Assembly: GCA_044229845.1 (NCBI GenBank)
Contig: JBGASG010000001.1
Coordinates: forward strand, 128,001 to 192,000
Length of the DNA stretch: 64,000 nt
Reading direction: 5' to 3'
DNA from: Candidatus Obscuribacteraceae bacterium
GTDB lineage: Bacteria; Cyanobacteriota; Vampirovibrionia; Obscuribacterales; Obscuribacteraceae
The notes beneath the pieces were generated by a model that was given only the letters and a program-made list of their open reading frames with translations, searched no databases and was not told the DNA's origin. Shown one piece after another: positions 1 to 64,000 of the stretch (position 1 is its first letter; every line of letters begins with the position of its first letter). A program made the translations under genes and the position numbers.

Positions 1-45
1 CAACCACCGGACCGAAATATTCCACCCACCCCAGAGGCTCATCCT

Positions 46-1584
46 ATGGCAGGCGAACCGTTATTAGAAGACAGACAGGCTCCTGAGAAAACACCAGTTC
101 AGGTTGCTGAAGGCGACAATAACGGGGACCAGCACCTTGATTTGGTTCGCATCGTAGCCGACACGCAGTCGCTGCGCCGCTCTTCGACAGGGCTCAATCC
201 CAATCAGGGTTCGTTGACCTCCGGCTGGAACGAAAGCTATGTCGACCTCTGGAAAAGCCAGCCGCTGGAGGCCGGCGCCGTCACCGGTGCCACCGCGCTC
301 GCCGGCTATGCAATGTGGTCCAAACTTCCCGGCGTCACCACGTACGGTGCGGGCATTTACGGTGCCACCAAGTTCGCCACCTCGGATGCGCATGACCTGC
401 TCACCTCCCGCAGTGTCGCCGACGTCCTCAAATACGGCACTTCCAGCGCCGCCGATCTGACCATGGTAGCCGGATTGGCTGCACGTTTCGTCCCGCAGTG
501 GCGAGCTGCTTCGTCGACCCTGACCGCCATTGGTGCGATCGGGCGTGTCGGCGCCAGTTTCCTGCCGGACTCAAACAGTTTTTCCGACAACACAGTGACG
601 GCGCCACCAAGCATGCGCGTCACCGTCGACGTGCCGATTGAGGGCGGCAAAACCGAACCACGCGAATTCGATGTCTACTTTCCGAAGGGCGTCGATGAGC
701 ATGAGAAACTGCCTCTGATGCTGGTCTTGCATGGAGTGGCCGATGGCAATGCCGCCGGCAGCATGGAAAAAGAAACCATGATGAACCGTCTTGCTGACGA
801 GAAACACATGGCGGTCGCGTACCCTGTGGCGAAGTCGTTCAAGGATCCCACTTTGGGCATGACCATCCAGGACTGGAACTCGCCGGGAGCGGGATTGACT
901 GCGCCTCGCGACGGATTCGACGATGTCGACTACATCAAGGCGATTATCAATAAAGTCGGCACGATGGCGAACATAGATCAGCGAGCCATCTACGCGGCCG
1001 GTTTCTCCAGCGGCGGCGAATTTGTTCAAGACTTGCGGGGACGCATGCCTGGCGTGTTTGCCGGCGTCGCCTCCGTGCACGGCACGTTACTGGGCACCGA
1101 AGCTAAACCGGTGGACGGTGACCAGACCGCGTTTATATCAGTTCACAGCGACAGCGATCAGATGCTCCCGTACAACGGCGGACGCGGCTTGATGACGAGC
1201 ATCAATTTCCCGCGCATTGCCGAATCGCGACCGCAGAATCAGATTCCGGTGGCGCTCAGACAAAACGGCTACGATGGTGCCTTGCCGCTGCATTCGACCT
1301 TCAATAACATCGATGTAACTGAGTATCGCCCGACGCAGCCAGGTCAAGCTCCGGTCAAGGAATACATGATCAAAGGCGGCTGGACCGGCGGCATGATCGG
1401 CGGAGTGATCGGTCGTGGACGCGATGGTTTCCCGGCGGAACATGCCTGGGACGGTCCCGGAGCCGGCGGCTGGCCGGTGGTCGGCGACAAGAATCGCTCC
1501 CTCGATGTGAGCAGGCTGGTAGTTGAAGAACTGCTCAAATACAAGAAACCGGACAATCTCAACATCAAGCGCGATCTGCAGTAG
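46..1584 (+). CDS. LpqC/PHB-depolymerase-family alpha/beta hydrolase (esterase) with long N-terminal extension
   Basis: PLMLVLHG, VAYP, DDVDYI..I, IYAAGFSSGG (GxSxG nucleophile), VHSDSD and a C-terminal HAWDG; first ~190 aa unrelated, with hydrophobic Ala/Gly stretches. Confidence 0.8.
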   Translation: MAGEPLLEDRQAPEKTPVQVAEGDNNGDQHLDLVRIVADTQSLRRSSTGLNPNQGSLTSGWNESYVDLWKSQPLEAGAVTGATALAGYAMWSKLPGVTTYGAGIYGATKFATSDAHDLLTSRSVADVLKYGTSSAADLTMVAGLAARFVPQWRAASSTLTAIGAIGRVGASFLPDSNSFSDNTVTAPPSMRVTVDVPIEGGKTEPREFDVYFPKGVDEHEKLPLMLVLHGVADGNAAGSMEKETMMNRLADEKHMAVAYPVAKSFKDPTLGMTIQDWNSPGAGLTAPRDGFDDVDYIKAIINKVGTMANIDQRAIYAAGFSSGGEFVQDLRGRMPGVFAGVASVHGTLLGTEAKPVDGDQTAFISVHSDSDQMLPYNGGRGLMTSINFPRIAESRPQNQIPVALRQNGYDGALPLHSTFNNIDVTEYRPTQPGQAPVKEYMIKGGWTGGMIGGVIGRGRDGFPAEHAWDGPGAGGWPVVGDKNRSLDVSRLVVEELLKYKKPDNLNIKRDLQ

Positions 1585-1605
1585 AGGCTCGATCTGCAAT
1601 AGCGG

Positions 1606-2568
1606 CTATTGCGGCGGCGACTCGATCAGAGTATTCGTGTCGGCTACCTTGCGTTTTTCGACGAGGCGCACATGAACCGGGGGACGAGCTTGCGGAGCCG
1701 CTTCCGATGATTCAACAGCGGGCACGGCTTCAGCAGCGCCGTCGTGACTCTCCACCGGTACGGTTTCGTAGTTGGCTGGCTTGAACCCGGGCGTTTCCGG
1801 TGGCTGCGCGGCGTTCCTGGCAGTGCTGCCGGCGGTGCTCGCCCGGGTCTCGGGAGCGGATTGCTTGGGCAAAGCAGCCAGTTGGCTCTTAGTGCCTGCA
1901 ACCTGCGGTGAATCAGGACCGTAGAGTTTTTGTTGTATCACGAGCATGCGCTTGAGCAGATCTTCGACCATGGCGTTGTCGCCGCGTGATTTGTAGAGAT
2001 CTGCCAGGCGCTCGAGATTGCGCAGAATGCTGGCGCTATCAGTGGTGACGCTTTTCTCGCGCAGGCTGAGCGCCTCGGTGGAGGCTGCAATGGCTTGTTC
2101 GGTCTGGTTTTGCTGGTGGTACTTGTCGGAGATCGTCTCCAGTGCCTTGGTGAGAGAAGCGATCACTTCTTCTTTGTTGCCGGGGTCTGTGGTGGTGGCA
2201 GCAATCGAATGCAAGGCGGAAACCGTGCCTTCGCTGGCGAAAATGGACGCCACTTTGGCAGCAACTTTGGTATCACCTAAGGACGACATGGCGAGAATGG
2301 CTGCCCGTTTGCTCTGTTCGGAGCCAGCCAGGTGAGGAATGAATTTTTCGATTGTTTGAATTTCTTGAACGCGCAGTTGTTGCTGATTGAACGTGTATGT
2401 GAAGTAGGCACCAACGCAAGCGATGATCACGGCCGAAACGATCGGTGCCAGAGCACCGAGCCGATCCCAGAAATCCTTACCGGCCTTCTGTTTCGCCAGT
2501 TGTTCTGTGAGTTGCTGCTGATGCTCGAGCACCTGCACGAGCAATTCTTTAATTTCTTGATCATTCAT
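1606..2568 (-). CDS. Single-TM protein with TPR-like repeats and Pro/Ala-rich tail
   Basis: TM LAPIVSAVIIACVGAYFTY; TPR-like LERLADLYKSRG...KRMLVIQQKLYGPDSPQVA; ATG at 2568 preferred over GTG at 2595. Confidence 0.65.
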   Translation of the reverse strand: MNDQEIKELLVQVLEHQQQLTEQLAKQKAGKDFWDRLGALAPIVSAVIIACVGAYFTYTFNQQQLRVQEIQTIEKFIPHLAGSEQSKRAAILAMSSLGDTKVAAKVASIFASEGTVSALHSIAATTTDPGNKEEVIASLTKALETISDKYHQQNQTEQAIAASTEALSLREKSVTTDSASILRNLERLADLYKSRGDNAMVEDLLKRMLVIQQKLYGPDSPQVAGTKSQLAALPKQSAPETRASTAGSTARNAAQPPETPGFKPANYETVPVESHDGAAEAVPAVESSEAAPQARPPVHVRLVEKRKVADTNTLIESPPQ

Positions 2569-2713
2569 ACGGTCACCTGCGGGCAATGGTGGCACACACT
2601 GGTCGATGTCCGTGTGCCTTTTGAACTAGTGCGTGGGTCTATCGTACTCCTGAATCGCTACGTGCGACCCGAATTTCATGTAAGGTTGATGCTCTGTTAC
2701 TTAGCGGATCATT

Positions 2714-5700
2714 TCAGCGCACGATCTCCGCGACAGACACACCGCCTTCTTTGCGCACGTGTATTTGCGTGGGAAACATCTCCTGCACCTCGGCAATATG
2801 GCTGACGACGATGATGCGGGCGAAGTCGCATGAAACTGCATTGATGGCGTTGAGCAAGCGATGGCGGCTGTCTTCGTCTTGCGAGCCGAAGCCTTCATCG
2901 ATGATCAGCGTCTCCAGCTTGGCGCCGGCGCGTCGTGCCAGAAGCCGTGAGAGAGCCAGTCTTAACGCGAAATTTACTTTGAAGGCTTCGCCGCCGCTGA
3001 AGAGTTCGTAATTGCGTGTACCGAGGTCGTCGGCGATGACAATGTCGAGCGTCTCAATCGCATTGCCCTGTCTGGTGCGCTGTTGCGTCAATAGCCCGAT
3101 GTGCATCTGGTTTTCTGTCAGGCGAGCCAGAATGCGGTTGGCTTCGCTTTCCAGCTCGGGAATGGCGTTTTCGATAATCAGCGCCTGGATGCCTTTCTTG
3201 CCTAAGGCCTCTGCCAGTTGCAGGAAATCGTTCATCTCATCGACTAGCTGGCGCAACTCTCCTTGCTTGCTCTGCATTGCTTCCAGCTTCTGAGTATGGT
3301 GCTCGATGTTTGCAGCTAACGCTCCGCGTTGCTGCAACAGCGCTGAGTGCGCTTCCTGAGCGGCTCGCAGCTCTTGCGTGGCGAGGTCGAGTCCGCTGGC
3401 TTGTTTTTCGCCTGCGCTGACATCTGCCTGCAGTTGTTGCAGTTCGCGCGCCAGGTCGTCTCGCTGGGCGGTTTTGACGCGTTTTGTCTCGGCAAGATTC
3501 AGTGCCTGCTGTTTCAAGGCCGGCATTTCCGCTCGAGCCAGACCCAGTTGCCTGAACTCCTCGACCATGGGCATCAACTCGTTCAACTCTTCGCGAACCA
3601 GTCCGTGCCGCGCCTGGTCATATTTATGTCCGGCGATTTCAGCTTCCAAATCGGAGAGCTGGACTCGTGTTTCGGCGGCGAACGTTTCGTCTTTGAGCTG
3701 CTGAGAATGCAAAGCAATGCGCTCGTCGAAAGCGGGCAGCTGCTGCTCGAGTTCAGCCAGCGACTGCAGGTCTTTTTGCAGCGTGTGATAGCGCACCTCG
3801 GCATGACGCTGGGCGCGCAACTGCGATTGCAAGCTTGAATAGATGATCGGGTCGAAGTCCATTTTGTGCAGCTCGGCTTTGATATTAATCAAGCTCTCGC
3901 GTTCGACTTGCGAGTATTCGTTGGCGGCAAGACGCTCTTCAAGCCGTTTTAGGTGTAAGAGCGTGTTTTCAAAAGCTGATTCGGCGCGGGCGATGGCGGA
4001 CTGTCGCTCGTTGTATTCGCCGATTTTTTGATCCAGCTGCTTGCGAGAAACGATCAGCTGGCGCAGTTCGCTGTATTGCGTGCGCAGCTGTGCCCGCTCA
4101 TCCTCGAAAGAAGCAACGCGGTTTTCCAGGTCGCTGATCTGGTGCTGGAAGTTGGCGGTCTGGTCGGCATAACGTTTGGCGACGGCGGCGCGATCGACGA
4201 TTGGTGAGGCGCAGAGCGGGCAGGTGCTGGCGTGCGGTTGGTGAATCAGTTCGGTGAGCTTGTCGTCGTTTTCCTGGCAACGACGCCGCAACTCGCGTAT
4301 TTCACTTTGCAGCGACTCGATTTCGCTCTTGATGCGCAAACCTTTCTCTTCGACCAGCGAAAACTCGGCATCGACCCGGTCGAGATCGCGAGCCTGCAAA
4401 ACCAACCCCTGCTGTTCGCTTTCGAGCGTAGCCTTGCTGTCGATCAAAAGCTTGAACTCGCTGAGCAAAGTTTGCTGGTTGCCGATTTCCGCTTCCAGTT
4501 TCATGCGGGCTTCGCCGATCATAAATTGCAGTTGCTCGGCGCGCGCCAGCAGGCTGGCATGCAATTCTTGCTGCTTCGTCAGAAGCGCTTCTTCGGCTGC
4601 CAGAGTCTTATATTCGTGATAAGCGCTTTCAATCTTTTTGCGGTCTTTAGTATCGCGTTGCAGCTTTTTACGGCGGGCGGTCAGCGCCACCACTTGCTCG
4701 CGCCAGTGATCGAGCTCGACTTCCATGCGCCCTTTCGCTTCGGCTAGTGCAGAGCGCAACTTCTGCCGGCGATCGAGCAGCTCGTGAACTGAGAGGGCCG
4801 CCTTGTCGAGCGACTGCAACTCTTCGGTCAGTTTTGAGAAACGCTGGTGCTCCGCATCAAGATGAGACGCGCGCCCCAGCAGTTTTTCGAAACGGCTTAT
4901 GGTGCCCTGCGTCGACTCGCTCTGGCTGGCGACGTTGTTCAAGTCGGCGACCAGTTCTGTATGCCGTTCTCGTTTGAGCGTCAGCATTTTATCGGCTTGG
5001 CGGCTGGCTTCCAGTGCTATCCGGAAGGTCTCTATGTCCTCCTGGTGGCGCGACATTTCAGCTTGCAATTCTTGCGCCGCTGCTGCCACCGCCTGCAGTT
5101 CGTCCGTGAGGCGAGCACGTTCTCGCTCACTTTCGACCACGTCGGGCAAAGTCGACTGCAGCTTTTCAATTTGAGCCTTGCGCAGGCGTGCCTCGTCCCG
5201 AGCCGCCTCTTGCAAGCGATCGAAGTATTTCAGTCCCAGTATCTCCGCCAGGACATCTTTGCGTTCGCCCGCGGATTTTTGTGTGAATTCATCCGCACGT
5301 CCTTGCCGCAGATAGACACTATTTATGAATGTGTCGTATTGCATCTTGAGGAGGTCGTTGATGCGCTGCTGGGTTTCTTTCATGCTGGCGGCGGTAAGGC
5401 TCACCCAGCGTTCGGACGGCGCGGTTTCTGTTGCCTGCCGGTCGGAGGCGGCAGCGGCAGGTTTCTTCGCTTTTGCAGAATTTGACGAACCGACGCTGCG
5501 CATGGGATTGACGCCATCGCGGCGGTGCGAAGACTCGCTGGTCTCTTGCCCGGGCTGTTGCAGCATTTGCAGTTCGAGCGTGCCGCGGGAGACGAGCTTG
5601 CCGCCGGGGCGCGGTGCATTGCGACTGCGCGAACGGCGGACACGATAGACCTGTCCGTTGAGAGAAAAGCGAACGTCGACCCACATCTCAGTCTGCCCGA

Positions 5701-5884
5701 GGCGAATCAGTTCGTCGGAGGTGCCGCGGGCATTTTCCCAGAATGCCCAGGTGACGGCATCGAGGATGGCAGATTTTCCGGCACCATTTCTCCCTGTCAA
5801 GCACGCAATGTGAACCGTACGCCAGTCCAGATTTGCGTCGGCGTAGCTCATGAAGTTATGCAGCTTGATGGAGTTGAGGATCAA
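2714..5884 (-). CDS. sbcC: SbcC/Rad50-family SMC-like ATPase
   Basis: Walker A GRNGAGKS, Q-loop YLRQG, long coiled coil, Zn-hook CPLC, signature FSGGE, Walker B IIDEGFGSQD, H-loop VSH. Confidence 0.92.
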   Translation of the reverse strand: MILNSIKLHNFMSYADANLDWRTVHIACLTGRNGAGKSAILDAVTWAFWENARGTSDELIRLGQTEMWVDVRFSLNGQVYRVRRSRSRNAPRPGGKLVSRGTLELQMLQQPGQETSESSHRRDGVNPMRSVGSSNSAKAKKPAAAASDRQATETAPSERWVSLTAASMKETQQRINDLLKMQYDTFINSVYLRQGRADEFTQKSAGERKDVLAEILGLKYFDRLQEAARDEARLRKAQIEKLQSTLPDVVESERERARLTDELQAVAAAAQELQAEMSRHQEDIETFRIALEASRQADKMLTLKRERHTELVADLNNVASQSESTQGTISRFEKLLGRASHLDAEHQRFSKLTEELQSLDKAALSVHELLDRRQKLRSALAEAKGRMEVELDHWREQVVALTARRKKLQRDTKDRKKIESAYHEYKTLAAEEALLTKQQELHASLLARAEQLQFMIGEARMKLEAEIGNQQTLLSEFKLLIDSKATLESEQQGLVLQARDLDRVDAEFSLVEEKGLRIKSEIESLQSEIRELRRRCQENDDKLTELIHQPHASTCPLCASPIVDRAAVAKRYADQTANFQHQISDLENRVASFEDERAQLRTQYSELRQLIVSRKQLDQKIGEYNERQSAIARAESAFENTLLHLKRLEERLAANEYSQVERESLINIKAELHKMDFDPIIYSSLQSQLRAQRHAEVRYHTLQKDLQSLAELEQQLPAFDERIALHSQQLKDETFAAETRVQLSDLEAEIAGHKYDQARHGLVREELNELMPMVEEFRQLGLARAEMPALKQQALNLAETKRVKTAQRDDLARELQQLQADVSAGEKQASGLDLATQELRAAQEAHSALLQQRGALAANIEHHTQKLEAMQSKQGELRQLVDEMNDFLQLAEALGKKGIQALIIENAIPELESEANRILARLTENQMHIGLLTQQRTRQGNAIETLDIVIADDLGTRNYELFSGGEAFKVNFALRLALSRLLARRAGAKLETLIIDEGFGSQDEDSRHRLLNAINAVSCDFARIIVVSHIAEVQEMFPTQIHVRKEGGVSVAEIVR

Positions 5885-6075
5885 ATTGGTATCAGTGGAG
5901 CTGCCTCTCTAATAGATGTTCTATCTCTTAATACGTTCCACGCCGCCAAAAAGTTCAATTTGGTGATATATCCGCTGGTATATCTTTGGATGCATCGAAT
6001 TTGGTGTCGTTGGTGCGCTTTGCCGATGTCATAATGGCGAGGCAAATCAAAGCGTAGTCAGGTGCCCGCGATTTC

Positions 6076-8564
6076 ATGAATGCAAGGCAGCAAATAAGAG
6101 TCAGTTCAATGACCCTGATTGTCGTTTGTCTTGCCCTGTCCGGCTTCGCTTGCCTGGTTTACGAGGTCACCTGGGCCAAGCTTGTCAGTCAATGGCTGGG
6201 TGTCTCGATTCATGGCGTAGCGCTGGTGACCGCCATATTTCTGGGCGGACTGGCTGGTGGAGCCTTGATTGGCGGTGAGCTGGCTGACAAGCGACGCTGG
6301 CAGGTGCTGCACGTTTTGCGCGCTTTCGGTGTCTGCCAGCTGGCGGCGGCAATAGTCGCCACGTTAATCCCGGCGGCTGTGCAGCAGGCTGCCGCTCCGG
6401 CGCTGGCGGCTGCTTCGCAGGGCAGTTTGGAATCCGGCTATTTGATCAGGGCACTGTCTGCGGTGCTGCTCCTGTCACCACCGGTAGTGTTGCTCGGCGC
6501 ATCGTTTGCCGCCATTTCGCGAGTGGTTCTTTATGCCACCAGCTCGGAGAAGATGGTGGGCTGGTTTTATGCGCTCAACACTTTCGGCGCTTTTCTGGGT
6601 GTGGTCAGTGCCGGATTCTTTCTGCTTCCGCAATTTGGTATCGCCGCCACCAGTGCTACCGCCGCCCTCCTGAACGGCATAGCCGGGGCGATTGCCGTGG
6701 CGCTGTCGTTCGCCGGCAAATCCAATCTCGATTTCATCAAGCCGGAGGCGGCCGCGTCTCAAGCCGGTGGACGCGAAGCGGGCGGACGTCGCGAGCGCCC
6801 CGACCCGATTGTCGAGGGTGCAAATTTTCGCTGGCTCTGTCTTTATGCGGCCCTCGCCGGCGGCATGAGCCTGATCGCGGAAGTTGTCTGGACTCGCTGG
6901 TTTGCGCTGGTTCTGACGTCCTCTATCTATTCTTTTACGACGGTACTGTCGGTGGTGCTGTTGGCATCGGCGGCCGGCAATGCGCTGGCGGCGCGCCTGG
7001 CCAGGCGAGGCAACGCCACCTTAATCGCGGCGGCGGCGCTGTTCTGCGGCTCCTGCTATCTGTTGCTGGTTTTGTATTTCGCCGATGAAGTGGTCTGGTC
7101 ATTCATTGCTTTGCAGCAGGCACTGGGTCAGGTTGCCGGCTCGGTCTTCGCCGCCGGGCTTCTGGCGAGGGTGATTGTCGTTTTGATCTGCTGCTTTTTC
7201 CCGGCCCTCTGCATGGGCGCTGTCTTCACCCTGCTCGTCCAGGCGGCCGGCATTCGCGAAGAAGACGTGGCCAGGCGCGTCGGCAAGCTTTATGCCGCCA
7301 GTTCACTGGGGGGGCTGATCGGCACTCTGGGCGCGGCTTTTTTCTTGATTCCGGCGCTCAGCCAGATGGTGACCAGCGGTATTCAGGGCGCGTTGATCCT
7401 GACTGTGGTAGTGCTGTCTTTGATGGCGATGGGCACTTTCTGGACCTGGGTGAAAGACCATTCCAGCGACCGAGGCACCGCCGTCATCGTCACAGGCGCC
7501 GCCGGGTTTGTGGTTTTGGGTATCCTGCTCGATCTTCTGCTCTTTCCGCCTGCATGGAACAAGAAGCTGATGTCCTCGGGCGCGTCCTTTTTTGCCGCCG
7601 GGGAGTTGGCCAAACTGGACCGCGATTCCTTTTTCAACACGGTCGGCAAAGACTCGCCCGGCTCCGACGAGCTGATTTTCTACCGTGAAGGTCTCAACTC
7701 GACGGTGACGGTCAGCCGCAGCAAAGCCAACAACATTGTCTATCTGCGCAATGATGGAAAAGTGGAGGCGGCGGTACCTATAGACAGCAAAGAACCGGCG
7801 CCCGGTGCCGATGTCAAAACGCAGCTCTCGCTGGGCTTCGTACCTATGCTCTTGCATAAGACTGATGCTGTGGATGCACTTTTGATCGGTTACGGCAGTG
7901 GTACTACAGCCAGTGCCATGGCCGCTTTTCCGTCGCTCACGCCAACGGCGATGTGCTGAGCAAGAAGACGGTCAACGTGATCACATCGGATGCACGTTAT
8001 GAGTTGATGTCTTCCAAGAAGCAATATGACGTGCTTGTTTCCCAACCAGCCGATCCCTGGTTGCCTGGCTCGTCCGGCCTTTTTACGCGCGAGTTCTGGC
8101 AGACGGCGCGCCAGCGGCTTAAGCCGGATGGTGTCATCTGCCAGTGGGTGCAGCTATATTCCATTGCCCCCGAGCACTTGCTGATTCTCTGTAAAACCTT
8201 TCAGGCAGTGTTTCCCGAGTGCTACATGGTGCACCCGCCCGGAGCCGGCGAAGTGTTGCTGGTGGGAGTTAACGGCAAGGACATAGCGGATGAGCAGACG
8301 ATTGCCGAGCGAATGTCTGCTTCTCCAAACATCAAGCAGATGCTTGTGACTGCCGGTTGTGACTCACCGCAGACATTGAAGGCATGGACCGTCGAAGACC
8401 CGCAGGGCATGCAGCGCCTGGTCAGTGAAAGCAACAGTAAACTCAGCCTTAATACCGATGATCGCTTGTTGACCGAATACGCCTTGCCGACGCTCCTGGC
8501 TGAGCCGGAGAAGTTCCTGGAGCGCAACCTGGCTTTGATTGAGAGAAAGCAGTCCACTAAATAG
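6076..8564 (+). pseudogene. Membrane (MFS-like)/spermidine-synthase-like fusion split into ORFs 6076-7959 and 7953-8564 by an internal deletion and frameshift near 7938-7941
   Basis: N-part has LSGFACLVYEVTW, YALNTFGA, many TMs and LLIGYGSGTT; other frame continues ANGDVLSKKTVNVITSDARYEL...YDVLVSQPADPW...LFTREF; intervening VVE segment is missing. Confidence 0.75.
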
Positions 8565-8741
8565 CAGGCTGACAACCTGGAAGGGCTGTACTGGTCAGGC
8601 TTTGAGGTCGCGCGCCGCGAGCGAGCCGGCAAGCAATCGGGCTGTCATAATGGCAGCAGATGTTGGATTCAGTTGGATTTCCTGCGCGTCTGCGAGATAA
8701 TCCCATCTTAGTTAAACCAAAGACACAAGGTTGTAGAGGCC

Positions 8742-9680
8742 ATGAGTTACCGGCTCTTGCTAATCGAAGACAGTCCGACGCAGCTGCTCACCATCAAGCG
8801 ACAGCTGGAGTCGGAGGGATATGACGTGGTGGCCGCCAAGAACGGCGCCGAAGGGCTGGCACGCGCTTACAACGAGAGTCCTGACCTGATCATCTCCGAT
8901 GTTGTCATGTCGGGCATAAATGGCTATCAACTCTGCCGTTTGGTCAAGAACGATCCGGACCTCGCGGCGACGCCCGTTGTGCTGTTGACTAAGCTCGATG
9001 GCTCCATCGACCGTTTCTGGGGGCTGAAATCGGGTGCCGATCGGTATATTCCTAAGGAGCCTGGTTTCGCCAGACTGATCAAAGAAATTCGCGAACTGCT
9101 CGCGGAGAGCACCAATCGCCCGCGCCTGCGTGTGCTGGGTGATCCGCAAAAGGGACCCGGTGCCGACGAAATCAACAATCGCCTGCACCAGTTGCTCGAG
9201 CGCCTGCTCTTCGAGGCGACACTGGCTGATGAAGTGCGGCGCATCGGCGAAGACATTGCCGATCTGGAGATCATTGCGGAGAAACTGTTTGTTCTGCTTT
9301 CTTCGATTCTCAACTATCAGGCGTGTGCGCTGGTCGTCAGTCACGGTAGCTATTCGGTGATGCTTTGTGATCTGGCCAAGCAAAACCAGGAATCCGCCGT
9401 CAAAGCGTACGTGTCGAAAGTGGCATTGCAATTGGGGTTGCCGCCATTCAAAGAAGAAGCCGCCAAAGGCAATCAGATATTCGAGAACGCATTGACCCAG
9501 CCCATCGATGCAGGCGGCTTGCGTCTGGGCTTGCTGGTGGTGGTGCCCTGGCCGAACCAGAGCTACAAACCAGGCGACCAGAAAGTGATTCGCCTGGTTT
9601 GCGACCAGCTGTCCACCGTTTTGCGCCTATATCTTTCCTATTCGCAGCGTGACGGCTTGCCGGTGCCTACCGGTCCGTAG
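8742..9680 (+). CDS. Response regulator: receiver domain plus GAF-like C-terminal region
   Basis: LLIEDS, DLIISDVVM (phospho-Asp), LLTK, GADRYIPK; C-terminal PIDAGGLRLGLLVV...LVCDQLS is GAF-like. Confidence 0.8.
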   Translation: MSYRLLLIEDSPTQLLTIKRQLESEGYDVVAAKNGAEGLARAYNESPDLIISDVVMSGINGYQLCRLVKNDPDLAATPVVLLTKLDGSIDRFWGLKSGADRYIPKEPGFARLIKEIRELLAESTNRPRLRVLGDPQKGPGADEINNRLHQLLERLLFEATLADEVRRIGEDIADLEIIAEKLFVLLSSILNYQACALVVSHGSYSVMLCDLAKQNQESAVKAYVSKVALQLGLPPFKEEAAKGNQIFENALTQPIDAGGLRLGLLVVVPWPNQSYKPGDQKVIRLVCDQLSTVLRLYLSYSQRDGLPVPTGP

Positions 9681-9705
9681 CCGTTCATTCAACAAAAAAG
9701 CCTAC

Positions 9706-11664
9706 TCAGGTCGGTTTCTTCATGCCCTGTTTGCTTTGCCGGGCCGGATTATCTTTGCCGTTGCCGGCGTCGCTCGCGGTTCCGGTATCGGTGGCGGTGG
9801 CAGTGCCGCCGCCGCTGTCGCTGGTACCACCTGTAGTGCCACCCTGTTCTTCCGACTGCAGTTCGTCGACTTCGCCTTCCCAGGACATCTGGATGTTGAA
9901 CGCTACCGGATCGAGCTCGTTAGATTGCGGCTGAACATTTTGCTTGACTTCCGGCATGACAATCTGGGGAACCGTTTCCGGTTCGGGCGGCTTCTGTTCG
10001 GGTTCATCTTTGTTGCCGAATCCGGGTCCGCCGAAAAGCTCGGACGATTCGTCGAAGATGTCGGCTGGTGTCAGCCAACCTTCCGAGACGAGTGTGTCGA
10101 AGAACGGCACCTTCTCCATGCGCTGCAAATTGATGGCAGTCTGGAACTGGGCGACGGTAATCTTGCCGAAAGTGATCAACTTTTGACCGAGAATGGCGGA
10201 ATCCAGTTCTTCCTCCGTCAGGAAGCCTGCCGTCAGGAGAAACTGACCGAAGGGCATGTTCGGTTCGGCTTTGTGCATGTCGAGGGCTACCTGCAACTCA
10301 GTCGGCTGAATGATGTTGGCGCATTCGAGCAACTCGCCAATCTTGAGGGCAGTGCGTTTGCCGCCGTTCAAGCGACCGCCGCCTTCGGGACCATCCAGCT
10401 GGCGCAGTCCCAGACGACGCAAGTCATAGTCTGTACGGGTGACCGGGTCTTTGAGGATGTCGTGGGCGATGCACAGGAAGCGCAGTTGCTCTTTGAAGGC
10501 TTTGATTTCGCCGCGTGACACGGACTCGGGCGGCTGTGCCTGGTGAGTGCGTATATGCGAGCGCAAGCGTCTCAAGAAGGACGTGTGGATCACTTCGTAA
10601 GTGGAGGTATCGCCCACGCCTAGGGCTTCGTAGAAGTTACCGGCGGCTCCCTCGGCAATGGCGTGCTGGACGACGGGCGCAACAATTTCCGGCACGCGCG
10701 TGGCGCCGGAGGTCGTTTTCTGGGGCACTTCGGCAGCCGCTTTGGCTGGCTCGCTGCTGGGTGCGATCGGTACTTTGATTTGAACTTTCGGGGTCTCTTT
10801 GGGCGACTCGGTCGTGGGCGCCGGCGGCGGTGAGGATTGTTCGGGAGTGGTATCGTCCTCGGTGTCACCGAAGTCGAGGTAGGAAAGCGGTCCGGCTCCC
10901 GGCTCGCTGGGAGGCATAGCCAGGTCGTCGATGTCGGGTTTGCCGGGGGAGTCATCCTCGGAGGGCTCTTGCTCTTCCGAGTCAGGTTGTGATTGAGCCG
11001 GCGCTTCCGCTTCCGGTTCTGAGGTCTCTTGCTTCTCCTCTTCTTTTTCGAGCCAGTCTGGAGGTGTCCATGGTTTCCTGACAGGAATTCCGTCTTCGTC
11101 AAGCTGAGACTCGGGGGAGGTGGCGCCCTGGGTGTCGGAGTGTTCGACGTGTCCCATGGACTTGGCCGGCAATTCCTCGCCCGGGGCAGGTTGGAAGTCC
11201 AGGTGCTTTTCGTCGTCGTCTGTCGAAGTGCCTTCTTCGGACAGTTCGGACTGGCGAAGCAGCGAGTCCTGGGCCAGCATCGTCTCCTGAGCACGCAAGT
11301 TGGTAGTCGAGTAGGCGGAGGTGGTCTCCTCTGCCTCTTTGACTTCCAGGTTGATTTCCGGAGTTGCTGCTTCTTGCTGTAGTTTCTCAGACGGTCGGAA
11401 GACGACCAGTACGCACTCGGCGCGGGTGACGGCTGCCCGGTGCAAACGGTCGATGGTGGCGGAAATCTGCTTGGAGCGCTCGGTCTGACCGAATTCGTTG
11501 GCTTTCGTCGCGGCTTCCCTGGCTTGCAAAATGGCGCACAAATGCGTGTGCGCGAGACCGGCGCCATCGCTGTCGCCTGCCTCAAAGCTTTGCTTGAACG
11601 CGGCGGCAAGTACTTTTGCCTCGAGTTCGGCGCGATCTTCAGCTGCTAGATCAAGCGACTGCAT
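9706..11664 (-). CDS. Acidic/Pro-rich protein with DnaJ-like domain (no HPD) and MshEN-like repeats
   Basis: NFYEALGV...AHDILKDPVTRTDYD; KIGELLECANII..TELQVAL and PFGQFLLTAGFLTEEELDSAILGQ. Confidence 0.65.
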   Translation of the reverse strand: MQSLDLAAEDRAELEAKVLAAAFKQSFEAGDSDGAGLAHTHLCAILQAREAATKANEFGQTERSKQISATIDRLHRAAVTRAECVLVVFRPSEKLQQEAATPEINLEVKEAEETTSAYSTTNLRAQETMLAQDSLLRQSELSEEGTSTDDDEKHLDFQPAPGEELPAKSMGHVEHSDTQGATSPESQLDEDGIPVRKPWTPPDWLEKEEEKQETSEPEAEAPAQSQPDSEEQEPSEDDSPGKPDIDDLAMPPSEPGAGPLSYLDFGDTEDDTTPEQSSPPPAPTTESPKETPKVQIKVPIAPSSEPAKAAAEVPQKTTSGATRVPEIVAPVVQHAIAEGAAGNFYEALGVGDTSTYEVIHTSFLRRLRSHIRTHQAQPPESVSRGEIKAFKEQLRFLCIAHDILKDPVTRTDYDLRRLGLRQLDGPEGGGRLNGGKRTALKIGELLECANIIQPTELQVALDMHKAEPNMPFGQFLLTAGFLTEEELDSAILGQKLITFGKITVAQFQTAINLQRMEKVPFFDTLVSEGWLTPADIFDESSELFGGPGFGNKDEPEQKPPEPETVPQIVMPEVKQNVQPQSNELDPVAFNIQMSWEGEVDELQSEEQGGTTGGTSDSGGGTATATDTGTASDAGNGKDNPARQSKQGMKKPT

Positions 11665-11917
11665 GCCCTGCGGTAGTGTCCTCTCAACAATGTCGCGGCA
11701 GTTCTAGCGCGACTATTGCCCATCACGACTAAAAAGATTATGCCTTTTCAGACGAGATTTAACACCCATTATTTGATTATGCAGATAAGACTTAAATATG
11801 CTTCTGCTTGACAACTTGAAAAGGATCTCATTTAGGCTAAACAAGAGCGTATACGTGATACTTCGGTGAGCGGCCGTGGTACGCGCAGCCGAGCGGAAGT
11901 GCGCCTGACACCCTGAT

Positions 11918-12697
11918 ATGATCAGACGACCGTTTTGCGAGTCTTTGAAGTTGAGCGAAGACGCTGACATCGCCGCCGCCCTGGAAGACCTCAAGCAGCG
12001 AGCGTCTTTGTTGTCAGTGCATCTGGACGAGAAAACTTTGCAACTGATCGGCGAATTTTGTCGCCAGCTGGCTGCCTATAATCAGCACACTAATCTGGTT
12101 TCGAAAGCCGATGCACCAAATCTGGTGCAACAGCATATCGCCGATTCACTGAGTCTCGTCGGTCCGATTGCGGACCGACAAAAGATGAACCATCGTCTGG
12201 TGGACATCGGCTCCGGCGCCGGTTTTCCGGCGATAATTCTGGCGTTGACGCTGGCTGATTTGCAGGTGGTTTTTATCGAGTCGATCAGCAAGAAGGCAAA
12301 ATTTTTGCAGCAGGTTTGCGGATATCTGGGATTGGACAATCGCGTTAAAGTTCTGGCTGAGCGCGCTGAAACCTGTGCTCGGCAAAAAGACCTGCGCGAC
12401 AGTTTTGGCTTTGCTACCGCACGGGCGGTCGGTTCGCTTTCACTGATCAGCGAATTGACTCTGCCGTTTTTGCAGACCGGCGGCTGCTTGCTGGCTCAGA
12501 AGTCTCAAAAACAAGCAGATGATGAAATTAGAGAAGCTGCTTCACTTGTCACTGCCCTTGGTGGCAGTATTCGCGAAAAGGTGATACCAAATCCGATGGC
12601 AGTCGGGAAGGATGTCGTGATTATCGAAGTAGTAAAAACGCAACCGACCCCGCCGAAATATCCGCGCCAAACAGCGCAGTTAGGCAAAGGACGCTGA
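11918..12697 (+). CDS. rsmG: 16S rRNA m7G527 methyltransferase
   Basis: NLVS, HIADSL, DIGSGAGFP, ESISKKAKFL, RAE, ATARAV, TPPKYPR. Confidence 0.93.
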   Translation: MIRRPFCESLKLSEDADIAAALEDLKQRASLLSVHLDEKTLQLIGEFCRQLAAYNQHTNLVSKADAPNLVQQHIADSLSLVGPIADRQKMNHRLVDIGSGAGFPAIILALTLADLQVVFIESISKKAKFLQQVCGYLGLDNRVKVLAERAETCARQKDLRDSFGFATARAVGSLSLISELTLPFLQTGGCLLAQKSQKQADDEIREAASLVTALGGSIREKVIPNPMAVGKDVVIIEVVKTQPTPPKYPRQTAQLGKGR

Positions 12698-12711
12698 GCA
12701 GCGTCAGCCTC

Positions 12712-13605
12712 TCAGGAAACGCTCTCCAGCTGCGAAATCAGCCAGCCTTCCGCTGAAGCTTGCATCTTTGCTTCGGCAGGCGGTGAGTCGCACATCAGCT
12801 CCATTAAGCGCCTGCGGCTTCCGAAGACATAGTTGGCGCGGTTGATCAATGCCGTCACGTCCAGATAATCGTGGGCGAAAATCACATTGTCCAGTTTTCG
12901 GTACCAGTCGTCGCCGGCCGGCACCACCACATCTGCCACCATCGGACCGATCTCGATCAAGTCTTTGTCGCGTCCCGACCGCGGCGGCCAGACAGTGAAC
13001 ATGGTCTTCATGTCGAAGCCGAGACATTCGACGCGACCGAAATCAGGAGATGGTCCGTCCTCGAATTGAAAACCAATTTCTTTGTAGTGTTGCAGCTCTT
13101 CGTTCCAGACTTCCGTCAACACTTCAGAGACGGTGTTGATGTGCGGCTCCAGGCGCCACATTTCGCTGGTCGGTAGGTAAGACAGCGCCGGCTGGAAGTC
13201 CCAGTTGTCTTCGACATAACGCACTTCGTACTGATGGGTGTGCGCCCAGGCAGCAGTGAGCACGCCCATCCAGTTGTAGTCGTCCTTGTATACGCGGGCA
13301 TATTGTTGCTTGAACCAGACTGCCCAGTCTTCAAAATTGTCGTATTGATGCGAGCGCTTGATCAGTCCGTCGCGCCATTCATGCTCATCCGGCAGGGGAT
13401 CGGGGGCATGGAAAAACTCCGTCCAGTAGGCGGTGACCGCGTTTGGTTCCACCATGTCGGTGTAAGCGACGCCCTCCTGTTCCTGCCACAGCTCTCGGCA
13501 GGTTTTCACCGTTTCTTCGCAGCGGCTGTACGGATTGGACTCTTTGAATTTTTCGTCGTGACGAACCCAGTCGATGGCTGACCGAATGAGATACGCTGGA
13601 TACAT
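12712..13605 (-). CDS. Hypothetical Trp/acidic-rich protein (297 aa)
   Basis: Long ORF; ATG at 13605 (MYPAYLIR) follows a purine-rich RBS just downstream of malQ; no family recognised. Confidence 0.65.
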   Translation of the reverse strand: MYPAYLIRSAIDWVRHDEKFKESNPYSRCEETVKTCRELWQEQEGVAYTDMVEPNAVTAYWTEFFHAPDPLPDEHEWRDGLIKRSHQYDNFEDWAVWFKQQYARVYKDDYNWMGVLTAAWAHTHQYEVRYVEDNWDFQPALSYLPTSEMWRLEPHINTVSEVLTEVWNEELQHYKEIGFQFEDGPSPDFGRVECLGFDMKTMFTVWPPRSGRDKDLIEIGPMVADVVVPAGDDWYRKLDNVIFAHDYLDVTALINRANYVFGSRRRLMELMCDSPPAEAKMQASAEGWLISQLESVS

Positions 13606-13624
13606 CAAACAGAAACCCCTCTTT

Positions 13625-15373
13625 TCACTTCTTTGAAGAAATTGTACCCAGAGACGGAACTCGTGGCAGCCTGCCTGTCTCTTTGACAAGTCGAGAAAGC
13701 AAGTGGATCTTTTCAGCCCATTCCGGATTGCGCTCGCATTCGACGAGCGAGTCATGCATGCGCTGACTCCAGTTTGAATTAGAAGCCAGTCCCGGCTCGT
13801 TGTACCGCTCGCTGGTGCCCAGAATGTCGGTAATCATGAACATAGCAAGCCAGCAGGGAGTTTCCAGAAGCGCAGTGACGAACGCGACATGCAGCTCTCT
13901 TGTAAAGCTGGTGGGCGGATGCTCCGGATCTAGAGAAAGGAACCGCATCAACCGCTGCACATCCAGCCAGGCTGCATGACCGTCCTGACCGTGCCAGCGG
14001 CGCACCAGGTCTTCGTAATATGCTCGCAACGGCGCCAAATCGTGCGTCGCGTATGTTGCCAGGTTGAGCGGATGCAACTCATCCTTTGGTTTGAATTCCT
14101 GAGTCTCTTCGTCGCGCTCGAAAATCGGAATGGCAAATCCGGGAATGCCCAGTTTGCGCAGCATCGGCCTGACGTACCAGGGAACGACTCCCAGGTCTTC
14201 CGCGACCACGCCCGCCTCGCCGGCCGCTTCTTTGATCATGATCAAAAGCTTTTCGCCGTCAACGGCATTCAGTTCGCCCAGCTCTTTGGGATAGTCTTTG
14301 CGCTGAATGAAATGAGGCAGTTCTCCGCCGGTCAATTCCTTGGCTTCTTCCTCGGTGAGGCTGACGAATTCTTCGTTGCGCTCCGGGATCCATGGAAATG
14401 CGTATATACGAAAGAAACCCAGCACATGGTCGATGCGGAAGTAGTGGAAGACCTGCGTCAGGAGACCGACGCGCTTGCGCCACCAGGCGAAATTCTCTTT
14501 GCGATGGGCGTCCCACTTATAGAGAGGAATGCCCCAGTTTTGCCCCCACTTCACCACGAACTCGCTGTCTTGGAAATAAGGCTCGGGCGGGGCTCCGCCT
14601 GACCATTGGAGATCGAATAAGTCGCGCTCGGCCCAGACATCGGCGCTGTAGCGGCTGATGCCGAACGGCAGGTCTCCCATGAGGGCGATACCCAGGCGGT
14701 CGGCGTGGGCGCGCACTGAGTCCCACTGTCTGAACGCCACCCACTGCACAAACGCGAAGAAGTCGCGATTTTTCTGCAGGCGACCGTCGCTCTTTTCGTC
14801 AAACCATTTTTCAGCGGTGGACAGTGACTGATGTTGGGGCTCCCACCACGGCCAGCAGGCATTGCCCTGATACTCATCCACCAGAAGACGGAAGAGCGTG
14901 TAGGGTTGTAGCCAGATGGCATGCTTGGCTTTGAAGTCACGAAACTCGGTGGCGAGCGCATCGGCTCCAACCGTCTCGGTCGCCACGAAAGTCTCGTAGG
15001 CTGCCCGCAGCAGTTGCAGCTTCAGCCACTTGACCGTTGCATAATTCACAGCATCGCCGGCGATGGCATTTACCGTCTCCGGCGTCACCAGTTCGTTGTA
15101 CACCTGGGCCGTCAAACCGGGCACCGCCGATGGTGAAACATCGAGAAGGACGGGGTCGAGAGCCAGAGAGCTGAGGGCGTTATAGGGGCTGTTGTCGCCG
15201 CCGGTTTCGTTAATCGGCAAAACTTGCAGCACGGCCAGGCTGTTGCGCGCGCAAAAGTCTAGAGCGTCCTTCATGGCGGTGGTGTCGCCGATGCCCAGAT
15301 CGTCCTGGCGGCGCAGGGCGAACACCGGTACCAGCATGCCGGCCATTTGCTCTTTCGGATTGATGATGCTCAT
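13625..15373 (-). CDS. malQ: 4-alpha-glucanotransferase (amylomaltase, GH77)
   Basis: GMLVPVFAL, QVLPIN, SPY, MGDLPFG, GQNWGIPLY, FRIDHVLGFFR, VAEDLG, ATHD. Confidence 0.93.
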   Translation of the reverse strand: MSIINPKEQMAGMLVPVFALRRQDDLGIGDTTAMKDALDFCARNSLAVLQVLPINETGGDNSPYNALSSLALDPVLLDVSPSAVPGLTAQVYNELVTPETVNAIAGDAVNYATVKWLKLQLLRAAYETFVATETVGADALATEFRDFKAKHAIWLQPYTLFRLLVDEYQGNACWPWWEPQHQSLSTAEKWFDEKSDGRLQKNRDFFAFVQWVAFRQWDSVRAHADRLGIALMGDLPFGISRYSADVWAERDLFDLQWSGGAPPEPYFQDSEFVVKWGQNWGIPLYKWDAHRKENFAWWRKRVGLLTQVFHYFRIDHVLGFFRIYAFPWIPERNEEFVSLTEEEAKELTGGELPHFIQRKDYPKELGELNAVDGEKLLIMIKEAAGEAGVVAEDLGVVPWYVRPMLRKLGIPGFAIPIFERDEETQEFKPKDELHPLNLATYATHDLAPLRAYYEDLVRRWHGQDGHAAWLDVQRLMRFLSLDPEHPPTSFTRELHVAFVTALLETPCWLAMFMITDILGTSERYNEPGLASNSNWSQRMHDSLVECERNPEWAEKIHLLSRLVKETGRLPRVPSLGTISSKK

Positions 15374-16668
15374 ATTCCCAGTCTCTCGAAGACACGGTCC
15401 ACATTACGCAGATAGGCAGCCGGATTGAAACATTGTTCGACATCGTCTTGATCGAGATGCTTCATGACCTCGGCATCAGCGAGCAGGTTTATTTTGAAGT
15501 TGCCGTCTTTGGTGTTCCAGGCCGCGTGCGCGTTGCGCTGCACCAGGGTGTAAGCATCTTCGCGGCTCATGCCGCCTTTATCCACCAGGCTGAGCAAGAC
15601 CGCTTGAGAAAAAATGACGCCGCCATATATGTCCATGTTGTCGCGCATGTTGTCGGGGTAGACGACCAGATCTTTGATTACCCGGGTAAAGCGCGCCAGC
15701 ATGTAATCCAGAAGAATCGTCGAATCAGGCAATATCACGCGCTCCGCCGACGAGTGGCTGATATCGCGTTCGTGCCAGAGTGGAATGTTTTCCAGGGCGA
15801 CCAGGGCATTGCCGCGCAAAATGCGAGCCAGTCCGGACATGTTTTCGGAGGCAACCGGATTGCGTTTGTGCGGCATCGCCGAAGAACCTTTTTGTCCTTT
15901 GCTGAACGGCTCTTCCACTTCCAGTACATCGGTGCGTTGCAAGTGACGGATTTCTGTGGCGAACTTGTCGAGGCTGGTGCCGATCAGCGCCAGAGTAAAG
16001 ACAAATTGCGCGTGACGATCGCGTTGAATAATTTGAGTCGATACCGGATCTGGTGTCAGTCCCAGTTTTTTGCATAGCAGCACTTCGACATCCGGTGAGA
16101 TGTTGGAATAGGTGCCGACGGCGCCGCTTACCTGTCCTACCGATATCATATCGGTAGCCTCGGCAAGGCGTTTCTGATGCCGGCGCACTTCTTCCAGCCA
16201 GACCGCAAGTTTAAATCCGAATGTAATCGGTTCAGCATGAATGCCGTGCGAGCGGCCGACCATGACTGTGTGCTTGTGCTTGCGCGCCTGCTCCAGGATG
16301 GCCGCGTGCAGAGCCTCCAGATCTTGCTCCAGGATCAAACTGGACCGTCTCAGCTGCAATGCCAGAGCTGTGTCGATCACATCGGAGGAAGTCATGCCCA
16401 GATGCACGTAGCGTGAATTCTCACCGACGTTTTCCGCTACGTTCGTCAAGAACGCAATCACGTCGTGTTTGACTTCTTCTTCGATTTCGAGAATACGCTT
16501 AACGTCGAATTTTGCTTTTGCGACGATGTCAGGAACGACTTCTCTCGGAATCAATCCGAGTTCTGCTTGTGCCTCGCAGACTGCGATTTCTACATCAAGC
16601 CAGGTGCGAAACTTGGATTCGTCCGACCAGAGGGCGCCCATCTCAGGTCGTGTGTACCTGCTTATCAC
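15370..16668 (-). CDS. purB: Adenylosuccinate lyase
   Basis: ISRY, KHDVIAF, HLGMTSSD, GRSHGIHAEPITFG, GSSAMPHKRNP, WHERDISHSSAER. Confidence 0.96.
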   Translation of the reverse strand: MISRYTRPEMGALWSDESKFRTWLDVEIAVCEAQAELGLIPREVVPDIVAKAKFDVKRILEIEEEVKHDVIAFLTNVAENVGENSRYVHLGMTSSDVIDTALALQLRRSSLILEQDLEALHAAILEQARKHKHTVMVGRSHGIHAEPITFGFKLAVWLEEVRRHQKRLAEATDMISVGQVSGAVGTYSNISPDVEVLLCKKLGLTPDPVSTQIIQRDRHAQFVFTLALIGTSLDKFATEIRHLQRTDVLEVEEPFSKGQKGSSAMPHKRNPVASENMSGLARILRGNALVALENIPLWHERDISHSSAERVILPDSTILLDYMLARFTRVIKDLVVYPDNMRDNMDIYGGVIFSQAVLLSLVDKGGMSREDAYTLVQRNAHAAWNTKDGNFKINLLADAEVMKHLDQDDVEQCFNPAAYLRNVDRVFERLGI

Positions 16669-16810
16669 TTATGACTCCTGATTAACATGCGTGCGCTAAT
16701 GCGTCTGGGACAGGTCTGCGCGGAGAAGCTATTTTACAGGAATGATCTGGCGCAGACGCCGTTGCGCTTCCTTCTGTAAAATGTGCATATAACCAAAAGG
16801 TATTCAAGCA

Positions 16811-17704
16811 ATGAAGATTCTCGTGCCGCTCGACATCGTCCATCCCGCTGACGGCACCGTCGATGTCCTGGCGTCCGTCACCCGCCTCAAAGAAGCAGAG
16901 GTCCGACTTCTTTATGTCCGGGAAGCGCTGCCTTCTTATGAGGCCGTCATCGGAGCCGAGGCAGACTTCAATGACGACTGGAATCACAAAGTCGAGTCGC
17001 AAGCGCGCACATTCTTGAGCAAAGTCGAAGAGCAACTGAAGCCTCTGTCCGGCAAGGTCTCTTCCGAGATAGTCAGCGGTTCGCCGGCGATGATGATCGA
17101 AACGGTCGCCCGAGATGAACAATGCGACATCACGGCTTTGACGCCTGGTCACAAAAATATCGTCGAGAAGTTTTTGGTTGGCAGTGTCACCAGTAAAGTC
17201 GTAAAGCATGGTCCGGGAACCATCTTGATTTGCCGCCCGCCACGAGCCGGCGAGTATCAAAATGTCGTCATCGGTATTGATGGATCTGAAAACAGCAAAT
17301 ATGCCATCATGCGCGCCATCGAGCTGTTCCGGCTACGCGAGGAGAACGTACGCATCACCCTGGTTCACGCAGTCGACGTTGCTGATGCATTGAAGATGGT
17401 CAGTCCTGCTGAGTTTATCGGGCAGGTCGTGAACAATCTGCTGCTCGAGGGAGAAACATTCTTAGCCGACGCCAAGCGCATTCTCGCAGAGAACGACTTC
17501 AAGAAAGTCGACGTGGTGCTCAAGGAAGGCGATCCGACCACCATCATGATTGAGGTAGCCAGAGCATTGCCGGCTGATCTGATTATCATCGGCGCGCAGG
17601 GGCATTCAGCTATTCAGCACTTTTTGCTGGGCAGCGTGTCGCATCGCATAGCCGTACACGCACCATGCACGGTGGCAGTCGTGAAACCGGAAAAAGCGAG
17701 ATGA
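16811..17704 (+). CDS. Tandem-domain universal stress protein
   Basis: KILVPLD...FLVGSVTSKVVKH and NVVIGIDGS...IIGAQGHS..FLLGSVSHRIAVHAPCTVAVV. Confidence 0.9.
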   Translation: MKILVPLDIVHPADGTVDVLASVTRLKEAEVRLLYVREALPSYEAVIGAEADFNDDWNHKVESQARTFLSKVEEQLKPLSGKVSSEIVSGSPAMMIETVARDEQCDITALTPGHKNIVEKFLVGSVTSKVVKHGPGTILICRPPRAGEYQNVVIGIDGSENSKYAIMRAIELFRLREENVRITLVHAVDVADALKMVSPAEFIGQVVNNLLLEGETFLADAKRILAENDFKKVDVVLKEGDPTTIMIEVARALPADLIIIGAQGHSAIQHFLLGSVSHRIAVHAPCTVAVVKPEKAR

Positions 17705-18744
17705 AGACACGCTTTTTGACCATCGTGCTCGGCGGGTGCTGTCTGCTCCTCAGTGGCGGATTTTCGCCCTCAACGGCAGCCACCGAGATAGACGATGCTG
17801 CCGACCTGGCCACTCAACAGCAGCAAGAAAAGCAGGTGCTGGAAGAGATGCGTCAGGAGATGTCGGAGATTACCGGCACTCTCAACCAGGGAGCGCAACA
17901 GCTCAACTTGCTTCAGCAAAAGGTGGAAGCGAGCAAGCGTGTGCGCGAGCAATATTTGATTGCGAAGGAGGCGAGCTGGGAAATTTTGCCGGGAACGACT
18001 TTGAACGCGCTCACTTATAACGGGCAGGTGCCGGGTCCGGTGATCCGTGTCAAAGAGGGCGAGTTGCTGAAGATTACTTTGACCAATCAGCTGAAAGTGC
18101 CGACCAGCTTGCTCTTTCACGGCATGTCACTGCCGCAGACGGCCGGTGGATTGCCGCGCCAGGGTGAGGGACTGGTGGCACCGGGGGCGTCGTACGTCTA
18201 CCAATTTTTCGCCGACCGCCCGGGCACCTACTGGTATCATCCGCAGGTGCCGCATCTGGAGCAGCTGCCCAGAGGCATGTACGGCGCGGTGATCGTGGAA
18301 CCGACACGATTGCCCAAGACGTATGAGCGTGACATTGCCATCGTATTTGGTGAGTGTCAGGCGGGTGATCCGCGCTCGGCAAAACACCCCGCGTACTTTT
18401 TGACTAACGGGAAAACAGCCTCCGGTGCTCAGCCACTCGAACTAAAACGCGGAGAGCGCGTGCGCCTGCGCATGATCAATGCATCGCAAGCATCGATTCC
18501 TTTGTTTCTTACCGGGCACCGCATGGAGATCATGTCGATCAACGGTTCAGACTCTCTGGAGCCCCACGTGATGCGCGACACGCTGACCCTGCAACCTGGC
18601 GATCGGGTGGATGCCGAGGTGGTGGCTAACAACCCGGGCGTCTGGTCGCTGGCTTCACTAATACCCAGCCAGAACCAGATCGACGGTAAGTTTCCGGGCG
18701 GCATTGCCACCGTGGTTCGCTATACCGAACTCTCGCAAAAATAA
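17701..18744 (+). CDS. Secreted two-domain multicopper-oxidase-fold protein with degenerate Cu ligands
   Basis: Signal peptide MKTRFLTIVLGGCCLLL; YNGQVPGPVIRVKEG, PGTYWYH, GMYGAVIV, RVRLRMIN, NPGVW; ATGA overlap with the usp stop codon. Confidence 0.8.
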   Translation: MKTRFLTIVLGGCCLLLSGGFSPSTAATEIDDAADLATQQQQEKQVLEEMRQEMSEITGTLNQGAQQLNLLQQKVEASKRVREQYLIAKEASWEILPGTTLNALTYNGQVPGPVIRVKEGELLKITLTNQLKVPTSLLFHGMSLPQTAGGLPRQGEGLVAPGASYVYQFFADRPGTYWYHPQVPHLEQLPRGMYGAVIVEPTRLPKTYERDIAIVFGECQAGDPRSAKHPAYFLTNGKTASGAQPLELKRGERVRLRMINASQASIPLFLTGHRMEIMSINGSDSLEPHVMRDTLTLQPGDRVDAEVVANNPGVWSLASLIPSQNQIDGKFPGGIATVVRYTELSQK

Positions 18745-19050
18745 CTACATTGCTTCGCGCAGCTGCTCCAGCTGGATCTTCACCTTTTCCCTGGTCAGTC
18801 CTGTGTGGCTGCAGAAAGCGTCCCAACCTATATCGATAACCTCTTCCCAGTACTCGTAGTAAACCTGGGAATTAAGATATCCAAGCCCCTGCTCCAGAGA
18901 AAAATCTGCCAGGATAGCTTTAGCCATATCGTGTTGAACGAGATGCTGCACATCGAACCACTGCTCTTCCAAAGCCAACTCAAAAAGAGTGGCCAGGAAA
19001 ATCGGCTGGCGATATCGGGTTTCTGCAAGCTCACGTAGCCGGTCATGCAT
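18745..19050 (-). CDS. Small hypothetical protein (101 aa)
   Basis: Protein-like composition (QHDMAKAILAD), GGAGAGG RBS upstream. Confidence 0.7.
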   Translation of the reverse strand: MHDRLRELAETRYRQPIFLATLFELALEEQWFDVQHLVQHDMAKAILADFSLEQGLGYLNSQVYYEYWEEVIDIGWDAFCSHTGLTREKVKIQLEQLREAM

Positions 19051-19156
19051 CAGCGTGCGTTTACCTCTCCCATGCAGGCTCGCTTATCAATAAGGTAGCA
19101 TAAAGTTTTGTTAACTGGTGGAGCATTTTAGAAATACCATATCTGGTGGCGCGAAT

Positions 19157-20194
19157 ATGAAGTGTATGCGCAGACAGCTCCCAATAATATTCACTGTGGC
19201 TGGCTTTTCGGTCTTGGCGTTTCTTTGCAAATATTCAGCGCCTGCTTTTGCACAGGCAGTTTCTGAGGGGCCGAGCGCTGTCGAAATCTTGCGAGACCTG
19301 GAGCAGCGCGCTGGATTGCAGCCGCCTCCGTATGTTTCGGTGGTGCAGCGAATTGCCGTTCTGGAGCAGAAGTATTTCGGCACAGAAAGACCCGGCTCGG
19401 TTGTCCAGCGCCTGGAGGCGCTGAAACTGGCGGCGAGCGGCACTGCCATTCAGTCGATTCCGGCAGATCAGGTGCACACCTGTTCGTTGCACACGCTCTC
19501 GCTGGGCGATGCCCTGCCGCTGGTGAGCGGGCAGCCGCCCAATTATGTACGCGTCGATGCTCCCGGCTTCCCGGTCGCCGCCAACGATTACTACGGCGAT
19601 GTTTTCAAAAGCAGCCAGCAAAAGGTCGTGCGTTTCAAATCAATGCCGATTACTGTGTATATAACTCCCTATCCGGATGCCGGTTTCATGCATTGCGTCA
19701 GGCGTTCGTTCGACACCTGGGAAGCGGTCTCGGACGGGCTGGTGAAGTTTACAGAAGTGCAAAGTGCCAAGGATGCCCGCATACAAGTAGTCTGGAAGCG
19801 GCTGGGGCAACGCGGAGACATTGTCGGCTGCACCCTCGGCGCTCAGACAATTATGAAATACAAAGACCGCGGCAACGGCAATCTCTCCTTCGTGGGGGTC
19901 AGCGGCGTGCCCGTGCCGGTCTATATTCCGCGCTTCGGACCGAAGTATGTGGTGCCACCACAAGTGATCGAGGTCAATCTCGACCTGATTATGTCCCGCG
20001 ATCCGACCAAGCGCTATCGGCTGCTGGAGAACATCTCCACGCATGAGCTTGGGCACGCGCTGGGACTGCTAGGGCACAGTCCCTTCAAAGCCGACATGAT
20101 GAACGAAATAACCGATGAGCATTCACGGGTATCGCAGAGGGACGTAAATACTCTCATTCAGCTCTACAGTAAAAAGTGCGACGTGCCGCTTTAG
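19157..20194 (+). CDS. Secreted matrixin (M10/metzincin-like) zinc metalloprotease
   Basis: HELGHALGLLGHS zinc motif plus Met-turn (ADMM) and SQRDVNTL; N-terminal signal ending AFA. Confidence 0.85.
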   Translation: MKCMRRQLPIIFTVAGFSVLAFLCKYSAPAFAQAVSEGPSAVEILRDLEQRAGLQPPPYVSVVQRIAVLEQKYFGTERPGSVVQRLEALKLAASGTAIQSIPADQVHTCSLHTLSLGDALPLVSGQPPNYVRVDAPGFPVAANDYYGDVFKSSQQKVVRFKSMPITVYITPYPDAGFMHCVRRSFDTWEAVSDGLVKFTEVQSAKDARIQVVWKRLGQRGDIVGCTLGAQTIMKYKDRGNGNLSFVGVSGVPVPVYIPRFGPKYVVPPQVIEVNLDLIMSRDPTKRYRLLENISTHELGHALGLLGHSPFKADMMNEITDEHSRVSQRDVNTLIQLYSKKCDVPL

Positions 20195-20205
20195 TTTCTT
20201 TGCGA

Positions 20206-20907
20206 CTACCAGGCGTATGGGCGTACGCCATACTGGCTGCGCAACTGTGCGTCTAACTGTTTGACGCCGGCTTCCAACTGCTCCAGCTGCATCTTGCGAG
20301 GCATAAGCGATGCGGCGATGGGATTACCGGCTTGATCTGTGGCCAGCACATTGGATTGCACCTTCAAGTAGTCCGAGAACAACCCACGCGCGGTCACGAA
20401 ATACTGGTAGTAGCCCTTCTGTAATTGCAGGGTCTGGGGCAGAGATTGCAGACCGCGCAAGGAAGCGCCTGCCTTGTCGTAGCGCGCGACCATCTGTCCG
20501 AGCAAGTTCTGCGCGGCGACCTTTTCCGGTCCCGGGATGAACATCGAGAGCTTGCTCGACAATAGCTTGTCTGAGTACGCCTTCTCCTGTGGGCTCATCT
20601 GGGCGCCATGGCGAATTTGATCGTACGCAGCGAACCACTGCCCGATGCGAGCTTGATCCTGAGGGGATGCGGCTGGCTGGGCTTGCATCGCCGGCTGCCC
20701 GCCACCCATCTGGGGGGTGTTAGCCGGATAAGTGCTGCTGTAAGTGTTGCTCGGGTCCGGCTGAGGCCAGCCGGGTGGAGCGTTGTAGGTCTTTGGCGCT
20801 TGCTGATAGCCGCCACCGCCCTGCCAGTCTTGTGCGAAGGCTGGCATGACGCCCATTGCAGGCACGAAAAGGGCTGTTATTGCCAGGAGAAGCCGGTTGG
20901 TTTGCAT
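20206..20907 (-). CDS. Secreted hypothetical protein (Gln/Pro-rich N-terminus, helical C-terminus)
   Basis: Signal peptide MQTNRLLLAITALF...AFA|Q. Confidence 0.7.
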   Translation of the reverse strand: MQTNRLLLAITALFVPAMGVMPAFAQDWQGGGGYQQAPKTYNAPPGWPQPDPSNTYSSTYPANTPQMGGGQPAMQAQPAASPQDQARIGQWFAAYDQIRHGAQMSPQEKAYSDKLLSSKLSMFIPGPEKVAAQNLLGQMVARYDKAGASLRGLQSLPQTLQLQKGYYQYFVTARGLFSDYLKVQSNVLATDQAGNPIAASLMPRKMQLEQLEAGVKQLDAQLRSQYGVRPYAW

Positions 20908-21070
20908 ACCGTACCCTTCAGGTAACTATCTAATTCTACTTGGTCCGAGGCTGTGGATTGTCTAGTAACCCGCTGGGTCGGGTATGCTTTAGGCATCTGG
21001 CAGACCGCCAAACGTCATCAGTATCGGTTGACGCCGGAAGGTTGCCATTGTTTCTTGGGGATACCTTTTC

Positions 21071-21952
21071 ATGACCATTCTGGTTGCAGTCAAGAAAAAC
21101 GGGCGGGTGTATCTTGGCGCCGATCGCATTACGACGTTCGGCAACGAATACACGACGGAACTCCTCAATGGCACCAAGATAATCAAACTAAAGCATGCGT
21201 ATCTCGCCACCAGCGGATACACGCTCATGGATAACGTCATTGAGCACCTGCATTCCGTCAATCACAAAATGATGGATAACACCTTCAAGACTCGCTCTGA
21301 GGTGTTCTCGTTTTTTCTCGAGTTGTATGCGGAATTGAAGAAAGCCTACACGCTCGTTGACACCGGCAAAGACACCTACGCCGGCATTTACAACATATTT
21401 TTCATCGTCACGCCGACCAGCATTTATGGCATTGCCAACAATATGAGTGTGCACGAGTACCCGCAGTACGCCACCAAAGGCGCGGGATCTGATTATTCGC
21501 TCGGCGCGCTGTATGCCACGTATGACACCATAGATGATGGCTACGAACTGGTGCGCACAGCGCTGGAAGCAGCCTGCAATTTCTCGTTGTACTGCCGCGA
21601 ACCGCTGGACATCATCGAAGTAAAACGCGAAGACTTCGGCAAGCCGGTCAAAGGATATAAAGATCACTCCAAAGCGATGCGCACTCTGGAGAAACGCAAA
21701 ACGCCCGGCAATCTTTTGGAAGTGGTGAAAACGGTGAGTAGCACTGCCAGTGCGACGAACGGAACAAATGGCAGCACACCCATATCGCGTTTCAAGTCAA
21801 AGGCGACCGCTCCGAAGGTGAAAGCAAGTGCATCGAAGACGAAAGCGGCTGCACTAAAGGTGAAAGCACGTGCACCCAAGGCTGCGAAGCCAAGTAAGAA
21901 ATCAACTGGAACCAAGCGCACGGCCGAGAAGAAGAAATCAGCTCGCCGTTAG
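21071..21952 (+). CDS. HslV/proteasome-beta-like Ntn threonine peptidase (BPH-like) with Lys/Ala-rich C-terminal tail
   Basis: N-terminal M-T-ILVAVKK, GADRITTFG, conserved Lys (TKII), GAGSDYSLGAL, ALEAAC. Confidence 0.75.
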   Translation: MTILVAVKKNGRVYLGADRITTFGNEYTTELLNGTKIIKLKHAYLATSGYTLMDNVIEHLHSVNHKMMDNTFKTRSEVFSFFLELYAELKKAYTLVDTGKDTYAGIYNIFFIVTPTSIYGIANNMSVHEYPQYATKGAGSDYSLGALYATYDTIDDGYELVRTALEAACNFSLYCREPLDIIEVKREDFGKPVKGYKDHSKAMRTLEKRKTPGNLLEVVKTVSSTASATNGTNGSTPISRFKSKATAPKVKASASKTKAAALKVKARAPKAAKPSKKSTGTKRTAEKKKSARR

Positions 21953-22082
21953 GTCTCAGGTGAGTTATCAAGTGTTCAACGGCGAGGTTTCGCTCTCGTG
22001 CGCGGCCTGCTCTTATCCGCATCGACCAAACAGGAACTGAATGCACGCCAGGCTTTCGATCGCTTCACCCCGTCGAGTTAGC

Positions 22083-23381
22083 TCAGATGAACAGCTTCTG
22101 CAGGTCTTGTGCGAAGCGCGGGTAAGAAACTGCTACGCAGTCGACGTCATCGATTTCCACCGGCGTCGTACACATCAAATTGGCGACGATGCCGGTCATC
22201 GCCATGCGGTGATCGCCGAAAGTCTCCCACTTGGAGCCGCCGGACAGCGAGCCGCCTCTGCCGATGATTTCGAAACCGTCTTTGAATTCGGTGATCTCGG
22301 CGCCGGCTCGTCTGAGGTTCCCAACGATTGCGGCTAGGCGGTCGCTTTCCTTGACTCGCAATTCTTCCGCATCTCTGACGACGAACGAGCCGCTGCAAAC
22401 AGCGCCTGCCAGAGCCAAAATCGGAATCTCGTCGATGCCGGTGGCGATTCTGGTGCCGTCGATTCTGGCTCCATTCGGGTAGCGATCGTATTGCACTCGA
22501 ATGTCGGCAACCGGTTCGCCCGTCGGGTGTTCTTTGCGATTAATTTCTACATTCATCCCCATCGATGCCAGGACATCCACAATCAGCATGCGGCCTGGGT
22601 TTATACCGACATTGGTGAGCAGCAGTTGTGAGCCGTGCAGGCAGCCCGCCGCCACCATAAAGAATGCCGCCGACGAAATATCGCCAGGCACCTGCACCGA
22701 ATATGGTGCCAAGGGCTGCGACAGTTTCTTCACTGAAACAGTCTGGTCCTTTTCTTCGAACGGCAGCCCCATGAAGGAGAAAAACTTGGTTGTATGGTCG
22801 CGCACAGGCTTAGGCAGTTTGACGCTGGTTTCGCCTTCCGCTTGTAGCCCGGCCAGCAAAATAGCTGTCTGCACTTGCGCTGACGCCACCGGCAGAACGA
22901 AATGTTGTCCCTGCAGCTTGCCACCCTCGATGGTGAAAGGTGGGTGGTCCTGTTTCTCGTTATAAGAGATCTGCGCCCCCATGGTTTTCAGGGGATTGAG
23001 AACCCTGCCCATCGGGCGCCCCCGCAGCGAATCGTCGCCGTCAAAAGTGGAGGCAAAGGGCTGCCCGGCAGCAAGACCCGCCAGCAGCCTGATGGTGGTG
23101 CCGCTGTTGCCGGCATCGAGCGTCTCTTCTGAAGCCTGCAGGCGTTTTAAGCCCGGGCTGACAACTGTGCATTCAGAGCCGTCGGCTGAAAAAGTCGTCT
23201 TCAGACCGAGCGACTCCAGGCAACGCGCGGTTGAGCGCACGTCTTCTGCAGGCGATAAATGCTGGACTTTGCACTCACCTTCCGTGAAGGCGGCGAACAT
23301 GAGCGCGCGATGCGATATGGACTTATCGCCGGGAACGCGCAACTCGCCTCGCAGAAGCGGTCTTTCTGTGGATTGCGTCAT
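22083..23381 (-). CDS. aroA: EPSP synthase (class II)
   Basis: PGDKSISHRA, DAGNSGTTIRL, ASAQV, RDHT, PGDISSAAF, IDEIP, ELRVKESDRL, GDHRMAM. Confidence 0.96.
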   Translation of the reverse strand: MTQSTERPLLRGELRVPGDKSISHRALMFAAFTEGECKVQHLSPAEDVRSTARCLESLGLKTTFSADGSECTVVSPGLKRLQASEETLDAGNSGTTIRLLAGLAAGQPFASTFDGDDSLRGRPMGRVLNPLKTMGAQISYNEKQDHPPFTIEGGKLQGQHFVLPVASAQVQTAILLAGLQAEGETSVKLPKPVRDHTTKFFSFMGLPFEEKDQTVSVKKLSQPLAPYSVQVPGDISSAAFFMVAAGCLHGSQLLLTNVGINPGRMLIVDVLASMGMNVEINRKEHPTGEPVADIRVQYDRYPNGARIDGTRIATGIDEIPILALAGAVCSGSFVVRDAEELRVKESDRLAAIVGNLRRAGAEITEFKDGFEIIGRGGSLSGGSKWETFGDHRMAMTGIVANLMCTTPVEIDDVDCVAVSYPRFAQDLQKLFI

Positions 23382-23468
23382 TACATCACATCCTGCGTGC
23401 GACTGCGCACCGCAATGACGTCATATTGTAAGATGTAGCGCGTTGCCGACCCAGCCAATTGAATTTGC

Positions 23469-24719
23469 ATGTTGCGGTTTTTAACATCCGGAGAGTCACA
23501 CGGACCAGCGTTGATCGCCATTTTAGATGGCGTGCCGGCCGGATTGCAGATTGATATTGCCGCTGTCAATGCGGAACTGGCGCGCCGGCAGCAAGGCTAC
23601 GGACGCGGCGCTCGCCAGAAGATCGAGACCGACACCGCCGAAATCATGGGCGGCGTCCGCCATGGTATTACATCTGGTGCACCGATCTCGATCATGGTGC
23701 GCAATCGCGATCACAACAACTGGTTGCATGTTATGTCGATCACTCAGGTGATGGCTGACGATCCGGCTGTGGCGGAGCAGATTGAGAAAAAGAAGATTGG
23801 TCGGTTTCGTCCCGGACATGCGGACCTGGCTGGTACTTTGAAGTTTCGTCAGCGCGATATCCGCGATGTTCTGGAAAGGGCCAGCGCCCGCGAGACCGCC
23901 GCGCGCGTAGCGGTGGGAGCGATCTGCGAACAGATACTGCAGCAGTTCGACGTGCGGGTGGTCAGTCATGTAGTGCAAGTCGGCTCGATCAGATCTTCTC
24001 AGTCCAGCGAAGACCTGCCGATGGACGAGCTGAGAAAGCGCGTCGCCGCCTCCGATATGTTCTGCGTCGACGAAGCCGCCGAAACAAAAATGAAGGATCT
24101 GATTAAAGAAACCTGGCAGCAGGGCGACACCATTGGCGGTGTGGTCGAAGTGATCGCTGAAGGGTTACCGGTCGGACTGGGCAGCTACACCCAGTGGGAT
24201 GAGAAACTCGACGGTCAACTGGCGCAGCTGGTCATGAGCGTGCATGCTATCAAAGCTGTGGAGATCGGTGACGGTTTCGAAAACGTCAACAGTCCCGGTT
24301 CCGAGGTTCACGACGCCATCTATCCCGCGTCAGAGCAGCTGCCATTTATGCGCAAGACTAACAAAGCGGGTGGGCTGGAAGGCGGCATGACTAATGGCAG
24401 CCGCGTCAAAGTGCGCGCTTACATGAAACCGATTCCGACATTGATCAAAGGACTGCCCTCCGTAAGCTTCCCGCAGTTCGACGCCCAGCAAGCGCACTAC
24501 GAGCGCTCTGACGTGTGCGCGGTGCCGGCTGCCTCGGTGGTCGTGAAGGCGATGGTGTCATTCGGGTTGACCCGGGCTCTGCTCAACAAGTTCGGCAGCG
24601 ACACCATGCCGGACATTTCCGCCGCTATCAGTTCTTATCGCGAATTCTGCCGCGAGGCGCCCGCCCGTTTTGCAGCTTCGCTTGCTACCAGCGCGACCCC
24701 CGACATGGAGCTGGAATGA
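23469..24719 (+). CDS. aroC: Chorismate synthase
   Basis: LTSGESHG, RRQQGYGRG, RPGHADL, ERASARETA, GGLEGGMTNG, MKPIPTL, ERSDVCAV. Confidence 0.96.
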   Translation: MLRFLTSGESHGPALIAILDGVPAGLQIDIAAVNAELARRQQGYGRGARQKIETDTAEIMGGVRHGITSGAPISIMVRNRDHNNWLHVMSITQVMADDPAVAEQIEKKKIGRFRPGHADLAGTLKFRQRDIRDVLERASARETAARVAVGAICEQILQQFDVRVVSHVVQVGSIRSSQSSEDLPMDELRKRVAASDMFCVDEAAETKMKDLIKETWQQGDTIGGVVEVIAEGLPVGLGSYTQWDEKLDGQLAQLVMSVHAIKAVEIGDGFENVNSPGSEVHDAIYPASEQLPFMRKTNKAGGLEGGMTNGSRVKVRAYMKPIPTLIKGLPSVSFPQFDAQQAHYERSDVCAVPAASVVVKAMVSFGLTRALLNKFGSDTMPDISAAISSYREFCREAPARFAASLATSATPDMELE

Positions 24720-24722
24720 GCA

Positions 24723-25880
24723 ATGCGCCGACACTCTCAGTCGCTTCATAAGACGCCGCTTCTGACGTTTCTTTCCAAAGTAGACGTGAGCAACACGACG
24801 CGCATCGACTTGGGAGTCAATGCGCGCGCCAACATCCCCAGCGCTCTCAAGCAGCTGGGCGCCGGCAGCCGGGTCCTGGTCCTCACGCAGCGCGAAATTG
24901 CCATCGACTGGCTGGACGACATCGTCAAGCCGCTGGAAGCCGCCTCCTTTTCGGTGGACGTGATGGAGTTGCCGACCGGCGAAGCCTGCAAGTCGCAGAC
25001 TCAGTTGATTCAGATCTGGGAGCAGTTGCAAAAGCGCTCGTTTCAGCGCTCCGATACGCTTCTGGCATTGGGCGGCGGCGCGGTTACTGATGTCGCCGGC
25101 TTCGCAGCGTCCACCTATCTGCGCGGACTGACACTATGCCTGGTGCCCAGTACGTTGCTGGCGCAGGTCGATGCATCAATCGGCGGCAAGACCGGCATCA
25201 ATTTAGACGCGGGCAAAAACCTGGCCGGCACCTTCTACTTCCCGCAGCTGGTGACCGTCGATCAGGAGTTGCTCGCTTCGCTGCCAGACCGTGACTTCAC
25301 ATCCGGCATTGGAGAGATCATCAAATACGCGATGATCGAGAAGACGGTGGCCGAAGAATCCGAGTACGCAGCTGGTCCGCGCAGCATGTTTCAGCTGTTG
25401 CAGCAAATGGCGCCGGAGCTGTCTTTCGAACATCCGGCGATGGGCAACATCATAGCTGCCAGCATCAAGATGAAACTGGCAGTTGTTGCTCGCGATCCAT
25501 ATGAAAAGCGACTTCGACGTATTCTCAATCTCGGGCACACCTTCGGGCATGCTATCGAGAAGGTCAGCAAATATAGCTGGACTCACGGCGAAGCTGTGGC
25601 GGTGGGCTTATTGTTTGCCATGCAGGTATCGCGCCGTCTCGGCAAGGTGGACGATGCGCAGATCGAGGTCGTGCGCACGTTGCTTTCACAGTGCAAATTG
25701 CCGGTTGGGCTGTCTGCCGACCTGGACCGCGCCGCGCTTTTCGACGCCATGGCATACGACAAGAAACGCGCCGGGCAATCAATTCGCTTTGTGCTGCCGC
25801 TCAGAGAACTCGGTACTGCCGATGTCGACTCGGAAATTTCTTTAGATGAACTTCGTCACTGTGTTGAGGACTTTCAATGA
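24723..25880 (+). CDS. aroB: 3-dehydroquinate synthase
   Basis: GEACK, ALGGGAVTDVAGF, PSTLLAQVDASIGGKTGIN, LNLGHTFGHAIE, HGEAVAVG, DKK. Confidence 0.95.
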   Translation: MRRHSQSLHKTPLLTFLSKVDVSNTTRIDLGVNARANIPSALKQLGAGSRVLVLTQREIAIDWLDDIVKPLEAASFSVDVMELPTGEACKSQTQLIQIWEQLQKRSFQRSDTLLALGGGAVTDVAGFAASTYLRGLTLCLVPSTLLAQVDASIGGKTGINLDAGKNLAGTFYFPQLVTVDQELLASLPDRDFTSGIGEIIKYAMIEKTVAEESEYAAGPRSMFQLLQQMAPELSFEHPAMGNIIAASIKMKLAVVARDPYEKRLRRILNLGHTFGHAIEKVSKYSWTHGEAVAVGLLFAMQVSRRLGKVDDAQIEVVRTLLSQCKLPVGLSADLDRAALFDAMAYDKKRAGQSIRFVLPLRELGTADVDSEISLDELRHCVEDFQ

Positions 25881-26722
25881 ACGTGATTGCCTTCCAGGGT
25901 GCGCCGGGAGCATTCAGCCATCAAGCAGCCATCAAGCTGGGTGAGGGCATGAATGAGCCTTACGAATTGCTCTCGCAAGACTCATTCGAGAAGGTCTTCA
26001 AGCTGGTGGCAGGCGGCGGTCATCTTGGTGCGGTGCCGCTGGAAAACTCGTCGGTCGGATCTATTGTCGCCAACTACGACTCGCTCTGGAACGAGCCTGT
26101 ATTCATGATTGCCGAGACCTACATCCCGATTCATCACCAGTTGATTGCCATCGAGGGAACGGACATCAACGAGATCACCGAGGTCTACTCGCATCCGGTG
26201 GCGCTCGACCAGTGCCGGAAGTTGTTCAAAGAATTTCCCCATATGAAACCTCGGGTGCACTGGGACACGAGCGGTTCGGCGCTCTATGTGCGGGATCAGG
26301 GCAAGCGAAGCAATGCCGCCATCGCCAGCGAAATGGCGGCGCGCGAAGCCGGACTGTCGATCATTCGCACCAATGTGGAAGACCACTCCAGCAACACCAC
26401 GCGGTTCGGACTGATTACGGCCAACAAGAAACTGCGCATGCACGAAGGTCCGCACAAGTTGTCGTGTGCGTTTGAGCTGGAACATACATCGGGCAGCCTG
26501 GCGCAGTTGCTGACTCGCATCGCCGCAGTGGGCGCCAATTTGTCCAAAATAGAATCACGACCGATTCCGCAAACCCCGTGGCACTACCGATTTTTCCTCG
26601 ATGTCGAGGTGTTGGACGGCAAGCAGGAAGACGCCGTCATCGATGCTTTGCAGGGAGCGGCAAAAGCCAAGGTGCTGGGCTGCTATGTGAAAGCCCTGGA
26701 AGTGAGCGGCGTCTCGGCATAG
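25877..26722 (+). CDS. pheA: Prephenate dehydratase with ACT domain
   Basis: AFQGAPGAFS, PLENS, YSHPVALDQC, NTTRF, NLSKIESRP, YRFFLD. Confidence 0.93.
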   Translation: MNVIAFQGAPGAFSHQAAIKLGEGMNEPYELLSQDSFEKVFKLVAGGGHLGAVPLENSSVGSIVANYDSLWNEPVFMIAETYIPIHHQLIAIEGTDINEITEVYSHPVALDQCRKLFKEFPHMKPRVHWDTSGSALYVRDQGKRSNAAIASEMAAREAGLSIIRTNVEDHSSNTTRFGLITANKKLRMHEGPHKLSCAFELEHTSGSLAQLLTRIAAVGANLSKIESRPIPQTPWHYRFFLDVEVLDGKQEDAVIDALQGAAKAKVLGCYVKALEVSGVSA

Positions 26723-26737
26723 CCATACGGACGGTGA

Positions 26738-26980
26738 CTACTTTGCGTCGGGGCTGGGGTTGTCCAGGAACGCGCAGACGCAAATATAGATCCAAGCCGG
26801 GGTGAACCAGCCGGCGAACAGGTTTATCAAAATGATGCGCAGCTTGTCATGTTTCTTCCTGAAAAGCCCCACGATGGAGGGCAGGAAGAAAGTCAGGAAC
26901 GAGAAAATCATCGGCAGCCCAAAGAAAAGGAAGAGCAGGACGAAACCCAGTATCGTGTTACCGGTATCTGATGACTGCAC
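26738..26980 (-). CDS. Superinfection-immunity (T4 Imm-like) small membrane protein
   Basis: FFLPSIVGLFRKKH...IILINLFAGWF..AWI resembles the FLPxxxA..R.H....I..LN.F.GWT..GW pattern. Confidence 0.7.
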   Translation of the reverse strand: MQSSDTGNTILGFVLLFLFFGLPMIFSFLTFFLPSIVGLFRKKHDKLRIILINLFAGWFTPAWIYICVCAFLDNPSPDAK

Positions 26981-27024
26981 GGATATTCTCCAATCGTTCG
27001 ACCATTGAATTATACTTACCCGAT

Positions 27025-27549
27025 ATGAAACTATTCGCAGTTCTCGCCCTTATTTTGTTCGTCGTCTTCCATACCGGCACCGGCTGTGCGTGGAGCCAGG
27101 ACAGCGACTCGTCGTCGAGTTACAGCGACTCCTCATCGACCGACAGCTCCTCTTCCAGCGATGATAGTTCGTCTTCGAGCGATGCCGGTTCCTCATCCAG
27201 CGATGACAGTTCGTCTTCGAGCGATGCCGGTTCTTCATCCAGCGATGACAGTTCGTCCGGCGATAGCTCGGCTGCGAGCGAATCAGGATCGAGTGATAAG
27301 AAGGACAATCTCGCCAATCTGGAGGCGCTGGTCAACATAATGGGCGCCTGGGGGATGGGCGCCGGCATTGTGACTTCGTGCAGCTTATTCCTGAGCGGGG
27401 TGATTATCATAGGGTTGCGCAAGACCAAGCGCTGGCTGGGCGGCATTCTTATAGGCTGGAGCTTCTTCTCTTTCGGCGGTGCCATCATGTGCCCCGCAAT
27501 TCTCAACTGGATAATGGCGAGCGCCAAAGACGCCAACCTATTCTCCTAG
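27025..27549 (+). CDS. Exported/membrane protein with Ser/Asp-rich linker and two C-terminal TM helices
   Basis: Signal MKLFAVLALILFVVF, poly-Ser tract, hydrophobic hairpin with basic loop RKTKR. Confidence 0.7.
   Translation: MKLFAVLALILFVVFHTGTGCAWSQDSDSSSSYSDSSSTDSSSSSDDSSSSSDAGSSSSDDSSSSSDAGSSSSDDSSSGDSSAASESGSSDKKDNLANLEALVNIMGAWGMGAGIVTSCSLFLSGVIIIGLRKTKRWLGGILIGWSFFSFGGAIMCPAILNWIMASAKDANLFS
27154..27257 (+). repeat. 42-bp tandem repeat (~2.5 copies) encoding SSDDSSSSSDAGSS
   Basis: TCCAGCGATGAYAGTTCGTC starts at 27154, 27196 and 27238. Confidence 0.9.
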
Positions 27550-27556
27550 TACGCGC

Positions 27557-28078
27557 ATGCCAAAGAAAACCAGCACACCAGTCTCACGCAAGACTCAGGC
27601 AAAGCCGTCAGCCAAGCCTTTGCCCGCTTCAGGCAAACCGGTGTTTGAGCGCGTCTACGAGATCGTTATGCAGATTCCGCGGGGACGAGTTTTGACCTAC
27701 GGGGTGATCTCAGATATGTTGGGCGGGCGACTGACCGCTCAGGGTGTTGGCTGGGCGCTGAAAGCGCTGCCGGACGGTTCGGTTAAGGTGACAGCTAAGG
27801 TGACAGCCAAGGGTGCCGGGCGCGGCAAAACCACTGTGAAGAAACCAGCCAGCGGGACTGCGGCGACCAAAGGAAAGGAGCCCGGCAAGTACTCCTCTCA
27901 GACTGTGCCCTGGCAGCGGGTCATAAATTCCCGCGGCACGACCAGCACGTTCAAAGTCGGCATGCCACCCGACCTGCAGCGCGAAATTCTTGAAAAGGAA
28001 GGCGTTAGGTTCGACGACGAAGGCAAGGTCGACCTGAAGAAATACCTCTGGGTGGCAGGTCTGCGGGACCTGAGCTAG
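27557..28078 (+). CDS. Alkyltransferase-like (ATL, MGMT family) protein
   Basis: VYEIVMQIPRGRVLTYG, VGWAL, PWQRVINS (Trp replaces the active Cys of PCHR), LQREILEKEGV; Lys-rich insertion. Confidence 0.88.
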   Translation: MPKKTSTPVSRKTQAKPSAKPLPASGKPVFERVYEIVMQIPRGRVLTYGVISDMLGGRLTAQGVGWALKALPDGSVKVTAKVTAKGAGRGKTTVKKPASGTAATKGKEPGKYSSQTVPWQRVINSRGTTSTFKVGMPPDLQREILEKEGVRFDDEGKVDLKKYLWVAGLRDLS

Positions 28079-28181
28079 CTCCCATTGCTTTGAAAGCCCG
28101 GGCGAAACTTTTCGCCACACCCCGTGTATCAGTAGGTGGAAGCAGCGGGAGCGCTTCTGCATACATGACGGGAGGGACAAG

Positions 28182-28745
28182 ATGAAAGGATTGAACAAGC
28201 GGCTACTGGTGGGGGCAATGGCTTTGACGGTGCCGCTGGGATTGATTGCCGCGGATCTTTCGATGGCGGCTGATGACGAAACCGTCAGCAACGCCCAGCT
28301 GGCTCAAGCTCAATCGAAGGATCCACTGATAGACTCGGAGTTCGAGAATGCCGTGCGCGTGATTATTACCAAGCGCTTCTGCAATCGCATCGATGCCACT
28401 GATGAACAGCGCGCCAAACTAACCGCGCTTTTCAAGGACACCATGCAGGAAACGCGTCCGCTGCGCGAACAGTTTCGCCGCAAGCTGCTCGACGTTTCTT
28501 CGCTGATGGCCAGTTCATCCGCGACGGACGATCAGATCAAGACGGAAATCCAGTCGGCGCGCGCGTTGCGACAGCAACTCATGGACAAGCGCATCGATAC
28601 GGCGCTGGCGGTGCGCAAAATACTGACACCGGAGCAGCGCGAAAAGATTCACAACCGCATCAGCGAGATCATCTCCGGTAATTTTAAGCCGAAGCGCTTG
28701 GGATGGATCATGCAAAAACTGTCGGTAGCTGACAACGAGATCTAG
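28182..28745 (+). CDS. Spy/CpxP-family periplasmic protein
   Basis: Signal peptide; ATDEQRAKL and ILTPEQR LTxxQ motifs. Confidence 0.8.
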   Translation: MKGLNKRLLVGAMALTVPLGLIAADLSMAADDETVSNAQLAQAQSKDPLIDSEFENAVRVIITKRFCNRIDATDEQRAKLTALFKDTMQETRPLREQFRRKLLDVSSLMASSSATDDQIKTEIQSARALRQQLMDKRIDTALAVRKILTPEQREKIHNRISEIISGNFKPKRLGWIMQKLSVADNEI

Positions 28746-28765
28746 GTGTGCACTGGTGCTGGTAG

Positions 28766-29398
28766 ATGCCGATTGGACTGACAAAAGAAGCGCAAGTGTT
28801 TAAGATGGTGACCATGAAACAGGGGACGCCACTCGAGCAATGCGAAGACGGAACGCTGGTTTCCATGACCTTGTCCGGCAACGGCAAGGCCTACGAGACG
28901 CTTTTGCGGCGCTACCAAAAACTGGTCTACAACGTACTGTTTCAAATGCTGCAAAACCATGATACCGCGGCTGATGTCACGCAAGAGACGTTCATCCGCG
29001 CGTATCGCGGTTTGTCAGGCTTTCGCCAGAGCGCGAGGTTCAAACCATGGTTGTTGAAGATTGCCACCAATGCCGGTCTCAATCAAATCAGACAATCGAA
29101 GATTCGCGAGTTCGAGTCGCTGGATGCTGTGCTCGACGAGAATCCGGCGGTGGAGCCGGCGAGCCGCGAAAACCTCGAAGAAGAGCTGGATCGGCGCTTT
29201 TCGCATGTGATGCTTGCCGATGCTCTGCGTGCGATATCTCCGCACAACCGGCACGTATTCGTACTGCGCTACCAACACGATTTGACGTACGCTGAGATCT
29301 CCGACATCGTCGATGAGCCGGAGACGACCGTCAAATCAACGTTGCACAGGGTAAGAGAGAAACTGAGAAAAATACTGTCGGAGAAGATACAGACTTGA
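28766..29398 (+). CDS. ECF RNA polymerase sigma factor
   Basis: AADVTQETFIRAY, FKPWLLKIATN, LTYAEISDIV, TVKSTLHRVREKL; true start may be a downstream ATG. Confidence 0.92.
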   Translation: MPIGLTKEAQVFKMVTMKQGTPLEQCEDGTLVSMTLSGNGKAYETLLRRYQKLVYNVLFQMLQNHDTAADVTQETFIRAYRGLSGFRQSARFKPWLLKIATNAGLNQIRQSKIREFESLDAVLDENPAVEPASRENLEEELDRRFSHVMLADALRAISPHNRHVFVLRYQHDLTYAEISDIVDEPETTVKSTLHRVREKLRKILSEKIQT

Positions 29399-29425
29399 GT
29401 CGAGTCAAGGTTCGAGGGGGTTCGT

Positions 29426-29836
29426 ATGGAAGATCAAACACAATCAGGAGAAGAGTGCACGCGCTACCGGTATGCGTTTGACGAATGCCGCGATGAGGCG
29501 TGGGCAGATGAGCACAAGCGTGGCTGCCCGGCATGCAACGCGTGGACCGCGCAATCGGTGCAGATAATGGATCTGGCTGCGGACATGCCGCAGTTTGATG
29601 TTTCGGAAGCGCTCACCCAACGCATTCTCAACGCCGTCGAATTGGAGCGTGCGGTGTCGCCACAGCGCGTGCCGTTGTACATCTGGCCGTCAGCGGTGCT
29701 GATGGCGGGGCTTCTGTTGACTGCGGTGCCGTACGAGACCATGGATGGCTTGCTGTCCTGGGTCTGCGGAATTGGTGCATTGGGAGTGGTGCAGTTTCTC
29801 GTGAGCACCAAATCAGGAGAGCAGGCGACAGTTTGA
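29426..29836 (+). CDS. Membrane-anchored zinc-binding anti-sigma factor (ZAS)
   Basis: HKRGCPAC (HxxxCxxC) and two C-terminal TM segments; directly downstream of the ECF sigma. Confidence 0.75.
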   Translation: MEDQTQSGEECTRYRYAFDECRDEAWADEHKRGCPACNAWTAQSVQIMDLAADMPQFDVSEALTQRILNAVELERAVSPQRVPLYIWPSAVLMAGLLLTAVPYETMDGLLSWVCGIGALGVVQFLVSTKSGEQATV

Positions 29837-29841
29837 TAACG

Positions 29842-30681
29842 ATGACGAAACGGTTTCTCCTCTCGCTATTCATGTTTCTCGCGCTGTCCCTGGCGGCGCT
29901 GACGACGCCGCCCAGTTTTGCGCAGACCGCGCCAGCCGAGCCCGCTTCCGCCACTCAAGACGCGCCGCCGACCGCAGCCGCCCCGCCCGCCAGTCCGGTG
30001 ATTCAATCTGCGCCATCATCCGTGCGCAACTTGTTTTACGCGTATCTCGGTGAACAGCCGGAGTCGTCAGCGGGACCGGTGGAGACCCTTGTCGTGGAGA
30101 AGATGTTTCCCGGCAAAACAATCGAGCAAACGCCTTTCGGGATGCAGAAGTACCGCCCGATGCTGCAACTTCGCTACTGGGCGAATCAACGGCAGCACTT
30201 TTTGCCGGCATTTGCTTTTTGCCTGGGCGCAGCGTCCATTCTCTGGATCCCTTTTGGGAAGAAACTCGAAGCAGCCGCTTCCATCAGCCGCAGCCGTTTC
30301 TGGCGTTCGTTGTTTGTAGGTGTCATGGTCTCGATGGTGACGCTGTTTCTCGCCAAACTATTTTTCGTTTCAGGCGTCGGTTGGCCGGCCGGCATCCTTA
30401 CTATCGCAATTCTTCAACTAGCCATGACCGGTGGTCTCGTCGTCATGACCAATATCATCGGCGAAGCAATTGCACGCGTACTGCGCCTCACGCATATCGG
30501 ATTCATAGCCGAGCGCCCCGTCGTCCAGCGCGGCGTTTTTCTAATTCTTGGCTCGGTCATCCTGGCCGGCATCATCCTCATACCGGGACCCGGCAAGCTG
30601 CCTCCGATCGGCACGCGTTTGATTATGCTCTTCGCGCTGGTTGGACTGGGTGCGCTCTACAAATCGCACTTCAAGCGCTAA
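29842..30681 (+). CDS. Multi-pass membrane protein with signal peptide
   Basis: Signal ending SFA|Q, about five hydrophobic segments; last gene of the sigma operon. Confidence 0.7.
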   Translation: MTKRFLLSLFMFLALSLAALTTPPSFAQTAPAEPASATQDAPPTAAAPPASPVIQSAPSSVRNLFYAYLGEQPESSAGPVETLVVEKMFPGKTIEQTPFGMQKYRPMLQLRYWANQRQHFLPAFAFCLGAASILWIPFGKKLEAAASISRSRFWRSLFVGVMVSMVTLFLAKLFFVSGVGWPAGILTIAILQLAMTGGLVVMTNIIGEAIARVLRLTHIGFIAERPVVQRGVFLILGSVILAGIILIPGPGKLPPIGTRLIMLFALVGLGALYKSHFKR

Positions 30682-31889
30682 TCGAGCAAAATCCGCGCAG
30701 CTTTGAACGCCGTAGCAATTGCATTCTTGTCGCCATTCTCAATGGCGGCGCGTAAAGAAACCAGCTGCGCCACCAATCCATCGACGGTGGCGACGACTTC
30801 GGACGAGTTGTCCAGCAGTATTTCCGTCCACAATTCATGCGGGCTGGCCATCAACCGCGACAACGACTGGAAGCTGGGTCCCGCCGTCGCGCGCAGCACG
30901 GAAAGTTTCTCCTCAGAGAGTTCTTCGACCAGACTGGCACCGAGCGCGGTGGCGACCAGTTGAACAATATGACTGATGCGGGCTGCGACTTCGTCGTGAG
31001 TGCGGGCGTCCATGACGTGCACGGCAAGACCCATCGCGTTGAGCCATCGAGACAACCGCAAGACAGAGAGTTCAGATGATTTGCTGGTGGGGGTCAGGCA
31101 GAAGGTCTTGCCGGCGACAACTACATCGCGCGAGCCGGCGAGTCCGCTTTTTTCGGTTCCGAAAAACGGATGACCGCCAATAAAGTCGGCGCCCCCCAGG
31201 TCGAGTTCGTCGGCGACCGCACAAATGGTCCCTTTGGTCGAACTGACGTCGACGACTACTTGATTCGGTCCGAGATGCGGAGCCAGCCGGCGCAACAACT
31301 CGACGTTGGCAGCAGGCGGCGCGCACAACAAAATCAGCGTTGCCGACGACGGCACTGATTCTATCGATGCGCTGGCATCGATCAGTTTCTCCTGAATGGC
31401 AGCTTGCAGCACTTCGTGCCGGTCGCAGCCGATAATGCGGCTCTCCGGCAAGACTGCTCGCATGCGTCGGGCAAGCGCCCCGCCGATTAAGCCAAGCCCG
31501 ACAATCATTACTTCGTTGAAGTAAATCGGCCCGGCGGCGACGCTGGTTTTGGCGACCTGCAGGTCGCGGCTCTGGGAGAGGATTGTCTGGTAGACAGCGG
31601 TGATTGCCGAGACGATGTCGCCGTCTTTGCTTACTTCTGAAATTCCGGCAAGCACTTGTTTTTCGCGTTCTCTGTCACGGACGGGAATGGCGGCGGCATT
31701 TTTGATGTCCGCGACCATCAAGGAGAGTTGCATCCGTTCTGAAAGAAGACGCATCAGAAGGGCGTCGACATGATCGATTCGGTTGCGAATCGAGCTGAGC
31801 GGTGTGTCTTCCGCTTTAGCTTTGGCATTGTCCTGGCTGGCTGCCTCGCCGGCGTTTGCTCTGGAGGCGCTCCACTCACTGTCTCCCAC
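30678..31889 (-). CDS. tyrA: Chorismate mutase (AroQ-type)/prephenate dehydrogenase fusion
   Basis: IRNRIDHVD..LMRLLSERM..K...VRDRERE; IVGLGLIGGALA, DVSSTK, GGHPFFGTE, HDEVAARISH, RLMAS..LW. Confidence 0.88.
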   Translation of the reverse strand: MGDSEWSASRANAGEAASQDNAKAKAEDTPLSSIRNRIDHVDALLMRLLSERMQLSLMVADIKNAAAIPVRDREREKQVLAGISEVSKDGDIVSAITAVYQTILSQSRDLQVAKTSVAAGPIYFNEVMIVGLGLIGGALARRMRAVLPESRIIGCDRHEVLQAAIQEKLIDASASIESVPSSATLILLCAPPAANVELLRRLAPHLGPNQVVVDVSSTKGTICAVADELDLGGADFIGGHPFFGTEKSGLAGSRDVVVAGKTFCLTPTSKSSELSVLRLSRWLNAMGLAVHVMDARTHDEVAARISHIVQLVATALGASLVEELSEEKLSVLRATAGPSFQSLSRLMASPHELWTEILLDNSSEVVATVDGLVAQLVSLRAAIENGDKNAIATAFKAARILLD

Positions 31890-31903
31890 GACTTATCTCC
31901 TCA

Positions 31904-32812
31904 TTACCGGCGAGCGGCTTGCTGGGCATGCTGCGGATGACGAAGCACGGCGACGTTGTCGCGGTGTTCGACTGCCGGTTGATCGACTTCGGCCACCGAG
32001 CGTCCGACAGCTTTGGCAATCGGGCGCAGGCTGGCTACCAGGGCGATCATGTCTTCCAGCGAGAGCGCCTGACGAGCGTCAGAAACGGACTCTTCCGGAA
32101 TCGGGTGACATTCGATCATGAGACCGTCGGCGCCGCAGGCGACAGCGGCGCGAGCCAGGTCGGCGACCAGTTCGCGTTTTCCGGCAGCGTGGCTGGGGTC
32201 GGCGATGACCGGCAGGTGGGTGAGTTGCTTGAGGGCAACTACAGCGCCCAGATCCAGGACGTTACGGGTGTAGGTGTCGAAGGAGCGGATACCGCGCTCG
32301 CAGAGGATGACGTTCGGGTTGCCGTGGGCGAGGATGTATTCGGCAGCCAGGATCATCTCTTCAATTGTGGCGGAGAGTCCACGCTTGAGCATGACCGGGG
32401 TCTGCACCTGACCGGCGGCTTTGAGGAGGTCGAAGTTTTGCATGTTGCGGCTGCCGATTTGCAGCATGTCGGCGTGCTGGGCGACCAGCTCGACTTTGTC
32501 GGGCGACATGACTTCGGTGACGGTGGGGATGCGGTGTTTGCGGCTGCAATCCGAAAGGATGGAGAGTCCGTTGTCACCCATTCCCTGGAAGGAGTAAGGG
32601 GAGGTCCGGGGCTTGAATACGCCGCCCCGCAGCATTTGAACGGGCGCTTCCGCCAGTTTGGTGGCGACGAGTTCCATCTGCTCGACGCTTTCGACTGTAC
32701 AGGGACCGCCGATGATGAGCAGCTGTTCCCCACCCACCACACAGTCTTCGCCGATGCGAATCTGGCTTACGTGGGTGGGGTTCTGTTTACTTGCTAGTTT
32801 TGCCTCTGACAC
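31904..32812 (-). CDS. aroF: DAHP synthase, type I-beta, catalytic barrel only
   Basis: [62 protein letters not shown] before GTG. Confidence 0.95.
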
Positions 32813-32861
32813 GGTGACACTCTCCTTTTCCTGAACTGAATTGAAAACTTCGTGGGTGCTG

Positions 32862-32897
32862 AAAAACGAACCCGGACCTTGCTTGCTGGGGTCCGGG
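32862..32897 (-). terminator. Attenuator terminator 2
   Basis: Minus strand CCCGGACC-ccagcaagcaa-GGTCCGGG followed by TTCGTTTTT. Confidence 0.85.
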
Positions 32898-32925
32898 CGG
32901 GTGGCATTTCTAAATGCGGCACTAC

Positions 32926-32988
32926 TTAACCCGGGAACCCCCTGGCAAAAAAGAAGTAGCCGTAAAACCAGTTGCGTTGCGTAGTCAT
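32926..32988 (-). CDS. Attenuator leader peptide 2: MTTQRNWFYGYFFFARGFPG
   Basis: ATG at 32988, TAA at 32926-32928; 7 of 8 consecutive codons are Trp/Phe/Tyr; 3' end can pair with the terminator 5' arm. Confidence 0.88.
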   Translation of the reverse strand: MTTQRNWFYGYFFFARGFPG

Positions 32989-33021
32989 AACTTCGTGAAT
33001 CTATCCTTTGCGAAAGGCTCT

Positions 33022-33055
33022 AAAAACGAAAGGACCGCAGAACTTGCTGCGGTCC
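33022..33055 (-). terminator. Attenuator terminator 1
   Basis: Minus strand GGACCGCAG-caagtt-CTGCGGTCC followed by TTTCGTTTTT. Confidence 0.88.
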
Positions 33056-33080
33056 ACCTGGAGTGCGTTGAGCTATCAGC

Positions 33081-33131
33081 TCATGCCAGGTGAACCTCAG
33101 GGAACCAAAAATAAAAGTAGGCGGTGGTCAT
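33081..33131 (-). CDS. Attenuator leader peptide 1: MTTAYFYFWFPEVHLA
   Basis: ATG ACC ACC GCC TAC TTT TAT TTT TGG TTC CCT GAG GTT CAC CTG GCA TGA; six consecutive aromatic codons. Confidence 0.9.
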   Translation of the reverse strand: MTTAYFYFWFPEVHLA

Positions 33132-33191
33132 TTTCGTTGTGATTCTCTATTTATGGCGTGTCGCGGCGCTTTTTCCGCAGCACGTAGACCC

Positions 33192-33220
33192 ATGGTAATT
33201 GCTGGGTTGGATTCGGTCAA
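33192..33220 (-). promoter_or_regulatory. sigma70-type promoter for the leader-aroF-tyrA transcript
   Basis: Minus strand TTGACC (33220-33215), 17-nt spacer, TACCAT (33197-33192), about 60 nt upstream of leader 1. Confidence 0.7.
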
Positions 33221-33234
33221 CCCAAATGTAACGC

Positions 33235-33309
33235 AAAAAGAAAAGGCATCCGCAGAACAAGCATAACTAATCGATTTCGATATTTAAGTTCATGCGAGAC
33301 TGCGGATGC
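33235..33309 (-). terminator. Long imperfect hairpin with U-tract, probably insulating the aroF promoter
   Basis: GCATCCGCAG (33246-33255)/CTGCGGATGC (33300-33309) with partial inner pairing; followed on the minus strand by CTTTTCTTTTT. Confidence 0.5.
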
Positions 33310-33551
33310 TGTAAAGACTACTGTAACAAGAAATCTTCCAGACGGGAAGCCGTTTTCGGATCAAAAATCCAGAATTTTTTGAGGGGAGATCCGATAAAGA
33401 TCGCATCCCGGGATTAACAACCGGCCACGTTAAGCCAGGCAAGCGGAAAAGCCATCTATTTATGTAAGTGACGAGACGGCTCCGGCGACAGCCAATGCCG
33501 CCCTTCGACGGCCGAGCGGGCCCATCGGAACCGGAAATGAGCCAGGAGAGC

Positions 33552-33707
33552 CTAGTGTCCAGCCTCGGATGCGGTGGTGTCTTCTTCGATGTTTTTGTCG
33601 GTGAAGAACACGCCGTGCGCGCCCATCATGCTCAGACCGATTACCCAGCCGCCCATAATGGCTAAAAGCCAGAACCACTGACCGGCACCTTGATGCAATA
33701 AATCCAT
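33552..33707 (-). CDS. Small single-TM protein (51 aa, MDLLHQGAGQWFWLLAIMGGW...)
   Basis: ATG at 33707 after AGGAAAAG; hydrophobic segment then acidic tail. Confidence 0.6.
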   Translation of the reverse strand: MDLLHQGAGQWFWLLAIMGGWVIGLSMMGAHGVFFTDKNIEEDTTASEAGH

Positions 33708-33879
33708 GTTTCTTTTCCTAGCTGGGGTATACCTACGTAGATTATGCCCTCTCGTGCGCATCTGCCCACCGACTGGCAGCCCGATTTTGCGGCATATGTA
33801 GCTCAGCCGCAGTCGGGGCGGCGGTGCGCAGAGAGTCCACAGGTTAGTGCCGCAATCGCGCACCACCTGTGGTGACGAA

Positions 33880-34194
33880 TTATGTCGATGGTGCCGGAGG
33901 CGTTTCATCGCTGGAGGGCGCCGGGGGCGCGGTCTCGGCGGACGGTTTCGCCACTTCTTCGGTGTCGGCGGAAGCAAACGCCGATTCGATAATCTTTGCC
34001 ATGTCACGAAACTCATAACCGAGCACCCAATATAGTCCGCACAGCATGCCGCGGCTGGAATGGTGCGCTATGTTTACCTTGTCCAGTGCAATCGGATCCA
34101 GTCTGTCCAATTGCTGAACCTGCTCAGATCGGTCACTGCCCTCGATACCGAGGAGTTCGATGATCTTGGTCTTGATTTCACTGTCGCTTCTCAT
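33880..34194 (-). CDS. Hypothetical protein (104 aa, MRSDSEIKTK...)
   Basis: ATG at 34194 after GAAGGG; helical core (GMLCGLYWVLG) and Pro-rich tail. Confidence 0.6.
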   Translation of the reverse strand: MRSDSEIKTKIIELLGIEGSDRSEQVQQLDRLDPIALDKVNIAHHSSRGMLCGLYWVLGYEFRDMAKIIESAFASADTEEVAKPSAETAPPAPSSDETPPAPST

Positions 34195-34381
34195 TACAAC
34201 CGCCCTTCCGGCACCACGTGCAATAGTTTCTCTTTGTTCATTATAAACATCTGAGATGCCAGGTGAGCCTGCTGGCGACCATTCCATATATATGCTCGTA
34301 CTTAACAACTTGCTAAAACGCCCGCTTGAACGCCTGTGCTATAAAAGACCAGTCTTTACAGATCCAAAGGGGATGAAGTCG

Positions 34382-35485
34382 ATGAGATTCAGATCCAAAG
34401 AATTGCTGCCAGTGCTCGCCATTACCTTGGTCGGCGCCAATTCAGCGGCTGTTGCAGGTCCACAATCGGTTTTGGACCCTTATGCCAGCATTTCGGCACC
34501 GGCCGAGCTTCCGACCACCAAGCAGCAGCAAAAGCTGAAAGAGAAGCTGAAGAAACAGAAGAAGCCGCAAATGGCTCAAGAATTGTATGCACCACAGACG
34601 GTGCAAGAACAACCGACCACCGTCATGCAAACTCCGACGACGGTGATTCAAGAAACCCAGCGCCCCAAGCAAGCGAAAGCGGCTCCGGCGGCAACGCAAT
34701 CTACTCAAGCGGCAGCCCCGGCTTCGGTCGGTGGTGGCGGTAGTGACGACCCCAGCTTCCTCGGCGGTGCCAAGCAAATGACCGGTGCCATGGTCAACAG
34801 CACCAAGCAAGTCGGCTCTGGTATCGCTAACGGTGCCAAGTTCGTGGGCGGCGGTTTCATGAGCGGCGGTAAGAAGGCCGGCGGCGGCATCATGAGTGGT
34901 GCCAAAGCAGTCGGACATGGCTTCGCGGTTGCCGGCGGCAAGGTCAAAGACGGAACTATCGGCGCAGGCGAGAAAGTCGCCGGCGGCGCCAAAGCGGTCG
35001 GTTCGGGCATTGCCTCTGCCGGAGAAAAAGCCAAAGACGGCGGCGGTCACATCGGCTCCAAGCTGGTGGCTGTACCCAAAGCGATCGGCAGCGGACTGAA
35101 AGTCGGCGGCGAGAAATTTGTTGACGGCACCAAGGCTGTCGGCGGCGCCATCGCCGGTGGTACCAAGGCCGTGGGCGGCGCTGTCACCGGCGGCACCAAA
35201 GCCGTAGGCGAGAAAGTAGCTGACGGCACCAAAGCGGTGGGCGGCAAGGTTGCAGACGGCACGAAGGCAGTCGGCGGCAAGGTTGCCGACGGCACGAAGG
35301 CTGTCGGCAGCGGCGCCGTAGCGGCTGGCGATAAAGCCAAAGGCGGAATGGGCGGCGCAGTCGCCGGCACCGGCAAAGCAATCGTCGCCGTACCCGGCAA
35401 AATGATCGGCGGCTTGTCTAAGCTCAACCCCTGGCACAAGAAAGATGGTCAGGTCGCCATGCCTCAAGGCAAAGACACCCACTAA
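34382..35485 (+). CDS. Secreted Gly/Ala/Lys-rich protein with 11-residue repeats (GTKAVGGKVAD)
   Basis: Signal-like LLPVLAITLVGANSAAVA; repeated G[TA]KAVG with 11-aa spacing. Confidence 0.8.
   Translation: MRFRSKELLPVLAITLVGANSAAVAGPQSVLDPYASISAPAELPTTKQQQKLKEKLKKQKKPQMAQELYAPQTVQEQPTTVMQTPTTVIQETQRPKQAKAAPAATQSTQAAAPASVGGGGSDDPSFLGGAKQMTGAMVNSTKQVGSGIANGAKFVGGGFMSGGKKAGGGIMSGAKAVGHGFAVAGGKVKDGTIGAGEKVAGGAKAVGSGIASAGEKAKDGGGHIGSKLVAVPKAIGSGLKVGGEKFVDGTKAVGGAIAGGTKAVGGAVTGGTKAVGEKVADGTKAVGGKVADGTKAVGGKVADGTKAVGSGAVAAGDKAKGGMGGAVAGTGKAIVAVPGKMIGGLSKLNPWHKKDGQVAMPQGKDTH
35124..35310 (+). repeat. Degenerate 33-bp tandem repeat (GGCACCAARGCNGTNGGC...)
   Basis: About six copies visible within the 11-mer protein gene. 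Confidence 0.75.
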
Positions 35486-35566
35486 TCCGGTACAAGCCGG
35501 CTAACTGAATTGACGCGCGCGTTGGCACTCGCGCCACGCACGGACACGCGTATCGAGTAGGTGGAC

Positions 35567-35947
35567 TCAGTGCACCGCTTTGGCGGTGGTGGCACCGCCG
35601 GTGCCGGGGCTAACGGCGCTGGCGCCTTCGACTGCTTCGTGAAAGGTCAGGTAGCTCTTGCCGTCGAAGACGGTGGTGTCCATCTCGCGTGAGTGCGCTT
35701 TCTTAAATGCGTCGCTGTGCACCCAGGCTTTGAAGGCGGCTTCGTCTTCCCAGCGGGTCAAAACCTGATATTCGTTGCCGCATGATTCGGGGGCGCTGCC
35801 CATGACCATGCGGCTTCCGGGTTTCAGAACATCGAGGCTGTGAAACCCGGGCTGATGCTCGACACTGCGGTCGCGCTCGCGAAACATCTTCTCGAAGTCG
35901 GCTTCCCGTCCCGCTTTCACCGGGATGTGATTGATTGATATGAACAT
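35567..35947 (-). CDS. ABM-family monooxygenase, IsdG/HmoA-like
   Basis: MFISIN (Asn), FEKMF, QPGF, TRWEDEAAFKAWVHSDAFKKAH (Trp, His): Asn-Trp-His triad of IsdG-type heme oxygenases. Confidence 0.75.
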   Translation of the reverse strand: MFISINHIPVKAGREADFEKMFRERDRSVEHQPGFHSLDVLKPGSRMVMGSAPESCGNEYQVLTRWEDEAAFKAWVHSDAFKKAHSREMDTTVFDGKSYLTFHEAVEGASAVSPGTGGATTAKAVH

Positions 35948-35963
35948 GATGCGAACCTGTCCT

Positions 35964-36539
35964 TTACTGCGGGCTCTGCACGACTTTGTAGCCGGCGGGA
36001 ATAGCGAACACCGAGGCGTCCGGCGTTTTCATGGAAACGCTCTTCAACGTCATCGTGGTGGTGCCTTGCGGGGTTTTCGTAATGGACTTGACTGCGGCTT
36101 CCAGGTCGGTGGCAAGCCAGGTTTCGGTGCTGGTGTTGTTGGTCGACGAGTAGAGCCAACCCTTGCACGGATGCCCGTCGATCACCTTATTGCCGAGCGA
36201 CTTCGCCTGCAGTTTCTTCGCTGCCTCGTCCGTCATGATGTTGCCTTGCTGAGCGGGCATCCTCATTTTGTAAACCGTCTTCTGGGCGTCCATGATTGAG
36301 TACATGACCTTGCCGGGATAGTCTGCGACAGAGGTGATTTTCATGTTGGCGACCGTTTGCTGTGTCAGCACTTTGCCCTTGCCGTCGCTGGCCATGCGCA
36401 TCTGCGATGCACCGGTCGGGGTTGTCATGGCATAGGTTAAATCAAATGCTTTAGTCGGATAGTCGACTGCCAGAGCAGCCAGACCGCTGCTTGCCGCTGC
36501 CGTCACCAGGGTCGCCACCAGAAGTTTTGCCGCCTTCAT
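35964..36539 (-). CDS. Secreted beta-rich protein (DUF4412/LolA-like)
   Basis: Signal peptide; LGNKVIDGHPCKGW, ETWLA and C-terminal DASVFAIPAGYK. Confidence 0.7.
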   Translation of the reverse strand: MKAAKLLVATLVTAAASSGLAALAVDYPTKAFDLTYAMTTPTGASQMRMASDGKGKVLTQQTVANMKITSVADYPGKVMYSIMDAQKTVYKMRMPAQQGNIMTDEAAKKLQAKSLGNKVIDGHPCKGWLYSSTNNTSTETWLATDLEAAVKSITKTPQGTTTMTLKSVSMKTPDASVFAIPAGYKVVQSPQ

Positions 36540-36636
36540 TTCTAAGTCCTCGCTGGGAAGCCAATATTTTAGCCACTTGGCAGAAGATTGTGAGGCTCAC
36601 ACACACGGAAGCCGTCGATATCCACAAAAGGACATT

Positions 36637-36660
36637 CCTGGCACCAGATATGGTGCCAGG
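36637..36660. repeat. Intergenic palindrome, copy 1 of core GGCACCAGATATGGTGCC
   Basis: CCTGGCACCA-GATA-TGGTGCCAGG, 10-bp stem. Confidence 0.8.
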
Positions 36661-36683
36661 CTAGAGATGGTCCATTGTCCTGC

Positions 36684-37109
36684 CTACATCGAGGAAGCCA
36701 GTCTCAGGCGTTCGCCTTCGATGATGGTTCCAGCGCGTCCTTCGCTGCGCGGGAATTCGCGTCCGCGCTGCAGCAGTTGCTTCTCGTAGCTCTCCGGATT
36801 GAAGATCGAGCAGAAGTACTCGATAGCGGCGTCTACGTCGAAGTCACGGCAGGAGAAGATATCCAGTGTGACGAATCCCTTGTCAGGGAAGGTGTGGATG
36901 GAGATATGGGACTCGGCAATGAGCACCACTCCACTAACACCCCAGTCATCTGGGACAGCTCCACTGTATCTGAACACGTACGGAGGCATTATCTTCGTCA
37001 TGTCCAGTTGGTCGGGATAGGCGTCCAAGGCTTGGGAGACCAGATTCAGATCTGCCAATTTTTCCTTGTCGCAACCGTATGCCTCGAGAATAAGATGTGG
37101 TCCAAACAT
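36684..37109 (-). CDS. speD: Pyruvoyl-dependent S-adenosylmethionine decarboxylase proenzyme
   Basis: GPHLILE, GVSGVVLIAE|SHISIHTFP autocleavage motif, DIFSC. Confidence 0.9.
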   Translation of the reverse strand: MFGPHLILEAYGCDKEKLADLNLVSQALDAYPDQLDMTKIMPPYVFRYSGAVPDDWGVSGVVLIAESHISIHTFPDKGFVTLDIFSCRDFDVDAAIEYFCSIFNPESYEKQLLQRGREFPRSEGRAGTIIEGERLRLASSM

Positions 37110-37585
37110 GTTCCTTTCCCCCTTTCAAAACCCTCGTTGAGCTACGAGCGGTTTCTGTGGTTTCCTACGCTTGCAAAGTGCTGGTGCTGACTATCGAATA
37201 GACCCAGCTGGAACTGCACTTTGTCGGGGTACACGAAACGCTTACCGTTACCAGTTTGGATTAGCCGTCCTGGATTAGTTGGGCGTTGTGTGTCTCCAAG
37301 TACCTCCCTGTTTTCAAGAAGTGATTAACGAGCAATGTATTGTACCCAAAAAAGTCCGGTTACGCAGGCAATCTTCATCTCTCGAAAATAATTCCCGCCG
37401 AGCTTTTTCTCGCCGCAGAAAAATCTCGTGAAAGCCGCATAAACACTCACTTCTCGCAAAGCGCGTCGGAGGGCGATATTGTTACGTAGCTTAGGGAACA
37501 TTCGGCCGGGCACTTCCGCCTCGACCCGTCACCGGCAAAACCTCCGCCGCCTGAGGTGGGCGCTCGCACCACCTGTAGGGTCAGC

Positions 37586-39877
37586 CTAATGGCTCCCAGA
37601 TTGGCTTTCCGGTTGCTGGCGAATCTTGACAGAGTGCCATTCTTCCGGCTTCCCGGACATGATTCGCCGAATCAGGCAATATTCATTGATAGGTTTGTCG
37701 TCCGTTAGGTCTCCCTGTTTGCCGGCCAGTATCTCTTGCACCGGCACCTCGGACTGCAAGACTCGCATCAGAAGAGTTGGCGGGTCCTCCTTGTCCTTCC
37801 CCTCCGAGCCTTCACCCAGGTCGGCGAGGACTGCAGCGGACAGGAGGCTGCGCAGCGTCTGCTCGTCGGGAATCACAATCGGTTTGTCGCTGGCAATCAG
37901 GTGATATCCCCAGCCTTCGGACGACTGGAAAGCTCTGACGTTCGCGAAGCTTTCCTTCAGTGAAGAAACCGTAGCAGCCAGCACGGCCCTCTCGTCGCTG
38001 GGGAACCAGAGCTGCAGGATGCCGCCGGGATTGAGGTGGGCGTGCAGTTGTTGGCAGAACTCCTTCGAATAGAGCAAGCTCGAACCGGCGGCTTCAATGG
38101 GCGGCGGCGGATCAATGGTGATGATGTCGAACATGCGATTGGCGCGTTTTAGGTACCGGCGTCCGTCGTCGACGACGATCTTGTCCAGGTTCGGCACAGT
38201 GTCCGGGTAGAAGTAGGGCAGTCCCTTCTTGACGCCGGGAACCAGCTCCACCACTGTCACATCAGGCGTCCAGCTCATTGCCGAACGAAAGCTCGTGCCC
38301 ATGCCCAGACAAATGACGAGAACGCTTTTCACCGGACTGTCGTGCAGCACAATCGGCAGGTGAGATTCCATTTTTACCCACGGACGGATCAAGGCGATGC
38401 GACGTCCGTTGATGATCAGCTCTGCAGTTTCTCCATGCCCCCAAAGCAGCGAAGTCGCAGCATAGTCGCGGTAAGTCTGAGCGCCGCCGATGCGAGGTTC
38501 TTCATACGAGCCGCACACGAAGACACCGACGCCGAGACCAGCTGCCAGAGTGGCCGTCCACAACAGTCGCCGGGCTTTGGGAAGCGTGCCTTGCCAGACT
38601 ACCTTCAATGCCAGAACGATCAGCGCCAGCGCAAGCAGCAGTCCTCCGAGCCGCGCACCGAGTTGTGGCAACAAGATATATGATGCCACCATCGGTCCGA
38701 CGATGCAGCCAATCGAATTGATTGCATAAGCTTTGCCGGCGATGCCGGGCAGACCGGAAGAGCATTTGTCGATCAGTTGCGGAGTCAAATAACCGAGCAC
38801 AAAAGAAAACGGTGCGATGCTGACCAGTGTAAGCATGGCTCGTGGTCCGGTTTCCGCCAGATAGTTGAGGCTCAAATAAATGACTTCGGTATTGAATCCA
38901 TTGAGCAAGGTCGGCAGAAGCGCGGTGCCGGCGGCAGCAATGATCAACTTTTCGAACGAGAGGGTGGTGCCGCGGCGCTTGTCGAAGACGTATCGCTGAC
39001 TGCCCAGCGCAGTCGAAATCAGGTAGACGAACAGAAGCAAGGCGAATGAATAGATGACAGTGCCCAGAACCGGCATGAATGACCGCGTCCAGATGATTTC
39101 AAACGCCATGGCGATGAAGCCGGTCAGAAAGAGCACCACGAACAGCAAGGGCGATGGATGAGCGTGGCTCTGCTGTTCCTCGATCTCTTCGCACTTCTCT
39201 TCGATGTTCTCTTTGAGCGCTTGCTTGCGCAGAGTCAAAGCCATGACTGCCACAACGATGTTGAGGGCGCAGCCTACGAAAAGGCAAGCGCGCAGTCCGA
39301 TCAGCTCGATCAAAATGAAGGCGGTGACGATCACGCTGCAAGAAGCACCACAGACGTTTGCCCAGTAAAGGAAGCCGAATGATGAGTCGTCAGCTATGTC
39401 TGTTTGTTTGATGTGCGCCATCATCAGGGGATATGTGAATCCCATGAGTGTGCACCAGATCAAAAGTGAGCCGGCAATTGTCACGGCAGACTGAAATAGA
39501 TAGGAGCCCGAGTCGGTGGTGCCTGCGCTTAGCAGCCAGTTCTCGCCGAGCTGGAAGCAAAACGGCACCGTCACCGCGCCCAGTCCGATCGCTACTTCTG
39601 TCAGGGAGTAAAGCTGGATGGCGGGCAGCTTCAGCTTTTTGCAGAACGGTATCACGGCTCGACCAGCGATTACGGAGCCGAGTGCCAGACCGGCCATGAA
39701 GACGGACACAACGATGGAGAGCACCGGCGTGACAACGCCGAAACTGGCGTAAGCAAGCCTCAGCCAAACTGTCTGATAAAGCAGGCCGCAAAACCCGGAC
39801 AGGAAGAAGCAAAGAAAGTAGATTCGCCGCTGCGGATCGGCGAATATCTGTTTCAACATCGACTCTTTTGTTGCCAA
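37586..39877 (-). CDS. Membrane (MFS-like)/spermidine-synthase-like fusion, intact
   Basis: FFLSGFCGLLYQTVW, YAINSIGCIVG, LVICLGMGTS, VTVVELVP, DDGRRYL, DIITIDPPPP, LLYSKEF, LTDDKPINEY. Confidence 0.88.
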   Translation of the reverse strand: MATKESMLKQIFADPQRRIYFLCFFLSGFCGLLYQTVWLRLAYASFGVVTPVLSIVVSVFMAGLALGSVIAGRAVIPFCKKLKLPAIQLYSLTEVAIGLGAVTVPFCFQLGENWLLSAGTTDSGSYLFQSAVTIAGSLLIWCTLMGFTYPLMMAHIKQTDIADDSSFGFLYWANVCGASCSVIVTAFILIELIGLRACLFVGCALNIVVAVMALTLRKQALKENIEEKCEEIEEQQSHAHPSPLLFVVLFLTGFIAMAFEIIWTRSFMPVLGTVIYSFALLLFVYLISTALGSQRYVFDKRRGTTLSFEKLIIAAAGTALLPTLLNGFNTEVIYLSLNYLAETGPRAMLTLVSIAPFSFVLGYLTPQLIDKCSSGLPGIAGKAYAINSIGCIVGPMVASYILLPQLGARLGGLLLALALIVLALKVVWQGTLPKARRLLWTATLAAGLGVGVFVCGSYEEPRIGGAQTYRDYAATSLLWGHGETAELIINGRRIALIRPWVKMESHLPIVLHDSPVKSVLVICLGMGTSFRSAMSWTPDVTVVELVPGVKKGLPYFYPDTVPNLDKIVVDDGRRYLKRANRMFDIITIDPPPPIEAAGSSLLYSKEFCQQLHAHLNPGGILQLWFPSDERAVLAATVSSLKESFANVRAFQSSEGWGYHLIASDKPIVIPDEQTLRSLLSAAVLADLGEGSEGKDKEDPPTLLMRVLQSEVPVQEILAGKQGDLTDDKPINEYCLIRRIMSGKPEEWHSVKIRQQPESQSGSH

Positions 39878-39957
39878 AAGCAGGATTGCTCGGTCCGGCG
39901 AGGGTTGTAGAACACATAGTACCCATCCCGCGTCTGCCTCAACCGAGTGCCGCTTTA

Positions 39958-41091
39958 TCAGAAGGGCAGGTCTTCAGCCGGACCTTTTCCGAAAAGTCGC
40001 TGACGCAAAAGATCGAGATTGAAGAGGCCGGTGGCAAGCAACTGCTCCGCCGTCGGCAGATCGTTTTCGGTGGCTGCCTTAATAGAATCCGTGTACAGAA
40101 AAGAAATGCTCTCCAGCAGCGCTTTCAGCTCGTAGCGTTTGCGCAGCAAATCGCCGCGTCCGTCAAAATCGGAGACGTTGATCAGATCGTTGAGTTCGGA
40201 AAGCACCAGCTCCACATGTCCTGCCTGCTCCAGCAGCGTTGGAACTGAGTATTCATCAAGGAGCTGGTCGCCTTCTTCGCCGTAATGCTCGCCGATGGAA
40301 TTTCGCACATCGTCGACTTTTAGCAGCAATTTTGTGATTGTCGCCTGGGCGTGATCTATATCGCCGGATGCCAGCGATTCGAGAGCCTTGTCGTACTTGT
40401 GCATGATCTTGTTGAACTGGGCGGTGGCTTCCGGCTCGTGTATGGAGTTGAGCAGCACGCGGGTTTGCACCAAACAGTTGGTCAGCTCCAGCGTGCGGCG
40501 TAGCGGGCTGGCCAGCATCGGGTTGCTGAGCCCGGTCCAGCCGGGCAGGGCGCGCGAGTTTTCGGCGCGAATCAATTCGCTGGCTAAGGAAACTTTGAGC
40601 AAGCCTGCCTGTGCCGCTCTGATCGCTTCTTCGTCATAGTCGCCTTCCAGTGCTGAAAGTGCGCGCTGATAGTAATCCATAGCGCCATCAAGGATGGTGC
40701 GCGCGAAATCGCTGACCCAGCAATTGCTGTATTCGATCATCGCCTTGATGCGCGCCAGAGTGGACGACAGATAGCCAATCTTGTCTTCGGCTTCATTGGC
40801 ATTGGGGACGGTCGGCAGTGGCGGCAACTTGGTGAGTTGAGCGCTTTTCACCACGGTGTAGGCGATATCCAGATGCACCCAGCCCACCTTGAGCACATGC
40901 AGGGTTTGCGATGGGTTGTACTTCATGGCGGCGATTGCTTCATCGTGCAATTCGTAGGCCACGTTCATGTGTTCGCGCGCGATGTCACTGAAGGCTTTGC
41001 GGCGGTCGCCGAGGGCGGCGCGCACCTCTTCGAGCTTGGTGTTGAACTGCTCCAGCTCCATGCGCGCTTTCACTTTGTCGACAATTTTCAT
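39958..41091 (-). CDS. All-alpha hypothetical protein with about four internal helical repeats
   Basis: Recurring YxxA[LIV]xA[LM]xxxDxxxA pattern; overlaps the upstream ORF by 4 nt. Confidence 0.7.
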   Translation of the reverse strand: MKIVDKVKARMELEQFNTKLEEVRAALGDRRKAFSDIAREHMNVAYELHDEAIAAMKYNPSQTLHVLKVGWVHLDIAYTVVKSAQLTKLPPLPTVPNANEAEDKIGYLSSTLARIKAMIEYSNCWVSDFARTILDGAMDYYQRALSALEGDYDEEAIRAAQAGLLKVSLASELIRAENSRALPGWTGLSNPMLASPLRRTLELTNCLVQTRVLLNSIHEPEATAQFNKIMHKYDKALESLASGDIDHAQATITKLLLKVDDVRNSIGEHYGEEGDQLLDEYSVPTLLEQAGHVELVLSELNDLINVSDFDGRGDLLRKRYELKALLESISFLYTDSIKAATENDLPTAEQLLATGLFNLDLLRQRLFGKGPAEDLPF

Positions 41092-41504
41092 GTCACCGGC
41101 CCGCGCCGCAAGCGGCGCACTTCCGAAAGCACCGACTGCAATTCGAACTTGAGCTTGTTGACGTCGCGCTCGATCTTCTTCATTTCGTCGTTGCTGCCGG
41201 AGAATTCGAAAAACTCGCCCTCGCCGAGTTCCCGCTCGGCGGTCTCAGCCTCCATGAGTTTCTCGATGAAACCAGCTTCCAGCGCGCAGACCGCGATTTG
41301 CTGCCCGGCAAAATCCAGGTCGTCTTCGGTGAGCGCCTCCACCGCCTTCCAATATTTGGAGAAACTGGACTGAATGCGGTTGCCGATCATGCGGCTCCAG
41401 GGACCGGAGGCGGCATAGTTGGTTTTCAAAAGCGTCAGGCGCGACGCAATGCCGGCCAGCTTGCGCTTAAGCAGTTCTCGGTCGCCCCAGTGTTTAACGG
41501 ACAT
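41088..41504 (-). CDS. Helical hypothetical protein (single copy of the same repeat)
   Basis: KYWKAVEALTEDDLDFAGQQIAVCALEAGFIEKLMEAE; 9 nt after the dnaE stop with GAGG RBS. Confidence 0.7.
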   Translation of the reverse strand: MSVKHWGDRELLKRKLAGIASRLTLLKTNYAASGPWSRMIGNRIQSSFSKYWKAVEALTEDDLDFAGQQIAVCALEAGFIEKLMEAETAERELGEGEFFEFSGSNDEMKKIERDVNKLKFELQSVLSEVRRLRRGPVT

Positions 41505-41513
41505 GCCTCAAAA

Positions 41514-44500
41514 TCAGATCGATACTCTGTTGACGAGAACTTTGGCGCCGGTTGGAAATGTAGTTTTTATGGCATCCGAAAGTTCAACACAAGCATCTAC
41601 CCAAAACTGGCTGCCGACAAGTACCGTCTGGTTAGATTTGCCCTGTGGGAAGTGAAGAAGCACCGGGTCGTCCCCCTTGTAAGAGGCCAGGATGCTCTTC
41701 AAGCGGTGCAGGTCGGTAAAAGACTGCTCCTGCGTGAAAAATACGTTGACCAGATGTGCATCGGAAATGCGGCGCACGGCGTTAGCCATGATCGAGATTT
41801 CGTTGTCGTCGCCTTTCTTTATCTTTCCCTTGACGAGAACCAGCGACCGCGGAATTAGCACATCCGGTGAAAGTTTCTCGAGCGTCTCGGAATAGATGAC
41901 CACTTCTGTTTTGCCGGTCAGATCTTCCAGGTGCAAGATTGCCAGCAGTTTGTTGGTCTTGGTTAGTTTCTTCTCGATACCGGTTGCCAGACCGCCCAGG
42001 ATCACGGTCGATCCGTCTTTGCACTCGGAGACCTCACGCAGTTGATGGGTGGTCAGCCAGCGCAGGCGGTTGCACACCCTCTGCAACGGGTGACTGGTGA
42101 CGTAAAATCCGAGCAATTCGTGCTCCATGGTTTGCAGGTCGTGCTCGGAAAATTCCGTGTCGTCGCCCTTGAGGGCAGTGACGGTCTCCATGGCGGTGCC
42201 GCCGCCGATGCTGAACAGACTGATCTGTCCGGTGGCTTTCTGACTCTGGCGACGGTTGGCAGTGTCCACCAGCGAATCGAGATTGTTGAGTGCTTTTTTG
42301 CGAGAAACATTCAAGCTCAGGCAAGCGCCGCAGCGAATCAATGATTCTATGGCGCGCTTGTTAACGATGCGCAGATCAATGCGTTCGAGGAAGTTGTGAA
42401 TGCTGTCGTATTTGCCCTCGGCTTCGCGCTGCGCAACGATCTCGGCAACGGCCGCTTCGCCGACGTTGCGCACGGCCGACAATCCGAAGCGAATCGTGTT
42501 GCCGTCGGCAGTGAAATCGCTTCCCGAGACGTTGATATCGGGAGGCAGAATGTCGATACTCATCGCCTGGCATTCAGCGATGTATCCCTGCACCTTATCT
42601 TGTTCGCCGCTGACGCTGGAGAGCAGCGCGCACATGTATTCGACCGGGTAATGCGTCTTGAGATAGGCGGTCTGGTAGGTCAGGAATGCATAAGCTTGCG
42701 AGTGCGACTTGTTGAAGCAGTACTCGGCAAACTGCACCATGACGTCGAAAAGATTGTTGGCTTTGTCCGAGGCGATGGCATTTTTGGCGCAGCCGCTGAC
42801 GAAGATCTCGCGCTGCTTTTCCATTTCTTCGGGCTTTTTCTTACCCATGGCGCGGCGCAGTAAGTCGGCTTGTCCGAGGCTATATCCACCCAGTTGCTGA
42901 GCCACTTGCATGATCTGTTCTTGATAGACGATCTGCCCGTAGGTGTCTTTCAAGATCGGCTCAAGGTGCGGCGTCACATAGGTGATCGGCGCCTTGCCGT
43001 TTTTGCAGGCGATGAATTTGTCGATCATACCGGTGTCCAGCGGACCCGGACGATAGAGCGCGATCAGCGCCGATAAGTCTTCCATGCCGGTCGGCTTCAT
43101 GTCGCGCGCCACCTGGCGCATGCCGGCTGAAGTTTCTAACTGGAATATCCCTGCCAGGTCGCCGTTGCTGATGGTCTGGTAGGTCTGTTCGTCGTCGAGC
43201 GGCAACTCGTTGGGGACTATTTCTATGCCGCGAGTTTCTCGCAAAATTTTGACCGCTTTGTCGATCATGGTCAGGTTGCGCAGACCGAGGAAGTCCATCT
43301 TAACCAGCCCGACATAAGCCAGGTCTTCCATGTAGTACTGAGCGATAACCGTGCCGTCGTTGTTGCGCTGCAAGGGCACCAGCTCTTCCAGCGGTACGTC
43401 ACCGATGACCACGCCGGCGGCGTGCATACCGAAAGTTTTGTTGACGCCCTCAAGTTTCTTCGCCAGATCAATTACCTGACGCGCCTCGTCGTTGGTGGCA
43501 TAGACTTTCTTGAACTCGGGATGTTCGTCGACCATCTCTTCCAGGGGTGTCGGCTTGCCGCGCACCACGGGCACCATCTTGGCCAGTTTGTTGGATTCGG
43601 CGAACGGAAATTCCAGCACGCGAGCGATGTCTTTCAACACCGCCTTACTGGTCATGCGGTTGAAAGTAATAATCTGGGCGACGCGATCTTCGCCGTATTT
43701 TTGCGAGACGTATTTGATGACGGCGTCGCGACGTTCGATGCAAAAGTCGGTGTCGATATCGGGCATCGACTTGCGCTCGGGGTTGAGGAAACGCTCGAAC
43801 AGCAAGTTGTACTTAATCGGGTCGATGTCGGTGATGCCGAGCGCGTATGCGATCAACGAGCCGGCGGCGGAACCGCGTCCCGGTCCGACTGGAATGCCGT
43901 TGTCGCGCGCGTAGCGAATGAAGTCCGAGACGATCAGGAAGTACGACGCGAAGTTCATGTCGCAGATGACTTTCAATTCGATACGCGCGCGATCGATGAC
44001 TTCCTGCGCGAGCGGACCGCCCGGGAAGTGGCGCTTCAGACCTTCGAATACGAGATAGTCGAGGAAAGTTTCATCGGTATGGCCGGGAGGCACTTGAAAC
44101 ACCGGCAGTCGCGGGTCGCCGGCCAGCTTGACCATATCGATTTTGTCGGCAATCTCCAGGGTTGAACGCAGCGCTTCTTCGATGTGTTCGTCGTCGTAGT
44201 GGTCGCGGAACAGATGCGACATTTCGTCGCCGTTTTTGATGTACTCCCAACCGGTGAATTTCATGCGGTTGGTATCGGTGACCAGTTTGCCCATTTGCAC
44301 GCAGAGGAGCGCGTCGTGAGCCATGGCATCTTCTTTGTCGGTGAAGTGGCTGTCGTTGGTGGCGCACAGCTTGATGCCCAGTTCGCGGGACAATTTCAGG
44401 AGCGGGCGATTGACCTTGCGGTCTTCCCACATGCCGTGATCTTGCACTTCAATGTAATAGTTGTCGCCGAAGACTTCCTTGTACCAGGCGGCGCTCGCTT

Positions 44501-44966
44501 TGGCTTTGTCGTAGTCATCGCGCAGGAGGTGCTGGCTCAGTTCCGCACCCAGACAGCCTGACAGAATAATCAAACCTTCGCCGTTCTCGGCAAGCATCTG
44601 CTTGTTGATGCGAGGCTTGTAGTAATAGCCGTCGAGGTGGGCGCGGGAGGACAGGCGTACGAGATTGCGGTAGCCGGTCAGGTTTTGCGCCAGCACGGTC
44701 AGGTGATAGAGAGACTGTTTTGTCGATCTATCTTTCGGGTCTCCATCAATAATGTAAGCTTCCATGCCGATGATGGGCTTGACGCCGCCCATTTCATGGC
44801 AAGTTTTCGTCAATTCAACTGCGCCGTACATGACGCCGTGATCGGTGACTGCGACCGCCGGCATGTTCTGTGACTTGGCCTTTTTGACAAGCGCCTTCAT
44901 CACAGTTGCTCCGTCGAGCAAGCTGTACTCTGTATGCAAATGTAGAGGCACGTAGGGACGCGACAT
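41514..44966 (-). CDS. dnaE: DNA polymerase III alpha subunit, contiguous and intein-free
   Basis: PHP motifs HLHTEYSLLDG and TDHG, GPGRGSAAGS, MPDIDTDF, KMDFLGL, FNKSH, C-terminal OB fold. Confidence 0.97.
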   Translation of the reverse strand: MSRPYVPLHLHTEYSLLDGATVMKALVKKAKSQNMPAVAVTDHGVMYGAVELTKTCHEMGGVKPIIGMEAYIIDGDPKDRSTKQSLYHLTVLAQNLTGYRNLVRLSSRAHLDGYYYKPRINKQMLAENGEGLIILSGCLGAELSQHLLRDDYDKAKASAAWYKEVFGDNYYIEVQDHGMWEDRKVNRPLLKLSRELGIKLCATNDSHFTDKEDAMAHDALLCVQMGKLVTDTNRMKFTGWEYIKNGDEMSHLFRDHYDDEHIEEALRSTLEIADKIDMVKLAGDPRLPVFQVPPGHTDETFLDYLVFEGLKRHFPGGPLAQEVIDRARIELKVICDMNFASYFLIVSDFIRYARDNGIPVGPGRGSAAGSLIAYALGITDIDPIKYNLLFERFLNPERKSMPDIDTDFCIERRDAVIKYVSQKYGEDRVAQIITFNRMTSKAVLKDIARVLEFPFAESNKLAKMVPVVRGKPTPLEEMVDEHPEFKKVYATNDEARQVIDLAKKLEGVNKTFGMHAAGVVIGDVPLEELVPLQRNNDGTVIAQYYMEDLAYVGLVKMDFLGLRNLTMIDKAVKILRETRGIEIVPNELPLDDEQTYQTISNGDLAGIFQLETSAGMRQVARDMKPTGMEDLSALIALYRPGPLDTGMIDKFIACKNGKAPITYVTPHLEPILKDTYGQIVYQEQIMQVAQQLGGYSLGQADLLRRAMGKKKPEEMEKQREIFVSGCAKNAIASDKANNLFDVMVQFAEYCFNKSHSQAYAFLTYQTAYLKTHYPVEYMCALLSSVSGEQDKVQGYIAECQAMSIDILPPDINVSGSDFTADGNTIRFGLSAVRNVGEAAVAEIVAQREAEGKYDSIHNFLERIDLRIVNKRAIESLIRCGACLSLNVSRKKALNNLDSLVDTANRRQSQKATGQISLFSIGGGTAMETVTALKGDDTEFSEHDLQTMEHELLGFYVTSHPLQRVCNRLRWLTTHQLREVSECKDGSTVILGGLATGIEKKLTKTNKLLAILHLEDLTGKTEVVIYSETLEKLSPDVLIPRSLVLVKGKIKKGDDNEISIMANAVRRISDAHLVNVFFTQEQSFTDLHRLKSILASYKGDDPVLLHFPQGKSNQTVLVGSQFWVDACVELSDAIKTTFPTGAKVLVNRVSI

Positions 44967-45190
44967 GGAGCCTCCAAGACCCCGCTGCCGGCGCGTCAGT
45001 CGCCGAGAGCATGGACAAGAATTTTAGCCTTTTTGACGGGCGGTGACCTAAGTAGTGGATAACCGAGCGGGGCTGCGTACATCTAATCTGAATCGGATCT
45101 GCCTATCATCGGATATCGATCTCGAGCAGGTGCTGATCTTGTATACGTTCCTGACCTCTAAAAAGTTCAATGCAACTGCATATTTATGCG

Positions 45191-45219
45191 TTGACAAGTG
45201 AATGAATGTTCATTATTGT
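45191..45219 (+). promoter_or_regulatory. sigma70 promoter with palindromic operator in the spacer
   Basis: TTGACA (45191-45196)-N17-TATTGT (45214-45219); AATGAA-TG-TTCATT at 45201-45214. Confidence 0.7.
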
Positions 45220-45283
45220 GTCCTCAGGGCTATCAGAGATGTCGGTTAAGCCATTCTCTTGGACTTAACGCGAGGTCTTAACC

Positions 45284-46495
45284 GTGGCCGAAGTTGATAC
45301 AGGCGCAGACAAGGGTACAAAAGCGGATCCAATCATCGATTGGTTCGGCTTCGGTGGTGAACCGGAGTTTCTGCCTCCATTACCAGGAAAGAAAGACGAT
45401 CCCTGCGCTGGTGGTCGTTGTGAAATCAAGCCCGGCAAAGACGGCGGCGAACGGCCGTCTACAGGCGGGCAGACCTTTTACGGTGTCGAGGCTGAATCGG
45501 TCAGCCTGTACCGCAAAGGACAGGGCTCCCGCAAAGCCGGTGGCGAAACCGCTGTCAATCCGCCAGACGGCGGCGGCGGCCGCGATGTGGTAGCGCCACC
45601 GGATGTAGTGGCAAAACCCGGCTTGAAAGACAACCCGACATTCACGGGCGAGCAGGCTGCCGAAGCGCTCAAATACGCCAAAGACAACAAATTGCCGGTC
45701 ATCGTTTATATGGGCGCCGACTGGTGTCCGGGCTGCCAGCAATTGAAGCCGCAAGTCGAAGCCAAAATGGCTCAGATGGGTGGACGGGCCGTACTTATTG
45801 AAGTGAACGCGGACCACGGAATTCCTGCCGAACTGCGTCAGAGCCTCGCCGGCACCCGCAGCATTCCGGCTGCCTGGGTCGGACAGGCGACAGACGGCGG
45901 CTTCCAGGGCACCAAGATGGGCAATGCGTCCCAGGTGCTCTCGCAGATGGAGCAGATCAGGACCAGTACACCGGCGCCGGTGCGCGATCAGGTCACTCCT
46001 CCGGGACCGAACCCCAGACGCGATGTTTTGCCCCCACCGCCGGGACCAGTCAAAGGACCGGTCGAGAAAGATAAGACGCCTACCGGCGGCGACAAACCGC
46101 TCGATCCCAACGCGCCTGAAGTTTTTGAAGGTGGCGATGTAGCGGCTGCACTTAAATACGCCGCTGAACACAATCTGCCTGTGTTCCTGCGCGAAAGCGC
46201 CACCTGGTGTGGACCCTGCAATGCGATGAAACCGATGTGGGAGAAAAACCAGGCTGAACTCAAAGGCAAGGCCGTGTTTATTCACGTCGATGCCGACGCC
46301 TACGGAAACGGGCAATACGGGCAAGATGCGATGAAACTGCTGCAACCGATCATCAACGGCAACACCAGAGTGCCGGCCGTCTGGTCGGGAACGGCTTCAC
46401 TGGATGCCGGCGGAAACCCGGTCGCCAACTTGAAGAAACTGGGCAGTGCCTGGCAAGTCACTCCTATGCTGGATCGCCTGCGCGGCGCCCGCTAG
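45284..46495 (+). CDS. Protein with two thioredoxin domains and Pro/Gly-rich linkers
   Basis: ADWCPGC and ATWCGPC, each preceded by ALKYA...LPV and followed by a cis-Pro motif (SIPA / RVPA). Confidence 0.85.
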   Translation: MAEVDTGADKGTKADPIIDWFGFGGEPEFLPPLPGKKDDPCAGGRCEIKPGKDGGERPSTGGQTFYGVEAESVSLYRKGQGSRKAGGETAVNPPDGGGGRDVVAPPDVVAKPGLKDNPTFTGEQAAEALKYAKDNKLPVIVYMGADWCPGCQQLKPQVEAKMAQMGGRAVLIEVNADHGIPAELRQSLAGTRSIPAAWVGQATDGGFQGTKMGNASQVLSQMEQIRTSTPAPVRDQVTPPGPNPRRDVLPPPPGPVKGPVEKDKTPTGGDKPLDPNAPEVFEGGDVAAALKYAAEHNLPVFLRESATWCGPCNAMKPMWEKNQAELKGKAVFIHVDADAYGNGQYGQDAMKLLQPIINGNTRVPAVWSGTASLDAGGNPVANLKKLGSAWQVTPMLDRLRGAR

Positions 46496-46538
46496 AGGAA
46501 GAAACAAGAACTGCGTCTGAGCAACACCAGACAGCATG

Positions 46539-46564
46539 AAGGGGCACCAGATATGGTGCCCCTT
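46539..46564. repeat. Intergenic palindrome, copy 2 (possible terminator between convergent genes)
   Basis: AAGGGGCACCA-GATA-TGGTGCCCCTT, 11-bp stem, followed by AAACTTTTTCT. Confidence 0.8.
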
Positions 46565-46601
46565 AAACTTTTTCTGTGGGTCGGTCCGAATGTCTAACTG
46601 A

Positions 46602-46808
46602 TCAGACGAGGACTTTCTGTTTTGTCGATGTAAGGCGTGCGCGACGGACACGTCTGCCAACTACGGAATTGTGGCGGTTGCTGGCGCCGATTCCGTCTCT
46701 TTTCAGCAGTGTCTCGTGAACGCGTCGTTGTTCGAGTTCTACGATCGCCGATCGCATCCAGAACTGGAGGCACCGTTTTTCTTCGTTGGTCAGCGTAATG
46801 TCACTCAT
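46602..46808 (-). CDS. Small basic hypothetical protein (68 aa)
   Basis: GGAGG RBS 7 nt before ATG. Confidence 0.6.
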   Translation of the reverse strand: MSDITLTNEEKRCLQFWMRSAIVELEQRRVHETLLKRDGIGASNRHNSVVGRRVRRARLTSTKQKVLV

Positions 46809-47158
46809 GAATAATCCTCCGGGGGACTCGACACGCCATCGTTATCGCTATCGCTTTGCCATCGCTCTGAAAATAATTCGGATGAGCGGCAGGGGGATTG
46901 CGCTTCTCGTTCTATTGTTATTGTCTTGGCAGATTGACAATAAATTGCGCCAAATCTATTAATGATTTGACGCCGGAGACAGCCAGGGATGGCACTTTCG
47001 CCATTTGCCTTGATAACCCAGCTATTCTAAGTGCAACCTTTTCAGTTGAATAGCGGGAAAAAAATTAGTGTTGCCTCACCGGCTGCAAAGAGAGTCTTGA
47101 AAGCGGCTCTGTGTCTAGCTTTCAAGAAATGTACATGCAACTTGACGTCTTCTAATAT

Positions 47159-48598
47159 CTAGCTCATACCGCGATTGCCGCGTTGAGCGCGCTGTGCCAC
47201 CATTTGTGGTGAACTCCAGACAGCCACGAAGCCGGCGCCGCCGCGATTCATTTCGCGCAGCAGTTGATTGCCGCCGATCGGTTGATTATGCGCGCCGCCG
47301 GGACCCATGTTGCGTCGCGCCGGATCGGCGATCAGATAGCGACCGTCCTGGGTTCTGCCGCTGCAATACACCCAGTGATTGTTGCCTGTCGTCGGATTGA
47401 CTATGCGCACGAGAGCGCCGTGTCCTTTGTCCAGTTCGGCGTTCAGGTCTTGCAGAGTATGCATGCCGACTCCGCGGCGATCGTAATCATATGGACGAGC
47501 ATTCAGTCCGAGGCGATTGGCCAGACCGGCCATATCCGGCAAGCCGCCCGGGAATTGTCCGGCGCGCGCGATTGTCGTGCCTGCGACCGGCATGTTTTCA
47601 ATCTGGTAGGCATCTTGTGCGCTGGGCCGGCGACCGTTCATGTCGGCGAACGCCATAGCCAGGGAGAATGCACCGCACCCATATGAGTTGGTCTGGTGCA
47701 TGTAGATGCTGTCGCGGTCGGTGATGTTGCGCACGACGCGACCGACTATATCGAGCAGCGGCCCGATAACCGGTAACTTAATAGGAATATTGTCCCGTCC
47801 AGGGGCCGGCATGCCTCCACGTCCGCCGTTGTCGTCTGCTCCCGTGTAGGAGGCGCGACGGACCGGTGGAATATAGACCGGCGGTGGGTCTCCACCGACA
47901 ACACGCTGAGGCGGCACCGTATCTTGGCGAACATCGGTGCGCACATCGCTGCGCACGACCGGTGGTTTGGGATCGGTACGTCGGACCCGACCATCTTCCG
48001 GTGCTCCGGAATATCCATAAGGATCGGTGGCGCCGTCTGTCTGGCGGTCTTTGCCGAGCAGCGCGACCAGTTTGTCGTAGACTTTCGGGTCGATGGTTTT
48101 GAGCCTGGCCATGACGGCGTCGAAGTTGTCGTCACGCAAAAGCTGCGTGCGCACGCGCATGTCGGACCCGTCTTCGGCACGCCCTTTCAGTTCCGGGCGG
48201 TTCTTCACGTCTTCAGCGTACTGCTGTTTAAGGGCGTGCGTAAAAGCCATCTTCTCGGGATGGCTGAATCCATGGTCCATGATGCGGGCTGCCGACTGGT
48301 AGAAGCCTTCCAGTTTTTGGACCTTGGTTTTGGCGTAGATATCTGCCGAGGGTTTGCCGGGAGCAGGCGCCGGTCCATCCTGGACTACGGCCACCGGCGG
48401 CAAGTCGCTGCCGTTACCGGTGGTTCGAAATACGACATTGTTCTGCCTTACCTCGGCGTCGGGAACCGTGCCCAGCTTGAGAGCCGCCGTGCCGCGCAGA
48501 TAGTCATCGATCGACCGGTCTGCTGGCGGCAAAATCGTGCTGCCGTCGGCAACTTGAGCTGGTTCTGGGGTGACGATTCTGTCGGAGGCTTTGGACAT
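47159..48598 (-). CDS. Protein with C-terminal C39-like (papain-fold) cysteine peptidase domain
   Basis: HQTNSYGCGAFSLAM (Gln/Cys), NHWVYCSG (His), LIADPA (Asp); long low-complexity N-terminus. Confidence 0.78.
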   Translation of the reverse strand: MSKASDRIVTPEPAQVADGSTILPPADRSIDDYLRGTAALKLGTVPDAEVRQNNVVFRTTGNGSDLPPVAVVQDGPAPAPGKPSADIYAKTKVQKLEGFYQSAARIMDHGFSHPEKMAFTHALKQQYAEDVKNRPELKGRAEDGSDMRVRTQLLRDDNFDAVMARLKTIDPKVYDKLVALLGKDRQTDGATDPYGYSGAPEDGRVRRTDPKPPVVRSDVRTDVRQDTVPPQRVVGGDPPPVYIPPVRRASYTGADDNGGRGGMPAPGRDNIPIKLPVIGPLLDIVGRVVRNITDRDSIYMHQTNSYGCGAFSLAMAFADMNGRRPSAQDAYQIENMPVAGTTIARAGQFPGGLPDMAGLANRLGLNARPYDYDRRGVGMHTLQDLNAELDKGHGALVRIVNPTTGNNHWVYCSGRTQDGRYLIADPARRNMGPGGAHNQPIGGNQLLREMNRGGAGFVAVWSSPQMVAQRAQRGNRGMS

Positions 48599-48838
48599 TA
48601 TGATTCCGCGCGAAAGAGGGACGCTTCTTGCTTATTCGACCGATGTCCTCGCGGGTTAGGCATCGTATGGATAGAGCGTGCTAAACGCGCCTGCATAGGG
48701 TGTAGTTCGGCCTGGCGGAGCTTAGCTGGGATTAATCCCGAGGGAAGAGCTTAATTGTATGTCTGAAGGCAAGAGCAAGCAATCCATTTCTAATCTTGAC
48801 ATCGTAATAACCGCAAGCCAGTGCCTACTTTTGGCTAC

Positions 48839-49561
48839 TCACAAGATCCCGGGGATCAGTCGCTTGGTCCGCTGTTTATAGAGTAAGTACGGCTCCCCAA
48901 GCTGACTGAGGCAAAATGCCTCCAGATCATTCAGGTGCCAGTTCAGCAGCACAACCGCTCCGGGTAAGGCAAAGAGCGGAACCCAGGCGGCAAAACAAAG
49001 CGGCGTTCCGACCAGAAACAGGATGCGGCCTGCCCGGTCGGGGTGTCTGATCCACTTGAACGGACCGCTCACTGCATCAAAGGCCGTCTCAGGCGCGGGC
49101 GCCTCCGATTCTGCACCAGATTTGGTACCAGAGCGCAGCGCTGCCGGGATGGTTGCATGCGTCCAGATGCGCAAACCCAGGGACGCCAGGATAATTGCTA
49201 CGCCGATGGCTCTTAAGATTGGGCTGTTCCAGTCGCCGAAGTGCAGCCTCTCGCAGAGCGCAGAGGCCGCCACATAAAGGAATAAGAACGAGGGCGTGCC
49301 CCAGCGCATCGCCCAGCGGTAGCTGGTCTGAAGACCTGAATCAATTTGTGCGCGACTGAACGCTCCGGTCAAATAGCCCTGCAGCACGGCCACAGCCGCC
49401 AGCACGTTCTCCGACCAGTTGGAAAACAGCAGCGGCCACAGGTCGAGGTGGCGCCAGACTTCCCGGTGCACGAAGAACACTGCGGTCAACACCAAAAGCC
49501 CGTTCAGAAGCCCAAGCTTGAACCCTTGCAGGGCGTCCTGCCCAGAACCGCCCGACCGCAT
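48839..49561 (-). CDS. ICMT/PEMT-family membrane methyltransferase-like protein
   Basis: Multiple TMs, GPFKWIRHP, GEPYLLYKQRTKRLIP. Confidence 0.75.
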   Translation of the reverse strand: MRSGGSGQDALQGFKLGLLNGLLVLTAVFFVHREVWRHLDLWPLLFSNWSENVLAAVAVLQGYLTGAFSRAQIDSGLQTSYRWAMRWGTPSFLFLYVAASALCERLHFGDWNSPILRAIGVAIILASLGLRIWTHATIPAALRSGTKSGAESEAPAPETAFDAVSGPFKWIRHPDRAGRILFLVGTPLCFAAWVPLFALPGAVVLLNWHLNDLEAFCLSQLGEPYLLYKQRTKRLIPGIL

Positions 49562-49564
49562 GCT

Positions 49565-50185
49565 CTAGGCGGAACCCAGCACTTTCAGACTGTGGCGCAC
49601 CAGAACTTCCACATCTTGTGAGAGCTCGTTTTCCTGCGCGGTCTTGAAAGCCAGGTTGATTTCCGTAGGTGTATATCCGAGATTTTCCAGAATCGCACGC
49701 GCCTCTTCAATCGCTGGTGCACTGCCGGTGGTGGCAACGGCGCCCAGGCTGATACCGCCGCGCCGCCAGTTGTCCAGTTTGTTTTTCAATTCCAGAATAA
49801 TACGTTGTGCCACTTTCGCGCCAACCCCCGGGGCGTGGCTGAGCAACTTCTGGTCTTCGTTGGCGATGGCGTCGATGATCTGTTCGGTGCCGAGTGTGCC
49901 GACGAGGGTCAGGGCCAGCTTCGGACCGACACCGGTCACCGACTGCAAGAGGAGAAACATATCTTTGTCCGACTTGGCGGCAAACCCGTAAAGCGTGAAA
50001 TCATTTTCGCGCACGGCCAGCGACGCATATACAGTCGCCTCGCTGCCTATCTCCGGCAGGCGGGCCATAGTCTGCGGTGCTACGAGCAGTTCATATCCGA
50101 TGCCACCAACATCGATAACCAATCGATCTTGTGGACCTCCCAGAACGTCGCGACCCTGCACTGTTCCCCGGAAGAAAGCAAACAT
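49565..50185 (-). CDS. ruvA: Holliday junction branch migration protein RuvA
   Basis: DVGGIGYE, VREN..LYGF, VTGVGPKLA, PGVGAKVAQRIILELK, LGY. Confidence 0.95.
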   Translation of the reverse strand: MFAFFRGTVQGRDVLGGPQDRLVIDVGGIGYELLVAPQTMARLPEIGSEATVYASLAVRENDFTLYGFAAKSDKDMFLLLQSVTGVGPKLALTLVGTLGTEQIIDAIANEDQKLLSHAPGVGAKVAQRIILELKNKLDNWRRGGISLGAVATTGSAPAIEEARAILENLGYTPTEINLAFKTAQENELSQDVEVLVRHSLKVLGSA

Positions 50186-50306
50186 GTATATACCCGCGTG
50201 GTGGTTTCAGAACTCAACTGCAGTTGTTAGTTTAGTTCAAAAACTTCCAGCGCAACTCGCTCACGGGTAGCGCTGAGAATTCAAATGTTCCAATCCAACT
50301 CGAAAT

Positions 50307-50341
50307 AAAAAAGCCGGACACCTGTGAAATGGCGATCCGGC
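50307..50341 (-). terminator. Probable terminator downstream of tRNA-Pro
   Basis: Minus strand GCCGGA...TCCGGC followed by TTTTTT. Confidence 0.55.
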
Positions 50342-50370
50342 ATTTTGTAATCGGGATTTTTTAAATGAAA

Positions 50371-50444
50371 TCGGGGCGAGAGGATTTGAACCTCCGGCCT
50401 TCCGCACCCGAAACGGACGCGCTACCAAGCTGCGCTACGCCCCG
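50371..50444 (-). tRNA. tRNA-Pro(CGG), CCA not encoded
   Basis: CGGGGCG acceptor stem, TAGCGCAGCTTGGTAGCGC D-arm, anticodon loop TT-CGG-GT, GGTTCAAATCC T-arm, discriminator A. Confidence 0.96.
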
Positions 50445-50483
50445 CTTCCTGAAATATATTAGCACGATAGCTCTCTTGACATA

Positions 50484-50510
50484 GATTAGGCGCAGGGCCT
50501 GCGCCTAATC
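50484..50510. repeat. Near-perfect palindrome (13-bp arms) just after the REC-GGDEF gene
   Basis: GATTAGGCGCAGG-G-CCTGCGCCTAATC. Confidence 0.75.
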
Positions 50511-50516
50511 GTCACA

Positions 50517-51437
50517 TTACTCGGCAATTAGTGTCTGGTTGCCGCCGGTTGATTTTGCTTGATTGAGCGCCGTGCGCGCATGTGATGTGAGCACCGCCCC
50601 CTCATCATCCATGGCGGTGGTGTACTGGCATACACCGACGCTGACCGTGATGCGTATCGTCTGGTCGCCGATTGTGAAAGTGCTGGCCTGGACGGCTTCC
50701 CGCAAGCGCTCCGCAACTTCGACGGCGCCCTGCCTCTCTGTATGCGGCAGCACCATGGCAAACTCGCTGCCGCCTGAACGCGCCAGCACATCGGATTTGC
50801 GATTGCCGCGCGAGAGAATTACAGCCAGTTGCAAGAGAATAGAGTCCATGCCCTTTTGTCCGTGGGCTTTCATGATCTCTTTGCTTTGATCCGGCTCCAG
50901 AATCACCATACTCATTGTGTGCTTGTAGCGGCGGCACTGACTGAGTTCAGTCATGACAAACTCATGAAGAAACCGGGCGTTGCGAAAGGAGGTCAACGGG
51001 TCGGTGAGCTGCAACTCTTTGAGCTGGCCTTCTTTCTTGCGCAGTTCATCGCGCAGCGCTTTTTCGCGCAACACCGTCCTGACGATCGTCAGAACGTCGG
51101 TCGGCTCCAGCGGCTTCACCAGTACTGTTTGATCATCGCTGGCGTATTTGTCGATCTCCGGCAGGGCTTCTGCTTTGTTTCTCAAAAAGATAATTGGAAT
51201 GTAGCGCGTCTTTTCTTCCGCGCGCAGCCGGTTGTACACATCGACACCACTCATGAGCGGCATCGAAACATCGAGAAGAATCAGATCCGGCAAGCGCACC
51301 TTGCAAGCGGCCAGCGCTTTGAAGCCGTCGCTGGCAGTCGAAACCGCGAAACCGGCGTTTTTCATCACTTCCGCCACCAACGTGGTGTTGGCTGTTTCGT
51401 CGTCAACTATGAGGATCGATTGAGATGGTTTAGTCAC
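50517..51437 (-). CDS. Receiver-GGDEF protein with degenerate active site (GGSEF)
   Basis: ILIVDDE, LILLDVSMP, TDPLTSFRN, RKSD, RSGGSEF, TVSVGV, AKSTGGN; start GTG 51437 inferred. Confidence 0.85.
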   Translation of the reverse strand: MTKPSQSILIVDDETANTTLVAEVMKNAGFAVSTASDGFKALAACKVRLPDLILLDVSMPLMSGVDVYNRLRAEEKTRYIPIIFLRNKAEALPEIDKYASDDQTVLVKPLEPTDVLTIVRTVLREKALRDELRKKEGQLKELQLTDPLTSFRNARFLHEFVMTELSQCRRYKHTMSMVILEPDQSKEIMKAHGQKGMDSILLQLAVILSRGNRKSDVLARSGGSEFAMVLPHTERQGAVEVAERLREAVQASTFTIGDQTIRITVSVGVCQYTTAMDDEGAVLTSHARTALNQAKSTGGNQTLIAE

Positions 51438-51537
51438 TGCCAGATGACAATACTTGCGAGTGTTCGAATTGGATTGATATTGTACGTGCTCAACCGCTTC
51501 TTGGTTTCTAGCTTTTTCGTGCGCGGATATGTGCGGA

Positions 51538-51924
51538 CTAAGATTTCTTGCTCTTGACGAGCGCCGGGAAACCGACAGCGGGATGCGGAAGCCCGGCCTG
51601 CAAATCATTAAGTACCTCAGTCACGCCAGCAACAAACGTTGTCACGTCAAGCTCTGCGTACTCGGGCGCGAAAGGCTCAACCCGCGCCAATCCGCGCGTT
51701 AAGAGTTTGTGCGCGCCCACCTGGTTGTGTCGCCCCAGGTGATACAGACCGACGGCGATTTGTATCAGACCCTGGGTGAATTGTTTGTCGGGACCGGTCT
51801 GCAAATTCCACAATTTCTCCAGGACTTCATGGCATTCGAAGTACTCCTGTTCGTTGAAAAGTTGCACGCCGTGCGTGAACAGTTTTCCGGTGTCGGAGTT
51901 GGCGTCGTCCGTCACATCCGCCAC
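51538..51924 (-). CDS. DUF309-family protein
   Basis: LFNEQEYFECHEVLEKLW, QGLIQIAVGLYH. Confidence 0.88.
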   Translation of the reverse strand: MADVTDDANSDTGKLFTHGVQLFNEQEYFECHEVLEKLWNLQTGPDKQFTQGLIQIAVGLYHLGRHNQVGAHKLLTRGLARVEPFAPEYAELDVTTFVAGVTEVLNDLQAGLPHPAVGFPALVKSKKS

Positions 51925-54080
51925 TAATCGAGACCGGCAAGTACGACCGTCGGGCTGTCCGGAGGCGCCGTCTCCAGCTCGGTTCTAGCCAACGCCACCA
52001 CTTGCGCTGTGTCCAGCAAACCGGAGAGATCGATGATTTTAGAACCAGTGAGCAGCATCATATTCGGTATCACTTTGCCGGCGTCGCCATAGCTGGCGTG
52101 TTCTTCCGCCAGCGCGATGATCGCCTTTTCGGCTTCGGCGGCGCGTGTCTCCCGGACAGCGCCGTTCTTGATCTGCAGCCTGATTACGCCTTTGGAATCC
52201 ATGGTGCGCAGCGCCAGATGTTTGCTCTGCAGCAAGCCGAGGAGTTTCTTGTCCATCACTACGGTGCCGAACACTTTGAAGAAGGGCGTCTCAGCCAGAA
52301 TCTCTACTTTGTCTGGAGAAACGCGCAGCGATTGAGCAACCAGCGCCAGTCGTTCTGCTTCGGGAACTTCATTGCGCGCAGTGGCGGTTTTAGTCAACCC
52401 GGCAGCACCAAAAGCGGTGGCGCGCACCACGTTCGAGCGCGAATCGACTTCGACCTGTACTTCAATCGAGGCGGCGTCGGCTCCCATTTTAAGAACAGCC
52501 TGGTAAGCCTCCTCGCGGATGGAAAGAATGTCTTCCTGGCGCGGTGTGACGATGAAACGCTCTACCGTTTCGCGCACCAGAGCCAGCGCTACTCCGATGG
52601 CCGAAACAACGTCTGCGTTCTGAGCCAGAACATGCCGCGCTTTCATATGATTGGCTACGTAAGGAACAATCGCCGCGGCGCCACCACCGCCTCCGACAAA
52701 CGTGGTGGTTTCCAGATCAAGTTTGTAGTCTTTGACGAATCTTTGAATGACGGGCATCAGCTTGTCGGTGGCTTTGGACAGCAGCCGGTCGGCGGCGCCG
52801 CTTTCGTCCGTGCCCAGTGCCTTTGCCAGAGGAGCAATCGCCGCTTTGACATTCTCTGCGTTGCCGCGGGCCGGGTCCCCCTCCGGAACCAGATTGAGCA
52901 AATTAGCCGCGCAACTGGGAGTCAGCGTCAATGAGGGCGCAGCATCGCCGTCCGCGATTGCTACATAGTCAGGCGGGTCGGATGGCTTTGGCTGAATGAG
53001 TTTCAAAGTCGGGTTGTTCAGTTTCTCGCTGAATGCTGTGTAGTGCAGACCGGCGATATGGGCGCTGCGCGGACCTACTTCTTTGATCTGGTTGCCTTCC
53101 AGTCTGGTCATCGATCCACCGGCGCAACCGACTGTTTTCACATCGAGAGAACGCAAGAACACGCGGTGCCCGCCGATTTCAGAGTCTTTGACGAGAGCCT
53201 TGCCGTTTCTTATGACTGAAATGTCGGTGGTGGTGCCGCCGACTTCCAGAAAGATGCCGTCTGAAATGTTGAGGTACATCATGGCAGCCGCCACGCCGGC
53301 AGCAGGTCCGGACAGGCGCGTCAAAATAGGCCGTTGCCGCATGGCGTCGATATCCATGACGCCTCCGTCGGAGCGCATCACCATAATCGGAGCTTTGATG
53401 CCGGCGGCGCGCACGCTGCCCTCGGTCATGTTGGCGGTGTCGATCATTTTCGGCAGCATGGCGGCGTTGATGATCGCGGTGCGAGTGCGCACGGTCAGCC
53501 CATACAGCTTGCTCACTTCTGAGCCGCTGGTGGCCATCAGTCCCATCTCGCGCGCGACGCCGACCGCAAACTGCTCGTGCTCGGGAGCATCGACACCAAA
53601 TGATTCGCTGACGGCAAAGGCTTGCGCGCCTTCGTTTTTCATTTCGGTGAACAGAGCCTGCAGTTCTTCTCTGGTCGGTTTCATTCCTGTATCGACGAAT
53701 CTGTATATTGTCTTCAGGTGTTTGCCGGGCGCCAGTTCAATTGCTTTGACGTCAGTAGACTGGCGAGACAGCATGGCGCTCAATCCGCTGCCCATGCCGA
53801 TCACGCCCACGGTGGCTACGTCGCCTTCCACCAGCGCATTGGTAGCTTGCGTCGTGCTGTGCGCGATGAATGACACCGATTGTGGTGCCAGGTTGTTATC
53901 CTTGAGCAGTTTCTCCAGTGATTGAATAATGCCCAGGGCCACGCCTTCAGGCGCGGTATGTGTGGTCGGCACTTTCGACTTGCCGATCAGCTCCAGATTT
54001 GATGCGTCGATGGCGACTGCGTGGGTGAAGGTGCCGCCCACGTCGATGCCGATGCGCACTGAGTCGAATGTGGCGGTCAT
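51924..54080 (-). CDS. Hydantoinase/oxoprolinase A-family ATPase
   Basis: IGIDVGGTFT, KVPTT, HSTTQATNA, MRSDGG, LSGPAAG, EVGGTTTD, VGPRSA. Confidence 0.85.
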   Translation of the reverse strand: MTATFDSVRIGIDVGGTFTHAVAIDASNLELIGKSKVPTTHTAPEGVALGIIQSLEKLLKDNNLAPQSVSFIAHSTTQATNALVEGDVATVGVIGMGSGLSAMLSRQSTDVKAIELAPGKHLKTIYRFVDTGMKPTREELQALFTEMKNEGAQAFAVSESFGVDAPEHEQFAVGVAREMGLMATSGSEVSKLYGLTVRTRTAIINAAMLPKMIDTANMTEGSVRAAGIKAPIMVMRSDGGVMDIDAMRQRPILTRLSGPAAGVAAAMMYLNISDGIFLEVGGTTTDISVIRNGKALVKDSEIGGHRVFLRSLDVKTVGCAGGSMTRLEGNQIKEVGPRSAHIAGLHYTAFSEKLNNPTLKLIQPKPSDPPDYVAIADGDAAPSLTLTPSCAANLLNLVPEGDPARGNAENVKAAIAPLAKALGTDESGAADRLLSKATDKLMPVIQRFVKDYKLDLETTTFVGGGGGAAAIVPYVANHMKARHVLAQNADVVSAIGVALALVRETVERFIVTPRQEDILSIREEAYQAVLKMGADAASIEVQVEVDSRSNVVRATAFGAAGLTKTATARNEVPEAERLALVAQSLRVSPDKVEILAETPFFKVFGTVVMDKKLLGLLQSKHLALRTMDSKGVIRLQIKNGAVRETRAAEAEKAIIALAEEHASYGDAGKVIPNMMLLTGSKIIDLSGLLDTAQVVALARTELETAPPDSPTVVLAGLD

Positions 54081-55492
54081 TTAGGAACATACCCCAGCAT
54101 GACAGCGAGGATCAGACCCAGTATCACCATCGTCCAGGCGTACGGGATAGTCTTGCGCAGCAGTACTTGCGTGTCGGTGCCAAGATACGTGGCAATCCAG
54201 ACGTTGTGAGTGTTAGTCGGATCGCAGATGCCCTGCAATTGTCCGACAGACATCAGCATACCCATGATTGCCCGTCCGCCCAGTATCTGCGTTTCTTTGA
54301 TCAAAGTAACAAGTCCGGCGCCCATTCCGAACAAACTGAAGGGCCCGCGGTAAAGCGCCAGCGGAGCGAAAATAGTGAAACCGAGGACGTAGAAAATCGG
54401 ATTTTGCGGAATGATGTGTTCGAGTAATGGCTTGATGGCGGTGGAGATCGTCGGGTGCATGACTGCATTGAGCAGCATGCCGATGCCAATCATCAAAGCT
54501 ACTGCCGGTGCCACTGTAGCGATGCCGTCGATGATTGAGCGGGTGAGGATATTGATAGATCCTTTCTGCCAGGTGACCAGCACGGCAAATGTGATGCCGA
54601 CCAGAAACGCCGGAATGATCTGCCACTGAAATGCCAGCACCAGAATCAGCGGTACCGCCGGTGACAGAAAGGCCAGCGCTGGCAGCGAGGAAGCCTTTGC
54701 ACCGTGCCGCATCATGGCGTAGCCGCAAAGCATCAGCAGCACAACACCGGCACCGACCAGTGAAGCGGGATTGGGTTCGGTGGTGGCGGCTTTAGTTGCC
54801 GCACCGAGTGATTGCCCGGCGCTCTGGTTGAATGCCGCAAAGCCGCCGCCCAACAAGAGCAATGCGAACGCTGCGTACTGCAGGTTGCGCCAGGACCATT
54901 GTTCGATGAGAAGAAACAAGACGACGACGGCGGCGATACAAGCCGTGAATGGCACTACATAGGCAACAATCTGCGGTTGCTGCAACTCCAGCACATTCAT
55001 ATATAGAGCCCAGTTGCCGAGGTTGTACATGCCGCCCAGGCTGATGCCGAACAAATAGAGCGCACCGGCGGTTGCCGCTGGAATACCGATTGAAAGCATG
55101 ACCGGCAGGACAACTGTTCCCACCATAATTACGGCTCCCAGTCCGCCCAACGATGAGAACAGAAGCGCCGTCAACAGGGTGAGCGCCACCGCCAGCACGA
55201 ACGGGCTGTCGCCGGAGAATTCCGCCACCCAGCGCACCATTGCTTTGGCGATGCCGTGGCGATTGATCAATTCGGCCAGCACGGCACCGAACATCGTGGT
55301 CGTGTACGCGGTATTAAGCTTGGTGGCGCCCTTCGTCAAGACTTCGTCGATGATGTCTTTGCCTGGAATGCCGCCGATGACGGCAATCAAAACTGCCATT
55401 ATCGGCAGCGCCAAAAGTGCCGAGACCCGGCGCGAATACATGAGCGCCGCCATGAGCAGGAAGATTGCAATACAGGCAAGTCCGACTTGCAT
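54077..55492 (-). CDS. Ion-transporter-superfamily (GntP/citrate-like) permease
   Basis: About 12 TM segments; overlaps the hydantoinase start. Confidence 0.7.
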   Translation of the reverse strand: MQVGLACIAIFLLMAALMYSRRVSALLALPIMAVLIAVIGGIPGKDIIDEVLTKGATKLNTAYTTTMFGAVLAELINRHGIAKAMVRWVAEFSGDSPFVLAVALTLLTALLFSSLGGLGAVIMVGTVVLPVMLSIGIPAATAGALYLFGISLGGMYNLGNWALYMNVLELQQPQIVAYVVPFTACIAAVVVLFLLIEQWSWRNLQYAAFALLLLGGGFAAFNQSAGQSLGAATKAATTEPNPASLVGAGVVLLMLCGYAMMRHGAKASSLPALAFLSPAVPLILVLAFQWQIIPAFLVGITFAVLVTWQKGSINILTRSIIDGIATVAPAVALMIGIGMLLNAVMHPTISTAIKPLLEHIIPQNPIFYVLGFTIFAPLALYRGPFSLFGMGAGLVTLIKETQILGGRAIMGMLMSVGQLQGICDPTNTHNVWIATYLGTDTQVLLRKTIPYAWTMVILGLILAVMLGYVPK

Positions 55493-55498
55493 AGGGCT

Positions 55499-56899
55499 TT
55501 AAAAGAGCGCCTCAACAAACATTCTTGGGTCGAACAGTCTCAGGTCGTCGATCTTCTCACCGAGACCGATCAACTTCACGGGCAACTTCAAGTCGCGGGC
55601 GATGCTGAAAACAATGCCGCCTTTGGCGCTGCCGTCCAGTTTAGTGAGAACCACGCCGGTGAGTGGGCAGAACTCGGCGAACACCTTCGCTTGCTGCAAT
55701 CCGTTTTGCCCGGTGGAGGCATCGATTACGAGCAGCGATTCGATGTGGGCGTTGCCGGCTTGCTTGTCGACGACTGAGCGGACTTTCTTCAATTCGGCCA
55801 TCAAGTTGGCTTTGTTGTGCAGGCGTCCGGCTGTGTCGATGATCAATATCTCGTAATTTTCGGCGGTTGCTTTTTGAATTGCCTGGTAGACGACCGCGCC
55901 TGGGTCCGCACCTTCCGGCAGTCTGACTATATCGACTCCGGCGCGTTCAGCCCAGATTTCCAGCTGGGTCTCAGCGGCAGCCCGGAAGGTGTCTCCGGCG
56001 GCCAGCAGCACGCGACGCCCTTGTTGTTTGAGGCGCCAGCAAAGTTTGCCGATGCTGGTGGTTTTGCCGGTGCCGTTGACGCCGACGACGAGAACTATAT
56101 TCAAACGATCCTGGTGCAGTTTCAGCTCAGACGAGGGCGCCGTCGCCAGCATGCTTTCGAACTCTCGCCGCAGGAATGCCTCTACGTTATGCGAGTTCCA
56201 GTTCTTCTGTTTTGCTTCCCGGCGCAGATCGCTGACGATGGTTTCGACATTCTTCAAGCCGATGTCCGCTTTGATCAGTTTCTCCTCCAGATCTTCCAGG
56301 TAGTCATCGTCGATGGCTCTGCCTGGATGTGCCGGACGGGGAGGCTGGCTCGGTGCGCTGGGTGCCGGTTTTGGGGCCGGCGCCGGTTCCGGTTTGGCTT
56401 CCGGCTTGGGCTCGGGTTTTGGTGCCGGCGGTGGCGGCGTTGTGTCGGCCGGCGGCAGCGGTGCCGGGCTGGCTGCCACCGGATCTGGTGCAGGCAGCGG
56501 TGTCGAGATGGGCACTGGATTTAATGGCGCCGCCTGTTCCAGCGGAGTCAGGGGAGCAGTTTCGATGGGCTCCATCGGCTCGGGGCGCGTGACCGGCGGC
56601 TGCGGTTCCGGCGTCGGCTCGGCAGCCGCTGACTGCTCTTCGTGCGGCGGCGGCGGTGGCAACGGCGGCGACGCGATGGATGGAATTTGTTCCGCCACCA
56701 TTTCTGTCAGCGCTTGTTGCACCTGGGCAACCGGCTCCGCTTCTGTTTCCGCAATCGGCTCACCGGCAGCACTGGGGTCTTCTTCATCGCGGTCTACGAC
56801 AGCATCGACCAGCACCGATTTGGTTTTCGAGAGGGCGCCCTTCAACTTAGAAAGCGTCGCTCCCCACCAGCCGCTTTGCTTTTCTTGTTGGTCATCCAT
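55499..56899 (-). CDS. ftsY: SRP receptor FtsY with Pro-rich N-terminal region
   Basis: GVNGTGKTT, DTFRAAA, DTAGRLH, TKLDGSAKGG, GLGE. Confidence 0.96.
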   Translation of the reverse strand: MDDQQEKQSGWWGATLSKLKGALSKTKSVLVDAVVDRDEEDPSAAGEPIAETEAEPVAQVQQALTEMVAEQIPSIASPPLPPPPPHEEQSAAAEPTPEPQPPVTRPEPMEPIETAPLTPLEQAAPLNPVPISTPLPAPDPVAASPAPLPPADTTPPPPAPKPEPKPEAKPEPAPAPKPAPSAPSQPPRPAHPGRAIDDDYLEDLEEKLIKADIGLKNVETIVSDLRREAKQKNWNSHNVEAFLRREFESMLATAPSSELKLHQDRLNIVLVVGVNGTGKTTSIGKLCWRLKQQGRRVLLAAGDTFRAAAETQLEIWAERAGVDIVRLPEGADPGAVVYQAIQKATAENYEILIIDTAGRLHNKANLMAELKKVRSVVDKQAGNAHIESLLVIDASTGQNGLQQAKVFAEFCPLTGVVLTKLDGSAKGGIVFSIARDLKLPVKLIGLGEKIDDLRLFDPRMFVEALF

Positions 56900-56922
56900 A
56901 TCGATACGTTATGCACCCATCA

Positions 56923-57660
56923 TCATGTCGGTAATCTTCGCACCGGCTCGCGACCTTCTGCCTCGGTGGTATCATCCGCGGAGGCAGTGCGACTTTCTTG
57001 CCGCTGCTGTTTCGCGTGCTCTGACAGCTCGCCGAGCACGCCGTTGATGAACTTTGCAGCTTTGTCGTCGGCGAAACGGTGGGATAACTCGACCGCCTCG
57101 CTGATTGCTACTTTAATCGGCACATCCGGCATGAAAAAAGCTTCCGCGCAGGCCAGACGCAAAATATCGCGGTCGATGGAGACCATGCGTTCGAGCCGCC
57201 ATTTTTGCTTGACGTCGCTGATGTACTTATCGATCTGGGTTTTATGATCGAGATAGGTTGACACGAGGCGATAAAGAAACACGCGCGCCTCTGTCTCTCG
57301 TTGCGGACCCAGCTGTGCCGTCACCTCGGGCAGGTCCAGCGCCTCGGAGATGAGGTGCATGGCGCGTTCCAGCAGTTCTGTTTGCTGGCGCAACTGACCG
57401 GTCGTCACCGGCACCGGTTTCATGTCGTCAATGGTGTGGTCGTTTTCAGGATGCTCGACTTCGTACTCTGCAAGTTCAGCCTGGGCTTTCAAAACCATGC
57501 CATTGGCATCAGCCAGACATTGCTTGGCATAATCAGCCAGCATCTGGACAGCCCTGGTAGCCAGGTCGTCAAACTCAAGCCGGTCCAGCTTCGTCTTGTC
57601 CTTGGGAAGCTGGGGAAGCATGATTACTGCAAGTTCGCGGGCGATGCGTCTGGCGCTCAT
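56923..57660 (-). CDS. nusB: Transcription antitermination factor NusB
   Basis: RRIARELA, WRLERM..IDRDILRL, VAISEAVEL, FINGVL. Confidence 0.92.
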   Translation of the reverse strand: MSARRIARELAVIMLPQLPKDKTKLDRLEFDDLATRAVQMLADYAKQCLADANGMVLKAQAELAEYEVEHPENDHTIDDMKPVPVTTGQLRQQTELLERAMHLISEALDLPEVTAQLGPQRETEARVFLYRLVSTYLDHKTQIDKYISDVKQKWRLERMVSIDRDILRLACAEAFFMPDVPIKVAISEAVELSHRFADDKAAKFINGVLGELSEHAKQQRQESRTASADDTTEAEGREPVRRLPT

Positions 57661-57743
57661 ATGATCCGCATTTCAATATCAATAGAAACAGATGAATGCA
57701 CATGTTACCATGCTTGCGCTCGCAACCATGGACAGGTGGCAAT

Positions 57744-58304
57744 TTGCGAATCACGGGCGGGGATGCCAGAGGTCGATCAGTTGAGGCTCCTGAGGGACTG
57801 GAAGTGCGTCCCACCGGCGCCAAAGTCCGTCAGGCATTGTTTAACATTCTCGGCAGTCGCGTACCGGGTGCGCGTTTCTTAGATTTGTGCGCGGGTTCGG
57901 GACTGATGGGGCTGGAGGCGCTCAGCCGCGGCGCAAAGAGTCTGATTGCAGTCGAAGAAAATCGCAAAATGTCTCGCATCATCGAAGGGAATGTGAAGCA
58001 TCTCGGTTACCAGGCTGAAGTGATTACCGCCGATGTACGCAAAGTGATACCGATTCTCGAAGAGCGCTGCTTCGACATCGTCTTTGCCGACCCGCCCTAC
58101 AAGAGTCAACTGGCGTCGACAGTGGTCTCTATGATCGGCAAACACCAGTTGCTTTCAGACGCTGGTGTGTTGATGGTAGAACACGACCGCGCACTAGCAA
58201 TGCCCGACGCCACCGACTCGCTGGTGCTGGTCGACAGGCGAGTCTATGGGCAGACGGCAATATCTTTTTACGGGTACGACGGAAATGAGATCGACAATGA
58301 GTGA
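57744..58304 (+). CDS. rsmD: 16S rRNA m2G966 methyltransferase
   Basis: RITGG, RPT, LFNIL, LDLCAGSG, EALSRGA, FADPPY; TTG start inferred. Confidence 0.93.
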   Translation: MRITGGDARGRSVEAPEGLEVRPTGAKVRQALFNILGSRVPGARFLDLCAGSGLMGLEALSRGAKSLIAVEENRKMSRIIEGNVKHLGYQAEVITADVRKVIPILEERCFDIVFADPPYKSQLASTVVSMIGKHQLLSDAGVLMVEHDRALAMPDATDSLVLVDRRVYGQTAISFYGYDGNEIDNE

Positions 58305-58680
58305 TACGAAAAACATCATCGGCGCCAGCCGCGTAGTTGACTGGTTCGGCGAATGGCCTGACTTCGCCGAATCGCAAGTTCTGGAGATACATCTGGCGCG
58401 TGACGAAGATTCATGGCTGAAGCTGCGCACTCCGGAGAGTCCCGAAAAAGCTGCCACCGGCCGCGGTGCCGCCAAAACCGCCTTCGTGACCTTTTACTTC
58501 AACGGTGTCACCAACGCCGACTTGCAAAACTTCAATCAACAAAGCGTAGTCTCAGCCCTGGAAGTAGAGATGGCAGGCGATGAAATTCGAGTCACGCTGA
58601 AAGAGTCGAAAACCGGACTACACGGCAGCATCACCGCCGGCAAACTCTCAGTCGGAGTTTCCACCCAAATGCCGCTATGA
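58297..58680 (+). CDS. Imm50-like immunity protein
   Basis: FGEWPDF..S.VLEIHL and LQNFNQQSVVSAL resemble the Imm50 pattern FG.WP.FHD.E...FN.QN.L. Confidence 0.6.
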   Translation: MSDTKNIIGASRVVDWFGEWPDFAESQVLEIHLARDEDSWLKLRTPESPEKAATGRGAAKTAFVTFYFNGVTNADLQNFNQQSVVSALEVEMAGDEIRVTLKESKTGLHGSITAGKLSVGVSTQMPL

Positions 58681-58704
58681 TGATTTGGAGGGATCCCGTT
58701 TTGC

Positions 58705-58746
58705 CCCTTAGTGAAAATCAACACTTCTGTTGATTTTCACTAAGGG
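58705..58746. repeat. Perfect 19-bp inverted repeat between convergent genes
   Basis: CCCTTAGTGAAAATCAACA-CTTC-TGTTGATTTTCACTAAGGG. Confidence 0.9.
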
Positions 58747-58780
58747 AGAACAGGGGACTACCCGGACTGACTCTAGTCGG

Positions 58781-59299
58781 CTACTGGCTCTGAAAATAGG
58801 TCTTTTTCAGGAGCGCGACGTCGGGATTGCGCGAGAGTTTGCGTAAATCCGTCCAGCGCAAAATCGCCAGCACCAGACCAGTTGTTGATGTGACAGCGAT
58901 GGCAGCGATGAATATCGGATGCGGGATGCCCAGCTGAATTTTGATCAGCGTAGGATTGACGAGCGCCATCATGCCGAAAAGAAACGGAATGCCTTGCAGG
59001 GCGATTTGCACGCGGGGCACATCCTGTGTGGGCAGACCTTGTTTGGTGAGAAACGGCGGCAGCATGCGGTGAGCGAGAAAAGCGGTGAAGCAAAAACTGA
59101 TCGCGATACCCCAGCCGACCATGCCGAAACTCTTGTCGCATAGCAGCACCGGAGGAAAAAACAGCAGGAACAGCGACCAGGCGAACTTACTCTGCAGGCG
59201 CCAGAGTTGCGACCGCAGTTGTTTCAACTCATCCGATTCAGCGGGTTCGGTAGTCTCTTCAGTTTCTTCCAGGGCGGCTGGTGGCGTTTCTTCACCCAT
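58781..59299 (-). CDS. Four-TM hypothetical membrane protein
   Basis: Acidic N-terminus then four hydrophobic segments; ATG at 59299. Confidence 0.65.
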   Translation of the reverse strand: MGEETPPAALEETEETTEPAESDELKQLRSQLWRLQSKFAWSLFLLFFPPVLLCDKSFGMVGWGIAISFCFTAFLAHRMLPPFLTKQGLPTQDVPRVQIALQGIPFLFGMMALVNPTLIKIQLGIPHPIFIAAIAVTSTTGLVLAILRWTDLRKLSRNPDVALLKKTYFQSQ

Positions 59300-59307
59300 G
59301 ATAATGC

Positions 59308-61632
59308 TTATCCGCAGCAACCGTCCGGCGGATGCACCAGGCCGTCGATGATATCGGCATTGGTGGCAGTCTGGGGTTGACCGCCGCCGTTACTAGATTC
59401 CGACTGGGCGGCACTGTCTTGTGATACCACTTCCGGTGACTCGTCTTTGGCTTGCGCGCTGGGACTGGGGGTGACTTTCTGTCCGCCCGAGACGGCTTGT
59501 TGCCCGCCCGAAATAGCCTGGCGTCCGCCGGAGATGCGCTGCTTGCCTGAGGACTCCTGATTCTCCGCTGCCGGCGGTGGCGGCACAGGCATGCGCCCGG
59601 TGGTCGTGGACGGATACTTGAGACGGTCGTGGTGCAAGGTTCTCCAGACGCGTACGAAGGCTTTGCGCACTTTGTCCAATTCGTCGTGGGTCAAAGATGA
59701 TTCATTGAATTGACCATCATCCCAGCGTGCCTTGAAGACGTTGGCCATCGCCTGTTCGACTTCTTCCTGGGATGGATCCTTCATGCTGTGCGTCACCGCT
59801 TCCGACACGTCGGCCAGCATGACGATGGCTGATTCGCGTGTCTGCGGCTTCGGTCCGGGATACCGGTAGTCCATTTCGTCTACCTTATCTTTGCCGTCGC
59901 GCATGCACGCCTTGTGATAGAAGTAAGCCATGATTGTGGTGCCCTGGTGTTCCGGAATGAACGCCTGCACCTGATCGGGCAAACCGTATTTCTGGGCCAG
60001 CTCGAGTCCGTTGGTGACGTGCGCCAGCACGCGTGCACGGCTCTCTTCCGGGGGAATGAAGTCGTGCGGGTTCTTATCGCCCAGCTGATTCTCGATGAAG
60101 AAACGCGGCGTCACCATCTTGCCGATATCGTGGTAGATGGCACCGGCACGCACGAGATTGACGTTGCAGCCGATGGCGCGTGCTCCGGCTTCGGCGAGGT
60201 TCGCCACCGCCAGGCTGTGCTGGTAAGTGCCCGGCGCGTTTTCTTCTAGTTGGCGCAAGAGCGGGTGATCCGCAGCTGTCAGCTCGGCAATACGGAACGG
60301 TGTCAGCATGCCAAACAAGCTTTCCAGAAACGGCAACGAGCCCATAGCCACAATAGCGGAGGACAGTCCGCCCAGCACTTGCAATGCCAGTTCGCTGCCG
60401 AAATTGATCGGCGTGTCGGGCATCTTGCCCAGTATGACGGCTGTGAAATAACCGATTGCCTGCACCAGACCGATCAGGAAACCAGCCACCATCAGATCTC
60501 TTCGCTTGTTGATTTTGTTGGCCAGAGCCATCGCTGATGCGGCAGTGAGCGCCACCAGATGAGGTCCTTCGATAACGTCGCCTAGAGAAAGGAAGATGAT
60601 CAGAAGGGTCGTCAAAATCAGCGCCAGTCGCCGACCGAATATGACCGACAAAACCAGTGCCGTGGCTGGCAACGGGATAAACTGCGGATACTGCTGACCG
60701 GCGAAGGTGGCGATGCCGCAGGTCACCACGCAAACAGTGGACATCAATCCGATTGCGGACGGCGAGAAGAACCACTTCTGTTCGAATGTATGGAGGTAGA
60801 TGCCGAACAAACCGAAGGCCGCCAGCAAGGCTGCCGCGATACCGGCGATGGTGCTCCAGTCCTGTACCTTGGTGATGCCGAGTTTGCTCAAAACTTCGAA
60901 TTGCATCGGCGTGATCGGCTCGCCGCGTTTGGCGATTACGGTACCTGCTTCGACTTCTTTTGTGACGGGTTTGGCTTCGGACAGCGCCTTCTCGACTTTG
61001 GCGCGGGTTGCTTCGTCGTTGATGACGATATTGGCATCAAGGACTTTGGTGGACACCAGTGCTGAGCTTTCTTTGCGCACCGCCGCCGGCCATTTTTCGG
61101 GAAGAAACTCTGCAAAGTTGTTGGCTAGCCGCTCTGCATGCGAGCCAGGATAGATGGTTGCCGAACCCAGAAATCTTTTGGTGGCAGATTGCAACTCGGA
61201 AGACCAGCCGCCCAGATCAGCGGGTTTGAGGTCGCGGGCGAGCATCTTGATGCTGGAAAGTTCCATCTGATCGTCGAGTTTCACCGAGCCGGGTTGGCTT
61301 TGTTCTTGTTTCACCAGCTCGATTTCTTTGCGCAGGCGCTCCAGCATCTGATCGTCGCGCTGAGCACTGTGTTCAAATACGGGCAGAGTGTGCCGGCGTA
61401 TTTGATCTTGCTGTTCGTGGGTGAGTTTTTCGTCCACGACCTCGACTTTGCCGGTTGACACCAGGTCGAAGGGCGCGATGGTTCCGGGCTTGAGCGGCAA
61501 TCCGATAAGGTGCGGCGCCGAGAGCGAGAAAATCACAGCAATGAAACTGACGACCACGACAGAAACCCACAGGAAAATTTCTCCCATAGAGAAGGAAGTT
61601 TCCTTGAAGTGGGTTTTGTGGTGAGGTGCCAT
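59308..61632 (-). CDS. 7TM-HD phosphohydrolase (PgpH-like)
   Basis: Extracellular domain, TM block, APGTYQHS, YHDIGK, HVTNG, EHQGT, YRYPGPKP, MLAD. Confidence 0.9.
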   Translation of the reverse strand: MAPHHKTHFKETSFSMGEIFLWVSVVVVSFIAVIFSLSAPHLIGLPLKPGTIAPFDLVSTGKVEVVDEKLTHEQQDQIRRHTLPVFEHSAQRDDQMLERLRKEIELVKQEQSQPGSVKLDDQMELSSIKMLARDLKPADLGGWSSELQSATKRFLGSATIYPGSHAERLANNFAEFLPEKWPAAVRKESSALVSTKVLDANIVINDEATRAKVEKALSEAKPVTKEVEAGTVIAKRGEPITPMQFEVLSKLGITKVQDWSTIAGIAAALLAAFGLFGIYLHTFEQKWFFSPSAIGLMSTVCVVTCGIATFAGQQYPQFIPLPATALVLSVIFGRRLALILTTLLIIFLSLGDVIEGPHLVALTAASAMALANKINKRRDLMVAGFLIGLVQAIGYFTAVILGKMPDTPINFGSELALQVLGGLSSAIVAMGSLPFLESLFGMLTPFRIAELTAADHPLLRQLEENAPGTYQHSLAVANLAEAGARAIGCNVNLVRAGAIYHDIGKMVTPRFFIENQLGDKNPHDFIPPEESRARVLAHVTNGLELAQKYGLPDQVQAFIPEHQGTTIMAYFYHKACMRDGKDKVDEMDYRYPGPKPQTRESAIVMLADVSEAVTHSMKDPSQEEVEQAMANVFKARWDDGQFNESSLTHDELDKVRKAFVRVWRTLHHDRLKYPSTTTGRMPVPPPPAAENQESSGKQRISGGRQAISGGQQAVSGGQKVTPSPSAQAKDESPEVVSQDSAAQSESSNGGGQPQTATNADIIDGLVHPPDGCCG

Positions 61633-61671
61633 TGTCCTGGTGACCGCAGCGCTTAGGACTGCGCTTGACGG

Positions 61672-62733
61672 TTAACTACCTTTGATTTTTGATTCTGCTG
61701 TCAGTTCTTGTCCGGTTACTTGCCCGCGAATGTCGCTGGGTGTTTCGTCTTCAGGATAAAAGTCGCTTTCCGTAGTATTTAGTGCCGTTCTGACCACATA
61801 AATTCGTTTACCCTGGGACTCATGATAGGTACGCATGTTAATTTCGGCAAGCAACCCCATCAAGATAAATTGTACGCCCAGCATAAAGAACATTGTGACC
61901 AAGACGGGCAGCGGGGTTTCGATGAAGGTCGTGTGATAGAACGCCTTCAGGATGATCATCCAGGCGAAACCGGCTATGGCAGCCGCAAACGACCAGAGTC
62001 CAGCCATGCCGAACACGTGAATCGGCTTGGTTGAGTACGCGGAGAGGAATTTCACGACAATCAGGTCGAGAACCACCTTAAACGTCCGCGAGATGCCGTA
62101 TTTGGAGACTCCGAATTGACGCGCATAGTGGCTGACGGGAATTTCGGTGACCCGGGCGCCCATCCAGGTGGCGTAAATCGGCACGAAACGGTGCATTTCT
62201 CCATAAAGCTTGATGTCCTTGATCACCTCGCGGCGGTAAGCCTTCAGACTGCATCCATAGTCGTGCAGGGGCACTCCGCTGATGATCGAGATGATTTTGT
62301 TGGCGGTCCAGGAGGGGATCAGGCGGGTGAAAAACTCGTCCTGGCGATCTTTGCGCCAGCCGCTCACCACGTCAAAACCCTCATCCAGCTTTTCGAGCAG
62401 GCGTTTGATGTCCACCGGGTCGTTTTGCAGGTCGGCGTCCATCGGGATAATCACCTGACCGACGGCATTATCGATACCGGCTGCCAGGGCGGCGGTCTGC
62501 CCGAAATTGCGTACGAAACGCACTACTTTAAACCGGCGCTCACGCTGCGCCATCTGTTCGAGCTTTTTGAACGAATTGTCGCGCGAGCCATCGTCGATAA
62601 AAATCACTTCCCACGGGCGATTGAGGCTGTTAAGGGAGGTGGTTAACTTATCCTGCAGCGAATCAAGACTGTCCTCTTCGTTGAAAACAGGGATGACGAC
62701 TGAGATTTCGGGATAGTAAGGTTGGCGCGGCAT
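61672..62733 (-). CDS. GT2 polyprenol-phosphate glycosyltransferase (DPM1/ArnC/GtrB-like)
   Basis: SVVIPVFNE, DDGSRD, RNFGQTAA, MDADLQNDP, DYGCSLKAYR, two C-terminal TMs. Confidence 0.9.
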   Translation of the reverse strand: MPRQPYYPEISVVIPVFNEEDSLDSLQDKLTTSLNSLNRPWEVIFIDDGSRDNSFKKLEQMAQRERRFKVVRFVRNFGQTAALAAGIDNAVGQVIIPMDADLQNDPVDIKRLLEKLDEGFDVVSGWRKDRQDEFFTRLIPSWTANKIISIISGVPLHDYGCSLKAYRREVIKDIKLYGEMHRFVPIYATWMGARVTEIPVSHYARQFGVSKYGISRTFKVVLDLIVVKFLSAYSTKPIHVFGMAGLWSFAAAIAGFAWMIILKAFYHTTFIETPLPVLVTMFFMLGVQFILMGLLAEINMRTYHESQGKRIYVVRTALNTTESDFYPEDETPSDIRGQVTGQELTAESKIKGS

Positions 62734-62876
62734 GTTGTATATGCATTCTGCCCGAAAAGGCCTGTAGCCTCACCCACACGACTTCTGCATTTATTCTAAC
62801 CGCCGGTTGTGGGGCAGTGTGCCATTATAAAGAGCGCAAACCTAAGCCTGGGTTGCACCTACTTAACCTGAGCAGT

Positions 62877-64000
62877 ATGACGATCGTTCCAAGTTCATTC
62901 AATTCTTTCGGCAAAGAGCACAAAACGCCTGCCGATGGGGATGGCAGCTCTAAGCCCAGGCGGGCAGAAGTGCTGGCGCCGGCCGAAACTCCTTCGGATA
63001 AGAAAACCGATTCGTCTTTACGACCGCAAAGTATTGCGGAATATATCGGTCAGTCGCGCCTGAAGACCATGTTGAGTATGTCTATTGCGGCCGCTAAGGC
63101 CCGCAAGGAGCCTCTCGACCATCTGCTTTTCTACGGTCCTCCCGGTCTCGGAAAGACCACGCTGGCCAACGTCTTAGCCAACGAAATGGCTTCCAAGATT
63201 CATTTGGCTACAGGTCCCAGCCTGGAGCGTCCCCGCGACATCATCGGGCTTTTGAACCAGCTCGAGGCAGGCGATGTTCTGTTTATCGATGAAATTCACC
63301 GCCTCAACCGCATAGCGGAAGAGCTGCTCTATCCAGCTATGGAAGACTTCGTGATCGATCTGACGTCGGGCAAAGGGCACGCCACGCGCACGATGCGCCT
63401 GCCGCTGCCGAAGTTTACTTTGATTGGCGCCACTACTAAGGCCGCCATGTTGTCCAACGCCCTGCGCGACCGTTTTGGATTTGTGCAGCGCCTGGACTTT
63501 TACTCGCAAGAAGAGTTGGGCGAGATTGTTGCCCGCACCAGTACCATCCTCAGTCTGCAGGTCGACCGTGATGCCGTCGCATTAATTGCCGGACGGGCAC
63601 GCGGCACGCCGCGCATCGCCAACCGCCTCGTGCGTCTGGTGCGCGACTTCTCCCAGTACAAGGGACAGCAGATCGTCACTGCCGCCCTGGTTCTCGAAGC
63701 CATGGACACGTATCAGGTGGACGCGTTCGGGCTGGATCCCACCGATCGCCGATTGTTGGAGATTCTCATCGACAGTTATGCCGGAGGGCCGGTCGGCATC
63801 GATGCGTTGGCTGCGACTCTAGGAGAGGATTCCGATACTCTAGAGAGTGTTTACGAGCCGTATTTGATCCAGCGCGGTCTGATTCAGCGCACACCGCGCG
63901 GACGCATCGCCACGCCGGAGACCTACCGGCACCTGGGGCGCACCTGCCCGGCCATCCAACTAAATCTGGGCGGCACCATATTTGGAGGCGAGCCGGGCAG
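62877..64000 (+). CDS. ruvB: Holliday junction helicase RuvB (runs off the window end)
   Basis: Read manually from ATG 62877: LRPQSIAEYIGQ, GPPGLGKTT, FIDEIHRL, GATT, LRDRFG, RGTPRIANRL, GGPVG, EPYLIQ. Confidence 0.95.
   Translation, partial: MTIVPSSFNSFGKEHKTPADGDGSSKPRRAEVLAPAETPSDKKTDSSLRPQSIAEYIGQSRLKTMLSMSIAAAKARKEPLDHLLFYGPPGLGKTTLANVLANEMASKIHLATGPSLERPRDIIGLLNQLEAGDVLFIDEIHRLNRIAEELLYPAMEDFVIDLTSGKGHATRTMRLPLPKFTLIGATTKAAMLSNALRDRFGFVQRLDFYSQEELGEIVARTSTILSLQVDRDAVALIAGRARGTPRIANRLVRLVRDFSQYKGQQIVTAALVLEAMDTYQVDAFGLDPTDRRLLEILIDSYAGGPVGIDALAATLGEDSDTLESVYEPYLIQRGLIQRTPRGRIATPETYRHLGRTCPAIQLNLGGTIFGGEPG

Follow-up and report, generated by a model that had tools for sequence, protein, structure and literature searches.

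Two putative leader-peptide attenuators in series upstream of the DAHP synthase gene aroF in a Candidatus Obscuribacteraceae bacterium and its relatives

Introduction

The trpL and pheL leaders of E. coli are the classical single leader-peptide attenuators. A single attenuator with Phe-Tyr-Phe codons, aroR, is described upstream of the DAHP synthase gene aroF in Corynebacterium glutamicum (Neshat et al. 2014, cited in PMC11802643), and the Acholeplasma uORFC-13-1 motif is a predicted upstream ORF with Phe codons plus a terminator before aroF (PMC8632094). In Synechocystis, a small translated ORF before aroQ, Sml0012, has been suggested to encode an attenuator peptide (bioRxiv 10.64898/2025.12.20.695498); that text mentions neither aroF, DAHP nor a leader peptide. 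Tandem arrangements are also known: two short ORFs in the single leader of Salmonella mgtCBR steer alternative stem-loops, described by the authors as ‘a singular example’ (PMC3641672), tandem T-box riboswitches are reported as common in the Bacillota (trp, ilv/leu and thrS; PMC12452182), and tandem riboswitches can be pseudo-cooperative (PMC9481103). For cyanobacteria, a paper of 2016 states that there were ‘no reliable data’ for attenuation (PMC4833913).

Here we analyse two leader-peptide modules upstream of aroF in a Candidatus Obscuribacteraceae bacterium (assembly GCA_044229845.1). They lie in a window of 64,000 nt, the whole stretch of DNA under study (contig JBGASG010000001.1, positions 128,001 to 192,000), and were proposed in a sequence-only reading to be a double attenuator sensing Phe, Tyr and Trp. 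Coordinates are window positions unless a contig is named.

Results and discussion

Anatomy of the element

The minus strand from 33220 to 32862 carries, in order, a promoter match, leader 1, terminator 1, leader 2 and terminator 2, and aroF is the next gene (Table 1). The coordinates, leader translations and pairings given in the sequence-only reading were reproduced letter for letter on this strand, including the two antiterminators, the first of which pairs at 14 of 15 positions (one of them G.U) with one A.G mismatch, and the second as quoted, with a 2-nt bulge. Terminators 1 and 2 have folding energies of -16.3 and -16.6 kcal/mol and tails of UUUCGUUUUU and UCGUUUUU, respectively, both U-tracts being broken by CG. 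A simple hairpin scan does not return terminator 2 because its loop is longer than 8. The promoter is the sole site from a promoter scan of 32600-33600, a scan which by itself is no better than chance (shuffles 0.5 +/- 0.5), and conservation adds support to it (see below). A scan of the whole genome (5.16 Mb) for ATG ORFs with five aromatic codons in seven followed by a hairpin and U-tract returned two matches, leader 1 and one unrelated sequence, leader 2 having failed the strict U-tract filter. No Rfam family was matched at threshold by the window element (best E 0.15, far below gathering) and seven related loci gave no matches, on which grounds T-box or riboswitch identity was rejected.

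Directly upstream of the attenuator promoter, 33309-33235 (minus strand) can fold (-26.7 kcal/mol) into a stem of 10 bp that closes a long, structured loop and is followed by a U-tract. It may terminate an upstream transcript or be a small RNA of ~75 nt, and a candidate extended -10 promoter (33349-33321, minus strand) is located near it. A small ORF of about 50 aa, probably membrane-anchored, lies upstream of the leader at 33552-33707 (minus strand), and short hydrophobic ORFs of similar look precede the leader in loci L010 and L152. Parts of the window are represented in 21 RNA runs. Contigs over the leader region were present in all four metatranscriptome runs examined (four studies), such contigs showing no ends, strand or level and possibly including DNA. 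Those of two runs extend upstream past the promoter as far as 33291-33292 and end inside the 33309-33235 hairpin, which may reflect read-through, another RNA or DNA.

Table 1. Features of the double element, its downstream genes and single leader candidates elsewhere in the same genome (window positions unless a contig, C, is given).
Feature	Location	Strand	Remarks
Sigma-70-type promoter	33192..33220	-	TTGACC-17-TACCAT; putative transcription start ~33185
Leader peptide 1	33081..33131	-	16 aa, six aromatic codons; control codons Y5-F10 at 33119-33102; conserved ORF
Antiterminator 1, 5' arm	33086..33100	-	11-bp core 33096-33086; includes SD-like GAGGT at 33098-33094
Start-X-stop mini-ORF	33076..33084	-	ATG AGC TGA; 4-nt overlap with leader-1 stop; putative function
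Antiterminator 1, 3' arm	33047..33061	-	lower 9 nt are the 5' arm of terminator 1
Intrinsic terminator 1	33022..33055	-	stem 33055-33032 plus U-tract
Leader peptide 2	32926..32988	-	20 aa, eight aromatic codons; control codons W7-F14 at 32970-32947; conserved
Antiterminator 2, 5' arm	32929..32946	-	arm 32941-32929; alternative local fold with 32946-32940 (fold only)
Antiterminator 2, 3' arm	32888..32898	-	the entire 5' arm of terminator 2
Intrinsic terminator 2	32862..32898	-	stem 32898-32870 plus interrupted U-tract
aroF, class I-beta DAHP synthase	31904..32812	-	barrel only, without N-terminal ferredoxin-like regulatory domain
Chorismate mutase / prephenate dehydrogenase fusion (tyrA-type)	30678..31889	-	second gene of the operon
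trpE leader candidate	C19 ~41635-41725	+	Trp-Trp-Trp; no U-tract terminator; ends 20 nt before gene
hisG leader candidate	C14 ~76275-76440	+	six His; single
leuA and ilvD leader candidates	C3 192325 and 190432	-	Leu-rich and Ile/Leu/Val-rich; single
Met-rich leader peptide	C3 ~200472-200310	-	strong terminator; before gene resembling a Cys/Met-metabolism PLP enzyme (sequence reading)

Conservation in the family and the phylum

A close aroF (E at most 1e-88) was found in 75 of 104 family genomes, and all 103 such loci were classified, by regular expressions and, for 11 loci, by eye. Both modules are present at 78 loci from 24 genera; one further tandem is cut by a contig end, one locus carries module 1 twice, and the rest comprise 8 single-module loci, 2 with a doubtful second module, 12 without a module and 1 that is truncated. 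At the genome level, 64 of the 75 have a tandem-type locus. Single-module loci occur in three genera and at L295 and L298, and 11 of the 12 leaderless loci form one paralog clade, the twelfth following trpA. The locus with module 1 twice in tandem, replacing module 1 plus module 2, is L026 (genome G002), the only clear case of module duplication and an independent route to a double attenuator. A common origin of modules 1 and 2 is not supported, their local similarity scoring 18.2 against 15.8 for shuffled sequences and module 2 scoring 24.0 against the ilvD attenuator of the same genome. In several lineages (L004, L011, L015, L021, L189 and relatives) a variable N-terminal stretch lengthens leader 2 to 40-54 codons, and the control run keeps its distance to the antiterminator.

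A wider search of 121 genomes of the phylum identified 18 genomes of another class, 4.7-8.4 Mb in size and by inference oxygenic cyanobacteria, with an aroF 62-73% identical to that of the family. Their modules are recognisably homologous to those of the family at the nucleotide level, with both present at 16 loci, module 2 only at one and module 1 only at one. No leader-plus-terminator was found at 19 more distant DAHP synthase loci, 18 of which have at least 58 in-frame codons upstream of the aligned barrel, nor at 6 and 2 further DAHP synthase loci. A genome of another order has one divergent single leader (L224), which was missed by a covariance model of module 1 run on 151 genomes of the class; strong matches of this model (E below 1e-11) were confined to the family, and nine weak ones (L252-L260) were dropped as they have no DAHP synthase nearby. 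A loose pattern scan of genome contigs gave at least 120 stretches, the matches listed all being from unrelated taxa, and was not used. Family and other-class cassettes are nested in free trees (quick and FastTree) and the AU test does not reject monophyly of the family (p 0.556), the presence of the cassette in two classes being compatible with both transfer and inheritance.

Covariation and promoter conservation

Pairing was evaluated in an alignment of module 1 (43 sequences drawn from 78, at most three per genus and without a few divergent ones) and one of module 2 (35 of 46 extracted sequences, divergent types having been excluded earlier), against shuffles that ignore relatedness. In antiterminator 1, both partners vary at 11 of 14 pairs, a count equalled in 0 of 500 shuffles, and in terminator 1, 97.9% of cells are paired and three pairs have compensatory changes; none of 500 shuffles matched the percent paired or the covariation score of this module, and slid partners gave 28-62%. 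Antiterminator 2 is 81.9% paired with 23 cells changed on both sides, and terminator 2 is 87.8% paired with 37 (0 of 500 shuffles for each), the count of compensatory pairs alone being within the range of shuffles for module 2 (116/500 for the antiterminator and 58/500 for the terminator). All four helices were above all slid controls.

By consensus matching only, a TTG..-16/18-TANNNT promoter lies within 170 nt of leader 1 at 38 of 39 homologous loci, as compared to 3 of 39 control windows. The same matching placed a promoter-like site between the modules at 1 of 39 loci, where it is located inside leader 2. With one promoter before leader 1 and none between the modules, the modules stand in series. 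A separate internal promoter, named in the sequence-only reading as grounds for giving up its proposal, was therefore not found, and its further suggestion that related aroF upstream regions be searched is borne out by Phe/Tyr/Trp upstream ORFs at the 78 tandem loci and by the covarying stems. Conserved leaders, covarying antiterminators and terminators and a single upstream promoter together support two trpL/pheL-type attenuators in series, each of them under selection. Since architecture and covariation are kept in about 100 relatives, we regard the element as more than chance: judged from these sequences, the double element is real and conserved, and very probably functional.

Control codons and joint evolution of the leaders

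Leader 1 has 5.6 aromatic codons per 8 in frame, compared to 1.5 and 1.9 in the other frames, and leader 2 has 6.0 compared to 1.3 and 1.5, a contrast inflated by choosing the codon stretch on its aromatic content. The control runs use TTT, TTC, TAT, TAC and TGG. Among 74 tandem loci, the two leaders share the same amino acid set at 66, and all three amino acids are present in both at 39. The proposal that each leader reads all three in a different order thus describes about half of the loci as regards the set; different order as a design rule was rejected, as Trp comes first in leader 2 at only 27 of the 74. The control runs of both leaders have Trp at 53 loci and neither has it at 21, leaving none discordant (one if whole leaders are counted, owing to a late Trp in L191), and discordant loci number two for Tyr and six for Phe. 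Parsimony places five Trp changes in each leader and five jointly; as a rough null, random placement of five changes never came within three discordant tips in 20000 trials. Phylogenetically independent pairs are few, with 3 same and 0 opposite for Trp (p 0.25) and 1.8 same and 2.1 without change for Phe.

Paralogs in one genome specialise in both leaders, being Tyr-only and Phe/Trp in genus g55, Phe-only and Tyr/Trp in g13, and Phe/Tyr and Trp in g3. In g13, a prephenate dehydrogenase gene follows none of the five Phe-only copies and five of the six Tyr/Trp-type copies. Series logic predicts joint evolution of the codon sets, since a codon carried by one leader brings nothing while the other leader lacks it; joint evolution would equally arise from one selective cause shared by two independent switches. 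A full Tyr-only tandem cassette also lies before PvcA-, TauD- and FAD-monooxygenase-like genes rather than aroF (L261, genome G017, contig C20, ~2650-3030, minus strand), suggesting that the cassette moves as a unit. Its leaders have Cys codons where relatives have Trp.

Ribosome position and folding

Ribosome stalls were modelled by constrained folding of partial transcripts with footprints of 12, 13 and 15 nt. For module 1, with 13 nt from the P site covered (37 loci), the antiterminator has a probability of ~0.9 when the ribosome stalls between 13 and 8 codons ahead of the stop, and this drops to 0.26 at 7 codons, ~0.1 at 6 and 0 at the stop itself. The aromatic codons of leader 1 are found 13 to 7 codons before the stop, with Trp at position 8 in 59 cases, and so the control codons stop exactly where a stalled ribosome would start covering the antiterminator. 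In the model, position 8 is the last site at which a leader-1 stall still works, and the last Phe of leader 1 is borderline. For module 2 of the window, the 5' arm of the terminator is sequestered to 0.89-0.98 by stalls at W7-F14 and to 0.08 with the ribosome at the stop, and this module switches in the model in 22 of 24 genera; for module 1, a loose measure of sequestration put the number at only 16 of 28. Folding with and without a footprint, which had been put forward as a check, went the way anticipated for partial transcripts, stalls freeing the antiterminators and the stop position blocking them.

At full-length equilibrium with a stalled ribosome, the terminators of the window still largely form (0.82-0.90 for module 1 and 0.57-0.98 for module 2), and genus means of terminator formation for modules 1 and 2 are 0.44 and 0.72 when stalled versus 0.87 and 0.96 at the stop. 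As the terminators mostly win at equilibrium, switching requires the antiterminator to fold ahead of them. Eight of 24 genera have only four T in the 9 nt after terminator 2, which may be leaky or otherwise acting there. SD sites before the leaders are weak. The local fold at the 5' arm of antiterminator 2 (Table 1) is a possible anti-antiterminator or pause hairpin.

Proposed mechanism and alternatives

The element shows the sequence features expected of a ribosome-mediated attenuator, namely clustered end-product codons, a terminator with U-tract, a covarying antiterminator and a fitting stall geometry, although a clearly covarying pause hairpin is not among them, and we consider it likely that it is a double, in-series ribosome-mediated transcription attenuator. 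One promoter would give a leader RNA of about 370 nt. When Phe-, Tyr- and Trp-tRNA are charged, the ribosome would reach the leader stop and cover the 5' arm of the antiterminator, and the terminator would fold. A stall at an aromatic codon would leave this arm free, allowing the antiterminator to capture the 5' arm of the terminator before the 3' arm is made, and polymerase would continue. We infer from the sequences that the leaders are translated, that transcription terminates at both hairpins, that starvation relieves termination and that the two outputs multiply. As both checkpoints must be passed, read-through would approximate the product of two probabilities, and DAHP synthase would be predicted to have a very low basal level and to be inducible over a wide range. 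In a toy model, 9-fold regulation per module becomes 81-fold for the pair with a Hill coefficient of 1.13 (range 1.07-1.16). Of the ‘tighter, steeper’ response initially expected of two attenuators, tighter is thus supported, the dynamic range being squared in this model, and steeper only to a small degree, the apparent Hill coefficient barely exceeding 1. The main gain from doubling would be a lower floor.

The alternative that survives best, which we nevertheless hold to be quite improbable, is that only one module terminates transcription while the other is a pause, a site of Rho-dependent or translational control or a redundant back-up, so that the outputs do not multiply. This would fit the weak U-tract of terminator 2 in the 8 genera mentioned above, the hairpin scan that finds no second terminator at several loci (for example L007, L009, L015 and L153-L155), the naturally occurring single-module loci, and the precedent of mgtCBR, whose two attenuators are described as additive and without intrinsic terminators (PMC3641672). 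It does not account for the covariation of both hairpins and both antiterminators, for long U-tracts after both hairpins in most cyanobacterial-type loci, or for the joint change of codon sets, which requires both leaders to matter; moreover, terminator 2 of the window ends about 45 nt before the aroF SD, which is therefore not sequestered.

A very small probability attaches to the leaders sensing another signal, such as UTP-sensitive polymerase pauses of the pyrBI type, metabolite-binding arrest peptides or general translation speed. TTT outnumbers every other control codon (150 of 379 for leader 1), the tail of leader 1 is nearly constant (E-V-H/R-L) and the A of GAG is conserved though unpaired, all of which could be read in this way. 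Against this, TAC, TTC and TGG are abundant, Tyr-only leaders are runs of TAC and TAT, codon composition tracks the paralog and the downstream branch, and the E-V-H tail appears to be fixed at the RNA level, as its H/R and CAC/CAT swaps follow pairing. That chance ORFs merely coincide with ordinary terminators of upstream transcripts, with no regulation at all, is barely credible, the single-sequence promoter and terminator counts close to shuffle levels being outweighed by all of the comparative results and by the occurrence of the pattern at none of the 19 other DAHP synthase loci.

A mini-ORF at the leader-1 stop

In the family, leader 1 mostly ends in GTGA or ATGA, one codon ahead of a second stop, and 9 nt upstream lies GAGGT, which can base-pair with the 16S 3' end present in the genome. 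A mini-ORF stop at this offset is present in 52 of 77 distinct modules, as compared to at most 6 of 77 at 18 other offsets. Lying two bases past the leader-1 stop, it swaps among TAG, TAA and TGA (nine parsimony changes, never TGG) and occurs in 50 of 60 modules with the RTG overlap versus 2 of 17 without, a start-stop link that is not significant on independent pairs. It is found in only 3 of 16 cyanobacterial-type modules, and the same stop pattern follows leader 2 in only 8 of 66. The mini-ORF bases can also pair locally with 33096-33090; the local hairpin of module 1 is 89% paired with weak covariation (15 and 7 of 500 shuffles), and RTGA and the first T are explicable by such a hairpin with the antiterminator arm. 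A role for the mini-ORF in catching -1 frameshifts was rejected for the window, where that frame already has a stop upstream at 33099-33097; elsewhere it may apply.

Termination-reinitiation at 4-nt overlaps with internal SD sites is described as established (PMC6728339), and the basal leak of the trp attenuator as set by ribosome release at the leader stop, an extra hairpin lowering the leak in his (PMC1183508). By analogy, local hairpin and mini-ORF may both be anti-leak devices. Selection for the mini-ORF stop seems probable. That the mini-ORF is an active clamp seems doubtful to us; its stop may only be a passive guard against stray re-initiation into the terminator. We are equally hesitant about the broadest reading of the data, a portable, codon-programmable double checkpoint that has, throughout the phylum, replaced feedback on the enzyme at the start of the shikimate pathway, complemented by the SD-like GAGGT and a re-initiating mini-ORF clamp that would close the antiterminator and remove basal leak.

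Downstream genes and pathway context

AroF of the window matches PRK08673 with 392.7 bits (cut-off 335) in an alignment that begins only at profile position 68, and the nearest Atlas cluster of the fusion protein encoded next to it is commonest in Candidatus Melainabacteria. An AroF paralog on contig C18 has a weak match to a ferredoxin-like domain (E 4e-5, below cut-off). A wide attenuator range would suit a DAHP synthase lacking the N-terminal feedback domain. This possible link to missing allostery is weakened by the 11 leaderless loci in a paralog clade with the same short enzyme type, and also by tandem loci encoding an enzyme with a fused C-terminal chorismate mutase, a fusion seen at L018, L025, L027, L189, L209, L211 and L215. 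At L023, L024 and L026, the next gene after DAHP synthase encodes a class II dehydroquinase.

Elsewhere in the window (22083-26722, 4-9 kb away), an aroA-like gene is divergent from an aroC-aroB-pheA-like operon, the 87 bp between them being too small for such a leader; the pheA-like call is a PDT family match, and the names aroA, aroC and aroB are a reading of the sequences. Low-complexity repeats occur in ORFs at 26971-27549 (Ser/Asp) and 34442-35482 (Gly/Ala/Lys, 11 residues).

In the same genome, trpE, hisG, leuA, ilvD and a Met-pathway-like gene are each preceded by one leader-peptide candidate (Table 1). This indicates that the attenuation machinery is in use and that only aroF has it doubled. 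Among leader peptides, those of the Met type are uncommon.

Comparison with known systems and significance

In having a short ORF with control codons and an antiterminator that competes with an intrinsic terminator, each module resembles trpL and pheL. These leaders and aroR have one leader and one decision point, whereas two complete modules are present here, usually with 5-8 control codons each and often covering all three amino acids. The closest likenesses in gene context were compared by description rather than sequence: aroR-aroF as a leader peptide before DAHP synthase (PMC11802643), uORFC-13-1, which is single, from another phylum and a prediction only (PMC8632094), and Sml0012, which shares the phylum and a shikimate gene but is 45 aa long, precedes a different gene and has a suggested translational role (bioRxiv 10.64898/2025.12.20.695498). 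The mgtCBR leader is described as responding additively to ATP and proline, without intrinsic terminators, in a virulence/Mg2+ operon (PMC3641672), whereas here the same signal set is repeated in 66 of 74 loci with two intrinsic-type terminators in a biosynthetic operon, and membership of the mgtCBR type was rejected on the basis of codon sets and terminators. Tandem T-boxes, as described, are the best functional analogue, with two sensor-terminator units in series responding to the same tRNA-charging signal (PMC12452182). T-boxes and riboswitches bind tRNA or ligand directly without translation, in contrast to the leader peptides of this element, and one T-box reads one tRNA, whereas each module here would pool up to three amino acids and could be retuned by codon changes.

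In the literature searched, we came across neither a pair of leader peptides that each have an intrinsic terminator nor a report of this element from cyanobacteria or Melainabacteria; supplementary lists (PMC2965389, PMC4833913 and the Synechocystis preprint) or surveys (Lopatovskaya 2010) could list such leaders. The sequence-only reading, which knew of no tandem peptide-attenuator of this kind, can be followed for that specific form and was too broad for tandem control in general, as mgtCBR (PMC3641672) and tandem T-boxes are described. What appears to be new is the in-series double form of classic leader-peptide attenuation, single aroF attenuators and both tandem systems being known already.

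If true, the element would represent a ribosome checkpoint of natural origin with two stages, equivalent among leader peptides to the tandem T-boxes, and a clear case of ribosome-mediated attenuation in a phylum that includes the cyanobacteria, for which the 2016 paper had found no reliable data (PMC4833913). The close homologues in apparent oxygenic cyanobacteria make the proposal testable in culturable strains, and it bears on the engineering of aromatic production in cyanobacteria. The natural series of single, double, duplicated, Tyr-only, Phe-only and Trp-only cassettes, together with the copy before a Tyr-using gene cluster, would amount to a ready-made experiment on retuning by a few codon changes, and on whether cells stack switches for less leak or for a sharper response.
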